Source: Firmicutes bacterium UBA4981
GTDB taxonomy: Bacteria > Bacillota > SHA-98 > UBA4971
Assembly (NCBI GenBank): GCA_002398515.1
Contig: DGZL01000138.1
Coordinates: forward strand, 12,302 to 55,271
DNA: 42,970 bases
Direction of reading: 5' to 3'
Part shown: positions 1-42,970 of the stretch, piece by piece
Position numbering within the stretch: the stretch's first letter is position 1
Layout of the letters: every line of letters begins with the position of its first letter
The notes under the pieces: model-generated
The model's input: the letters and a program-made list of their open reading frames with translations, nothing else
What the model was told of the DNA's origin: nothing
The model's database searches: none
Translations under genes and position numbers: made by a program

Positions 1-96
1 GTGGCAGGTGCCGGCGCGCCTATTGTCCTAACCTCACGATCAGACTCGAATGCGTCAAAATTCCATTCCCTTGCATTAGGTATCGCTTTAAGCTAG
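1..96 (+). CDS. ptb: phosphate butyryl/acetyltransferase family protein, C-terminal 31 codons only (gene begins upstream of the window)
   Basis: Frame 1 from base 1 reads VAGAGAPIVLTSRSDSNASKFHSLALGIALS, then TAG at 94-96. The PIVLTSR-DS...S-AL tail is the conserved C-terminus of PTA_PTB enzymes. It lies directly upstream of an amino-acid dehydrogenase and butyrate kinase, as in the Bacillus ptb-bcd-buk order. Confidence 0.55.
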   Translation: MAGAGAPIVLTSRSDSNASKFHSLALGIALS

Positions 97-101
97 CCGG
101 C

Positions 102-121
102 AAGGAGGATAAAGGAGGATA
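102..121 (+). repeat. perfect tandem duplication of the Shine-Dalgarno-like 10-mer AAGGAGGATA
   Basis: AAGGAGGATA at 102-111 and again at 112-121. No long ORF follows; the next start, GTG 131, hits TGA after 3 codons. Confidence 0.6.
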
Positions 122-230
122 GCCTATCTGGTGCTAATGTGAGGGTTTGCGGTGCCCTGCTTAGTAGGCGATAGTAGGTTGAGCAAATATGAAGCGCTTA
201 GCAGTGAAGAGGAAAGGGGATATGTGTTCC

Positions 231-1298
231 ATGAGAGTATTCGATGAAATGTCTAAATACGGATATGAGCAACTGGTTTTCGCCAGCGATGAAGTGTCAG
301 GGTTGCGCGCAGTCATAGCTATCCACGATACTACCCTTGGCCCTGCTCTTGGTGGGTGTAGAATGTGGCCGTACGAATCAGAGGAAGACGCGATCATTGA
401 CGCGCTGAGGCTGGCCAGGGGAATGACCTATAAGAGTTCTGCTGCAGGCCTCGACCTTGGCGGGGGCAAGGCTGTAATCATCGGAGATCCTCGGAAAGAC
501 AAGAGTGAAGCGTTATTACGGGCATTCGGAAGATTCGTGGACACGATGGGAGGACGGTACATAACCGCTGAAGACGTGGGAATTCGCGGGGATGATGTGG
601 AAATCATTCATATGGAGACCCAACACGTAGTGGGACTTCCGTCAGGCCCCGGCGCGGGCGGTGACCCATCCCCTGTTACCGCGTACGGGGTCATTCGTGG
701 GATGATAGCCTGCTTGGAAGAGGTGTTCCGGGACGGTTCACTCAATGGTAGAAGCGTAGCAGTCCAGGGCATCGGCAACGTAGGTTATTCCATCGTGAAA
801 CATCTTGCCGGGGAAGGTGCCGTAGTTTATGTAACTGACGTCTTCAAAGAAAGGGTAGACGCGGTAGTTGAAGAGTTCGGCGCAAAGCCTGTTTCTCCCG
901 ACGAGATTTATGACATTGAATGCGATGTATTCTGTCCTTGCGCACTGGGCGGGGTGATAAACGTGGAGACAGTGACGCGACTAAGGTGCAAGATTGTCGC
1001 CGGTTCCGCCAACAACCAACTCAAGGATGAAAGCCACGGTCATGCCTTGGAAGACTTGGGTATTCTCTATGCGCCTGACTATATTATCAATGCAGGCGGG
1101 GTAATCAATGTAGCGGAAGAGATCTACGGCTACGATAGGGAAAGAGCTTTGCGCAAAGCAGGAGGCATATACGACAGAATTAGATCCGTTATAGAAATTG
1201 CCAAGAGAGAAGGAATTCCCCCGCATCTGGCAGCATCTCGTCTTGCAGAGGAAAGGATAGCGAGGATAGGCGGAATCCACAGGATATTCGTGCCTTGA
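231..1298 (+). CDS. bcd: leucine / branched-chain amino acid dehydrogenase (Glu/Leu/Phe/Val dehydrogenase family)
   Basis: ORF 189..1298. Contains [40 protein letters not shown] and the catalytic-Lys loop [15 protein letters not shown]. Rossmann motif [12 protein letters not shown] is present. ATG 231 is preceded by AGGAAAGGGGA; ATG 189 is the longest alternative. Confidence 0.85.
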
Positions 1299-1352
1299 CA
1301 GGCAGTATGTCAGCGTGCTGCTTCCAAACTAGCTGCCGGGAGGGAGACGATC

Positions 1353-2420
1353 ATGCATAGGATACTCGCGATTAATCCCGGTTCTACATCCACAAAGATC
1401 GCTGTATACGAAGACGATGATCTGGTTTTTGAAGAGGTGATCAGATATAGGCCCGAGGAATTCGCCATGTTTGAGACTGTGATGGATCAGTACAAGAAAA
1501 GGATTGAAGACATATTCGAAATCCTGGCACGACGGGACTGTCAAGTGTCGGATTTCACAGCGATAATCGGCAGGGGAGGCCTGCTAAAGCCGATAGAAAG
1601 CGGGGTTTATGAGGTAAACGCCAAGATGATCAGTGATCTTATCGGTACAGGCAAGATTCCTCATGCGTGCAACCTCGGAGCTCCGATGGCACGGGAGATT
1701 GCAGACATTATCGGTGTCCCTGCATTTATCGCAGATCCTCCCGTAGTTGACGAGTTGTGCCCCTTGGCCAGGTTATCCGGTCTTCCGGAAATATCACGGA
1801 CCGCCGTATTCCATGCGCTCAACCATAAGGCTGTCGCCAGGCGGGCAGCTAAGGCCATGGGGATCCGGTACGAGGACGCGAATTTCATCGTGTGCCATGT
1901 GGGCAGCGGTGCCACCATCGGCGCACACAGGAGAGGCAGAGTTATCGATGCCAATAACGCCCTGGACGGTGAAGGGCCGTTTACTCCTGAGAGGTGCGGA
2001 GGGCTTCCCCTCCTTGGTTTTGTGGAAATGTGTTATTCAGGTAACCTTTCCCTGGAAGACATTAAGAAGAAGCTGGTGGGTCGAGGCGGGCTAATGGCTT
2101 ATCTTGGGACAAACAGCGCAATAGAGGTAGAGAGGCGTATTGAAGAAGGAGATGAATACGCAGCCCTTGTATATGAAGCCATGGCTTACCAGATTGCCAA
2201 GGAAATAGGAGCCCTGGCAACTGTCCTCAAAGGGGATGTTGATGCAATAATCATGACAGGAGGGGTGTCTTATTCAGAAATGCTGGTAGAATGGATTAAG
2301 GCTCGTGTTGAATTCATAGCGCCTGTTATGGTTTACCCAGGCGAAGATGAGATGCGGGCTTTGGCTGAAGCGTGTCTTCGTACACTTCGTCGCGAGGAGG
2401 AAGTAAAGGTCTACATGTAG
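1353..2420 (+). CDS. buk: butyrate (branched-chain acyl) kinase
   Basis: N-terminus MHRILAINPGSTSTKIAVYEDD is the ASKHA phosphate-1 motif typical of butyrate kinases. Also has HACNLGA and CHVGSGATIGAH segments. RBS GGGAGGGAGA lies upstream. Confidence 0.9.
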   Translation: MHRILAINPGSTSTKIAVYEDDDLVFEEVIRYRPEEFAMFETVMDQYKKRIEDIFEILARRDCQVSDFTAIIGRGGLLKPIESGVYEVNAKMISDLIGTGKIPHACNLGAPMAREIADIIGVPAFIADPPVVDELCPLARLSGLPEISRTAVFHALNHKAVARRAAKAMGIRYEDANFIVCHVGSGATIGAHRRGRVIDANNALDGEGPFTPERCGGLPLLGFVEMCYSGNLSLEDIKKKLVGRGGLMAYLGTNSAIEVERRIEEGDEYAALVYEAMAYQIAKEIGALATVLKGDVDAIIMTGGVSYSEMLVEWIKARVEFIAPVMVYPGEDEMRALAEACLRTLRREEEVKVYM

Positions 2421-2439
2421 ACGTAGGAGGTGACGCAAA

Positions 2440-2643
2440 GTGGCAAGAGTTGTGTTTGACGAAGAACGGTGTAAAGGTTGTGAGTTGTGTGTCGCCTTTT
2501 GTCCCAGGAAACTCCTGGTCATGGCAGAGCATTTCAATGCTAAGGGATATCATCCGGCGACCATACTTGACAAGGAAGAATGTAATGCATGCACTTATTG
2601 TGCCAGGATGTGTCCGGAGGTAGCAATTGAAGTATACAGGTAA
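2440..2643 (+). CDS. 2-oxoacid:ferredoxin oxidoreductase delta subunit (2x[4Fe-4S] ferredoxin-like)
   Basis: 67 aa with two cluster motifs, CKGCELCVAFCP and CNACTYCARMCP. It heads an alpha/beta/gamma set. Confidence 0.8.
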   Translation: MARVVFDEERCKGCELCVAFCPRKLLVMAEHFNAKGYHPATILDKEECNACTYCARMCPEVAIEVYR

Positions 2644-2661
2644 AGGAGGGACTCTGTTCTC

Positions 2662-3723
2662 ATGGGAGAGAAGGTGCTGATGAAAGGGAATGAAGCTATA
2701 GCAGAAGCAGCCATTTTGGCAGGCTGCAGACACTTTTTCGGTTATCCGATAACTCCTCAAAATGAGATTCCTGAGTACATGTCAAGACGTATGCCTGAGG
2801 TGGGAGGAGTTTTCCTCCAGGCAGAGAGTGAGGTTGCAGGCAGCAACATGGTGTACGGGGCTGCGTGTGCCGGCGCCAGGGTAATGACTACGTCCTCGAG
2901 TCCCGGAATCAGCTTAATGCAAGAAGCCATCTCATACATGGCAGGCGCAGAGCTTCCTTGTGTACTTGTGAATATTGTTCGGGGCGGACCTGGTCTAGGT
3001 GGTATACAGGGATCTCAAGCTGACTATTTTCAGGCAACCAAAGGAGGAGGCCATGGCGACTACAGACTGATAGTTCTTGCACCCGCAAGCGTGCAGGAAC
3101 TCATGGACCTTACCATTACCGCTTTTGATTTGGCTGACATGTACCGCATTCCGGTCATGATTCTAGGTGACGCGATCTTAGGCCAGATGATGGAGCCTGT
3201 AATCCCAGGGAGAAGAGGGAAAGCAGACTTGCCTCCGAAGACTTGGGCTACTGTAGGAGCGAAGATGCGGCCGAAGAACGTAATAACTTCACTAAGCCTC
3301 GACCCGGCGAAGCTGGAGCAACATAATTTTGACTTGGGAAAGAAATACAACAAAATTGCCGACGAGCAAGTCAGGTACAAGACCTATATGACTGACGATG
3401 CTGAAACACTGCTGGTGGCGTACGGAACATGCGCACGGATTTCGCAGGCAGCAGTTGATATGGCAAGAGAGCGTGGCCTGAGGGTCGGCCTGTTCAGGCC
3501 TGTCAGTCTATGGCCTTTTCCATATGAGGCCCTGCAACTAGCAGCAGAGGAGAGTCTACGGGTGTTAACTGTTGAGATGAGTCTTGGCCAGATGGTCGAA
3601 GATGTTCGCCTGGCAATACTTGGCTCTAAACCTGTCCGTTTTTATGGCCGTACAGGCGGAATGACGCCGACACCCAGGGAAGTGCTGGAGGAAATCGAAA
3701 GGATTGTGGAGGAGGGGATATAG
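2662..3723 (+). CDS. 2-oxoacid:ferredoxin oxidoreductase alpha subunit (VOR/KOR type)
   Basis: N-terminus [29 protein letters not shown] and [30 protein letters not shown] are typical of OFOR alpha subunits. Confidence 0.85.
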
Positions 3724-3726
3724 GCA

Positions 3727-4473
3727 ATGAAAAAAGTATTCGGACGTCCGGAAGCACTGACAGACGTTCCCACCCACTACTGCCCTGGATGTACCCATGG
3801 CATTATCCACCGACTGATAGCGGAAGTCATTGATGAACTCGGTGTCTGTGAGAAAACCATCGGAATTTCGCCTGTAGGATGCGCGGTACTGGCGTATGAC
3901 TACTTCAACTGTGATTTCGTTGAGGCTTCTCACGGCAGAGCGCCTGCAGTCGCTACCGGAATTAAGAGGACTCTCCCTGACTCTGTCGTTTTCTGTTATC
4001 AAGGCGACGGGGACCTGGCTTCTATCGGAGCCGCTGAAATAGTCCATGCCGCAACTCGAGGAGAGAAGATCACCGTAATTTTTGTGAATAATGCAATATA
4101 TGGAATGACCGGCGGGCAAATGGCGCCTACAACATTACCGGGGCAGAGGACTACGACTTCTCCGAGGGGCAGAGATGTGGAAAGCGCAGGCCATCCCATC
4201 AGAGTCGCAGAACTTCTGTCGTCATTGTCAGGCGTGGCATATATTTCCAGGGTCTCGGCCACGAGTCCTGCCAATGTCACGAAAGCGAAACGTGCTGTGA
4301 GAAAAGCCTTCGAGACACAAATAGAGGGCAAAGGATTCAGTCTCGTGGAGTTTCTCTCCACTTGTCCAATCAACTGGGGCATGTCTCCTCTTGAAGCAAT
4401 GAAATGGATAGACGATAAAATGAGTCTCTACTATCCGCTGGGAGACTACACTCGGGTTCCGGAGGTGGGCTAG
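3727..4473 (+). CDS. 2-oxoacid:ferredoxin oxidoreductase beta subunit (thiamine-diphosphate binding)
   Basis: Has YCPGCTHG near the N-terminus and the TPP motif GDGDLASIG...[15 protein letters not shown]. Confidence 0.85.
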
Positions 4474-4475
4474 TA

Positions 4476-5054
4476 ATGCAGGAACAGGTAATCTTTGCAG
4501 GGTTCGGCGGACAGGGCGTCATGCTAATAGGACAGCTGGTGACGTATGCAGGAATGATCGAAGGCGCAAATGTAAGCTGGATGCCTTCATACGGCCCTGA
4601 GATGAGGGGAGGAACTGCCAATTGCCAAGTAGTAGTGTCCTCTACGGAAGTGTCCTCTCCCCTTGTTACTGAGCCTACGAGTCTGATCGCCCTCAATAAA
4701 CCATCCTTGGACAAATTTGCTCCTTGGGTCAAAAGCGGTGGGCTCATCATCTACAACTCTTCTCTCATTGAATCGCCGCCTGAGAGGACAGATGTAAGGA
4801 TATTGGCTGTCCCTGCAAACAAGGTTGCAAATGAGCTCGGGGATTTACGTATCGCTAACATGGTAGCGCTGGGAGCCTACCTCGCCACAACCAGGGTGGT
4901 AGGTTGCGATACAGTTCTTGACGCCATGAAGAGAGTGCTGCCGGAAAGGCGCCATAATCTAATTCCCCTAAACCGGCAAGCGCTTGCTCGCGGTATTGAA
5001 ATTGCTTCTGTGTGGCATTCACGGGACCAAGGGGAAGTCAGCGGGGCCGAATGA
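4476..5054 (+). CDS. 2-oxoacid:ferredoxin oxidoreductase gamma subunit
   Basis: Contains FAGFGGQGVMLIGQLV and SYGPEMRGGTANC, both typical of OFOR gamma subunits. There is a 2-nt gap after the beta subunit. Confidence 0.8.
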   Translation: MQEQVIFAGFGGQGVMLIGQLVTYAGMIEGANVSWMPSYGPEMRGGTANCQVVVSSTEVSSPLVTEPTSLIALNKPSLDKFAPWVKSGGLIIYNSSLIESPPERTDVRILAVPANKVANELGDLRIANMVALGAYLATTRVVGCDTVLDAMKRVLPERRHNLIPLNRQALARGIEIASVWHSRDQGEVSGAE

Positions 5055-5649
5055 GCTCCGCCGCTCTCACCTGGGGAGTATCGATACCTATGTGGCCTCC
5101 GATACTCTCCCGTTTTTCCCCTTCAATCAGTATTTGGCAACGAGTGATTCCAGGGAACTCTGTAAGCGTATTTACTATGGATCCGATAAGCAAAGCCTCA
5201 TTCCAGCTACCGCCTACGAAGTTAGTTACAATCTCCTCGCTGAAATCGGCGATAGCCAGGTCTCCTTTTACTTCGAGGCCCTTCACCTCTGTTCCTTGAG
5301 GGATAGTCCCATCCTGTCCGCTTTCAGGCAGAGGTCCTCTGACAAGGAGTTCCAGGGCGCCTCTCATGGGGTCAACCCCTGCAGCCACTCTTCGCCTTAC
5401 AGGAACCAGGTATGATTCAGTCGGTGTACTTCTGGCATAATATACTGTTACCTCAGAACCCATCGCAGATTCTTCCAGAGTCTCGATTTCCGAAACTCGT
5501 CTGGATAGGGCGGCGAGATCCTCAAACGCCCTGTCCAAGTCCCTCTCGATTGCCGTGATATCCCGTGATAACCTTGTTGTTACTCCCACTGACCATCCTA
5601 TCAAGGTCAACACCACAAATACGGCCACCCAAATGTGCCATTTTTGCAC
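5038..5649 (-). CDS. membrane-anchored GerMN-domain (GerM-like) sporulation/germination protein
   Basis: N-terminal TM segment (WHIWVAVFVVLTLIGW), then a coiled segment. The GerMN-like body reads VTVYYARS...YLVPVRRRV...PMRGALELLVRGP...GTIPQGTEV..L.VKGDLAIADFS...NTLTEFPGI..CQILIEGE. AGGAGG lies upstream on the minus strand. Confidence 0.65.
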   Translation of the reverse strand: MQKWHIWVAVFVVLTLIGWSVGVTTRLSRDITAIERDLDRAFEDLAALSRRVSEIETLEESAMGSEVTVYYARSTPTESYLVPVRRRVAAGVDPMRGALELLVRGPLPESGQDGTIPQGTEVKGLEVKGDLAIADFSEEIVTNFVGGSWNEALLIGSIVNTLTEFPGITRCQILIEGEKRESIGGHIGIDTPQVRAAELIRPR

Positions 5650-5841
5650 CGGTATTCCTCCTCAAATTATCAATGACTATGATGTCCCCCATGCGGGAAA
5701 CATATTCGGGACAAGTTCACAGCCACGTGTCCTTCCACCCTTACTCATCACTATACGACAGTGTATGTGGTTTCCCTGCTAAGTGGGGCCATCGGTCCGG
5801 GGGGCTTCGCACTCAGGGTAGACCGGTTGGGGGTCATCTGT

Positions 5842-6939
5842 ATGATAAGGGCAAGGCGAGGGTCTGTTACGAGAGTTACGAGACTTCCTTCAGGAGCCCT
5901 GGAAGCAGAGGTCGTTTGTGAAGGGAGAAACTCAGTTGCCATATGCTATCCGGATCTGACAGGACCTGTGGCGCCCGGTGATTGGGTAATCCTAAATACC
6001 AACGCTGTCCAACTCGAGCTTGGGACAGGTGGGTATCATTTTGTCATGTGGGTGGAGGGCAGGGAAGGTCTAGGCGAGGTAGGTGGCCCGGGGCACATCA
6101 TCAAAGCACGATACACCCCCTTCCAGGTTTGCTGTCTCGCTGCTGAAGAGGAAGACAGCGAATATCATGAAGCACTCAGGGAGTTCAAGTCAATCAGGGA
6201 TATGCCTGTTGTCGCTTGTGAGCTGCACAGCATGGTTGCGCCTGTAGTAGCCGGCATCAAGGAAACTGCAGGCAATGAAGCCAGGATTGCTTACATAATG
6301 ACCGATGGAGGGGCATTACCGGCAGCCTTCAGTAGATTAGTCCAAGACCTGCGCGACAAGGCATTGATAGACACTGTCATCACTTGTGGTCATGCGTTCG
6401 GCGGAGACCTGGAGTCTATAAACGTCTATTCAGCCTTATGTGTTGCAAAAGAGTGTGCCAAGGCAGACGCGGTAGTAGTCGCTATGGGGCCTGGCCAGGC
6501 GGGAACAGGCACGAGATACGGATTCTCCGGTATTGAACAAGGCATAGCTATGAACGCAACTTACTCCCTTGGAGGAATTCCTATTCTGGCGCCGAGAATC
6601 AGCTTCTCCGATTTTCGCGGGAGACATCTCGGAGTGAGCCACCATACCATCACTGTCCTGAAAGAGGTGGTGTTGGCTGATTGTATAGTAGTCTTACCTG
6701 AGATACCGGTGGATAAGTGGAGATTTGTAAGATCACAACTCAATGGGGAAGGCCTAACCGGACGGCATGTTGTTGTCACCGAGGACGGAATGTCAGCAGT
6801 CAAAAGGCTTCAAAGGGATGCAATTGATGTCACTACAATGGGGCGGACTGTCCTGGAAGATCCGGAATTTTTTCTTGCTCCGGGTGCTGCCGGCGTCTTT
6901 GCAGGAAAACTTGTGATGGAAATGAAGACTTGCGTTTAA
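5842..6939 (+). CDS. DUF3866-family protein (function unknown)
   Basis: ORF 5761..6939. ATG 5842 follows GGGGG by 8 nt. The N-terminus RARRGSVTRV..EAEVVCEGRNSVAICYPDLTGPVAPGDWVILNTNAVQLELGTGGYHFV matches my recollection of DUF3866. The family assignment is unverified. Confidence 0.55.
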   Translation: MIRARRGSVTRVTRLPSGALEAEVVCEGRNSVAICYPDLTGPVAPGDWVILNTNAVQLELGTGGYHFVMWVEGREGLGEVGGPGHIIKARYTPFQVCCLAAEEEDSEYHEALREFKSIRDMPVVACELHSMVAPVVAGIKETAGNEARIAYIMTDGGALPAAFSRLVQDLRDKALIDTVITCGHAFGGDLESINVYSALCVAKECAKADAVVVAMGPGQAGTGTRYGFSGIEQGIAMNATYSLGGIPILAPRISFSDFRGRHLGVSHHTITVLKEVVLADCIVVLPEIPVDKWRFVRSQLNGEGLTGRHVVVTEDGMSAVKRLQRDAIDVTTMGRTVLEDPEFFLAPGAAGVFAGKLVMEMKTCV

Positions 6940-7062
6940 CTGCCAAGATTCGAGAAGATCGCCCAGTGTCGCATAAGTCTTAGACAGGCTTGCAAGGACC
7001 TCCAGCACCTCAGCGGGCTTTCCACAGACGTGAAATGAGTCTTTTCTGAAAATAATGTCCAT
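6793..7062 (-). CDS. hypothetical small protein; only the first ~45 codons look protein-like
   Basis: ATG at 7062 (minus) is preceded by GAAGGAGGG with a 10-nt spacer. The N-terminus MDIIFRKDSFHVCGKPAEVLEVLASLSKTYATLGDLLESW looks helical. The last ~49 codons run antisense through the DUF3866 3' end and look like noise. Confidence 0.25.
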   Translation of the reverse strand: MDIIFRKDSFHVCGKPAEVLEVLASLSKTYATLGDLLESWQLNASLHFHHKFSCKDAGSTRSKKKFRIFQDSPPHCSDINCIPLKPFDC

Positions 7063-7277
7063 AAGAGGACATCCCTCCTTCTATGGTGTATATGATATGC
7101 TAAAGCAGCTGATGTTATTCCAGTATCTTGGTACATGTCCAGTAATTTCCGCTGTGCTGATTTGCAGGCCAAATACTGTTCGTCCCCTGGTACAAGCTGG
7201 GATAATTCCGACAAGCCCCGCGTCAGACCGTGCTTTAGCACCTGATGGTCGCGAAAACTTGTGCAGGCTATTGAAGA

Positions 7278-7841
7278 ATGCAGGAGGGAAGACTATTGGA
7301 TTGTCATGAACTGTCAGAGACGAAGGTAAAGTCAAATACGGTCTATCAAGGGAAGATGATAAACCTCCGCGTGGATCAGGTAAGACTACCGTCAGGGAGG
7401 ACAAGCTCCAGAGAAGTAGTGGAACATCCTGGGAGTGTAGGTATCATACCTATTGACAAGGACGGGAACGCAATACTAATAAGGCAGTTCAGATATGCAG
7501 TAGGTGAAGTCTTGTGGGAAATTCCCGCAGGAAAGTTGGATCCCGGAGAAAGCCCGAAAGATTGCGCAATGCGTGAACTTGAGGAAGAAACCTCCTATCT
7601 GGCTGGGCGCCTCGAGAAAATCGTATCTTTCTACACTTCACCGGGTTTTTCCAGTGAAATGCTGCATTTGTTCATTGGGACGGATCTTATCCCCGGAACC
7701 GGCCAACCTGACGATGACGAAAACATAGAGACATATCGTCTGTCGCGTGAGGCTGTTGAGACAATGATAGAAAACGGCGAAATTCGTGACGCCAAGACAC
7801 TTCTGGGACTGGCAACGGTCATTTCGAGGGGGCTTTTCTAG
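7278..7841 (+). CDS. nudF: ADP-ribose pyrophosphatase (NUDIX hydrolase)
   Basis: Nudix box GKLDPGESPKDCAMRELEEETSY. Also has REVVEHPGSVGIIPI and the YTSPGFS motif of ADPRases. The alternative start TTG 7296 has a better RBS (GGAGGGA, 6-nt spacer). Confidence 0.85.
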   Translation: MQEGRLLDCHELSETKVKSNTVYQGKMINLRVDQVRLPSGRTSSREVVEHPGSVGIIPIDKDGNAILIRQFRYAVGEVLWEIPAGKLDPGESPKDCAMRELEEETSYLAGRLEKIVSFYTSPGFSSEMLHLFIGTDLIPGTGQPDDDENIETYRLSREAVETMIENGEIRDAKTLLGLATVISRGLF

Positions 7842-9035
7842 TTGACTGAGTTTTACGTTGACTTGCATGTCCACATAGGTTGTGACAGCCTGGGACGTCC
7901 GATTAAAGTATCAGGATCAAGAAAACTAACCTTTGAGAACATAGCCAAGGAATGCTTTTACAGAAAAGGCGTGGATATTGTCGGAATTGTGGACGCAGCA
8001 GCTCCGGGAGTAATCCGTGACATAGAGAATCTTCTTAATTCAGGGGAAATGATTGAGATTCCAGGCGGCGGAATCGGGTATAAAGATCGCGTTGTCATCC
8101 TCTTAGCTTCCGAGGTAGAGACCTCAGAGGAACATAGAGGACACTCCCATCACTTGATTCTCCTTAGGACTCTTGACACAGCGAAAGCGTTTTCTCGCAG
8201 CCTCCGAAGGTGTGTCTCTAATGTATTCTTCAGTACGCCTGTATGCGCAATGCCTGCCAGGGATCTCTACATGATGGCAATGGATGCGGGGGCAACTCCC
8301 TTTCCTGCCCACGCCTTTTCGCCGCATAAGAGTATCTATGGAAACTGCGTGAGAAGGCTTGATGACGCGTTTCCCGATGACATTTTGGATTCTCTTCTTG
8401 CGATAGAGTTAGGCCTTTCTGCTGATACGGATCTGGCTGATACCATCTCTGAACTGGGGCAGTACACGTTTCTTTCTAATTCCGACGCTCATTCACTGCC
8501 GAAGATCGGGCGGGAATACAATGTTATGCTTCTGGAAAGTGCGTCATTTGATGAGACCATAAAAGCGCTGGCGCGCAAAGACGGTAGACGGGTAGTAGCT
8601 AACTATGGATTGGATCCGAAGCTTGGGAAGTACCACAGGACCTACTGCCCTGTGTGCGACAGGACCTTCCAAAAGGAGACACCCCCTGTTCTCCGGTGTC
8701 CTGAATGTAACAGCACATCTGTTGTAAGAGGAGTCCTCGACAGAATTGCGGATATCCAAGATTATCCTGTTCCGGAACATCCCGTGCATAGGCCTTCGTA
8801 TCGGTACCAGATTCCTTTGGAATTCGTGCCCGGGATAGGCCCCAAGTCCATAGACAAGTTGATCTCCCGGTTCGGAAGTGAAATGTCGGTTCTTCACACC
8901 GCACGAGAAGAGGAGTTGGCAGAGGTGGTAGGAAGGAAGGCAGCCCACCTAATAATTGAGGCACGTGAAGGAATGCTCCCTCTTGTTGCAGGAGGAGGAG
9001 GACATTATGGCAAGGCTCTCATAGAGAACAGTTGA
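7842..9035 (+). CDS. endonuclease Q family protein (PHP domain + Zn finger + HhH; TIGR00375-like)
   Basis: Contains YVDLHVHIG (PHP metal site), ELGLSADTDLADTISEL..FLSNSDAHSLPKIGREYN, the Cys4 finger YCPVCDRTF...RCPECNS, and IPGIGPKSIDKLISRFGSE (HhH). TTG 7842 directly abuts the nudF TAG (7839-7841). Confidence 0.75.
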   Translation: MTEFYVDLHVHIGCDSLGRPIKVSGSRKLTFENIAKECFYRKGVDIVGIVDAAAPGVIRDIENLLNSGEMIEIPGGGIGYKDRVVILLASEVETSEEHRGHSHHLILLRTLDTAKAFSRSLRRCVSNVFFSTPVCAMPARDLYMMAMDAGATPFPAHAFSPHKSIYGNCVRRLDDAFPDDILDSLLAIELGLSADTDLADTISELGQYTFLSNSDAHSLPKIGREYNVMLLESASFDETIKALARKDGRRVVANYGLDPKLGKYHRTYCPVCDRTFQKETPPVLRCPECNSTSVVRGVLDRIADIQDYPVPEHPVHRPSYRYQIPLEFVPGIGPKSIDKLISRFGSEMSVLHTAREEELAEVVGRKAAHLIIEAREGMLPLVAGGGGHYGKALIENS

Positions 9036-9059
9036 GAGGTTTTGGTTCCGGAACTGCAC

Positions 9060-9088
9060 GCATAACACTTATAAAATGGACATACATA
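9060..9088 (+). promoter_or_regulatory. sigma-E-type (mother-cell) promoter candidate for spoIIM
   Basis: GCATAAC (9060-9066), then 14 nt, then CATACATA (9081-8). This compares with the remembered consensus kmATAww-N13-15-CATACAmT. spoIIM is sigma-E dependent in B. subtilis. Confidence 0.45.
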
Positions 9089-9119
9089 TGAAAGGAGGTG
9101 GTTTGGAGGAGGGGCGGCG

Positions 9120-9758
9120 ATGCCTTCAAAAACAGGGTCGGCTCAAGTGTTCAGTGACTATATGAGGAAACACATGCCCACATATGCAATTGTCATTGTC
9201 ATGCTGCTGATGGGGGTCATCTTCGGCGCGCTGGCCGCAAAAATCCTCCCGGAAAGTCAGAAGTCCGCACTGGCCCAGGATCTCACAGTCTTTTTTCGCG
9301 CCTTCGGCGACACAATGCAAGTGTCTGCTGTTTCCGCCTCGCGACAGGGTTTCTACAGCAATCTCAAGACTGTTTTCATCGGGTGGCTCCTAGGCCTTTC
9401 TGTGATAGGCGCCCCGGGAATAGGTATTCTTATGTTCTTGCGAGGCTTCATTATCGGATTTACAGTGGGATTTCTTGTTTTGCAAATGGCTATCAGGGGA
9501 GTACTGCTTGCGTTTGTATCTGTGCTACCTCAGAACCTATTCATAATTCCTGCGCTGATTTTCTCGTTCGAATCCTCGCTTGCATTTGCAAAAACGGTAA
9601 TCGAAGACCGGTTGACGAGTAGTCGAGTGCCTCTCTATCCTCAGTTTCTCCTTTCCTGCATCACACTCATAGGTGCTCTTGCCCTGCTTGGCATTGCCTC
9701 TATTGTTGAAGGCTTCATAACCCCGGTTTTTATAGAGTTGGTTTCCAGACACCTGTAA
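9120..9758 (+). CDS. spoIIM: stage II sporulation protein M
   Basis: 212-aa polytopic membrane protein with the SpoIIM-like core LGLSVIG.PGIGILMFLRGFIIGFTVGFLV. RBS GGAGGAGGGG is present. It sits next to xerD as in Bacillus. Confidence 0.75.
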   Translation: MPSKTGSAQVFSDYMRKHMPTYAIVIVMLLMGVIFGALAAKILPESQKSALAQDLTVFFRAFGDTMQVSAVSASRQGFYSNLKTVFIGWLLGLSVIGAPGIGILMFLRGFIIGFTVGFLVLQMAIRGVLLAFVSVLPQNLFIIPALIFSFESSLAFAKTVIEDRLTSSRVPLYPQFLLSCITLIGALALLGIASIVEGFITPVFIELVSRHL

Positions 9759-9787
9759 TTGCAGGCCTCGGAGGGTCATGCTATACT
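9759..9787 (+). promoter_or_regulatory. sigma-A-type promoter with extended -10, upstream of xerD
   Basis: TTGCAG (9759-9764), then 17 nt ending in TGC, then TATACT (9782-9787). Confidence 0.5.
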
Positions 9788-9878
9788 GGTAAAAATAGCT
9801 CATCCTGCAGACTAATGGCTTCTCGGCCATACTTATGATTGTCTTGTGTTTGTGCTGTGCTTTTTGGAGGTAGATGAG

Positions 9879-10772
9879 TTGACCTGGATAGATGAGTTCC
9901 TCGCATATCTTTCTTGTGAGCGAGGCCTTGCCAAAAATACGATAGAGTCATATGGGAGAGATCTCAGTCAGTTTGAGGAATTTGTCAATGATACTTACGG
10001 TATTCAGCTGGAGGATGTGAGTGAAGATATTATTTTGTCGTATGTAAAAGTCATGCGGGATCAAGGAAAAGCAAACTCCAGCATTTCAAGGTCAATCTCT
10101 TCTATCCGGGGGTTCTATGGTTTTACTCACCATGAAGGGCTGATGGAAGACGATCCTGCAACCAACATCTCTTCCCCTAAACAAGAAAAAACCTTACCCC
10201 AAGTCCTGAACGCAGAGGAAGTAACTACTCTCTTGGAAGCCCCGGCAACTCACACCCCGCCCGGTATTCGCGACAAAGCCATGCTGGAAACGATGTACGC
10301 TACCGGGATGCGCGTATCTGAGTTGGTGTCTCTGGATCTCGGGGATATTGACACTCATATGGGTTATGCCAAATGCATTGGCAAAGGGTCTAAAGAGAGG
10401 ATTATCCCTATGGGTGGTGTAGCCTGCCTTTGGGTAGAGACTTATCTTCGGTCAGCAAGGGAAAGGATGCTGCAAGGCAGAAGGGAGAAGGCTCTGTTTG
10501 TGAATTGCCGGGGGAAGAGGCTGACCAGACAGGGGTTCTGGAAAATCATCAAGGGTTACGCGAGGAAATGCGGCATTTCGAAAGACGTAACTCCCCATAT
10601 TCTCCGTCACTGTTTTGCCACACATCTCTTGGAGAACGGCGCAGACCTGCGGTCTGTCCAAGAAATGCTGGGGCATTCAGATATTGCTACTACAGAGATA
10701 TATACTCACCTTACCAAAGGGAAGCTAAAAGAGATCTATGACAGAACCCACCCACGCGCTGGGGGAGAATAG
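9879..10772 (+). CDS. xerD: site-specific tyrosine recombinase XerD
   Basis: N-terminal SAM-like domain (FLAYLSCERGLAKNTIESYGRDL). Catalytic residues are in ATGMRVSELVSL and HILRHCFATHLLENGADLRSVQEMLGH..IATTEIYTH. TTG 9879 is 8 nt after GGAGG; the longest ORF starts at GTG 9846. Confidence 0.85.
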   Translation: MTWIDEFLAYLSCERGLAKNTIESYGRDLSQFEEFVNDTYGIQLEDVSEDIILSYVKVMRDQGKANSSISRSISSIRGFYGFTHHEGLMEDDPATNISSPKQEKTLPQVLNAEEVTTLLEAPATHTPPGIRDKAMLETMYATGMRVSELVSLDLGDIDTHMGYAKCIGKGSKERIIPMGGVACLWVETYLRSARERMLQGRREKALFVNCRGKRLTRQGFWKIIKGYARKCGISKDVTPHILRHCFATHLLENGADLRSVQEMLGHSDIATTEIYTHLTKGKLKEIYDRTHPRAGGE

Positions 10773-10785
10773 GAGAGGGGTCGAC

Positions 10786-12096
10786 GTGAGAGTCTATGAC
10801 ATTATCTTGAAGAAGCGACGTGGCCATGAGTTGTCTGGGGACGAAATCAACTCGATGATTGACGGGTATACAGCAGGCGACATTCCCGACTATCAAATGT
10901 CCGCTTTTCTAATGGCCGTATTCTTTCGGGGAATGAGCGTACAAGAAACGTGTGACCTGACGATGGCAATGGCTCACTCAGGGGAAACCGTAGATCTTTC
11001 TCGTATTCACGGAGTCAAAGTCGATAAGCATAGCACAGGCGGAGTGGGAGATAAGACTACCCTGGTTCTTGCACCGCTTGTGGCCTCTTTGGGGGTTCCT
11101 GTAGCAAAGATGTCAGGCCGAGGGTTAGGCCATACCGGCGGTACCCTGGATAAACTGGAATCCATCCCCGGCTTTCGAGTTGACCTGTCCAAGGATGAGT
11201 TTATGGAAGCTGTGAATGAAACAGGAATTGCCGTGGTCGGGCAGACCGCTTCTATTGCTCCTGCTGACAAGAAGCTCTACGCGCTTCGGGATGTGACTGC
11301 TACGGTAGACAGCATACCGTTAATAGCCGGTAGTATATGTAGCAAGAAACTGGCTTGTGGGGCAGATGCCATTGTTTTTGATGTGAAGACCGGCAGAGGC
11401 GCGTTTATGAAATCTGAAGATGATGCCTTACGCCTGGCCCGATTGATGGTGGATATTGTAAGAGGGGCAGGGAGGATGGGCGCAGCTGTAGTCAGTGACA
11501 TGAATCAGCCTTTAGGATGCGCAGTGGGCAATTCCCTTGAAGTCATGGAGGCCATTGATACCCTGCGAGGGGAAGGGCCGGAAGATCTCCGAGAGCTGTG
11601 CTTATCCTTAGGGTCGATCATGCTTGTTCTGGGGGGCAAGGCCAAAAGCGCTGAGCAGGCTAGGCCAAACCTGATAAATGCCTTGGAGACCGGTGCTGCT
11701 TTAAGTAAGTTCGCTGACCTTGTATCCGCTCAAGGCGGTGATGTGAAGGTCCTTGACGCTCCGGATACCGTTCTCCCGTCTGCCAGGTGCCTGGAGGCGG
11801 TTCCAAGCGCTCGGTCAGGCTACATAAGCGAAATCGATGCAGAGAAGATTGGAGTGGCTTCTATGATCCTGGGCGCCGGACGCAGAACAAAAGACGACAC
11901 AATAGACCCTGCAGCCGGCATAATAATCCTAAAGAAAATCGGAGACAGGGTGGAGCAGGGTGAACCTTTGGTAATGCTCCATACGAATGATTGGGATACA
12001 CTTGAGCCTGCTGCTCAGCTCGTGATGTCATCATATGAAGTGTCCCGGGATAAGCCAGGTGTCCCAGAGCTTATCAGATACGTCATACAGGGCTGA
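10786..12096 (+). CDS. pdp: pyrimidine-nucleoside (thymidine) phosphorylase
   Basis: Contains YDIILKKRRGHELSGDEI, DYQMSAFLMAVFFRGM and VDKHSTGGVGDKTTLVLAPLVA...KMSGRGLGHTGGTLDKLESIPGF. GTG 10786 follows GGAGAATAGGAGAGGGG. Confidence 0.85.
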   Translation: MRVYDIILKKRRGHELSGDEINSMIDGYTAGDIPDYQMSAFLMAVFFRGMSVQETCDLTMAMAHSGETVDLSRIHGVKVDKHSTGGVGDKTTLVLAPLVASLGVPVAKMSGRGLGHTGGTLDKLESIPGFRVDLSKDEFMEAVNETGIAVVGQTASIAPADKKLYALRDVTATVDSIPLIAGSICSKKLACGADAIVFDVKTGRGAFMKSEDDALRLARLMVDIVRGAGRMGAAVVSDMNQPLGCAVGNSLEVMEAIDTLRGEGPEDLRELCLSLGSIMLVLGGKAKSAEQARPNLINALETGAALSKFADLVSAQGGDVKVLDAPDTVLPSARCLEAVPSARSGYISEIDAEKIGVASMILGAGRRTKDDTIDPAAGIIILKKIGDRVEQGEPLVMLHTNDWDTLEPAAQLVMSSYEVSRDKPGVPELIRYVIQG

Positions 12097-12130
12097 GGAA
12101 GCAGCTTCAACCCTTGTCAGACTCCCTTTT

Positions 12131-12165
12131 TCACGCGGGTGGGGTATATCGCTCCACCCGCGTGA
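12131..12165 (+). terminator. 12-bp perfect hairpin after pdp (weak terminator candidate, no U-tract)
   Basis: TCACGCGGGTGG (12131-12142), an 11-nt loop, then CCACCCGCGTGA (12154-12165). It is followed by ATATGTACG rather than a T-run. Confidence 0.3.
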
Positions 12166-12221
12166 ATATGTACGTGTACAGATGTGAATCTAGTGCGTGC
12201 TATGACAGGGAGGAAGTAAAA

Positions 12222-13433
12222 GTGGGCAAGAGAAGTGTCGTAGCAAGGACATTCCTTGCCGGCATCAACGTCATTCTGACTGTCGCGTTGCTTATCGCCG
12301 GAGGGCATGGACCGGCGTGGGTAGAGGCACAGCAGCTTTCTGCGGCTCCGAGCATTCCTATTTCTGCTGAGTCAGCCTTGCTTATGGAGTCGACTTCGGG
12401 AAAGATCCTCTTTGAGAAAAACCCGGACAAACCGCTCCCTCCTGCCAGTATTACAAAGATTATGACAATGCTCCTGGTTATGGAAAAAATAGACCAGGGT
12501 AAAGCCGGCTTCAGTGATATGGTGGTTGCCAGCGAGAGAGCGATGAGAATGGGAGGCTCTCAAATCTGGTTGGAAGTCGGGGAAGAAATGTCCTTAGAGG
12601 ACCTTATGAAGTCTATTGCCATTGTTTCGGCAAATGATGCCAGCGTCGCAGTGGCAGAGCATATTGCCGGCAGTGAAGAAGCCTTTGTGGACATGATGAA
12701 TGAGCGCGGACAGGAACTGGGAATGACAGGAACTAATTTCGTCAACGCCTCAGGTTTGCCTGACCCGAATCACTATTCGACTGCAAGGGATATCGCCCTT
12801 ATGTCTAGGGCATTACTGCGTTATCCGAAGGTGCATGAATGGTTTACCACTTGGATCGACTATGTCCGTGACGGGAAAAACATCCTTGTGAACACAAACC
12901 GTCTCATAAAATCGCATGAAGGTGTTGACGGGCTTAAGACGGGTTTCACTGAAGAAGCAGGCTATTGTCTCGCAGCGACTGCAAAGAAAGGCAGTCTGAG
13001 ATTAATTTCGATCGTGCTTAAGATCTCTGACTCAACCACACGCTTCAATGAAGCGTCAGCCCTTCTCGACCTTGGATTCAGGCACTTTACCGGGGTTGAG
13101 TTGGCAAGAGAAGGTGAAGTTATTGATGCAGTGGAGGTCACTCGAGGAGTAATGGATCACGTGGATGCAATTTGCCTGGATCCGTTGGTTGCGGTCGTGC
13201 CCAGGGGAGAAGAAGATAAGGTAAAAAGCGAGATAGTGCTGGCGAAAAAGGTTGACGCGCCTGTGGCAAAGGGTCAGAAGATCGGCGAAATGCTTGCCCT
13301 GACTGAAGATGGTTCAATCATAAGCAGGATTGCCCTGGTAGCTTCAGAAGACGTAAAGAGCGGCAACATCCTCACGGTAGTGTTTCGCATCTCCCGGAAC
13401 CTGCTCCGCGCTTTGTTTAGGACGAATCGATAA
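12222..13433 (+). CDS. dacF: D-alanyl-D-alanine carboxypeptidase (PBP5 class), forespore type by synteny
   Basis: Signal/TM segment, SITK (SxxK), SANDAS (SxN) and LKTGFT (KTG). GTG 12222 follows GGGAGGAAG. It lies immediately upstream of spoIIAA-AB-sigF, as dacF does in Bacillus. Confidence 0.8.
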   Translation: MGKRSVVARTFLAGINVILTVALLIAGGHGPAWVEAQQLSAAPSIPISAESALLMESTSGKILFEKNPDKPLPPASITKIMTMLLVMEKIDQGKAGFSDMVVASERAMRMGGSQIWLEVGEEMSLEDLMKSIAIVSANDASVAVAEHIAGSEEAFVDMMNERGQELGMTGTNFVNASGLPDPNHYSTARDIALMSRALLRYPKVHEWFTTWIDYVRDGKNILVNTNRLIKSHEGVDGLKTGFTEEAGYCLAATAKKGSLRLISIVLKISDSTTRFNEASALLDLGFRHFTGVELAREGEVIDAVEVTRGVMDHVDAICLDPLVAVVPRGEEDKVKSEIVLAKKVDAPVAKGQKIGEMLALTEDGSIISRIALVASEDVKSGNILTVVFRISRNLLRALFRTNR

Positions 13434-13458
13434 TAGGTATCTGAATTCGTGTCTTTCC

Positions 13459-13486
13459 ACAGCCCTCTAGGGCTGTTTTTCTTTTT
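13459..13486 (+). terminator. intrinsic terminator after dacF
   Basis: ACAGCCC (13459-13465), loop TCTA, GGGCTGT (13470-13476), then TTTTCTTTTT. Confidence 0.7.
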
Positions 13487-13497
13487 CGTAAGTCTTG

Positions 13498-13524
13498 GAA
13501 GGACTAATTAAGGGGCCGGAGAAT
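13498..13524 (+). promoter_or_regulatory. sigma-H-type promoter candidate for the spoIIA operon
   Basis: GAAGGACTA (AGGA at 13500-13503), then 11 nt, then GGAGAAT (GAAT at 13521-13524). This compares with the remembered RNAGGAwWW-N11-12-RNNGAAT. The spoIIA operon is sigma-H dependent in Bacillus. Confidence 0.4.
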
Positions 13525-13559
13525 AGGAATGAGACGGGAAAACAGGAGGAGGATTGTGA

Positions 13560-13907
13560 ATGAAGATTGACGTCAGGGTCATTGGCCGTGTTCTGGTTGT
13601 CGGTATCTTCGGGGAGCTTGACTTGAATACGGCACCGAGCTTCCGTGACGCAGTTGAAGAGCAGCTCGACTCGAATCCTGATATAAATGACATCCTTCTT
13701 ATAATGCGTGATGTTACTTTCATTGACAGCTCAGGGTTGGGAGTGATTCTAGGCAGGTACAAAAGGCAGAGACCCCATGGTGGGAATGTCATAGTAGCGG
13801 CCCCCTCGCCGCAAGCGCGAAAAGCCCTGGAGTTATCGGGCTTGGCAGGCATCATACCTATTTGCGACACCGAAGATGAGGCCTGGGCCAAGGCTGTGGG
13901 GGTGTAA
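13560..13907 (+). CDS. spoIIAA: anti-sigma-F factor antagonist (STAS domain)
   Basis: 115 aa. The motif FIDSSGLGVILGRYK contains the phosphorylatable Ser. RBS is AGGAGGAGG. Confidence 0.9.
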   Translation: MKIDVRVIGRVLVVGIFGELDLNTAPSFRDAVEEQLDSNPDINDILLIMRDVTFIDSSGLGVILGRYKRQRPHGGNVIVAAPSPQARKALELSGLAGIIPICDTEDEAWAKAVGV

Positions 13908-13911
13908 CGTT

Positions 13912-14364
13912 ATGAGCATAAAAAACTATGTAACCCTGGAATTTCCTGCGGTTCCCGAGAACGTGGAATTTGCCAGAACGGCGGTTGCGTGTTTTGCGTC
14001 GCAAATCAACTCATTTACTTTAGAGGAAATCGACGATATCAAATTGGTAGTGTCAGAAGCGATATCCAACACCGTGCTCCACAGTTACGGTGTTTCCGGA
14101 GGTATTGTCCGGCTGTCTGCAGTGAGAAACGATGACACGCTTTGTGTCACAATCGAAGACTTCGGGAAGGGCATAGCCGACGTGGAACAGGCAAAGGAGC
14201 CGGCTTTTACCACGGACCCGGATAGGATGGGTATGGGGTTCACGATAATGGAAGCGTTATCAGATGAGCTCCGTGTGTCTTCCGTCCCAGGAGAAGGGGT
14301 TAAGGTTGAGATAAGAAAGTCACCTCATGGGACGGCGAAGGACAGTGATGAACCGGAGGTTTGA
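13912..14364 (+). CDS. spoIIAB: anti-sigma-F factor / serine kinase
   Basis: Contains LEFPAVPENVEFARTAVA, VVSEAISNTVLHSY (N-box), EDFGKGI and PAFTTDPDRMGMGFTIME, aligning with B. subtilis SpoIIAB. ATG 13912 lies 4 nt after the spoIIAA stop. Confidence 0.9.
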   Translation: MSIKNYVTLEFPAVPENVEFARTAVACFASQINSFTLEEIDDIKLVVSEAISNTVLHSYGVSGGIVRLSAVRNDDTLCVTIEDFGKGIADVEQAKEPAFTTDPDRMGMGFTIMEALSDELRVSSVPGEGVKVEIRKSPHGTAKDSDEPEV

Positions 14365-15112
14365 TCAAATTCGATTTCCTGCTCTGCCCCTCCTCACCAA
14401 TGAAGAGGTGCATGAGCTAAAAAAACGGATTCGTGCCGGGGATGGAGATGCCCGCGAAGAATTGGTCTCGCGAAATCTACGCCTGGTAATGAGTTTAGTA
14501 AACAGGTTTTCCCTTGAAGCAGATGAGAAGGAAGACTTATTCCAGGTAGGATGTATCGGACTTCTGAGAGCAGCTGACCGATTTGACGAATCATGCGGGA
14601 CTCGCTTCTCTACGTATGCTGTGCCGGTTATCCTCGGGACAATTCGGGAACATCTTCGTTCCTCAGGGCAGCTCAAGATTGGAAGAACACTCCGGGACAG
14701 AGCTGTCAGAGTCGAAGAAGTATTACGTATTCTAAGGGCCGAATTAGGGCGAGAGCCCGGCATTGATGAAATTGCCGGGAAATGCGGACTGCGTAACGAA
14801 GAAATAGTTGAGGCCCAAGATGTCCTGAGGCCTATGGTGTCTCTTTCCGAATCTCTCTCCTCCGACGATTCCCTCCACATTGAAGACAGAATTGCCTCCC
14901 TTTCCTTTGCGGACGACCAAATAGAGTCGATTGCACTTCAGCAAGCTATGACGCTCTTGAATCCCACAGAACGAGCGATAATAGAGATGAGGTTTTTCCA
15001 TGAGTTAAAGCAGATGCAGGTCGCTGAACGACTTGGCATTTCCCAGCCGCAAGTCAGCAAGATTGAGAAAAGCGCGCTGAAACGCTTGCGACAGGAACTG
15101 GATGCCGTGTAA
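14348..15112 (+). CDS. sigF: RNA polymerase sporulation sigma factor F
   Basis: Region 2 reads ELVSRNLRLVMSLVNRF...EDLFQVGCIGLLRAADRFD...FSTYAVPVILGTIREHLR. The region 4 HTH reads KQMQVAERLGISQPQVSKIEKSALKRLR. The start overlaps the spoIIAB end, as is typical. Confidence 0.9.
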   Translation: MNRRFDQIRFPALPLLTNEEVHELKKRIRAGDGDAREELVSRNLRLVMSLVNRFSLEADEKEDLFQVGCIGLLRAADRFDESCGTRFSTYAVPVILGTIREHLRSSGQLKIGRTLRDRAVRVEEVLRILRAELGREPGIDEIAGKCGLRNEEIVEAQDVLRPMVSLSESLSSDDSLHIEDRIASLSFADDQIESIALQQAMTLLNPTERAIIEMRFFHELKQMQVAERLGISQPQVSKIEKSALKRLRQELDAV

Positions 15113-15216
15113 CAGCTAATATAGTCTTTTCCCACATCTTCAAGTGTCCTATCCCTATCCCTCGCATGTTCCTCAAGCAATCATGCTTCAAACAGTCACA
15201 CGCGTTAGATCTCAGG

Positions 15217-15247
15217 AGAATTAAACCTCCATTACATGCGCATAATT
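15217..15247 (+). promoter_or_regulatory. forespore (sigma-G/F-like) promoter candidate upstream of the dodecin-spoVA genes
   Basis: AGAATT (15217-15222), then 18 nt, then CATAATT (15241-15247). This compares with the remembered TGAATA-N18-CATACTA and is only a partial match. Confidence 0.3.
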
Positions 15248-15272
15248 AGAAAAGAGAAAGGGGGCACAGCCT

Positions 15273-15479
15273 GTGTCAGTAGTCAAAGTCGTGGAATTAC
15301 TGGGTGAGTCAACGACAAGCTGGGAACATGCAATACAGGAGGCTGTCAGCGCAGCATCCAAGACCATCCGGAATATCACAGGTGTCGAAGTGTTGAATAT
15401 GACCGCCTCTATAGAAAACGGCGAGATTGCGAAATACAAAGCCAATGTGAACGTAGCTTTCTCCGTGGACGACACCTAG
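15273..15479 (+). CDS. dodecin-family flavin-binding protein
   Basis: 68 aa: VVKVVELLGESTTSWEHAIQEAVSAASKTIRNITGVEVLNMTASIENGEIAKYKANVNVAFSV. This follows the dodecin pattern (+ELVG-S..SWE.A...A...A.KT+R.+...EV......+.NG.I..Y+....+.F). GTG start follows AGAGAAAGGGGG. Confidence 0.65.
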   Translation: MSVVKVVELLGESTTSWEHAIQEAVSAASKTIRNITGVEVLNMTASIENGEIAKYKANVNVAFSVDDT

Positions 15480-15561
15480 TCGTAGCATGTATTGGATGCG
15501 TGTGAGTCAGGGGGTATATGCGAAGGTGCCGTCTGAAAAGGCCAGAAAGCAGATAACAAAG

Positions 15562-16032
15562 ATGCCTGAGACTATCCAGGCAGCCCAGGAGCAAAAGCGC
15601 AGGCAAGAGGCTTATCAGCAACTGGTGGCTGAAAGGACGCCAAAGCCTCCGTACCTCCGACATTTCCTCGTTGCATTTATGACAGGCGGTGCCGTTTGTG
15701 CGTTAGGCCAATTTGTCTTAGGCATCTTCATGGGGCGAGGACTGGATATCAACGCAGCGTCCGCTCCTACCCTCGCAGTCATGATTTTACTGGGTATAGT
15801 CTTAACTGCATTCGGGATCTACGATGAATTTGCTGAGTTTGCCGGGGCAGGGGCTGCAGTGCCTATTACAGGGTTCGCAAACACAGTTGCTGCGTCTGCC
15901 ATGGATTTTAAGCATGAAGGTTGGGTTTTGGGAATGGGGGCCAAGATGTTTATTATTGCAGGTCCTGTCATTGTGTATGGCATTTTGAGCGGAGTGTTTG
16001 CCTCTTTCATAACGTATATTATTCGGTTATAG
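15562..16032 (+). CDS. spoVAC: stage V sporulation protein AC
   Basis: Contains PKPPYLRHFLVAFMTGGAVCALGQ and GIYDEFAEFAGAGAAVPITGFANTVAASAMDFKHEGWVLG, closely parallel to B. subtilis SpoVAC. The start is uncertain: ATG 15562 fits homologue length, and in-frame alternatives are GTG 15526 and ATG 15487. Confidence 0.85.
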   Translation: MPETIQAAQEQKRRQEAYQQLVAERTPKPPYLRHFLVAFMTGGAVCALGQFVLGIFMGRGLDINAASAPTLAVMILLGIVLTAFGIYDEFAEFAGAGAAVPITGFANTVAASAMDFKHEGWVLGMGAKMFIIAGPVIVYGILSGVFASFITYIIRL

Positions 16033-16053
16033 CCTGAAGGGAATTACTGTGCT

Positions 16054-17064
16054 GTGGCGTCAAAGAAGATCGGCAAAGCGACTGTTAAGTTCACAAATCC
16101 CCCGATAATTGCCGGGACAGGCACTATAGTAGGGCCTATGGAAGGGCGCGGGCCCCTCGCCAAGGATATTGACGTGATATTGCCTGATTTGACTTTTGGG
16201 GAAAAGACGGGGGAAAGAAGTGAGCGCAAACTCTTGGAGCAGGCTGCCCAGATTGCCATAGAACGCTCAGGCATTGACAAAGGCATGATAGACTACTACA
16301 TTGCAGGTGATCTCTTAAATCAGATTATTTCGGCTAGTTTTTCCGCAAGACAACTGGCTATACCTTTTATCGGAGTGTACGGGGCATGCTCCACGTGTTC
16401 TATGGGAACAACTCTCGGAGGCATGATCATTGACGGTGGGTTTGCTGACTATGTTCTGGTGGCATGCTCAAGTCATTATCAAACAGCGGAGCGACAGTTT
16501 CGGTATCCAATAGAACTGAATATTCAACACAAGGCTACGTCCCAGTATACTGTGACAGGCGCAGGCGCCTTGGTCCTGGCGTCGTCCGGGAACGGGCCAA
16601 GGGTTACTTGGGCTACTACCGGCAGGGTAATAGATCTCGGGGTGAAAGATCCATACAACTTAGGCGCTGCCATGGCGCCGGCTGCTTGCGACACGCTGCT
16701 GAGGCATGTAGCTGACACCGGATGCGCTCCTGACATGTATGACCTGATTCTCACAGGAGATCTCGGCAGTCTTGGATCCCAACTCTTTGCAGAGTTGGCA
16801 AAAGACGCAGGTTGTAATGTTGGGAACAATTACAATGATTGCGGCCTCATGATCTTTGACACAAAGACTCAGCGAGTGGGGTCCGGGGCGAGTGGGTGCG
16901 CGTGCGCAGCCGTTGTTACGTTCGGCCACGTATTGAAAGAGATGGAGAGAGGAAACCTGAAGAAGATCCTACTGATAGCCACCGGCGCCTTGCTGAGCCC
17001 GTTAAGCTTTCAGCAGGGAGAGAGTATTCCCGGTGTAGGCCATGCTATTGTAATCGAGTTGTAG
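16054..17064 (+). CDS. spoVAD: stage V sporulation protein AD (thiolase-fold, DPA-binding)
   Basis: Contains F.NPPIIAGTGTIVGPMEGRGPLAKDIDVILPD..FGEKT.ERSERKLLEQA and ACSTCSMG. It is 336 aa and lies between spoVAC and spoVAE. Confidence 0.85.
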   Translation: MASKKIGKATVKFTNPPIIAGTGTIVGPMEGRGPLAKDIDVILPDLTFGEKTGERSERKLLEQAAQIAIERSGIDKGMIDYYIAGDLLNQIISASFSARQLAIPFIGVYGACSTCSMGTTLGGMIIDGGFADYVLVACSSHYQTAERQFRYPIELNIQHKATSQYTVTGAGALVLASSGNGPRVTWATTGRVIDLGVKDPYNLGAAMAPAACDTLLRHVADTGCAPDMYDLILTGDLGSLGSQLFAELAKDAGCNVGNNYNDCGLMIFDTKTQRVGSGASGCACAAVVTFGHVLKEMERGNLKKILLIATGALLSPLSFQQGESIPGVGHAIVIEL

Positions 17065-17080
17065 AAAGAAGGGTTAACCT

Positions 17081-17431
17081 GTGGACTACATTATCGCGTT
17101 TCTCATCGGAGGGTTTATCTGCGGTATAGGCCAGTTGATACTGGACTTCACAACTCTCACACCCGGACACATGCTCGTGTTGCTTACAGTGATAGGTGCT
17201 CTTGCAGGAGGTTTCGGACTTTACCAGCCTTTTCTCTCATTTGCAAAAGCAGGCGCACTGGTGCCGGTTACCGGATTCGGGGCGTCCATTGCCAAAGGGT
17301 CTCTGTTGGAGGCAGAGAGAACCGGCATTATCGGCTTGTTTACAGGGGCATTTGAGTTTACAGGGCAAGGGCTGGCAGTAGCCGTTTTCTTCAGCGCCAT
17401 CGCTGCCCTCTTCTTCAGTCCACGGTCCTGA
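17081..17431 (+). CDS. spoVAE: stage V sporulation protein AE (SpoVAEB type)
   Basis: 116 aa. Contains IIAFLIGGFICGIGQLILDFT..TPGH and GALVPVTGFGASIAKG, typical of SpoVAEB. Confidence 0.85.
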   Translation: MDYIIAFLIGGFICGIGQLILDFTTLTPGHMLVLLTVIGALAGGFGLYQPFLSFAKAGALVPVTGFGASIAKGSLLEAERTGIIGLFTGAFEFTGQGLAVAVFFSAIAALFFSPRS

Positions 17432-17495
17432 TTATGGCACCTGTAGTTTGCGCTACATATCCGGGCGTTCGGGTAAAGGAAGGTGTCAATCCTCT

Positions 17496-18515
17496 GTGAA
17501 AGAGACTATAGGGTTCCCTCGGGCACTCCTATATTACTATTATTATCCGGCTTGGAGGTCGTTTTTTGAATCCCTTGGCCAGACTTGTCAAGTCTCAGGC
17601 AAGACCACCAAGGCGGTGATAGACTCAGGGATTAGGGTTACAGTAGACGAGGCGTGTTTGCCTGTCAAAGCTTTTCATGGTCATGTGCTGAGCCTCTCCG
17701 GCGCATGTGACAGGGTATTCGTTCCGAGACTGGTTTCCGTTGAGAAGAAGGCTTACATATGCCCGAAGCTAATGGGCCTTCCTGACATGGTAAGACACAA
17801 CTGTAAAGGCATCCGGCAAATAATCGACCCTTGCATTGACATGAGCCGTAACTCCCGGGCATATATAAAAGAGCTCTATGCCACCGGTAGGCTATTCACA
17901 CGGAATCCACTGAAGATATCTGTTGCAAGGCGAAAGGCAAAACAAGCATATGAAGTGTTTGTCCGGCTTCTCCAGGCAGGGCTGACGCCCATTGATGCCA
18001 TGGCAAAGCAGGACTTCCATCTTCTGCAGTACTTCCGGGATTCCGGCACATCCTGTAATACGCTGTCAAGACATGACGAAGACGTTCGGTCCCCGATCAT
18101 TGGCGTTCTGGGCCATCCCTATATCCTTTATGACTCATTTCTAGGAATGAACGTTTTGGACAGGCTCCACCTGATGGGTGCAAAAGTAGTGACTATGGAC
18201 ATGCTGCAGCCTGCAGTTGTCGAACAGGCGGCAGCAAAGTCCCAAAAGAGGGTGTTCTGGACCATAGGCAGACGGTTGCTTGGGGCCGGCTACTACTTTC
18301 TGATGCCGGGAACTGTGGACGGTTGCCTCCAAATGAGCGCCTTCGCTTGCGGACCTGATTCTTTCATCGGCGAGCTTTTGCAACAAGAATCTGCAAGGAG
18401 CAAGCAGAAGGTGCCGTTTATGACGATCATAGTTGATGAACACACAGGAGAAGCCGGTGTCCTAACCAGGCTTGAGGCTTTTATGGATATTGTGGAGAGG
18501 TCAATGCTAAGGTGA
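17496..18515 (+). CDS. DUF2229-type 'acyl-CoA dehydratase activase-related' subunit A (substrate unknown)
   Basis: ORF 17448..18515. GTG 17496 follows AAGGAAGGTG. Contains IGFPRALLYYYYYPAWRSFFESLG, DEACLPVK, GHPYILYD, FACGPDS and the C-terminal IVDEHTGEAGVLTRLEAFMDIV. Confidence 0.7.
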   Translation: MKETIGFPRALLYYYYYPAWRSFFESLGQTCQVSGKTTKAVIDSGIRVTVDEACLPVKAFHGHVLSLSGACDRVFVPRLVSVEKKAYICPKLMGLPDMVRHNCKGIRQIIDPCIDMSRNSRAYIKELYATGRLFTRNPLKISVARRKAKQAYEVFVRLLQAGLTPIDAMAKQDFHLLQYFRDSGTSCNTLSRHDEDVRSPIIGVLGHPYILYDSFLGMNVLDRLHLMGAKVVTMDMLQPAVVEQAAAKSQKRVFWTIGRRLLGAGYYFLMPGTVDGCLQMSAFACGPDSFIGELLQQESARSKQKVPFMTIIVDEHTGEAGVLTRLEAFMDIVERSMLR

Positions 18516-19600
18516 AACTGACCTTTGCACGTCTTGGTAATTTTCACATCGCGGCGAAAGCTCTTTTTGAAGCGCTGGGAATTGACGTGGTGTTGCCTCC
18601 GCCTCCTACCAAACGCACAATGTCCCTGGGTTCGCTCAACTCTCCTGAATTCGCTTGTCTTCCGCTGAAAATGAATATTGGAAACTACTTGGAAGCCTTG
18701 GAGAAAGGGGCAGATACTATTGTAATGGTAGGTGGTATAGGTCCGTGCCGCCTTGGATTATACGGCGAAGTCCAAAGGCAAATCCTGGAAGGGATCGGAT
18801 GCGATTTCAAGATGATTGTTGTGGAGCCTCCACAAGGGAGACCGGACCGCGTCTTTCGGCAATTGTTCGAGATTACGGGAGCGCAACGTATCTCACAGTA
18901 TGTTGGAGCTCTGCGTCTGGGCTGGAGTAAACTCACTGCCATAGACTCTCTGGAGAAGCTTGCTCTCAGACTCCGCCCGTTTGAGGAGTCAAAAGGTGAT
19001 ATCTCGTTTGCCTATGAAGCCACTTTGAAGCGCATAGATGAGGCGGGTAGCCCGAAAGAGGTAGCGTCTGCCTTGGAGAACGGACAAGCAGCAATGAAGT
19101 CCGCCTGCAAGAAGACAGACTCGGACAAGCCGGGCATCGGTATTGTGGGAGAAGTGTTCATGGTTCTCGAACCTTTTGCCAACTGTGAGATTGAGAAGCG
19201 CTTGGGGGAGATGGGGGTCGTAGTGCATAGGTCAATTTATCTCAGTGATTGGGTGATGGAACATGTAGTAAAGGACGTGTTTCGCATTTTGCGAAAATCC
19301 AAGCTTCCATATGAATTGGCTAGGCCGTATTTATGTCACTTCGTCGGTGGCCACGGCGTGGAGACCATAGCGTCTACCGTAGACTACGCCAGGCAGGGGC
19401 TGGACGGGGTAATTCAGGTAGCTCCGTTTACATGTATGCCTGAGATCATAGCTCAAGATCTACTGCCTACAGTCTCGAGGGATCTTGGTATTCCCGTAAT
19501 GACCCTTGTTCTGGATGAGCATTCGTCCGGCACCGGGGTGTTGACGCGTCTTGAGGCTTTTGTTGACTTGGTTAGAATGTCACGCCGCTCCAGGAGGTGA
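18512..19600 (+). CDS. DUF2229/HGD-D-like subunit B, paralogue of subunit A (substrate unknown)
   Basis: GTG overlaps the upstream TGA (GTGA at 18512-18515). Contains PEFACLPLKMNIG, GGIGPCRLGLYGE, APFTCMPE and the C-terminal VLDEHSSGTGVLTRLEAFVDLV. Confidence 0.7.
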   Translation: MKLTFARLGNFHIAAKALFEALGIDVVLPPPPTKRTMSLGSLNSPEFACLPLKMNIGNYLEALEKGADTIVMVGGIGPCRLGLYGEVQRQILEGIGCDFKMIVVEPPQGRPDRVFRQLFEITGAQRISQYVGALRLGWSKLTAIDSLEKLALRLRPFEESKGDISFAYEATLKRIDEAGSPKEVASALENGQAAMKSACKKTDSDKPGIGIVGEVFMVLEPFANCEIEKRLGEMGVVVHRSIYLSDWVMEHVVKDVFRILRKSKLPYELARPYLCHFVGGHGVETIASTVDYARQGLDGVIQVAPFTCMPEIIAQDLLPTVSRDLGIPVMTLVLDEHSSGTGVLTRLEAFVDLVRMSRRSRR

Positions 19601-19606
19601 TTCCCG

Positions 19607-20566
19607 GTGGCAGGCTCAGGTTATCTGGGAGTGGATGTCGGTTCTGTCAGCACTAACTTAGTGCTGATAGATGAGAGAGGAGTGTTACAGGAGAAACTTT
19701 ACCTGAGGACTCAGGGAGATCCGATAAGCGCTGTGAAAGAAGGGATGAGGCGTCTTGCAGCTGTCGCAGGGGATACTGAAATCCTCGGGGTAGGAACATC
19801 AGGCAGCGGCAGGAAGCTGGCAGGAGTCATCCTTGGCGCTGATTGCATCAAGAATGAGATTACCGCTCATGCAGTAGCTGCCAATTGCCGGGTGCCAGGG
19901 GTGCAAACAGTAATTGAAATCGGCGGCCAAGACTCGAAAATCATCATTCTCAGGCAAGGGATTGTCATTGACTTCGCCATGAATACTGTATGTGCAGCAG
20001 GCACAGGCTCTTTCTTGGAGCAACAAGCAGCAAGGCTGGGTATAGCCATAGATCAATTCGGCAAACTTGCGCTCGGGGCGGTAACCCCTGTAAGAATTGC
20101 AGGTAGATGTGCAGTGTTTGCTGAGTCCGACATGATACACAAGCAGCAAATGGGACACAGGATTGAAGACATAATCTCAGGCCTGTGCGAGGCCCTTGTC
20201 CGAAACTACCTGAATAACGTCGGGAAAGGAAAAATCATTGAACCGCCTGTGGTTTTCCAAGGAGGCGTTGCTGCTAATGCCGGTATGAAAGCTGCTTTTG
20301 AGAAGGAACTAGGCACACAAGTTATCGTACCTGAACATTATGATGTGATGGGAGCCTTAGGCGCTGCGCTAATGGCCATAGAGGAAAAGAACAGAAAAGA
20401 CGGGCAATCTGCGTTTCGTGGATTTGCTGCCCTTAACAGAGACTACGCTACCCGGACTTTTGAATGTAAGGGCTGTCCGAATCTTTGTGAGATCGTAAAT
20501 ATTACTATGGACAATGAGACTATTGCCCGATGGGGTTCCAGATGCGGCAGGTGGGATTCACTGTAA
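19607..20566 (+). CDS. BcrAD/BadFG-family ATPase (CoA-substrate-specific enzyme 'activase' type) with a Cys-rich C-terminal tail
   Basis: Contains YLGVDVGSVSTNLVLID (phosphate-1), VIEIGGQDSKII, NTVCAAGTGSF and GRCAVFAESD (the two cluster-bridging Cys positions of HgdC-like activators), and FQGGVAANAGM. The tail reads FECKGCPNLCEIV...RWGSRCGRWD. Confidence 0.8.
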   Translation: MAGSGYLGVDVGSVSTNLVLIDERGVLQEKLYLRTQGDPISAVKEGMRRLAAVAGDTEILGVGTSGSGRKLAGVILGADCIKNEITAHAVAANCRVPGVQTVIEIGGQDSKIIILRQGIVIDFAMNTVCAAGTGSFLEQQAARLGIAIDQFGKLALGAVTPVRIAGRCAVFAESDMIHKQQMGHRIEDIISGLCEALVRNYLNNVGKGKIIEPPVVFQGGVAANAGMKAAFEKELGTQVIVPEHYDVMGALGAALMAIEEKNRKDGQSAFRGFAALNRDYATRTFECKGCPNLCEIVNITMDNETIARWGSRCGRWDSL

Positions 20567-20603
20567 ATGACGGACGAAATCAGCCACAAAGCAACGAACT
20601 CCC

Positions 20604-20632
20604 TTGACCCCAGGTAGCTTGCATGCTATTAT
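20604..20632 (+). promoter_or_regulatory. sigma-A-type promoter in the activase-lysA spacer
   Basis: TTGACC (20604-20609), exactly 17 nt, then TATTAT (20627-20632). Confidence 0.5.
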
Positions 20633-20716
20633 GTGAAACAAGCTATCCCTTGGATCAGAACGGAATTGATGGCATAGGTAAGATGAACTATCACTAATAC
20701 CAAGAGACGCAAACTT

Positions 20717-20745
20717 GCGGACAGGGGGGCTAGTCCGCTGTTTTT
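20717..20745 (+). terminator. terminator-like hairpin + U-tract inside the lysA leader (attenuator or sRNA 3' end)
   Basis: GCGGAC (20717-20722), a 10-nt loop (2 further bp possible with a bulge), GTCCGC (20733-20738), then TGTTTTT (20739-20745). It lies about 85 nt downstream of the promoter -10 and 17 nt before the lysA start. Confidence 0.45.
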
Positions 20746-20762
20746 GGATGGGAGAGGCTGAA

Positions 20763-22130
20763 TTGGAGCTATATGGGTCTATGCAGATTACAAGTGACGG
20801 GGAGTTAGTGATAGGTGGTTGCCGTGTTACGCGCCTTGCAAGGGATTTCGGCACTCCCCTTCACATCATGGACGAAGAGATGATGCGGTCTAAGTGCCGG
20901 GATATGAGGATGTCGCTTCAAAAGTACTATCCTAAAGTCTTTGTGGCATACGCAAGTAAGGCCTTCTGTACTCTTGCCATGTGCAGGCTGATCCAAGAAG
21001 AGTCGTTAGGCCTTGATGTGTGTTCCGGAGGAGAACTTTTCACAGCCCTTGAAGCCGGGATTCCTCCGGAGAATGTGCTATTTCATGGGAACTGTAAAAC
21101 CCCCAGAGAAATAGAAATGGGAGTCAGGGTCGGCGTGGGAAGATTCATCGTAGATAACCTCGACGAGCTTGACTTGCTTTCTGAGATATCACGCAAGTTC
21201 AGAAGAAGAGCGCATGTTCAGATCCGTCTCAATCCCGGGGTGGAAGCACATACGCATGACTATATACAGACAGGCCTCATAGATTCCAAGTTTGGGCTTG
21301 GAGTAACTGACGGGCAGGCTATGAAAGCAGTGGAACGAGTACTGGCTTCAGAATATCTCGTTCTCGAAGGAGTCCATAGCCATATAGGGTCTCAAATACT
21401 TACCGTAGAGCCTTACGTATTGGCAACTAACGTTGTCATGGACTTTGTCGGAGATGTGAAAGAGAAATATGGGTACAGTCTACGTGAAGTGAACCTCGGA
21501 GGCGGATTCGGTGTCAGGTACAGGGCTGCTGATACCCCGCTCTCCCTGGATGAATACTCCAAAAGAGTATCCCAGGTCGTTCGTGAGTCATGTCATATCC
21601 AACGTTTGGACCTTCCGTGTATCACGGTGGAACCCGGTCGTTATATCGTAGGTGAAGCAGGGACCACGCTATATACTGTCTGTGCAATCAAGGATATCCC
21701 CGGAGTCCGAAAATACGTCATGGTAGACGGCGGCATGTCGGAGAATCCCAGAGTCACTTTGTATCAGGCAGAGTACGAGGCAATTTTGGCTAACAGAGCC
21801 TTGGAAGAACCTACTGAGACAGTTTCGATAGCAGGGAAGCATTGTGAAGAAGGGGACATGTTGATTGTCGATGCCAAGATGCCGCAAGCTAAACCCGGTG
21901 ATACACTGGCGATCTTTACTACCGGGGCTTACCATTATTCCATGGCAAGTAATTACAACAGGTATCCCAGGCCGGCAGTGATATTTGCCAGGGCAGGTTT
22001 GGCTGATGTCGTTGTAGAAAGAGAGAGTTACGCGAATCTTTTGGCAAGAGACAGGGTACCGGCACGGTTGGCACAAACCGATGCAAGGGACATTAGTCCT
22101 CATTTGCCTGCGGCGGGTAACCCAGGCTAG
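20763..22130 (+). CDS. lysA: diaminopimelate decarboxylase
   Basis: Contains FGTPLHIMDE, VAYASKAF (PLP Lys region), HGNCKT, GGGFGV, EPGRYIVGEAG and GAYHYSMASNYN. TTG 20763 lies 6 nt after GGGAGAGG. It gives an N-terminus of the same length as B. subtilis LysA up to the ...IGG motif. The longest ORF starts at 20715. Confidence 0.9.
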   Translation: MELYGSMQITSDGELVIGGCRVTRLARDFGTPLHIMDEEMMRSKCRDMRMSLQKYYPKVFVAYASKAFCTLAMCRLIQEESLGLDVCSGGELFTALEAGIPPENVLFHGNCKTPREIEMGVRVGVGRFIVDNLDELDLLSEISRKFRRRAHVQIRLNPGVEAHTHDYIQTGLIDSKFGLGVTDGQAMKAVERVLASEYLVLEGVHSHIGSQILTVEPYVLATNVVMDFVGDVKEKYGYSLREVNLGGGFGVRYRAADTPLSLDEYSKRVSQVVRESCHIQRLDLPCITVEPGRYIVGEAGTTLYTVCAIKDIPGVRKYVMVDGGMSENPRVTLYQAEYEAILANRALEEPTETVSIAGKHCEEGDMLIVDAKMPQAKPGDTLAIFTTGAYHYSMASNYNRYPRPAVIFARAGLADVVVERESYANLLARDRVPARLAQTDARDISPHLPAAGNPG

Positions 22131-22211
22131 GATAGTTCACGCTCGGCCGCATTTTGTGGAAGCTGAACATTCACGCCCGCCCGCAGCGCGAAATAGTGCG
22201 GAGGGAGATAC

Positions 22212-22817
22212 ATGGCTAACTTGTCATCTATGCTTTTAACTTTGCCTATAGTATTGTTGTCACTTACAGTTCATGAATTTGCTCATGCTGCAACTGCCAA
22301 CGTTCTGGGAGATCCTACGCCTCGTTGGGAAGGCCGTCTTACGCTTAATCCTTTGGCTCATTTGGATGTTTTCGGTACTCTGACGCTAATACTTACCCGC
22401 AGATTCGGCTGGGCAAAACCTGTTCCGATAAATCCCGCGTATTTTAAGGATTGGCGGCAGGGAATGGCCCTGGTGGGAGTGGCAGGCCCTCTTTCCAATG
22501 TGGTCTTGGCTTTCATATTCGCTCTTCCGTATAGATTAGGTATACGCATGCCTTATTACCTTGATCTCATTTCGTACTTTGCCATTCTCATAAATCTCGG
22601 CCTTGCGTCATTTAATCTCATTCCGATACCGCCTTTGGACGGCTCAAGGTTACTCCTTGTGTTCTTGAGAGGGAAGAACCTTTACATTTATCAGCAACTG
22701 GAGCAGTACGGTCAGTTCATCCTGCTGCTTCTGATTTTTACAGGGGCTATATCCGTGATAATGCTACCTATCATGAGATTCTTGGCCTTCCTCATTACAG
22801 GCCTAAGAATGTTTTAG
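22212..22817 (+). CDS. site-2 protease family (peptidase M50) membrane metalloprotease
   Basis: HEFAH zinc motif within a TM helix (LTVHEFAHAATA). Contains LNPLAHLD and a second-site NL.PIPPLDGS motif. Polytopic, 201 aa. Confidence 0.75.
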   Translation: MANLSSMLLTLPIVLLSLTVHEFAHAATANVLGDPTPRWEGRLTLNPLAHLDVFGTLTLILTRRFGWAKPVPINPAYFKDWRQGMALVGVAGPLSNVVLAFIFALPYRLGIRMPYYLDLISYFAILINLGLASFNLIPIPPLDGSRLLLVFLRGKNLYIYQQLEQYGQFILLLLIFTGAISVIMLPIMRFLAFLITGLRMF

Positions 22818-22835
22818 ACAAGGGGAGATAGTTCC

Positions 22836-23816
22836 ATGTCGAAACAAAGAATATTCAGTGGCATGAGACCCACCGGAAGACTCCATCTGGGGAATCTCTT
22901 GGGCGCCCTTGACAATTGGGTTCGACTGCAAGATGAGTATGAGTGTGTCTTTGCAGTCGTGGACTGGCATGCGCTTACTACAGGATATGAAAATACCGGC
23001 GAAATTCAGGAGAACACGAGAAACATGGTTATCGATTATTTGTCTGCCGGAATAGATCCTGAAAAGAGCTTGGTAATCAAGCAGTCTGATGTTAAGCAGC
23101 ATGCTGAGTTATCCCTTCTCCTATCCATGATTACGCCCCTCTCGTGGCTGGAAAGGTGCCCTACTTACAAGGAGCAGCTTAGAGAGTTGGAGGGTAGGGA
23201 GATCATGACCCACGGATTCTTAGGGTACCCTGTGCTCATGGCAGCTGACATCCTGGTTTACAAGGCTCAGGTTGTGCCTGTAGGGGAAGATCAGTTGCCT
23301 CACATAGAACTTGCAAGGGAGATTGCAAGACGCTTCAACTTTCTCTATCAACCTGTTTTCCCGGAACCGCAAGAACGTCTCAATGAGGTTGTCCTGCTTC
23401 CCGGTACTGACGGAAGGAAGATGAGTAAGAGCTACCGAAACATCATAGAAATGTCGGCAAGCGCTGAGGAAGTCAAGAATATTGTGGCAAACATGGTTAC
23501 AGACCCCAAAAGGATACGCAGGCGAGATCCTGGTGACCCCGATGTGTGTTCTGTATATGCGTTTCATAAAGTCTTCTCTAAACTGGGTATCGAGGATATT
23601 CGAGAGGGATGCGCAAGTGCAGGCATAGGATGTGTTGAGTGTAAGCGGAAGTTAGCCGAGGCACTCAATGAATACTTAGAGCCGATTCGTGAGAGAAGAG
23701 AGGCTATCCGGAAAAATCCCGGAATTATTGATGAAGTCTTGGAACAAGGGGCAAATTTGGCCACGGTTATTGCAGAGAGTACTCTCGAAGAGGTTAGGCA
23801 GGCGATGAGGATTTGA
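22836..23816 (+). CDS. trpS: tryptophan--tRNA ligase
   Basis: Contains SGMRPTGRLHLGNLLGA (HIGH-like), VDWHALTT, GEDQLPHIELAREIA and KMSKS. The C-terminal region carries four Cys. Confidence 0.9.
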   Translation: MSKQRIFSGMRPTGRLHLGNLLGALDNWVRLQDEYECVFAVVDWHALTTGYENTGEIQENTRNMVIDYLSAGIDPEKSLVIKQSDVKQHAELSLLLSMITPLSWLERCPTYKEQLRELEGREIMTHGFLGYPVLMAADILVYKAQVVPVGEDQLPHIELAREIARRFNFLYQPVFPEPQERLNEVVLLPGTDGRKMSKSYRNIIEMSASAEEVKNIVANMVTDPKRIRRRDPGDPDVCSVYAFHKVFSKLGIEDIREGCASAGIGCVECKRKLAEALNEYLEPIRERREAIRKNPGIIDEVLEQGANLATVIAESTLEEVRQAMRI

Positions 23817-24580
23817 AGGATGCTCCTAACGAGCGCCTACAACCTATCAAAGCCCTCGAAGAACTGGCGCGGGGCTTGGAGAGGGGAGATCAGGATCCTT
23901 CGTCAGTCTCCGCTCGGAATGCTCTCGAGGAGACAATCTCAGAGATAGAGCGCATCATGGGGAAGCCTGACCTGGATTACATCGGAGATTTTCTCTCAGC
24001 GGCCAGTGCTGTCATAAAGGCAAAGGCAGAAAAGCTATTACCCCCGGAAGAACATGAAACCGGTGAAATTGAGGATACCGGCGAGAGAGAAGAAGAATCC
24101 TCATCATTGGACCTGGAGAGGGAATGGTCTAACGAAGCCCTTTTAGCGCACCTCATGGAATACCGGGTGTTTCAGGATGCAGTTGAGGAATTGGCCAGGC
24201 GCGATGCAGCCTGGCGCGGTGTATTTCCGAGAGGCCGTCCCATTGAAACAAACGATGACGTGTCTCTCGCGTCCACTGAAATAGGACTTGCGCATCTTCT
24301 CTCCGCTCTAAAGGATATTCTGGAAGATGCGCCTCGTGAAGAGTTTTCTCATGTCCCCCAAGATGAGCTCTTTCTCGAAAGAAGTATGGATCACATCCGC
24401 TCGTGTATTCGAGAGAAAACTAAAGTAGCTTTCTTTGAACTTTTCCTGAGGCCTGTCACGCGCTCTAACGTGATAGGGGTTTTTCTTGCTCTTCTTGAGC
24501 TGATTCGTCTTAGAGAGGTGGTCGTTCAGCAGGATCGGCATTTTGGTGAGATCATGATAGCCTTTGTGCCGGGGGGATAA
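23813..24580 (+). CDS. scpA: segregation and condensation protein A (kleisin) with a divergent N-terminus
   Basis: Contains GDFLSAASAVIKAKAEKLLP, an acidic linker, and the C-terminal winged helix VIGVFLALLELIRLREVVVQQDRHFGEIMI. It is followed by scpB. TTG overlaps the trpS TGA (TTGA). Confidence 0.75.
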   Translation: MKDAPNERLQPIKALEELARGLERGDQDPSSVSARNALEETISEIERIMGKPDLDYIGDFLSAASAVIKAKAEKLLPPEEHETGEIEDTGEREEESSSLDLEREWSNEALLAHLMEYRVFQDAVEELARRDAAWRGVFPRGRPIETNDDVSLASTEIGLAHLLSALKDILEDAPREEFSHVPQDELFLERSMDHIRSCIREKTKVAFFELFLRPVTRSNVIGVFLALLELIRLREVVVQQDRHFGEIMIAFVPGG

Positions 24581-24584
24581 GCCT

Positions 24585-25127
24585 ATGAATTACACTGAGG
24601 CAAGAGCGATAGTTGAGGCATTGATCTTCGCGTCACCCGGTCCGATTTCTCAAAAGCGCATAGGGGAGCTCATGGATTTAACTTCTCGAACAATAGAATC
24701 CATAGTAAAAGACATCCAGGATAAGTACAGGCGAGACAAATCAGGCATTCAAATAGTCTTTGTAGCAGGCGGTTATGAGATGGCTACAAGGCCTGAGTTT
24801 GCTGACTATGTGTCCAGACTCAACGTAGAAGTCAGACAGAGCCTGTCACGCCCTGCCCTGGAGACACTGGCCATAATTGCGTATAGACAGCCAATTACCA
24901 GGCCGGAGTTGGAAAATATCCGCGGTGTCAGAGTGGACAGTGTTCTCAACACACTTATGGAGCGACACCTAATTCGTGTGTCCGGTAGAAAAAAAGCGCC
25001 TGGCCGTCCTGCATTGTATTCTACTACATCAGCATTTCTTCAATGGTTTGGCCTCTCGTCCCTCGATGAGCTTCCGCCTCTTGCGCAAGCTTCCGGTTCT
25101 CTCCTGGGAATATTGGGTTCTCGGTAG
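24585..25127 (+). CDS. scpB: segregation and condensation protein B
   Basis: Contains IVEALIFASPGPIS...I, GGYEMATRPEF, LSRPALETLAIIAYRQPITRPELE.IRGV and GRPALYSTT..FL..FGL. ATG 24585 follows GGGGGGA. Confidence 0.85.
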   Translation: MNYTEARAIVEALIFASPGPISQKRIGELMDLTSRTIESIVKDIQDKYRRDKSGIQIVFVAGGYEMATRPEFADYVSRLNVEVRQSLSRPALETLAIIAYRQPITRPELENIRGVRVDSVLNTLMERHLIRVSGRKKAPGRPALYSTTSAFLQWFGLSSLDELPPLAQASGSLLGILGSR

Positions 25128-25167
25128 GGAAAAATATCATTATGATCTATCGGAGTGAGATCTTTGT

Positions 25168-25827
25168 ATGAAATGGGTTTTTCCGTTTCTCACTCTCAGT
25201 GTGGCAGCATTGGTTTTGGCTGTGTTCTCTACGCCTGTACATGTCCGCATACAACTCGCCCTCAATCGAAGGCAGACATTTGCCAGAGTCAGCTTCGGGA
25301 TCATAAACGGATTGATATGGTTCACTGTATATAGGGCTCATAACACGGCAGAATCAGAAGAACGCGGTCAAGGAGAACTGATAATCAGATCCCTTGAGGA
25401 GCTCATCAGGCATCCTGAAAACACTTATGAGCTTCTTGGCCGATTTATGGGTAGGACAGATAAGAGTGGGCCTCAGCAAGATGTCCCTGAAGATACGCGC
25501 GGAAAACCTGAAACACCAAGGGATAGATTTGCAAGACCCATAATTATGCAGGCTCTCAAGAGAGGTCTGACTCTACTCCGCTTTCGAGTCCGACTGGTTT
25601 TTGGGGCCGGGGATGCGGCGACTACCGGTATCGCTGTGGGGTTAATCCACACTCTGCTAGGCACCGCCATGGCTGTGTTTGCGACGAGACTGAGATTTCC
25701 CAATGATCTTCCGGAAATCACCGTCGTACCTTGTTACAGTCAAGTCTGTGTTGACATGGAGCTCGATAGTATTGTTGTATCCAGGCCGGGCCATGTTGTT
25801 TTCCCGGCGGTCTTTGGGCAAAACTAG
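25168..25827 (+). CDS. YtfI-like (DUF2953) sporulation-associated membrane protein
   Basis: N-terminal TM segment, size of ~220 aa, and position directly upstream of a ytfJ/gerW homologue. Called by synteny and weak resemblance only. Confidence 0.45.
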   Translation: MKWVFPFLTLSVAALVLAVFSTPVHVRIQLALNRRQTFARVSFGIINGLIWFTVYRAHNTAESEERGQGELIIRSLEELIRHPENTYELLGRFMGRTDKSGPQQDVPEDTRGKPETPRDRFARPIIMQALKRGLTLLRFRVRLVFGAGDAATTGIAVGLIHTLLGTAMAVFATRLRFPNDLPEITVVPCYSQVCVDMELDSIVVSRPGHVVFPAVFGQN

Positions 25828-25863
25828 CGGTAGGCGCAGCCTTGTTTGAAAGGAGAAATGGAC

Positions 25864-26319
25864 ATGGCGGATCACCCAATTGATGTCTTGATGAAGACAA
25901 CCATGGACAACATAAAGGAAATGATTGACGTCAACACAATCTTAGGAGATCCGGTCGAGACTTCGGACGGAACGGTAATCTTGCCCGTATCCCGAGTAGC
26001 CGTGGGGTTTGCAGCAGGTGGCAGTGAGTTTGCAACTTCAAAGGAAGGACAGGAGGGGAAAGCGCTGTCGGAGGAGACCACCACAGACGGGGCGGGGTTC
26101 CCGTTTGGGGGAGGCGCAGGTGTAGGACTGACCCTCTCGCCGGTGGCATTTCTTGTGGTCAGTATGGGCCAAGTCAGGGTTATGCCTGTGGAGGGCATTG
26201 GCCCGCTGGAGAAGCTGATTGACTTCGTGCCGTCCTTCTTGGCCAAGGGAGCTCCGGGTGGGAAACAGAGCACAGGGAATATTGCCTGTAAACCAAATGT
26301 ACAAAGGGATGCTCACTGA
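25864..26319 (+). CDS. ytfJ: GerW/YtfJ-family sporulation protein
   Basis: HPIDVLMKTTMDNIKEMIDVNTILGDPVETSDGTVILPVSRVAVGFAAGGSEF is the YtfJ signature region. ATG 25864 lies 7 nt after AGGAGA. Confidence 0.75.
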   Translation: MADHPIDVLMKTTMDNIKEMIDVNTILGDPVETSDGTVILPVSRVAVGFAAGGSEFATSKEGQEGKALSEETTTDGAGFPFGGGAGVGLTLSPVAFLVVSMGQVRVMPVEGIGPLEKLIDFVPSFLAKGAPGGKQSTGNIACKPNVQRDAH

Positions 26320-26345
26320 CATTGCCAAGCCTTGCGAATGTCAGG

Positions 26346-26374
26346 TTGCATTGGCATGAGTAATGTCGTAAGAT
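26346..26374 (+). promoter_or_regulatory. sigma-A-type promoter candidate upstream of ktrA
   Basis: TTGCAT (26346-26351), then 17 nt, then TAAGAT (26369-26374). Confidence 0.4.
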
Positions 26375-26442
26375 CGTCTGGAACATAAGGTTACCATAGG
26401 TGGTATTCTCAACCAACGGATAACGTCTTTGTGGGAGATGGT

Positions 26443-27099
26443 ATGATGCGGCAGTATGCAGTCATCGGCCTGGGGAAGTTCGGCGCGAGTGTTGCCTGTA
26501 CTCTGGCAAGACTGGGACATCAAGTGCTGGCTGTCGATATCGATGAAGACAAGGTTCAGCGGGTGGCTGACGAAGTCACCCATGCAGTTCAGGCAGATGC
26601 GACAGATGAAGACATTCTCAGGGCACTCGGTATCCGCAATTTTGACACGGTCATAGTCACCATCGGCCATGATGTGTTGTCCAGCATACTTACATGCTTG
26701 ATCCTTAAAGACCTGGGGGTGGATTACGTTGTCGGAAAAGCCACTGACGAACTCCACGGCAAGCTGCTTGAGAAACTCGGGGTAGAAAAGGTGGTCTACC
26801 CCGAACGGGATATGGGTGCAAGGTTGGCCGCCACCCTTACGTCTTCAAATATCCTTGAGATTATTGAACTTTCCCCGGAATACGGTGTGGTTGAGATCGC
26901 AGCTTCCTCCGGGCTGATTGGTAGGACTCTGCGTGAGTTGGATCTGCGTGCCAAATTCGGTGTGAACATTGTTGCGATTCGCGGCGCTGACAACGAAGTC
27001 AAAGTATCACCCGGGCCTGATGACGTCATTGGGAAAGGCGATGTCCTGTTAGCTCTCGGCACTACAGAGAGTCTGGGCAGGTTGGAGAACTTGAAGTAG
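26443..27099 (+). CDS. ktrA: TrkA/KtrA-family potassium uptake regulatory protein (RCK_N + RCK_C)
   Basis: YAVIGLGKFGASVACTLARLGHQVLAVDIDEDKV is the Rossmann GxGxxG motif. The RCK_C part reads L.ELDLRAKFGVNIVAIRG. Two adjacent ATGs lie at 26443 and 26446. Confidence 0.8.
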   Translation: MMRQYAVIGLGKFGASVACTLARLGHQVLAVDIDEDKVQRVADEVTHAVQADATDEDILRALGIRNFDTVIVTIGHDVLSSILTCLILKDLGVDYVVGKATDELHGKLLEKLGVEKVVYPERDMGARLAATLTSSNILEIIELSPEYGVVEIAASSGLIGRTLRELDLRAKFGVNIVAIRGADNEVKVSPGPDDVIGKGDVLLALGTTESLGRLENLK

Positions 27100-27110
27100 T
27101 GTTGTCTTGA

Positions 27111-27884
27111 TTGGTGGTTTTTCGAGTGGAGAGGCTTCAGAAGATTCTTGCAAATGCCGGCGTTGCTTCACGTAGGGCGAGCGCAGAAGTTATCAAGGAA
27201 GGCCGCGTTACTGTTGACGGGAAAGTCATACTCGAGCCGGGCGCGAAATTCGATTGCTCCGCATGTGAGATAAGAGTCGACGGTAAAGCTGTCAATGCCC
27301 ATGATAAGAAAATATATATCATGCTCAATAAACCTAAAGGGTACATTTCTACGGTCTGCGATCCTAGGGGGCGCAGAACAATACTGGACCTTGTTTCACC
27401 TATGGGCACACGGCTTTTCCCCGTAGGCAGACTTGACCGGGATACTGAGGGATTGCTCCTCTTAACAAACGACGGCCATGCGACTCATGTCTTGACTCAT
27501 CCTAGATTCAGAATATATAAGACGTATCTAGCCGTTGTCAACGGTGTGCCCGATGAAGACAGGCTGAATCTATTACGTAACGGGGTGAGATTGCCGTCCG
27601 GGCACATATCGTCCCCGGCCGCTGTGAGGCTGATTACGGCGTCCGGAAACTGCGCTTTGGTGGAAATCAAGATTGGCGAAGGCAGGAAACGCCAGGTTCG
27701 TGAGATGTTTGATTCCATCGGACATCCGGTCCAAAGTCTCACAAGGACTCATCTTGGCGAATTAGATATCGGAGATTTGAAAGTCGGTTCATGGAGACAC
27801 CTTACTGCAGCGGAAGAGGACTGGATCCGGAAGGTGGCAGCAAGGTCGGGAGAAGGGGTAGGGTCTTGCAAAAGGACATCATAG
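27111..27884 (+). CDS. rluB: pseudouridine synthase, RsuA/RluB family
   Basis: S4 domain RLQKILANAGVASRRASAEVIKEGRVTVDG. Contains NKPKGYIST and the catalytic Asp motif PVGRLDRDTEGLLLLTNDG. Confidence 0.85.
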   Translation: MVVFRVERLQKILANAGVASRRASAEVIKEGRVTVDGKVILEPGAKFDCSACEIRVDGKAVNAHDKKIYIMLNKPKGYISTVCDPRGRRTILDLVSPMGTRLFPVGRLDRDTEGLLLLTNDGHATHVLTHPRFRIYKTYLAVVNGVPDEDRLNLLRNGVRLPSGHISSPAAVRLITASGNCALVEIKIGEGRKRQVREMFDSIGHPVQSLTRTHLGELDIGDLKVGSWRHLTAAEEDWIRKVAARSGEGVGSCKRTS

Positions 27885-29125
27885 TGGTAGGGGCTGGGCC
27901 TGCAGGTTTGATGGCTGGAGGAAGAGCTGCATCGCTAGGGGCGACCGTGGCTCTTCTGGAGAAAAATAGCCGGCCCGGCCGGAAGCTTCTTATCACGGGG
28001 AAAGGCAGATGCAACTTTACTAATGATACAGACGTGGACGGACTCATAGCCGGTATGCCGGGTAACGGGAAGTTTCTATATTCAGCTTTCTCACGATTCG
28101 ACTCTCATGACCTCCGAGAGTTTTTTCGGGAACTTGGAGTGGAGAGCAAAACAGAAAGAGGCAAAAGGGTGTTTCCTGCGTCGGGAATATCCAAGGATGT
28201 GCTGCGAGCTCTGGTGATGTATATAACGAAGAGCGGGGCGAGGCTGAAGTGTAACTCCAAGGTGAAAGAAGTCGTTGTTTCAGGCAAAAGAGTGCAGGGA
28301 GTCGTATTTAGCGTAGGTAACGGGGAAGCTGAATTTGTACCGTGTGACGCAGTGGTAATCGCCACCGGGGGAATCACCTACGCTGCCACAGGTTCTACAG
28401 GCGATGGCTTCAGAATAGTCAAAGAGCTGGGACACACTATCGTCCAACCCAGAGCGTCTTTGATCCCCCTGGAGACAGTTGAGTCATGGCCACGAGAGGT
28501 GGCAGGGTTGACCTTACGCAATGTGCAGGCAACATTGACGGTAGACGGGTGTAAGGCCGGGTCGGAATTCGGGGAAATGCTGTTTACTCACTTTGGGGTC
28601 TCCGGTCCTATCATCTTGTCATTATCACGGGCAGCGGCGTCCGCCATGGTTCACGCAAAGCCTGGAATTACGCTGACAATCGACATGAAACCCGCACTCT
28701 CCCGTGAGCAGCTGGATGCCAGAATCTTGCGGGATTTTGAGAAACACGGAGGGCAAACCATACTAAATTCCCTGGCTGACCTTATGCCTCGACATTTGAT
28801 CGACGTAATTTTGCAGGAAGCCGGCGTGTCCGCCTCGAAACACATATCTCAGGTCACCAGGGAGGAACGACTTCTAATAGGCAAGACTCTGAAGGAACTT
28901 GCATTACACATAACTGGATTAAGACCGGACGATGAGGGGATTGTCACCGCAGGCGGGGTAGCCGTGGATGAAATCGATCCTCGCAGAATGGAATCCAAGC
29001 TTGTCCAGGGATTATACTTCGCAGGAGAAGTCATTGACATCGATGGTATGACCGGTGGATTCAATTTGCAGGCTGCTTTCTCCACAGGTTACGTTGCAGG
29101 GCAAAGCTGGGCTGAAGGAAGGTAG
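27866..29125 (+). CDS. NAD(P)/FAD-dependent oxidoreductase, HI0933/YhiN/BaiN-like flavoprotein family
   Basis: Contains DIIVVGAGPAGLMAG..A...GA.V.LLEKN...GRKLLITGKGRCNFTN, and C-terminal GLYFAGEVIDIDGMTGGFNLQAAFSTG. TTG 27866 is the favoured start; the longest ORF starts at 27791, inside rluB. Confidence 0.8.
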   Translation: MQKDIIVVGAGPAGLMAGGRAASLGATVALLEKNSRPGRKLLITGKGRCNFTNDTDVDGLIAGMPGNGKFLYSAFSRFDSHDLREFFRELGVESKTERGKRVFPASGISKDVLRALVMYITKSGARLKCNSKVKEVVVSGKRVQGVVFSVGNGEAEFVPCDAVVIATGGITYAATGSTGDGFRIVKELGHTIVQPRASLIPLETVESWPREVAGLTLRNVQATLTVDGCKAGSEFGEMLFTHFGVSGPIILSLSRAAASAMVHAKPGITLTIDMKPALSREQLDARILRDFEKHGGQTILNSLADLMPRHLIDVILQEAGVSASKHISQVTREERLLIGKTLKELALHITGLRPDDEGIVTAGGVAVDEIDPRRMESKLVQGLYFAGEVIDIDGMTGGFNLQAAFSTGYVAGQSWAEGR

Positions 29126-29136
29126 AGAAAGGCTGT

Positions 29137-29355
29137 ATGAGTTCAGTGTCTGGTGAAGGCAGCGAAGGTGTGGACAGACTGCTATGTTTCCTTGAGAGGG
29201 TGTTCGGCATAGCATTATGCCTGTTTCTGGCCTTGACAGTCTTGGGGCAGGTTATTCTTGGCACGCCGGAAGGAAGATCCGGCTTCAGTAGGGCTGAACG
29301 CCTGGAGGGCATTAGGCTGAATGTAGATACTCGCACCGAAGATAATTCCCACTGA
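29137..29355 (+). CDS. small membrane protein, possibly YpfB-like (precedes cmk as ypfB does in Bacillus)
   Basis: 72 aa with one TM segment (VFGIALCLFLALTVLGQVIL). A weak RBS (AGAGAAAGG) is present. Called mainly from position. Confidence 0.35.
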   Translation: MSSVSGEGSEGVDRLLCFLERVFGIALCLFLALTVLGQVILGTPEGRSGFSRAERLEGIRLNVDTRTEDNSH

Positions 29356-29423
29356 GTATCTTGACAAGTATATGCACCAGGTATATTGAGGAGAGATTTA
29401 TTGAGGGAGAAGAGGAATCTGCG

Positions 29424-30185
29424 ATGTATACGTCGAATAGCATAAAAGCGAGTAAAAACAATATAGGTCCGGTCATTGCGATTGACGGGCCTGCAGGCGC
29501 AGGGAAGAGCACAGTAGCAAAGGCTGTAGCAGAAATGTTCGGTATGGCTTATGTCAGCACAGGCCTTATTTACCGGGCTCTGACCCTCAAGGCAATACTC
29601 CTCGGAGTAGATGTCCAAGAAACCGAATCCATAGTCACACTGGCCAAGACCACCGAAGTTGCTGTCATACCCGATGGCGGAGAGTGCCGTGTTCTCCTTG
29701 ACGGTGAAGATGTGACGGTGGGACTGACATGCCCTCAGGTGGGCGCTTGTGTATCGCAAGTAGCCGAGATTCCTGAAGTGAGGGCTGCTCTTTTGGATAT
29801 ACAACGAGCCATAGCCAATAGGGGCTGTGTAGTGATGGACGGAAGGGATATCGGAACAGTAGTTGTGCCTGACGCGGATGTGAAGATATTCCTTGTGGCA
29901 GATCTTGATGAGCGCGTGCGTAGACGGGTAATTCAGGCCCGTGAGCGAGGATATGACGTGGTAGAAGAGACTATTATCAGTGAAATAATGCATAGAGACA
30001 AGATTGACAGTGGGCGGAGAGTAGCCCCCCTTAAACCGGCGCCTGATTCTATTACCATCGACACCACGGGAAAAACCCCTGAAGAAACCATTATGGAAGT
30101 GGCAGGTGTCATTTACGAGATACTTAGTAAGGATAGGATTAAGAACGCGTCAGGAGGCAAGGGGGAAACGCCTTGTTTTACGTGA
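29424..30185 (+). CDS. cmk: cytidylate kinase
   Basis: Contains VIAIDGPAGAGKSTVAK (P-loop), YVSTGLIYRA and VMDGRDIGTVV.PDA..K.FL.A....R..RR. ATG 29424 follows GGGAGAAGAGGAA. Confidence 0.9.
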   Translation: MYTSNSIKASKNNIGPVIAIDGPAGAGKSTVAKAVAEMFGMAYVSTGLIYRALTLKAILLGVDVQETESIVTLAKTTEVAVIPDGGECRVLLDGEDVTVGLTCPQVGACVSQVAEIPEVRAALLDIQRAIANRGCVVMDGRDIGTVVVPDADVKIFLVADLDERVRRRVIQARERGYDVVEETIISEIMHRDKIDSGRRVAPLKPAPDSITIDTTGKTPEETIMEVAGVIYEILSKDRIKNASGGKGETPCFT

Positions 30186-30796
30186 TCATTAGGGCAATTC
30201 TCAGATTCGTCATGAGAATTGCCTTTCGCATGCAAGTAGAAGGTAAAGATAACGTTCCGAGCGAAGGAGGCGTGCTCCTGGCGGCGAATCACTTAAGTAT
30301 GCTCGATCCTATAGTAGTAGGATGCGCCATAGACCGGCCTGTTCGATTCATGGCAAAACGCGAGCTGTTTGACAATCCTTTTCTGGGAATGATAGCTCGT
30401 AGCCTGGGCGCTTTTCCCGTACGCCGCGGAAAAGACGACAAGGACGCATTTCATAGAGCTCTCGAAGTGCTGAGAGACGGCGAAGTTTTGGGAATATTTC
30501 CTGAAGGGACCAGAAGCCTCGATGGTAGGCTGCAGAAAGCATATTCCGGGGCAGCGGTTTTGGCAGAGAAGACCGGCGCTTATTTGGTGCCTGTAGGGAT
30601 CATTGGCACAGGCAAAGTAATGCAGAAGGGCGCTGCCCTTCCTAAAGCGGGACGTATTGGTGTGAGATTCGGTAAGCCTATTATTCCAGCTGAGGTGTGC
30701 TCGATGATTCCTCCGAACCAGTCCTCCTTCAGGCCTAAAGAAGCCATCACGAATCTTATGATGGAAGAGATTCAGAGGTTGGTCATGAGCTTTTAA
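30173..30796 (+). CDS. plsC: 1-acyl-sn-glycerol-3-phosphate acyltransferase
   Basis: Contains the NHLSMLD (HX4D) and FPEGTRS motifs. TTG overlaps the cmk end by 13 nt. Confidence 0.85.
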   Translation: MFYVIIRAILRFVMRIAFRMQVEGKDNVPSEGGVLLAANHLSMLDPIVVGCAIDRPVRFMAKRELFDNPFLGMIARSLGAFPVRRGKDDKDAFHRALEVLRDGEVLGIFPEGTRSLDGRLQKAYSGAAVLAEKTGAYLVPVGIIGTGKVMQKGAALPKAGRIGVRFGKPIIPAEVCSMIPPNQSSFRPKEAITNLMMEEIQRLVMSF

Positions 30797-30858
30797 GAAT
30801 CCTCAGGTTAAGTTTAGTGTGATGTTGGGAGATAATAGGGAAGAAGGTAGAACGGGTA

Positions 30859-33090
30859 TTGCAGGTTGTAATTGGTGAACACAGCGGGTTTTGCTTTGGG
30901 GTTAAGCGAGCGGTTGAAATTGCTGAAGAGACAGGCAGTCAAGGTGTCGCCTTCACCCTCGGCCCCTTGGTTCATAATCCTCAGGTTGTCGCCAAGCTGG
31001 AAGAAACAGGGGTTATCCCGATATCGGATTTGAATGAAATCTCAGATGGTTATATGATAGTGCCGTCGCATGGACTACCACCTGACGTCATTGATGAAGC
31101 GCATACACGAGGGCTAAGAGTTGTTCATGCCACTTGTCCGTATGTCAGGCGCGCACAAGAGCGGGCCGCTGAGTTGAACCGTAAGGGTTATCAGGTGTTT
31201 ATAGTTGGTGACGAAGGACACAAAGAAGTAGTTGGTCTGTTAGGTTGGGCCGGAGATAATGCAAGAGTAGTTATGACCGGTGAAGATGTGGCATCCGGTT
31301 TCGTCGAGCCCAAGGTCGGTGTTGTTTGTCAGACCACCCAGACAGTCGAGGCTTTTCGCCGGGTTCTCGCTGCCCTTGCCTTAAGGGCGAAAGAGCTTAT
31401 GGCCTACAATACGATATGTAATGCTACTTGGAAAAGGCAGGATGCTGCGCGCAAGTTGGCACGATCAGTTGATGCCGTGGTCGTGGTCGGCGGGCGGGCC
31501 AGCGCGAATACGCGAAGGCTTGTAGAAATCTGTGAAGCGGAAGGCGCTAAGGTCTACTGGGTGGAAGGGCCGGGAGACCTAGATACCCTGGACTTTTCAG
31601 GACTCGAAAGGGTGGGGTTAACGGCGGGGGCATCAACGCCGAATTGGGTTATCGAGGAGGTCGTTGAGAGGATGAGCGTACCGGATGAAGGGAAGATAAA
31701 TGAGTTGGGGGTAGAAGAGATTACTGAGGACAGAAGTATTGACGAAATTGAAACCGTTGAGGTAAGTGAAGACGCAATGGAGGAAATTCCCGAGGATTCA
31801 GAAGAATGCGCTGATACTGATAATGAAGGGGAAGACAAGGAAGTTCCAGAAGAGGACTCTGAGACTTCGCAGGTGGACGAAGAGGAGCCTAAAACTTCAC
31901 AGGTGGAAGAAGAGCCGGATGTTACAGGACCTGAAGGGGAGGAGCCAGAGACTGTGGACATGTCGCTCCAGCCGGCACTTGTGGAGGGCGATATAGTGGA
32001 AGGCACTGTTGCCGCAGTCGAACCCGAGCGGGTCCTTGTCGATATTGGACTTAAATCCGAGGGTGTAGTGCCAAGGAATGAGATCTCCAGAAGGCAGGTC
32101 CAGTCTTGCGAAGGTATAGTCAATGTAGGCGACAGGATAGAGGTTTTAGTCGAGAAACTGGAAGATAGTGGAGGCGAGCCTCTTCTGTCCAAGCGGAAGG
32201 CTGATATTGCCAGGGCATGGGATGCAATTTTCGACGCTCTTGATAACGAAGCCATAGTTGAAGGAGAAGTCACGGATGTAGTCAAAGGCGGTATCGTCGT
32301 GGACGTCGGCCTGAGGGGTTTTGTTCCTGCTTCGCATGCAAGCATCCGTCCTATTCAGGATCTCGGCCAGCTTCGAGGGGAGACCCTTCGAATGAAGGTT
32401 CTGGAAGCTGACAGGGACAAGAAGAATGTGGTTCTTTCCGCACGGCAGGCGCAAGAAGAGGAACTGGCTGAAGCCAGGAAACAGGTGCTCGAATCTTTAA
32501 ACGAAGGTATAATCGTGGAAGGCGTTGTTAGGCGTGTCGTCAATTTCGGCGCCTTTGTCGACATAGGCGACGGAGTGGAAGGCCTTCTGCACGTTTCAGA
32601 CATGGCCTGGACCAGAACGGAAGATCCCCGGGACGTAGTCTCGGAGGGAGAACGAATAAGAGTGAAGGTGCTGGCTGTAGACAGGGAGCGCGAGCGGATT
32701 TCATTGGGTCTAAAACAAACCCTTCCGGATCCATGGGATGACGTGACCACAAGGTACCCAGTAGGTAGTATTGTCAAAGGAACAGTCACCAAGACAGTTG
32801 ACTTTGGCGCTTTTGTCCAGTTGGAACCTGGGATTGAAGGCCTTGTGCACATCTCGCAATTAGCTGATAGACGAGTTGAGAAGCCTGATGAAGTGGTCAG
32901 CCCCGGGGATGAGATAGCTGTAAAGGTTATCAGCGTAAGGCCGAGAGACCATCGAATCGGGTTGAGCCTGAAAGAAGCCCAGTCTGAAGAGGAAAAGCGG
33001 GTCTATAAGAAGTATGCTGATAAGTCCGATAGCCAAGCACTCACAATTGGTGATGTCTTTGGCGATATTCTTAAGAACTCACAGGAATAA
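30859..33090 (+). CDS. ispH: bifunctional 4-hydroxy-3-methylbut-2-enyl diphosphate reductase (IspH/LytB) / ribosomal protein S1-like fusion
   Basis: The N-terminal ~275 aa has GFCFGVKRAVEIAEE, HATCPYVRRAQ and ICNATWKRQ, the three Cys-bearing IspH motifs. A ~100-aa acidic linker follows. Four S1 domains follow that (GDIVEGTV..., EGEVTDVVKGGIVVDVG, EGVVRRVVNFGAFVDIG, KGTVTKTVDFGAFVQLE). Confidence 0.9.
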   Translation: MQVVIGEHSGFCFGVKRAVEIAEETGSQGVAFTLGPLVHNPQVVAKLEETGVIPISDLNEISDGYMIVPSHGLPPDVIDEAHTRGLRVVHATCPYVRRAQERAAELNRKGYQVFIVGDEGHKEVVGLLGWAGDNARVVMTGEDVASGFVEPKVGVVCQTTQTVEAFRRVLAALALRAKELMAYNTICNATWKRQDAARKLARSVDAVVVVGGRASANTRRLVEICEAEGAKVYWVEGPGDLDTLDFSGLERVGLTAGASTPNWVIEEVVERMSVPDEGKINELGVEEITEDRSIDEIETVEVSEDAMEEIPEDSEECADTDNEGEDKEVPEEDSETSQVDEEEPKTSQVEEEPDVTGPEGEEPETVDMSLQPALVEGDIVEGTVAAVEPERVLVDIGLKSEGVVPRNEISRRQVQSCEGIVNVGDRIEVLVEKLEDSGGEPLLSKRKADIARAWDAIFDALDNEAIVEGEVTDVVKGGIVVDVGLRGFVPASHASIRPIQDLGQLRGETLRMKVLEADRDKKNVVLSARQAQEEELAEARKQVLESLNEGIIVEGVVRRVVNFGAFVDIGDGVEGLLHVSDMAWTRTEDPRDVVSEGERIRVKVLAVDRERERISLGLKQTLPDPWDDVTTRYPVGSIVKGTVTKTVDFGAFVQLEPGIEGLVHISQLADRRVEKPDEVVSPGDEIAVKVISVRPRDHRIGLSLKEAQSEEEKRVYKKYADKSDSQALTIGDVFGDILKNSQE
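31864..31914 (+). repeat. 30-nt-period direct repeat inside the acidic IspH-S1 linker
   Basis: ACTTCGCAGGTGGACGAAGAG (31864-31884) matches ACTTCACAGGTGGAAGAAGAG (31894-31914) at 19/21. The copies encode TSQVDEE and TSQVEEE. Confidence 0.7.
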
Positions 33091-33152
33091 CGGAGTGTAT
33101 TTGCTCTGAAACGCGTCTCGATTGATACAGGCTTGAATGCCGGTTGACACTG

Positions 33153-33190
33153 GGCCGATGGTTAAGAAACCATCGGCCTTATTACTTCTC
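33153..33190 (+). terminator. intrinsic terminator after ispH-S1
   Basis: GGCCGATGGTT (33153-33163), loop AAGA, AACCATCGGCC (33168-33178), then TTATTACTTCTC. Confidence 0.65.
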
Positions 33191-33276
33191 TAAGGAATAA
33201 CCCTTCTGAGATAGGGAAAAGCTATTTTCCAGGGTGTGGAAGAGAAACTGTTTCCATGGACGAAGGGGGCTTTAGC

Positions 33277-33972
33277 ATGACAGTAGGGCTCATTCTGCTG
33301 CTTGCAGTAAGTGTCGTGATTTTCCTTGGGTTTGCCCACAGGGTTCTCGATCGCATGCACCTTAATGACAAACAAGCCTTGATAGCTGTTTTACTGATTC
33401 TTGTCGGAGGCTTCGTCGACATTCCCATATATCGCGGTCTTTGGACAATTAGCCTCAATCTTGGGGGCTCAGTAATCCCTGTGATCATTGCAATATATGT
33501 ATTAAGCCGCGCTGATACCCCGTCTGAGACCAGACGAGGCATTCTCTCTGCGGTAGCAACAGGGGCAGCACTGGTAGCCATATCAAAGGTATTCACGTTC
33601 GAGGAAGGCAGAACCATAATTGACTCCATATACGTTTTCGGACTGGTAGCGGGAGCGATAGCATACTTACTCGGTAGATCCAGGCGTGCAGCGTTTGCAG
33701 GCGCAGTGTTAGGCGTTGTGCTCTTGGATATTGCCCATCTGGTGGAAGTAGTAATCAGGCGGATGCCGTCCACTGTAAACATAGGCGGCGCCGGAGCCTT
33801 TGACGCAGTAGTAATTGCCGGTATCATCGCCGTAGGCCTTGCGGAAATATTCGGAGAAACCATGGAACGACTGCAAGGGGGGCACATCCCTGACAGTAAA
33901 GGTAGAGCAGACAAGGTCCCGGAGGCTGTAAGCCGTGAAACGGAAACACTGAGCGAAGAGTCTGAAGAATAA
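33277..33972 (+). CDS. DUF1614-family integral membrane protein
   Basis: MTVGLILLLAVSVVIFLGFAHRVLDRMHLNDKQAL matches my recollection of the DUF1614 N-terminus. Polytopic. ATG 33277 follows GAAGGGGG. Confidence 0.5.
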   Translation: MTVGLILLLAVSVVIFLGFAHRVLDRMHLNDKQALIAVLLILVGGFVDIPIYRGLWTISLNLGGSVIPVIIAIYVLSRADTPSETRRGILSAVATGAALVAISKVFTFEEGRTIIDSIYVFGLVAGAIAYLLGRSRRAAFAGAVLGVVLLDIAHLVEVVIRRMPSTVNIGGAGAFDAVVIAGIIAVGLAEIFGETMERLQGGHIPDSKGRADKVPEAVSRETETLSEESEE

Positions 33973-33988
33973 GCGGGGGTATGAACAT

Positions 33989-35092
33989 ATGACCTGTATT
34001 AGGCATGAATGTCATCGCAGTCGGAGAAGTCGACTCTTACGTACAGCTCTCCTGATCACTGCTATTGTTACTGCAGTCTTAAGTTTGCTGTTACAAGGAG
34101 CTGCATTTGCCGAACATGAACTAGGTGAAGGTTACTACACTCTTGTTGATGAAGCTAACAATGAAATCTTTCATACTGCGATTGTGCTTCTGCCCGGCGA
34201 CGTGTTTATTAATGAAGACAACAGTGCTTATGAAGTTGTCAGAATTGACGGGCAAACAGCCCGCGCACGATTTACGGAAGCAGTTGCACTGGATAACGGA
34301 CATGAGGCTTCCGGAGAGAGTATGGTGTCTGTGTTATCCGGTATCGTAGGGAGTATCAGTAGGAGCATCAGTCAACTGTTCCTTGCCGGGCAGCAGCAAA
34401 CAGGCAAGACCGTGGTGCTCTACAATACACATAGCGATGAATCCTATGCACCTTCAAGCGGCACGTCGACAAAGGATTGGGGTGACGTTTACAAGGTTGC
34501 CGCTGCATTTGAGCAGGCTCTTAAGAAACACGGTCTTGATGTGGTAAGGTCTACTGATAATCATAATCCCCATGACGGCGGAGCATACACCCGTTCAAGG
34601 CGGACTTTGGCCCAGTTGATGAAGGAACGGCCTGTTGCCGCTTTTGATGTTCACAGAGACGCTGTTCCTGCTGAGGCCTATAGGGCTAGCGTACAAGGAG
34701 AGGACGTGACCAAGATAACACTGGTCATAGGTCAGCAAAACCAAACCAGAGGGCAGAATCTCAGCTTCGCAAAGAAGCTGAAATCAGCTGCTGATTCCAA
34801 TGCGCCAGGCCTCATTAAGGGGATTTTGTGGGCCCAAGGGAACTACAATCAAGATATGTTACCCAGAGCCGCATTAATGGAAGTAGGTGCACACACTAAT
34901 AGCCTGGAAGAAGCGGAAAGGGCTGTAGGGATTTTCGCATCTGCAGTTGCGCCCATAATATCGACAGCCGAATCTGTAAGCGGTCTTCAACAAGGCTCTC
35001 CCGGTAGATCCATAGTATGGGTTGTGGGCATAATCATTGTGGGCAGTGTGGGCTATGTTCTAATCAATTCCAGGAGACGCCAGAGGCAGTGA
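33989..35092 (+). CDS. spoIIP: stage II sporulation protein P
   Basis: Contains VVLYNTHSDESY, YTRSRRTLAQL, FDVHRDA, KITLVIGQQN, LSFAKKL, PGLIKGI, GNYNQDMLPRAALMEVGAHTNSLEEAERA. An N-terminal TM segment and an extra C-terminal TM segment are present. Confidence 0.75.
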   Translation: MTCIRHECHRSRRSRLLRTALLITAIVTAVLSLLLQGAAFAEHELGEGYYTLVDEANNEIFHTAIVLLPGDVFINEDNSAYEVVRIDGQTARARFTEAVALDNGHEASGESMVSVLSGIVGSISRSISQLFLAGQQQTGKTVVLYNTHSDESYAPSSGTSTKDWGDVYKVAAAFEQALKKHGLDVVRSTDNHNPHDGGAYTRSRRTLAQLMKERPVAAFDVHRDAVPAEAYRASVQGEDVTKITLVIGQQNQTRGQNLSFAKKLKSAADSNAPGLIKGILWAQGNYNQDMLPRAALMEVGAHTNSLEEAERAVGIFASAVAPIISTAESVSGLQQGSPGRSIVWVVGIIIVGSVGYVLINSRRRQRQ

Positions 35093-35157
35093 ACCAGGGA
35101 ATCTCTCTACAGCCTACAAAGCTTCGTTCAGGCAGGTAACGTGGGGGCGGGACGAGA

Positions 35158-35667
35158 GTGAAGGTAATATATTACTGTTACGGCAGTTCCCACTCGTCGG
35201 TGGTAGCTGCGGCCATCCATCTTGGAAATCTACCTGCCTGCACCATACCATGCTCGCGAGATATCATGAATTTGCCTTATTATGACAAGACAACCACGGA
35301 TCGACTCGGCACTTGTACATATATGGGGACTGATGATGCCGGATGCGACGTTTATGTCCTCGGTACGGGGCCGGCAAGAAGGATTGTAAGACGTGCGGTG
35401 GAAAGCATATTTCAACTTTGCGGAGTGTCAAGAGACTCATATATGCTTGTGGATACCTTGACATCAATAGGAGCCGTTACGAAAATAGGGGGGTTCCTCT
35501 CGAGAAGAATGGGCCTTACGCGAATTGGCAGGCCAATGACTATTTGGGGCATACGGCAAGCTTATCCTCAGCTTGCATCTATTGTCGCCGGAGTCAAATC
35601 AGATCCTCGCTATATGCAAACAATGGGCAAAAAGCCTGTCAACACTGAGTTGACTATAACGCGATAA
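35158..35667 (+). CDS. DUF3189-family protein
   Basis: MKVIYYCYGSSHSSVVAAAIHLGNLP matches my recollection of the DUF3189 N-terminus. GTG start follows GGGGGCGGGA. Confidence 0.45.
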   Translation: MKVIYYCYGSSHSSVVAAAIHLGNLPACTIPCSRDIMNLPYYDKTTTDRLGTCTYMGTDDAGCDVYVLGTGPARRIVRRAVESIFQLCGVSRDSYMLVDTLTSIGAVTKIGGFLSRRMGLTRIGRPMTIWGIRQAYPQLASIVAGVKSDPRYMQTMGKKPVNTELTITR

Positions 35668-35683
35668 TCGCCTCGTGGTGCAG

Positions 35684-35712
35684 TTGACACCGGATCCTCG
35701 GTATGGTACACT
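35684..35712 (+). promoter_or_regulatory. sigma-A-type promoter with TG-extended -10, upstream of the PrsA-like gene
   Basis: TTGACA (35684-35689), then 17 nt ending in TGG, then TACACT (35707-35712). Confidence 0.5.
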
Positions 35713-35751
35713 AAACCCGTTCTCGTGCAGCGTGTGAAAAGGGAGGAACCA

Positions 35752-36660
35752 ATGGTGAACAGTAAGAGCTCGCTTAGAGTAATCGCTATCATTGTAGTTG
35801 TAGGCCTTTTGATAATTGGAGCCTTATGGACTCATAATGACCTGAAAGCCGTTGCCAGAGTAAATTCGACAAACATCACGTGGAAGCAATTTAATGGTGC
35901 TTTGAAGAAGCAAAGCGGTAACCAGATGCTGGCCGGGTTGTTACGGGAAGAACTCATTAGGCAAGGGGCAAAACAGTGTAATATCACAGTCACCGACGAG
36001 GACGTTCAATCTGAAATGGACAAGCTGGCGGCCCAATTTGGATCTTCAGCCGGCCTTGAACAAGTCTTGTCCCAGTACGGGATGACTGTTGACGATCTAA
36101 GGGGACAGATTAAGAGTACGTTGTTACTTGAAGGCATAGCAGCAAAAGACGTGACAGTGGAAGAAGAAGAGCTGAAAACCTATTATGAGGACAACAAGGA
36201 TAAGTACACAGAACCCGAGCAGGTTAAGGCCAGACATATTTTGGTGGAGGATGAAGAGACAGCGAAAAGTATCCTAAAGCAGCTCGAGATGGGCGAAGAC
36301 TTTGCTGAAATTGCTAAAGAGAAGTCAACGGATTCAGGCTCGAAAGATAAAGGCGGTGACCTTGGATTCTTCGAAAAAGGCGTGATGGACGCCTCATTTG
36401 AAGAAGTTGCTTTCAGCCTTGGTATAGGTGAGACCAGCGCTCCGGTTGAGACAATGTTCGGTTATCACATAATCAGAGCCGAAGATAAGAAACCGGAGAG
36501 ACTCGTGCCTTTTGAAGAGGTGCGCGATGATGTTCGAAGACAAGTCACAAAGCAGAAGGCGAAGCTTACATCGACAGTGCTAACGGAACTGAAGGATGCG
36601 GCTCAGATCAAGATTAACGACAAAGAACTGGAAGACGCTATCTACAGCATAACATATTGA
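35752..36660 (+). CDS. prsA: peptidylprolyl isomerase, PrsA/SurA-like (parvulin domain)
   Basis: N-terminal TM/signal anchor and a SurA_N-like region. The parvulin core reads VKARHILVEDEETAK.I...L..GEDFAEIAKEKSTD.GSKDKGGDLGFF.KG.M...FEEVAFSL..GE.S.PVET.FGYHII. Confidence 0.8.
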   Translation: MVNSKSSLRVIAIIVVVGLLIIGALWTHNDLKAVARVNSTNITWKQFNGALKKQSGNQMLAGLLREELIRQGAKQCNITVTDEDVQSEMDKLAAQFGSSAGLEQVLSQYGMTVDDLRGQIKSTLLLEGIAAKDVTVEEEELKTYYEDNKDKYTEPEQVKARHILVEDEETAKSILKQLEMGEDFAEIAKEKSTDSGSKDKGGDLGFFEKGVMDASFEEVAFSLGIGETSAPVETMFGYHIIRAEDKKPERLVPFEEVRDDVRRQVTKQKAKLTSTVLTELKDAAQIKINDKELEDAIYSITY

Positions 36661-36738
36661 GTTGCTGCGCTAAGTCAGGCGCTGTTATTGGAAAAGATGA
36701 ATTGTGTCTGGCTTTTGAGGGCGCTGTTGGTTATTATG

Positions 36739-36766
36739 AGGAGGAGGGCTAGTCCCTCCTCTTGTC
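36739..36766 (+). terminator. hairpin after the PrsA-like gene (weak terminator, poor U-tract)
   Basis: GAGGAGGG (36741-36748), loop CTAGT, CCCTCCTC (36754-36761), then TTGTCG. Confidence 0.35.
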
Positions 36767-36857
36767 GTAAGAATATATATGGGACACTCAAGCCACTGTA
36801 TGTACAGGTAGGCCCATCACAGACCGGATTACGTCTATGCAAGAGGGGTGACCTTTT

Positions 36858-38183
36858 ATGTATGATCCCATAGTGGCTATTGTCGGCAGACCGAACGTAG
36901 GCAAATCTCAACTGTTTAACAGGATTCTAGGCACCCGCCATGCTATTGTCGAAGAGACCCCAGGGGTTACAAGGGACAGAGTTTACGCCCACGCTGAGTG
37001 GAGCGGAAGGACATTCACTCTTGTAGATACAGGCGGTATCTCTGCAGGACCTGCCGGCGATTCAATAGAAGAGATGACAATTGCCCAGACTGACATGGCA
37101 ATCAGTGAAGCTGATGTAGTTTGGTTTGTGGTGGATACAGCTTCAGGCTTAATGCCCCATGACTATGATGTTGCTGACGTCTTAAGGAGATCCGGACGCA
37201 AGGTGATAGTCGTTGCCAATAAGGCAGAGGGAGCGCGTTACGATCACCACATAGAATTCTACGCCTTAGGCCTTGGCCCGCCTCATCCTATCTCAGCCAC
37301 CCATGGGATAGGCATAGGAGATCTGCTTGACAAGACCCTGGAACTTTTGCCCCATATCTCCGCTGAGCCCGACGGACAGGATATTGAGGATGAATCAATA
37401 AGACTGGCAGTCCTTGGTCGTCCCAACGTTGGCAAATCGTCTCTGGTAAACTGCATCCTAGGGGAGGAGCGGGCTATAGTAACACCAATACCCGGCACGA
37501 CCCGGGATGCTTTGGACACGCCTTTTGTGTGGAACGATAGGGGTTTTGTGATAATCGACACTGCCGGGATTCGGCGGATGGCGAGGATTGACAGCCCTAT
37601 AGAACGCTACAGCGTGTTTCGTGCGCTTCGCGCAGCAGACAGGTGTGATGTAGCTTTCATTGTCTTGGATGCCTCGGAGATGCCTGCTTCCCAAGACGCA
37701 AGAATCGCGGGATATGTGGAAGAAGCAGGTCAAGGCATAATTATTGTGGCAAACAAATGTGATCTGATTAAAGGGGGCACGCAAGGGAGAGCTCATTTTG
37801 AACAGCGTACAAGGAGCGAAATGGCGTTCATATCATACGTGCCTATTCTTTTCGTGTCCGCCCTGAATAACAAGGGGATTTCCACATTAATGGAGGTTGC
37901 GGAGAAAGTGGCTTCGAATCATAGAAGGCGCATCGGCACTTCTGTTCTGAATGAGGTATTGAAAGAAGCCCAATTCAGAGTGGCGCCACCCCAAGACAAA
38001 GGCAGGCAGTTGAAGATATACTATGGCGCCCAGGTATCAACAAGCCCGCCTTCCTTTGCTCTCTTCATGAATTATCCTAACCTAATGACTTTCTCCTACA
38101 GACGCTACCTGGAAAACACTTTGAGGGAATCCTTTGACTTTCAAGGGGTTCCATTGAGATTCCTGCTCCGGAAAAGAGGATAG
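36858..38183 (+). CDS. der: ribosome-biogenesis GTPase Der (EngA), double G-domain
   Basis: Contains VAIVGRPNVGKSQLFNR and the second P-loop LAVLGRPNVGKSSLVN. DTGG/DTAG and NKAE/NKCD motifs are present, plus a KH-like C-terminus. Confidence 0.92.
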   Translation: MYDPIVAIVGRPNVGKSQLFNRILGTRHAIVEETPGVTRDRVYAHAEWSGRTFTLVDTGGISAGPAGDSIEEMTIAQTDMAISEADVVWFVVDTASGLMPHDYDVADVLRRSGRKVIVVANKAEGARYDHHIEFYALGLGPPHPISATHGIGIGDLLDKTLELLPHISAEPDGQDIEDESIRLAVLGRPNVGKSSLVNCILGEERAIVTPIPGTTRDALDTPFVWNDRGFVIIDTAGIRRMARIDSPIERYSVFRALRAADRCDVAFIVLDASEMPASQDARIAGYVEEAGQGIIIVANKCDLIKGGTQGRAHFEQRTRSEMAFISYVPILFVSALNNKGISTLMEVAEKVASNHRRRIGTSVLNEVLKEAQFRVAPPQDKGRQLKIYYGAQVSTSPPSFALFMNYPNLMTFSYRRYLENTLRESFDFQGVPLRFLLRKRG

Positions 38184-38203
38184 ACAGGGACGGAGGAGAA
38201 ATC

Positions 38204-38803
38204 ATGAAGTATGTAGGGGTTCTGGCAGCTATAGGTCTCAGTTACATTTTGGGGTCCATTCCTTTCGGGTATGTTATAGGCAGACTATTGACAGGTGAAG
38301 ACGTGCGAACTAAGGGCAGCGGCAATATAGGCGCCACTAATGTCCTTAGAGTATTAGGATGGGGTCCTGCGCTTCTTGTCATGTGTTGTGATCTTTCCAA
38401 AGGGGCCTTCAGTGTGTATTTGGGTATCCTGGCTCAAGGGACATTGGGCGGTGCATTGTGTGGCATGGCAGCTGCGTTAGGTGGCGCATACTCTGCATTC
38501 TTGGGATTTCAAGGTGGCAAAGGCATTGGAGTCGGAGGCGGGATTATCCTTGTTGCCATGCCCATGGTGGCTGCAGTTCTTGTCCCGGTGTGGGCAGGCG
38601 TCGTATGGCTTACAAGGTACGTATCCCTTGGGTCAATTACCGTAGCAGCGCTTGCGCCATTTGCAGCTTATGCATTGCACTACCCTCCTGAATATGTAGT
38701 CCTTGCTGCGACTATAGGTGGATTAGCCATATTGAAGCATCATTCAAATATCAGAAGACTCATATCCGGGAAAGAACGGAAGTTAGGAGAGAAAGCTGAG
38801 TGA
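38204..38803 (+). CDS. plsY: glycerol-3-phosphate acyltransferase PlsY
   Basis: Contains YILGSIPFGYVIGRL.TGEDVRTKGSGNIGATNVLRVLG and FQGGKG. Confidence 0.9.
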   Translation: MKYVGVLAAIGLSYILGSIPFGYVIGRLLTGEDVRTKGSGNIGATNVLRVLGWGPALLVMCCDLSKGAFSVYLGILAQGTLGGALCGMAAALGGAYSAFLGFQGGKGIGVGGGIILVAMPMVAAVLVPVWAGVVWLTRYVSLGSITVAALAPFAAYALHYPPEYVVLAATIGGLAILKHHSNIRRLISGKERKLGEKAE

Positions 38804-39852
38804 GACTAGGGATTATCGGTGCAGGGGGCTGGGGAACAGCTTTAGCGGTGTTGTTGGCTGAAGAAGGCCATACGGTAGACTTGTGGGCAAGGGAACAAGA
38901 AGTCACTGATGAAATAAATACATGCCGCACAAATGAAACGTTTTTGGAGGGAGTCTTTGTACCCGAGAATGTTCTTGCCACTTGTGACATGGAAAGAGTC
39001 ATCGAGATGAACCAGGTTCTCCTGATACCGGTTCCTGCTCAGCATATGCGGAGCGTGATTCGGAAGGCCAGACCGCATCTGACACGGAAACATGTCCTGA
39101 TTCATGCAGCCAAAGGTATTGAAGACGGAAGTTTAATGCGCATGTCAGAAGTAATAGAGCAAGAACTTCCCGCTGAGATTGCTAATAACGTAGGTGTTAT
39201 ATCCGGTCCGAGTCATGCCGAAGAAGTGGCTCGCAGAGTTCCCACTGCAGTTGTTGCTGCGTCTTGTCATATGCCCGTTGCGAAGCTGGCTCAAGAGGCT
39301 CTGATGTGTTCAACTTTCAGGGTCTATACCAGTAGTGATATCACCGGAGTGGAGCTGGGCGGGGCTTTGAAGAATGTAATCGCTTTAGCAACCGGGGTGT
39401 CTGACGGGCTTGGATTCGGCGATAATACACGGGCTGCCATTATGACCCGAGGTATTGCGGAGATTGTGCGGCTCGGGGCTGCCCTTGGAGCTAATCCCAT
39501 GACCTTTGCAGGCCTTTCAGGGATGGGTGACGTAATCGTAACATGCATGAGCATGTTATCAAGGAATAGGAGAGCAGGGATGGCAATAGCCAGGGGAAAG
39601 AGTGTTGACAAGATCCTGAGTTCCACAAGCATGGTAGTGGAAGGGATTACCACTACAAAGGCAGCAGTGGCCTTGTCAAAACGCTTCAATGTGGAAATGC
39701 CTATTGCCTCGACATTGTACGCCGTTCTTTTCGAAGGTCTGGATCCCAGAAAAGCAGTGGAAGACTTGATGCTCAGAATGCCTGTTCCCGAAACCAGGCT
39801 CAAGTTTGAACATATAAAGGATTCGTCAGACTTTCAACCGGGCTCACTTTAG
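38800..39852 (+). CDS. gpsA: NAD(P)H-dependent glycerol-3-phosphate dehydrogenase
   Basis: Contains LGIIGAGGWGTALAVLLAEEGH, GPSHAEEVA, ELGGALKNVIALA.G..DGLG.GDN..AA..TRG..E and GMGDVIVTC. GTG overlaps the plsY stop. Confidence 0.9.
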   Translation: MRLGIIGAGGWGTALAVLLAEEGHTVDLWAREQEVTDEINTCRTNETFLEGVFVPENVLATCDMERVIEMNQVLLIPVPAQHMRSVIRKARPHLTRKHVLIHAAKGIEDGSLMRMSEVIEQELPAEIANNVGVISGPSHAEEVARRVPTAVVAASCHMPVAKLAQEALMCSTFRVYTSSDITGVELGGALKNVIALATGVSDGLGFGDNTRAAIMTRGIAEIVRLGAALGANPMTFAGLSGMGDVIVTCMSMLSRNRRAGMAIARGKSVDKILSSTSMVVEGITTTKAAVALSKRFNVEMPIASTLYAVLFEGLDPRKAVEDLMLRMPVPETRLKFEHIKDSSDFQPGSL

Positions 39853-39923
39853 AGACATGATATGACAGGGGAGGGAGCTGGAATCATAAGGGCGTCAGAA
39901 TACGTCTTTCCAGCGCATAGAGG

Positions 39924-40289
39924 ATGGAATCAAACGGAATGAATTGGCCTGTTTTCATCGGGACTATAGTAGTAGGAGCTGTCAGTGCTTGGTGGATTTT
40001 CCGCGACGCCCGCGGACGGGATTACAACCCTGTAATCTGGGCAGTAGCATGCGTCTTCTCAGCTTTGACAGTAAGTGTTTTTGGAACTCTGGCTGTTGTA
40101 GTCATATACTTATTCTTGCGTCCCCGCGGAGAACTTTTCGCATGTCCTCACTGTTCTAAGAAGTATATCCATAATTTGGCCTTCTGCCCCCATTGCGGAA
40201 AGCCTGTAAAGAAGGAATGCTTGAAATGCCATGATCTCATGGAGCTTGACCAAGATGTGTGTCCTCATTGCGGAATGAGAAGTGCTTAG
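39924..40289 (+). CDS. membrane-anchored double zinc-ribbon protein (function unknown)
   Basis: Two TM segments, then CPHC-x13-CPHC and CLKC-x12-CPHC. The start is uncertain (ATG 39924 or 39939). Confidence 0.5.
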   Translation: MESNGMNWPVFIGTIVVGAVSAWWIFRDARGRDYNPVIWAVACVFSALTVSVFGTLAVVVIYLFLRPRGELFACPHCSKKYIHNLAFCPHCGKPVKKECLKCHDLMELDQDVCPHCGMRSA

Positions 40290-40474
40290 ATAAGACACAA
40301 AAGATTAAGTGACCAAGAATAAGTCGGAAGGAATAGATTCGCCGGCGTCGAACAATTAATGTGCTGTCGCCGGGCTGTACTCACGAGCAAGGCGCATTTT
40401 CCCCTTTGTGGTGATTCTCAGGCGGCGGAATGCACGTCGAAATTAGTTGCTGCCAGGGGATGGGGGGATTCTAC

Positions 40475-41362
40475 ATGGTCGACGGTATCGATAAGATAGA
40501 TATTCTAATTCACCAGCTGTCTCAACTTGAAGGAGATTTACATAGGCTCACGGGTGACAGACAAGACCTAGCCAGGGCTGAGGTTCAAAGCGTTAGGGTT
40601 GAGATCGTAGATCTTCTTATAGAAGCGCTTGATGAAGGAGATGTCTCCGCCAGGCGGGGGGCAGCCTATGGCCTCAGTAAACTGCCTGACAGCAAAGCCG
40701 TGGGTCTGTTGATTCGTGCTCTTGAGGACGAGGACGATTCAGTCAGGAGTTGGGCTTCAGAAGCGCTTGGCGAAATCCGGGATGAATCTTCATTGGAACA
40801 TCTTGTGAAAGCCTTGAGAGACGAGAATCCGTATGTGGCGTACAATATCACGAGAGCGATTATGAAATTCCCCAAGGGTCAAGTAGTTGAAGCTGTCAGT
40901 TGCGCGCTGGAAATCACTGATAGGAACACCCGTCGCAGAGCGGCAAAGCTCCTAGGAGAGCTGAGACATAAGAAATCCGTGTCGCGCTTGTCAGCTCTAT
41001 TAAGCGATCCTGATCCTGCAGTGAGATACGAAGCAGTTGAGGCCCTCCGAAAAATCGGCGACATTAAGGTGCTGGGACGCCTCATTTCCTGTCTGGGCGA
41101 TGAGTCAGTTGATGTTCGCTATGGCGCCATACAGGCCCTCCGAGCATTAGGGGATGAGCGGGCAGTTAAGCCTTTGGTGAGGATATGTCTTGAAAATGAG
41201 GACCTCAGGTCTTATGCGTTAGAAGCCATAAGAGAGCTATGCGGAGATGGGTCTACTAAGCCGGTGCTGGAAGCCCTCGACGAGATACAAGCACTTGTAT
41301 GTCAAGTCTCCCACCGTGTCTTGACCTTGCGAGAGAAATTCACCCGAAGAGCAAGCAGTTGA
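40475..41362 (+). CDS. HEAT-repeat (PBS-lyase-type HEAT) protein with an N-terminal coiled segment
   Basis: Repeats of about 31 aa are visible: RRGAAYGLSKL.DSKAVGLLIRALEDEDDSVR, SWASEALGEI.DESSLEHLVKALRDENPYV, RRRAAKLLGELRHKKSVSRLSALLSDPDPAVR, YEAVEALRKIGD.KVLGRLISCLGDESVDVR, YGAIQALRALGDERAVKPLV. ATG 40475 lies 6 nt after GGGGGGA; the longest ORF starts at 40430. Confidence 0.7.
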   Translation: MVDGIDKIDILIHQLSQLEGDLHRLTGDRQDLARAEVQSVRVEIVDLLIEALDEGDVSARRGAAYGLSKLPDSKAVGLLIRALEDEDDSVRSWASEALGEIRDESSLEHLVKALRDENPYVAYNITRAIMKFPKGQVVEAVSCALEITDRNTRRRAAKLLGELRHKKSVSRLSALLSDPDPAVRYEAVEALRKIGDIKVLGRLISCLGDESVDVRYGAIQALRALGDERAVKPLVRICLENEDLRSYALEAIRELCGDGSTKPVLEALDEIQALVCQVSHRVLTLREKFTRRASS

Positions 41363-41424
41363 CGCAGTGAATTTCCTGGTGTCTCATTGTCTTGCATGCG
41401 CTTGCACTTCTATCCGAGTGTTTG

Positions 41425-41433
41425 TGCTATAAT
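41425..41433 (+). promoter_or_regulatory. extended -10 element (TGCTATAAT) upstream of mgtC-like gene
   Basis: TG at 41425-41426 and TATAAT at 41428-41433. The nearest good -35 hexamer (TTGCAC, 41402-41407) is 20 nt away, so it would rely on the extended -10. Confidence 0.35.
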
Positions 41434-41484
41434 TAAATTTGACTGAAAATACCTCTGAGTTTCAAGTGATCGTGGGGTGAGTGT

Positions 41485-42150
41485 GTGATCTCCCAGGGAG
41501 AGGTAATTCTAAGACTTGTCGTTGCTACTGCATTCGGCGGGCTGATCGGACTTGAACGAGAGAGTCATAAACGGCCTGCAGGCTTCAGAACTCATATCCT
41601 GGTATGTGTCGGATCAGCTCTCATAATGGTAATTTCTCAATACGCTTTCTTGGAGTTTTCAGGCAAGCTAGGGTATGATCCGGGGCGGATCGCAGCTCAA
41701 GTAATTAGCGGGATAGGTTTTCTCGGGGCAGGCACCATCCTTCGGGAAGGCTCAACGATTAAGGGGCTGACAACTGCAGCAAGCCTTTGGGTCGTGGCAG
41801 GGATAGGATTGGCTGTCGGCACAGGGTTTTACGTACCCGGTGCAGTAACTACAGGCCTTGTCGTTGTGGTGCTTGTGGTATTTGATCGTTTTGAGCGAAG
41901 ATTCATGCTGTCAAAACGTGATACCCTTTTCGTGCAGGTAAGCGACAGGCCGGGACAGTTAGGCGCTATTGCATCGGTATTGGGCAGATATGGGGTAAGT
42001 ATAAAAGAAGTAGATATGGAAACCCTGGGGAAAGGACATGAAGCTGCTATTCATCTCAGCCTTGAAGTGCCATTCTCAGTGCCTAAAGACAGATTACTGG
42101 ATGAAATCACTGAAGTCGACGGCGTGATTCATGTAGGTTATGAGGAGTGA
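41485..42150 (+). CDS. mgtC: MgtC/SapB-family membrane protein with a C-terminal ACT-like domain
   Basis: Contains FGGLIGLERE...RPAGFRTHILVCVGSAL and GIGFLGAGTILREGSTIKGLTTAASLWVVAGIGLAVG. The C-terminal soluble domain reads FVQVSDRPGQLGAIASVLGRYGVSIKEVDME. Confidence 0.8.
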   Translation: MISQGEVILRLVVATAFGGLIGLERESHKRPAGFRTHILVCVGSALIMVISQYAFLEFSGKLGYDPGRIAAQVISGIGFLGAGTILREGSTIKGLTTAASLWVVAGIGLAVGTGFYVPGAVTTGLVVVVLVVFDRFERRFMLSKRDTLFVQVSDRPGQLGAIASVLGRYGVSIKEVDMETLGKGHEAAIHLSLEVPFSVPKDRLLDEITEVDGVIHVGYEE

Positions 42151-42159
42151 GCGCTCTCC

Positions 42160-42933
42160 ATGCGAATACTGGTCACTAACGATGACGGAATCCTCGCTGA
42201 CGGGATAAGCATATTAGCACAGGAACTCATGAAACTCGGCGAAGTCAAGGTAGTAGCCCCGGACAGAGAAAGAAGCGCCACTGGGCACGCCATTACGGTG
42301 CTTAGGCCGCTCAGGATACAAGACATCGAGCTCCCCGACTCCGGAATTCAAGCATGGGCTGTTGACGGCACTCCTTCAGACTGTGTCAAGTTGGCTATTG
42401 AGGATCTACTGGAATGGAAGCCTGATGTAGTAGTTTCCGGGATTAATCGTGGGCCGAACCTGGGGACTGACGTGCTATATTCAGGAACTGTGTCTGCTGC
42501 AATTGAAGGCGCAATATACGGAATTGCTTCAGTGGCGATATCTGTGGCTGCCTTTGACAACTGCAATTATCCTATGGCAGCCGAGTTCGGCAAACAACTT
42601 GTTTCAATAGTGGCTAAGAGGGGGCTGCCTCCAAAGACGCTTCTGAACGTCAATGTTCCGTCTGTGGAGAAAAGGGACTTGGCAGGGGTATCCATTACAA
42701 AACTAGGCGCCAGGGTTTGGAAAGACGTCTTTGATAGGCGAGTCGATCCCAGGGGTAGGACATACTACTGGATGGCAGGTAACGTAGAGGAGTACGAAGG
42801 AGATCTTGATGTTGACTCTGTAGCTGTCAGGCATAACATGATTTCGATTAGCCCAATTCACCTCGATCTCACCAAATATGATTTGATTGAGCAGCTCAAG
42901 ACTTGGGACATTAAGTTTGGTGATGGATTTTGA
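42160..42933 (+). CDS. surE: 5'/3'-nucleotidase SurE
   Basis: Contains MRILVTNDDGILADGI (DDG metal motif), PDRERSATGHAIT, SGINRGPNLGTDVLYSGTVSAAIEG and ISISPIHLDLT. Confidence 0.9.
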   Translation: MRILVTNDDGILADGISILAQELMKLGEVKVVAPDRERSATGHAITVLRPLRIQDIELPDSGIQAWAVDGTPSDCVKLAIEDLLEWKPDVVVSGINRGPNLGTDVLYSGTVSAAIEGAIYGIASVAISVAAFDNCNYPMAAEFGKQLVSIVAKRGLPPKTLLNVNVPSVEKRDLAGVSITKLGARVWKDVFDRRVDPRGRTYYWMAGNVEEYEGDLDVDSVAVRHNMISISPIHLDLTKYDLIEQLKTWDIKFGDGF

Positions 42934-42970
42934 TCTCAAATCCCCGACAAGAGACATAGAATATATAGAG

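Follow-up and report, generated by a model that had tools for sequence, protein, structure and literature searches.

A predicted three-gene ATP-driven reductase behind spoVAE, a sister family of PlsA/PlsR and Ger with a probable place in the forespore programme

The window analyzed here (42,970 nt of contig DGZL01000138.1, Firmicutes bacterium UBA4981) carries three genes, ORF-A, ORF-B and ORF-C, in a consecutive same-strand pack directly 3' of spoVAE; as a whole, we read this triad as an ATP-driven reductase of the BCR/HAD superfamily (benzoyl-CoA reductases/2-hydroxyacyl-CoA dehydratases) that forms a sister family of PlsA/PlsR and Ger and belongs to the forespore programme, a reading that we hold to be rather probable. 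The A-B-C unit recurred in almost every one of the 80 genome loci examined, which rules out a chance pattern of open reading frames; these loci were the top matches to a single query, and are phylogenetically related and biased to the lineage of the window. The features of the region are:

15218-15247, + strand: candidate forespore promoter GAATT-N18-CATAATT, 5' of the dodecin gene, two mismatches to the consensus
15273-15479, + strand: dodecin gene (PF07311, 3.2e-26), first gene of the putative unit
15487-16032, + strand: spoVAC (tblastn synteny; orthologue in relative L084 matches PF03862)
16054-17064, + strand: spoVAD (tblastn synteny; L084 orthologue matches PF07451)
17081-17431, + strand: spoVAE, SpoVAEB type (L084 orthologue matches PF03862)
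17432-17495, + strand: spoVAE-A spacer, 64 nt, without terminator or forespore promoter motif
17496-18515, + strand: ORF-A, 339 aa, DUF2229, predicted Red1-equivalent catalytic subunit
18512-19600, + strand: ORF-B, 362 aa, DUF2229 and weak HGD-D, predicted Red2-equivalent (PlsR-type) catalytic subunit
19607-20566, + strand: ORF-C, 319 aa, PF01869 and TIGR00241, predicted ASKHA-fold activase ATPase
20604-20632, + strand: sigma-A-like promoter TTGACC-17-TATTAT with extended TG, before lysA (consensus scan only, 10/12 positions)

The coordinates and peptide motifs given in the original prediction were all found in the sequence and its translations. The longest frame of ORF-A starts at TTG 17448, 16 nt past the spoVAE stop codon (17429-17431); gene callers and database homologues start at GTG 17496, 64 nt past it. 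The relative L084 (ORF-A 79% identical), which has the same gene arrangement, carries a 47-nt indel within this spacer, and the sequence 5' of 17496 is therefore read as non-coding; a ribosome-binding site, AAAGGAAGGTG at 17475-17485, is kept in the relative. The ORF-A stop overlaps the GTG start of ORF-B within GTGA (18512-18515), and 6 nt separate the end of ORF-B (19600) from the start of ORF-C (19607). No terminator-type hairpin with U-tract was found between spoVAE and ORF-A, as had been noted, or after ORF-C, and the folding energies of the two spacers were close to those of shuffled sequence (z = -0.75 and -0.93). Related loci likewise have the dodecin gene between sigF and spoVAC.

ORF-C matched BcrAD_BadFG (PF01869, 3.4e-46) and TIGR00241 (186 bits, above the cut-off of 125), and aligned with HgdC, HadI (3e-35), MbdQ (its best PDB sequence match, 4.6e-38) and DCCP-R (3.6e-25), its cysteines falling on known cluster ligands. 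Judged from these matches, it is an HgdC-type activase ATPase, and Cys129 and Cys168, which align with HgdC Cys127 and Cys166, are by this alignment the ligands of the bridging cluster. All seven cysteines of ORF-C, including a C-terminal C287-x2-C290-x3-C294-x18-C313 motif, are invariant in 64/64 sequences.

ORF-A and ORF-B both matched DUF2229 (2e-48 and 1.4e-11); ORF-B had in addition a C-terminal HGD-D match below the gathering threshold (17.7 vs 28.4 bits), and ORF-A had no HGD-D match in Pfam. Three cysteines are invariant in each (ORF-A Cys54, Cys89 and Cys285, 78/78 sequences; ORF-B Cys49, Cys79 and Cys308, 71/71 sequences). The HMM searches proposed earlier (PF01869, PF09989, PF06050) upheld an activase ATPase with two DUF2229-type Fe-S partners. 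For the AF2 models of both proteins (pLDDT 88 and 88.7), Foldseek returned only BCR/HAD catalytic subunits at E ≤ 1e-3; the best matches of ORF-A were DCCP, HadBC, BzdNO and MbdON, and ORF-B matched DCCP and HadBC at 2e-10 to 2e-9. On the models, ORF-A and ORF-B are paralogous catalytic subunits with the BCR/HAD fold, and the existence of A-B fusion proteins (690-770 aa) argues that they act jointly.

The best structural match of the pair is DCCP of Carboxydothermus hydrogenoformans (PDB 6ENO, 7YYL; E = 2e-8 to 2e-10, TM ~0.5-0.59), whose C-terminus was also matched by a profile of the ORF-A alignment (9e-5). DCCP/DCCP-R resembles the activity predicted for the triad in being an ATP-driven reductase without an assigned physiological substrate. 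DCCP is a homodimer with six cysteines per monomer and an [8Fe-9S] cluster, whereas the triad has two distinct subunits with three cysteines each; moreover, DCCP lacks the DUF2229 domain and DCCP-R the four-Cys tail, both of which are present in the triad. The combination of an activator with a heterodimeric catalytic pair is found in HadI and HadBC (2-hydroxyisocaproyl-CoA dehydratase; PDB 3O3M, 4EHT), in which three cysteines hold each [4Fe-4S] cluster; however, HadBC acts on a CoA thioester, the Had system requires a CoA-transferase, and HadBC belongs to the HGD-D Pfam family, unlike the triad. The BzdNO and MbdON folds of class I benzoyl-CoA reductases (BzdNOPQ, MbdONQP; PDB 8S02, 9GAI) resemble ORF-A and ORF-B, but these enzymes have four different subunits including two distinct ATPase chains, and the equivalog models scored far under their cut-offs (98 vs 578 bits and similar).

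Contrary to the original view, which is outdated, DUF2229-type partners do include enzymes with an assigned substrate: the ~1400-aa DUF2229 fusions are the glycerol ester reductase Ger and PlsA/PlsR, the plasmalogen synthase (PMC13159169, PMC8788747, PMC9702350). PlsA/PlsR (C. perfringens; a single gene in Enterococcus and Listeria) is, like the triad, of the BCR/HAD family and has four modules in common with it: an activase ATPase, a C-x2-C-x3-C-x~19-C motif after the ATPase, Red1 with DUF2229, and Red2. BLAST matches were collinear with the single Listeria DUF2229 protein and with proteins of Collinsella, Fusobacterium, Acetoanaerobium and Brevibacillus (ORF-C vs Act2, 32% identity, 8.7e-46; ORF-A vs residues 669-986, i.e. 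Red1, of Listeria PlsA, 26%, E = 2.5e-19; ORF-B vs Red2, 23%, 9e-7). All 6 cysteine columns of Red1/Red2 and the four-Cys motif of ORF-C are common to the triad and the PlsA-type proteins. In a neighbour-joining tree, ORF-A was sister to Red1 and ORF-B to Red2, each in a clade separate from the PlsA-type proteins (22-26% identity). By these comparisons, the domains match one-to-one (ORF-C, Act2 plus the four-Cys linker motif; ORF-A, Red1; ORF-B, Red2), and the module stands as a split sister family beside the PlsA/PlsR-Ger branch rather than as an orthologue of its members. It differs from PlsA in its single stand-alone ATPase gene (vs a fused Act1-Act2 pair), in gene order (A-B-C vs Act-Act-Red1-Red2), and in its location behind spoVA or a forespore-type promoter motif. 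Ger (Thermotoga maritima Tmari_0479, Desulfatibacillum alkenivorans), compared here by its description, combines PF01869, PF09989 and PF06050 (architecture BBDHDDH) and converts the sn-1 ester to an alkyl ether in a strictly anaerobic activity (PMC13159169), the type of chemistry that we propose by analogy for the triad; Ger is one large fusion with two ATPase domains, whereas the triad has three genes and one ATPase.

As predicted, the triad lies within the dacF-spoIIA-sigF-spoVA...lysA synteny block. Either spoVAF or spoVAE was located directly 5' of ORF-A on the same strand in 31 loci (median gap 76 nt; ≤24 nt in 10, 3 overlapping); spoVAF and ORF-A overlapped or lay within 24 nt in nine loci, and a spoVAE-type gene lay within 22 nt in one more. 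The triad does not replace spoVAF, which occupies this slot in B. subtilis: spoVAF is found immediately 5' of ORF-A in most syntenic relatives (27 genomes), and the proposed anticorrelation of the two therefore fails.

A forespore-type promoter motif (GHATR-N17/18-CATXHTA, a B. subtilis consensus applied here to distant Firmicutes) was found with ≤1 mismatch within ~130 nt 5' of ORF-A in 36/77 loci, 16-60 nt upstream, against ~4.3 expected from intergenic background (8-fold; binomial P = 8e-25, which overstates independence because the loci are related and lineage-biased). Exact matches were located 17-45 nt before the ORF-A start codon, also within spacers between cls (cardiolipin synthase) and ORF-A, and the frequency upstream of ORF-B, ORF-C and lysA was 0-5%. 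In the window itself, the spoVAE-A spacer lacks the motif even at ≤2 mismatches, and the triad here is probably transcribed by read-through that starts at the dodecin-spoVAC promoter. In 15/27 related loci, the motif (≤1 mismatch) precedes the dodecin gene. The whole dodecin-spoVAC-AD-AE-A-B-C unit is probably transcribed from the site at 15218-15247, both boxes of which are kept in L084 with a changed spacer. The first proposal, a transcript in the forespore that the triad shares with spoVA, is supported by the missing terminator, the short or overlapping gaps and the motif. Adjacency by itself could be inherited gene order, since the dacF...trpS block is syntenic throughout.

Sporulation genes nearby or the motif were present in 61/77 evaluable loci; the other 16, including Actinomycetota metagenome-assembled genomes with ApbE- and NfnAB-like neighbours, had neither, which indicates that the module also works outside sporulation. 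These loci would suit a housekeeping or vegetative enzyme whose adjacency to spoVA is inherited, the pdp-to-scpB region being syntenic with many non-sporulation genes inside, and whose motifs are AT-rich look-alikes or sigma-A -10 boxes, to which CATAAT is similar. We consider this unlikely: the motif is enriched not only over real intergenic background, but also 6-fold relative to the reverse strand of the spacers concerned (6 matches); the -35 element GnATA emerged at 18-nt spacing when the -10 box alone was imposed; comparable enrichment was seen only at the dodecin gene ahead of spoVAC, with recurrent exact matches at dacF; the motif occurs in four unrelated genomic contexts, also without spo genes nearby; and ORF-A overlaps or closely follows spoVAF or a spoVAE-type gene in the ten loci above.

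If the triad were a PlsA/PlsR or Ger of unchanged function, merely divided into separate genes and making bulk membrane ether lipids without spore specificity, the common domains and cysteines would be accounted for, and natural PlsA splits are known (e.g. a Fusobacterium pair of 975 + 404 aa). This reading is, however, improbable, given the clade separate from PlsA types of five distant genera and the single ATPase gene in place of fused Act1-Act2; transcription from a forespore-type promoter within a spoVA operon would also leave vegetative cells unsupplied, and no TetR-type regulator was found near the triad, in contrast to the Collinsella gene and that of E. faecalis (PMC9702350).

The original prediction also offered redox chemistry on the dihydrodipicolinate branch (DPA/meso-DAP), from the position of the triad, flanked by the genes of the SpoVA Ca-DPA channel and by lysA. 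The lysA gene adjoins the triad in the window and 17-18 relatives, and in Monoglobus dapF and an LL-DAP aminotransferase gene follow within 3 kb. This adjacency was the sole basis of the proposal, and it is ancestral gene order: B. subtilis has the spoVA-lysA neighbourhood without the triad. Many relatives have genes between ORF-C and lysA (a TrpB-like enzyme, an A-adding tRNA nucleotidyltransferase or unrelated genes), an independent lysA transcript likely starts at the promoter-like site at 20604-20632, and ~35 triad loci have no DAP or DPA genes nearby. Furthermore, DPA is a product of the mother cell, but the type of promoter at the triad is that of the forespore, and no characterized DUF2229 enzyme uses amino-acid or pyridine substrates; the closest characterized homologues use lipid esters, which points away from DPA/DAP. 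We therefore regard a DPA/DAP role as very unlikely. Least probable is a 2-hydroxyacyl-CoA dehydratase of amino-acid fermentation (HgdCAB, HadIBC or FldIBC type), for which the similarity to HadBC and the NCBI name '2-hydroxyacyl-CoA dehydratase' of some members would speak, against the HGD-D results, the absence of any match of ORF-A or ORF-B to PDB dehydratase chains at E ≤ 1, the absence of a CoA-transferase from the recurrent neighbour clusters of the 80 loci, and a four-Cys motif and DUF2229 that assign the triad to the branch of PlsA.

For the ATP-driven reductase that we favor, we infer a self-contained, oxygen-sensitive, low-potential A-B-C2 complex of the BCR/HAD radical-enzyme superfamily. 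One [4Fe-4S] cluster would bridge the ORF-C homodimer, each monomer supplying Cys129 and Cys168 as ligands. Reduced ferredoxin or flavodoxin would hand an electron to this dimer, which on ATP hydrolysis would inject it into the catalytic pair, a pseudo-symmetric A/B heterodimer. The three invariant cysteines from each subunit would suffice to hold either a pair of [4Fe-4S] clusters with an open iron site or a single double-cubane cluster, at which a substrate carbonyl or ester would be reduced via a ketyl-type radical.

Sn-1 acyl esters are the substrates of the closest characterized homologues (PMC13159169, PMC8788747), and cls is located directly 5' of ORF-A in 5 loci (the forespore motif is not recurrent on these cls genes). 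By this analogy, our best but weak guess, well short of an even chance, is that the substrate may be a membrane glycerolipid, of which an acyl ester would be converted so as to give an ether-type lipid in the forespore membrane. At such low identity to the PlsA types, the substrate may not be a lipid. In endospore-forming anaerobes, the module would be part of the forespore programme: in the window it would close the dodecin-spoVAC-spoVAD-spoVAE transcription unit at its 3' end, and in many other genomes it would be under a sigma-F/G-type promoter of its own; the 80-genome comparison suggests that it is switched on in the developing spore of many anaerobes.

The window was annotated by Pfam and tblastn, and its genes follow the order gdh, a butyrate/acetate-kinase-like gene, the genes for a three-subunit 2-oxoacid:ferredoxin oxidoreductase, DUF3866, NUDIX, spoIIM, xerD, pdp, dacF, spoIIAA, spoIIAB, sigF, a dodecin gene, spoVAC, spoVAD, spoVAE, ORF-A, ORF-B, ORF-C, lysA, an M50 peptidase gene, trpS, scpA, scpB, ytfJ, trkA, rluB, cmk, plsC, ispH-rpsA, spoIIP, der, plsY, gpsA and surE. 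The three ORFs (the triad) are an insertion into an ancient Firmicute gene order, which B. subtilis has as well. Features of the window, by position, are:

15218-15247: GAATT-N18-CATAATT, the forespore-type promoter-like site nearest to the triad, ahead of the dodecin gene (two mismatches to the B. subtilis consensus)
15273-15479: dodecin gene (PF07311), between sigF and spoVAC
17432-17495: interval between spoVAE and the triad
17496-18515, plus strand: ORF-A
18512-19600, plus strand: ORF-B
19607-20566, plus strand: ORF-C
20604-20632: sigma-A-like promoter TTGACC-17-TATTAT with extended TG, between ORF-C and lysA
30859-33090: ispH-rpsA, one 743-aa ORF for IspH (LytB) fused to four S1 RNA-binding domains

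The three ORFs are packed as originally predicted, i.e. the stop of ORF-A overlaps the GTG start of ORF-B (18512-18515) and ORF-C starts at 19607, 6 nt after the end of ORF-B at 19600; the peptide motifs quoted in that prediction were all found. The start of ORF-A had been placed 16-64 nt past the spoVAE stop (17431). The 64-nt distance was retained (GTG at 17496, preceded by a good ribosome-binding site; 339 aa, the form present in databases), and the 16-nt distance (TTG at 17448; 355 aa) was ruled out by L084, the relative with a 79%-identical ORF-A. Its spoVAE-ORF-A spacer carries a 47-nt insertion, no multiple of three, and the sequence AAGGA(A/T)GGTG...GTGAAAGAG immediately 5' of the ORF-A start is conserved in it; ORF-A therefore starts at 17496. 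The spacer contains no hairpin/U-tract, as had been claimed, and a terminator-like site is also absent 3' of ORF-C; for both spacers the predicted folding is no more stable than that of shuffled sequence, and Rfam searches over the whole window gave no riboswitch or other RNA to account for regulation. The triad lies on the spoVA strand with no terminator or promoter break in the spacer, and the layout in L084 is identical. From the sigma-A-like promoter, lysA is probably transcribed independently, besides any read-through.

ORF-C encodes an ASKHA-fold activase ATPase of the BcrAD_BadFG family (PF01869, 158 bits vs a cut-off of 31.5; TIGR00241, 186 bits vs 125) and matches MbdQ, HadI, HgdC and the reductase of the double-cubane cluster protein (DCCP-R) at 5e-38 to 4e-25. 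Its Cys129 and Cys168 align with the columns of HgdC Cys127 and Cys166 in 1HUX, 4EHT, 9GAI_D and 7YYL_E; these HgdC residues are the ligands of the [4Fe-4S] cluster that bridges two monomers. Cys129, Cys168 and Cys194, together with a tail of the form C287-x2-C290-x3-C294-x18-C313, are invariant in 64/64 orthologues.

The proposed Pfam assignments were recovered for ORF-C (BcrAD_BadFG) and for ORF-A (DUF2229, PF09989; 2e-48), the latter with 165 bits across the full model length (Listeria PlsA, 286 bits). ORF-B is a DUF2229 protein as well, but the HGD-D domain (PF06050) at its tail stayed below threshold (17.7 bits vs a gathering score of 28.4). No NCBIfam model matched ORF-A or ORF-B, and Listeria PlsA was matched solely in the activase domain. 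Searches of both proteins against PDB chains by phmmer gave no sequence match of use and no dehydratase, and the sole, marginal match in profile searches was the C-terminus of DCCP. For AF2 models computed from 55- and 61-sequence alignments (pLDDT 88.0 and 88.7), all 17 Foldseek hits at E <= 1e-3 were DCCP, HadBC, BzdNO or MbdON chains. These are all catalytic subunits of the benzoyl-CoA reductase/2-hydroxyacyl-CoA dehydratase superfamily: HadBC is the 2-hydroxyisocaproyl-CoA dehydratase, and BzdNO and MbdON form benzoyl-CoA reductase cores. ORF-A and ORF-B are paralogues (21-28% identity), and each has three Cys that are invariant across orthologues from 64-78 genomes (ORF-A, Cys54, Cys89 and Cys285; ORF-B, Cys49, Cys79 and Cys308). 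The two almost certainly form one catalytic heterodimer. Natural A-B fusions of 690-770 aa were observed among the family representatives (P0242, P0248, P0256, P0259, P0303, P0306, P0322 and P0381), in keeping with an obligate heterodimer.

The view that DUF2229 partners are without an assigned substrate is outdated, given PlsA/PlsR and Ger: C. perfringens PlsA/PlsR is the anaerobic plasmalogen synthase (PMC9702350, PMC8788747), and Ger of Thermotoga and Desulfatibacillum, composed of two PF01869 domains, PF09989 and PF06050, converts sn-1 esters to alkyl ethers (PMC13159169). PlsA-type proteins for comparison were obtained by tblastn of chromosome records mis-filed in a plasmid collection. 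Listeria monocytogenes has a single DUF2229 protein (1475 aa), encoded in one place in a 2.9-Mb record; others were found in Collinsella (downstream of a TetR gene), Fusobacterium (975 + 404 aa), Acetoanaerobium and Brevibacillus. The triad is collinear with these fused proteins: ORF-C corresponds to the second ATPase domain (Act2) plus linker (32% identity, 8.7e-46), ORF-A to the first reductase domain (Red1; 26%, 2.5e-19), and ORF-B to the second (Red2; 23%, 9e-7). All six Cys columns of the Red domains are in common, and a motif C-x2-C-x3-C-x~19-C after Act2 is common to ORF-C and the Listeria, Collinsella, Fusobacterium, Acetoanaerobium and Brevibacillus proteins, whereas it is absent from HgdC, HadI and DCCP-R. 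PlsA carries tandem Act1-Act2 domains in one polypeptide, whereas the triad has one 319-aa ATPase gene only, which resembles Act2 (155 bits) more than Act1 (95 bits). In a small, distance-based NJ tree of the triad families and the PlsA-type proteins of these five genera, the ORF-A clade groups as sister of the Red1 domains as a whole, and the ORF-B clade as sister of the Red2 domains as a whole (identities 22-26%); both fall outside the PlsA/PlsR clade, which does not support orthology with PlsA/PlsR. Within the PlsA branch the triad thus stands as a sister family of its own, split into three genes.

Other members of the benzoyl-CoA reductase/2-hydroxyacyl-CoA dehydratase superfamily were considered for the triad. 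In DCCP the catalytic protein is a homodimer, each chain of which has six Cys for the [8Fe-9S] cluster, whereas ORF-A and ORF-B are distinct paralogues that have three invariant Cys apiece; an interface cluster of 3+3 Cys may form between them. As for a 2-hydroxyacyl-CoA dehydratase (HgdAB, HadBC, FldBC), ORF-A has no HGD-D match and ORF-B scores below the gathering score. No CoA-transferase was found among the recurrent neighbour clusters annotated in 80 loci (singletons were annotated in part), and the flanks in the window are spoVAE and lysA. A class I benzoyl-CoA reductase, with four subunits and two distinct ATPase chains, is rejected by the single ATPase gene and by the failed equivalogs (TIGR02259, 98 vs 578; TIGR03192, 69 vs 380; TIGR02261, 66 vs 313). 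The triad is, by their defining features, none of these three enzymes, and its anatomy and its placement as a sister family of PlsA are solid. The generic names in current use at NCBI ('acyl-CoA dehydratase activase-related', 'CoA protein activase' and '2-hydroxyacyl-CoA dehydratase') do not fit this family branch. The kind of enzyme is already known; as far as could be checked within a limited literature survey, there is no description of the sister family in three genes, of its architecture with a single ATPase or of its apparent recruitment to the forespore programme.

A scan with one genome per species gave at least 577 relatives, of which the best 80 by similarity to one query were analyzed; ORF-A, ORF-B and ORF-C occur together in nearly all of these best 80 of at least 577 loci. 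By neighbour clustering, the typical order is sigF-dodecin-spoVAC-AD-AEB-(AEA)-spoVAF-A-B-C-(TrpB-like)-lysA-(A-adding tRNA nucleotidyltransferase)-M50-trpS. The TrpB-like gene, which encodes a PLP enzyme (NF009057, 759 bits), was observed between ORF-C and lysA in 19 relatives (L004:13216-14574 and 18 further loci) and is absent from the window. The association with spoVA, for which a survey had been proposed, recurs in relatives: a same-strand spoVA gene lies directly 5' of ORF-A in 31 of the best 80 loci (spoVAF in 27, a spoVAE-type gene in 4), with a median gap of 76 nt and ten gaps of <=24 nt, three of them overlaps. The triad had been supposed to occupy the slot of spoVAF; it does not replace this gene, because spoVAF is directly upstream of ORF-A in those 27 loci. 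The spoVAE-triad interval of the window contains neither spoVAEA nor spoVAF (vs L002, L008, L012, L049 and other relatives), and the same is true of L084; among the relatives, at least 27 have the GerA-family spoVAF immediately 5' of ORF-A and 19 have SpoVAEA. Both genes are lost at this spot in the lineage of the window and in L084.

Forespore promoters of B. subtilis have the consensus GHATR-N17/18-CATXHTA, and dacF is a classical forespore gene. Applied to 1.4 Mb from other, distant lineages, this consensus was matched exactly at only 33 plus-strand sites, of which eight are located just 5' of ORF-A and six 5' of dacF. Those before ORF-A have the sequence G(T/C)ATA-N17/18-CATAATA and are mostly 17-45 nt from its start codon (one at 134 nt); at three loci they lie inside spacers between a cardiolipin synthase gene (cls) and ORF-A, with no spo genes nearby. 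With one mismatch at most, a site lies no more than about 130 nt 5' of ORF-A in 36/77 loci, vs an expectation of about 4.3 derived from the actual intergenic sequence of these loci and 6 loci on the opposite strand of the same regions (P = 8e-25 for 36/77, which treats as independent a set of loci that are related and were picked by similarity to one query). The frequency of the motif 5' of ORF-B, ORF-C, lysA, trpS and sigF is 0-11%; a frequency like that of ORF-A was seen solely for the dodecin gene that precedes spoVAC (15/27). When a -10-like heptamer alone was imposed, GnATA emerged 18 nt upstream. A G three bases 5' of the -10 was conserved as well (60% of sites vs 15% background; 50 loci, -10-aligned) and is perhaps a lineage-specific trait of promoters of this forespore type. 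The 77 evaluable of the 80 loci comprise 42 with spo genes alongside, 19 with the motif only, and 16 with neither, the last being Actinomycetota MAGs and some Tissierellia.

The spoVAE-ORF-A spacer of the window itself contains no forespore motif up to two mismatches. Both boxes of the site ahead of the dodecin gene are kept in L084, with a variable spacer between them, so that, most simply, the triad in the window would be the tail of a dodecin-spoVA transcript. The dodecin gene occupies the same position in many related loci and has the motif just 5' of it in 15/27, which suggests that dodecin binds or stores flavin in the forespore and that its gene is co-transcribed with those of the SpoVA channel. 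Synteny and promoter motifs together are suggestive of a triad that belongs to the forespore programme.

Other neighbours are found in part of the family. Five Alkaliphilus-type loci (L020, L025, L050, L058 and L060; position about 8.4-9.9 kb in each locus) have a genuine cardiolipin synthase gene (TIGR04265, 405 bits) directly 5' of ORF-A, about 60 nt away on the same strand; a weak motif precedes only 2/5 of these cls genes, and a sporulation-specific cls is thus unsupported. In Tissierellia (L033, L046, L053, L064, L066, L067 and L074) a conserved protein of 488 aa, matched by no Pfam or NCBIfam model, is encoded directly 5' of ORF-A; two small Gate-domain (PF07670) membrane proteins are encoded 3' of ORF-C in most of these loci, and also in L056. 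In Acetivibrio, the triad is beside a signal peptidase gene. The triad of Actinomycetota MAGs (L027, L057, L069, L071 and L075), with neither sporulation genes nor promoter motif, adjoins an ApbE-like gene and an NfnAB-like pair (ferredoxin-NADP reductase-like and glutamate-synthase small-chain-like subunits), which could supply reduced ferredoxin. Where spo genes are missing, the partner genes near the triad are heterogeneous, and no recurrent neighbour among them defines a pathway.

From the parts, folds, ligands and homology established for the triad, and by analogy with its family, a homodimer of ORF-C with a bridging [4Fe-4S] cluster would accept a low-potential electron, ATP hydrolysis would drive this electron into Fe-S clusters on the 3+3 Cys of the A/B pair, and a substrate carbonyl would be reduced there through a ketyl radical; as indicated by synteny and promoters, the reaction would take place in the forespore. 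The scheme proposed for PlsA comprises two one-electron reductions, with protonation and dehydration as the next steps (PMC8788747). By analogy with the closest characterized homologues, and in view of the cls neighbour in five loci, the substrate might be a lipid acyl ester, an assignment that we consider tentative and rather doubtful. For the link to dipicolinate or diaminopimelate that had been hypothesized, nothing specific was found beyond the ancestral adjacency of lysA and one locus of Monoglobus pectinilyticus (L083:9235-12619). There, 3' of the triad, lie a TSCPD-domain gene, dapF, an LL-diaminopimelate aminotransferase gene (dapL) and a ylmC/ymxH sporulation gene; no other locus lends support to a DAP link.

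The known sporulation gene set derives largely from Bacillus subtilis and a handful of clostridia. The triad, a conserved and presumably ATP-consuming radical reductase apparently wired into the forespore programme, would bring a new enzymatic activity to the spore development of anaerobes, in deep Firmicute lineages such as Desulfotomaculia, Thermincolia, Syntrophomonadia, Halanaerobiia, Tissierellia, Acetivibrio and the Alkaliphilus group. It is conceivable, if on balance unlikely, that anaerobic endospore formers have a conserved function of this kind that is not known to have been recognized, i.e. a forespore ATP-driven Fe-S reductase, sister to plasmalogen synthase, that remodels a spore component, with the conversion of inner-membrane ester lipids to vinyl- or alkyl-ether lipids as the top candidate. 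If true, Bacillus models, which are without this oxygen-sensitive enzyme, would be blind to such a function, and ether lipids would add to the low permeability or the stability of the dormant spore membrane. Since the nearest characterized relatives of the triad make ether lipids, the cause of the impermeability and immobility of the spore inner membrane becomes experimentally addressable.
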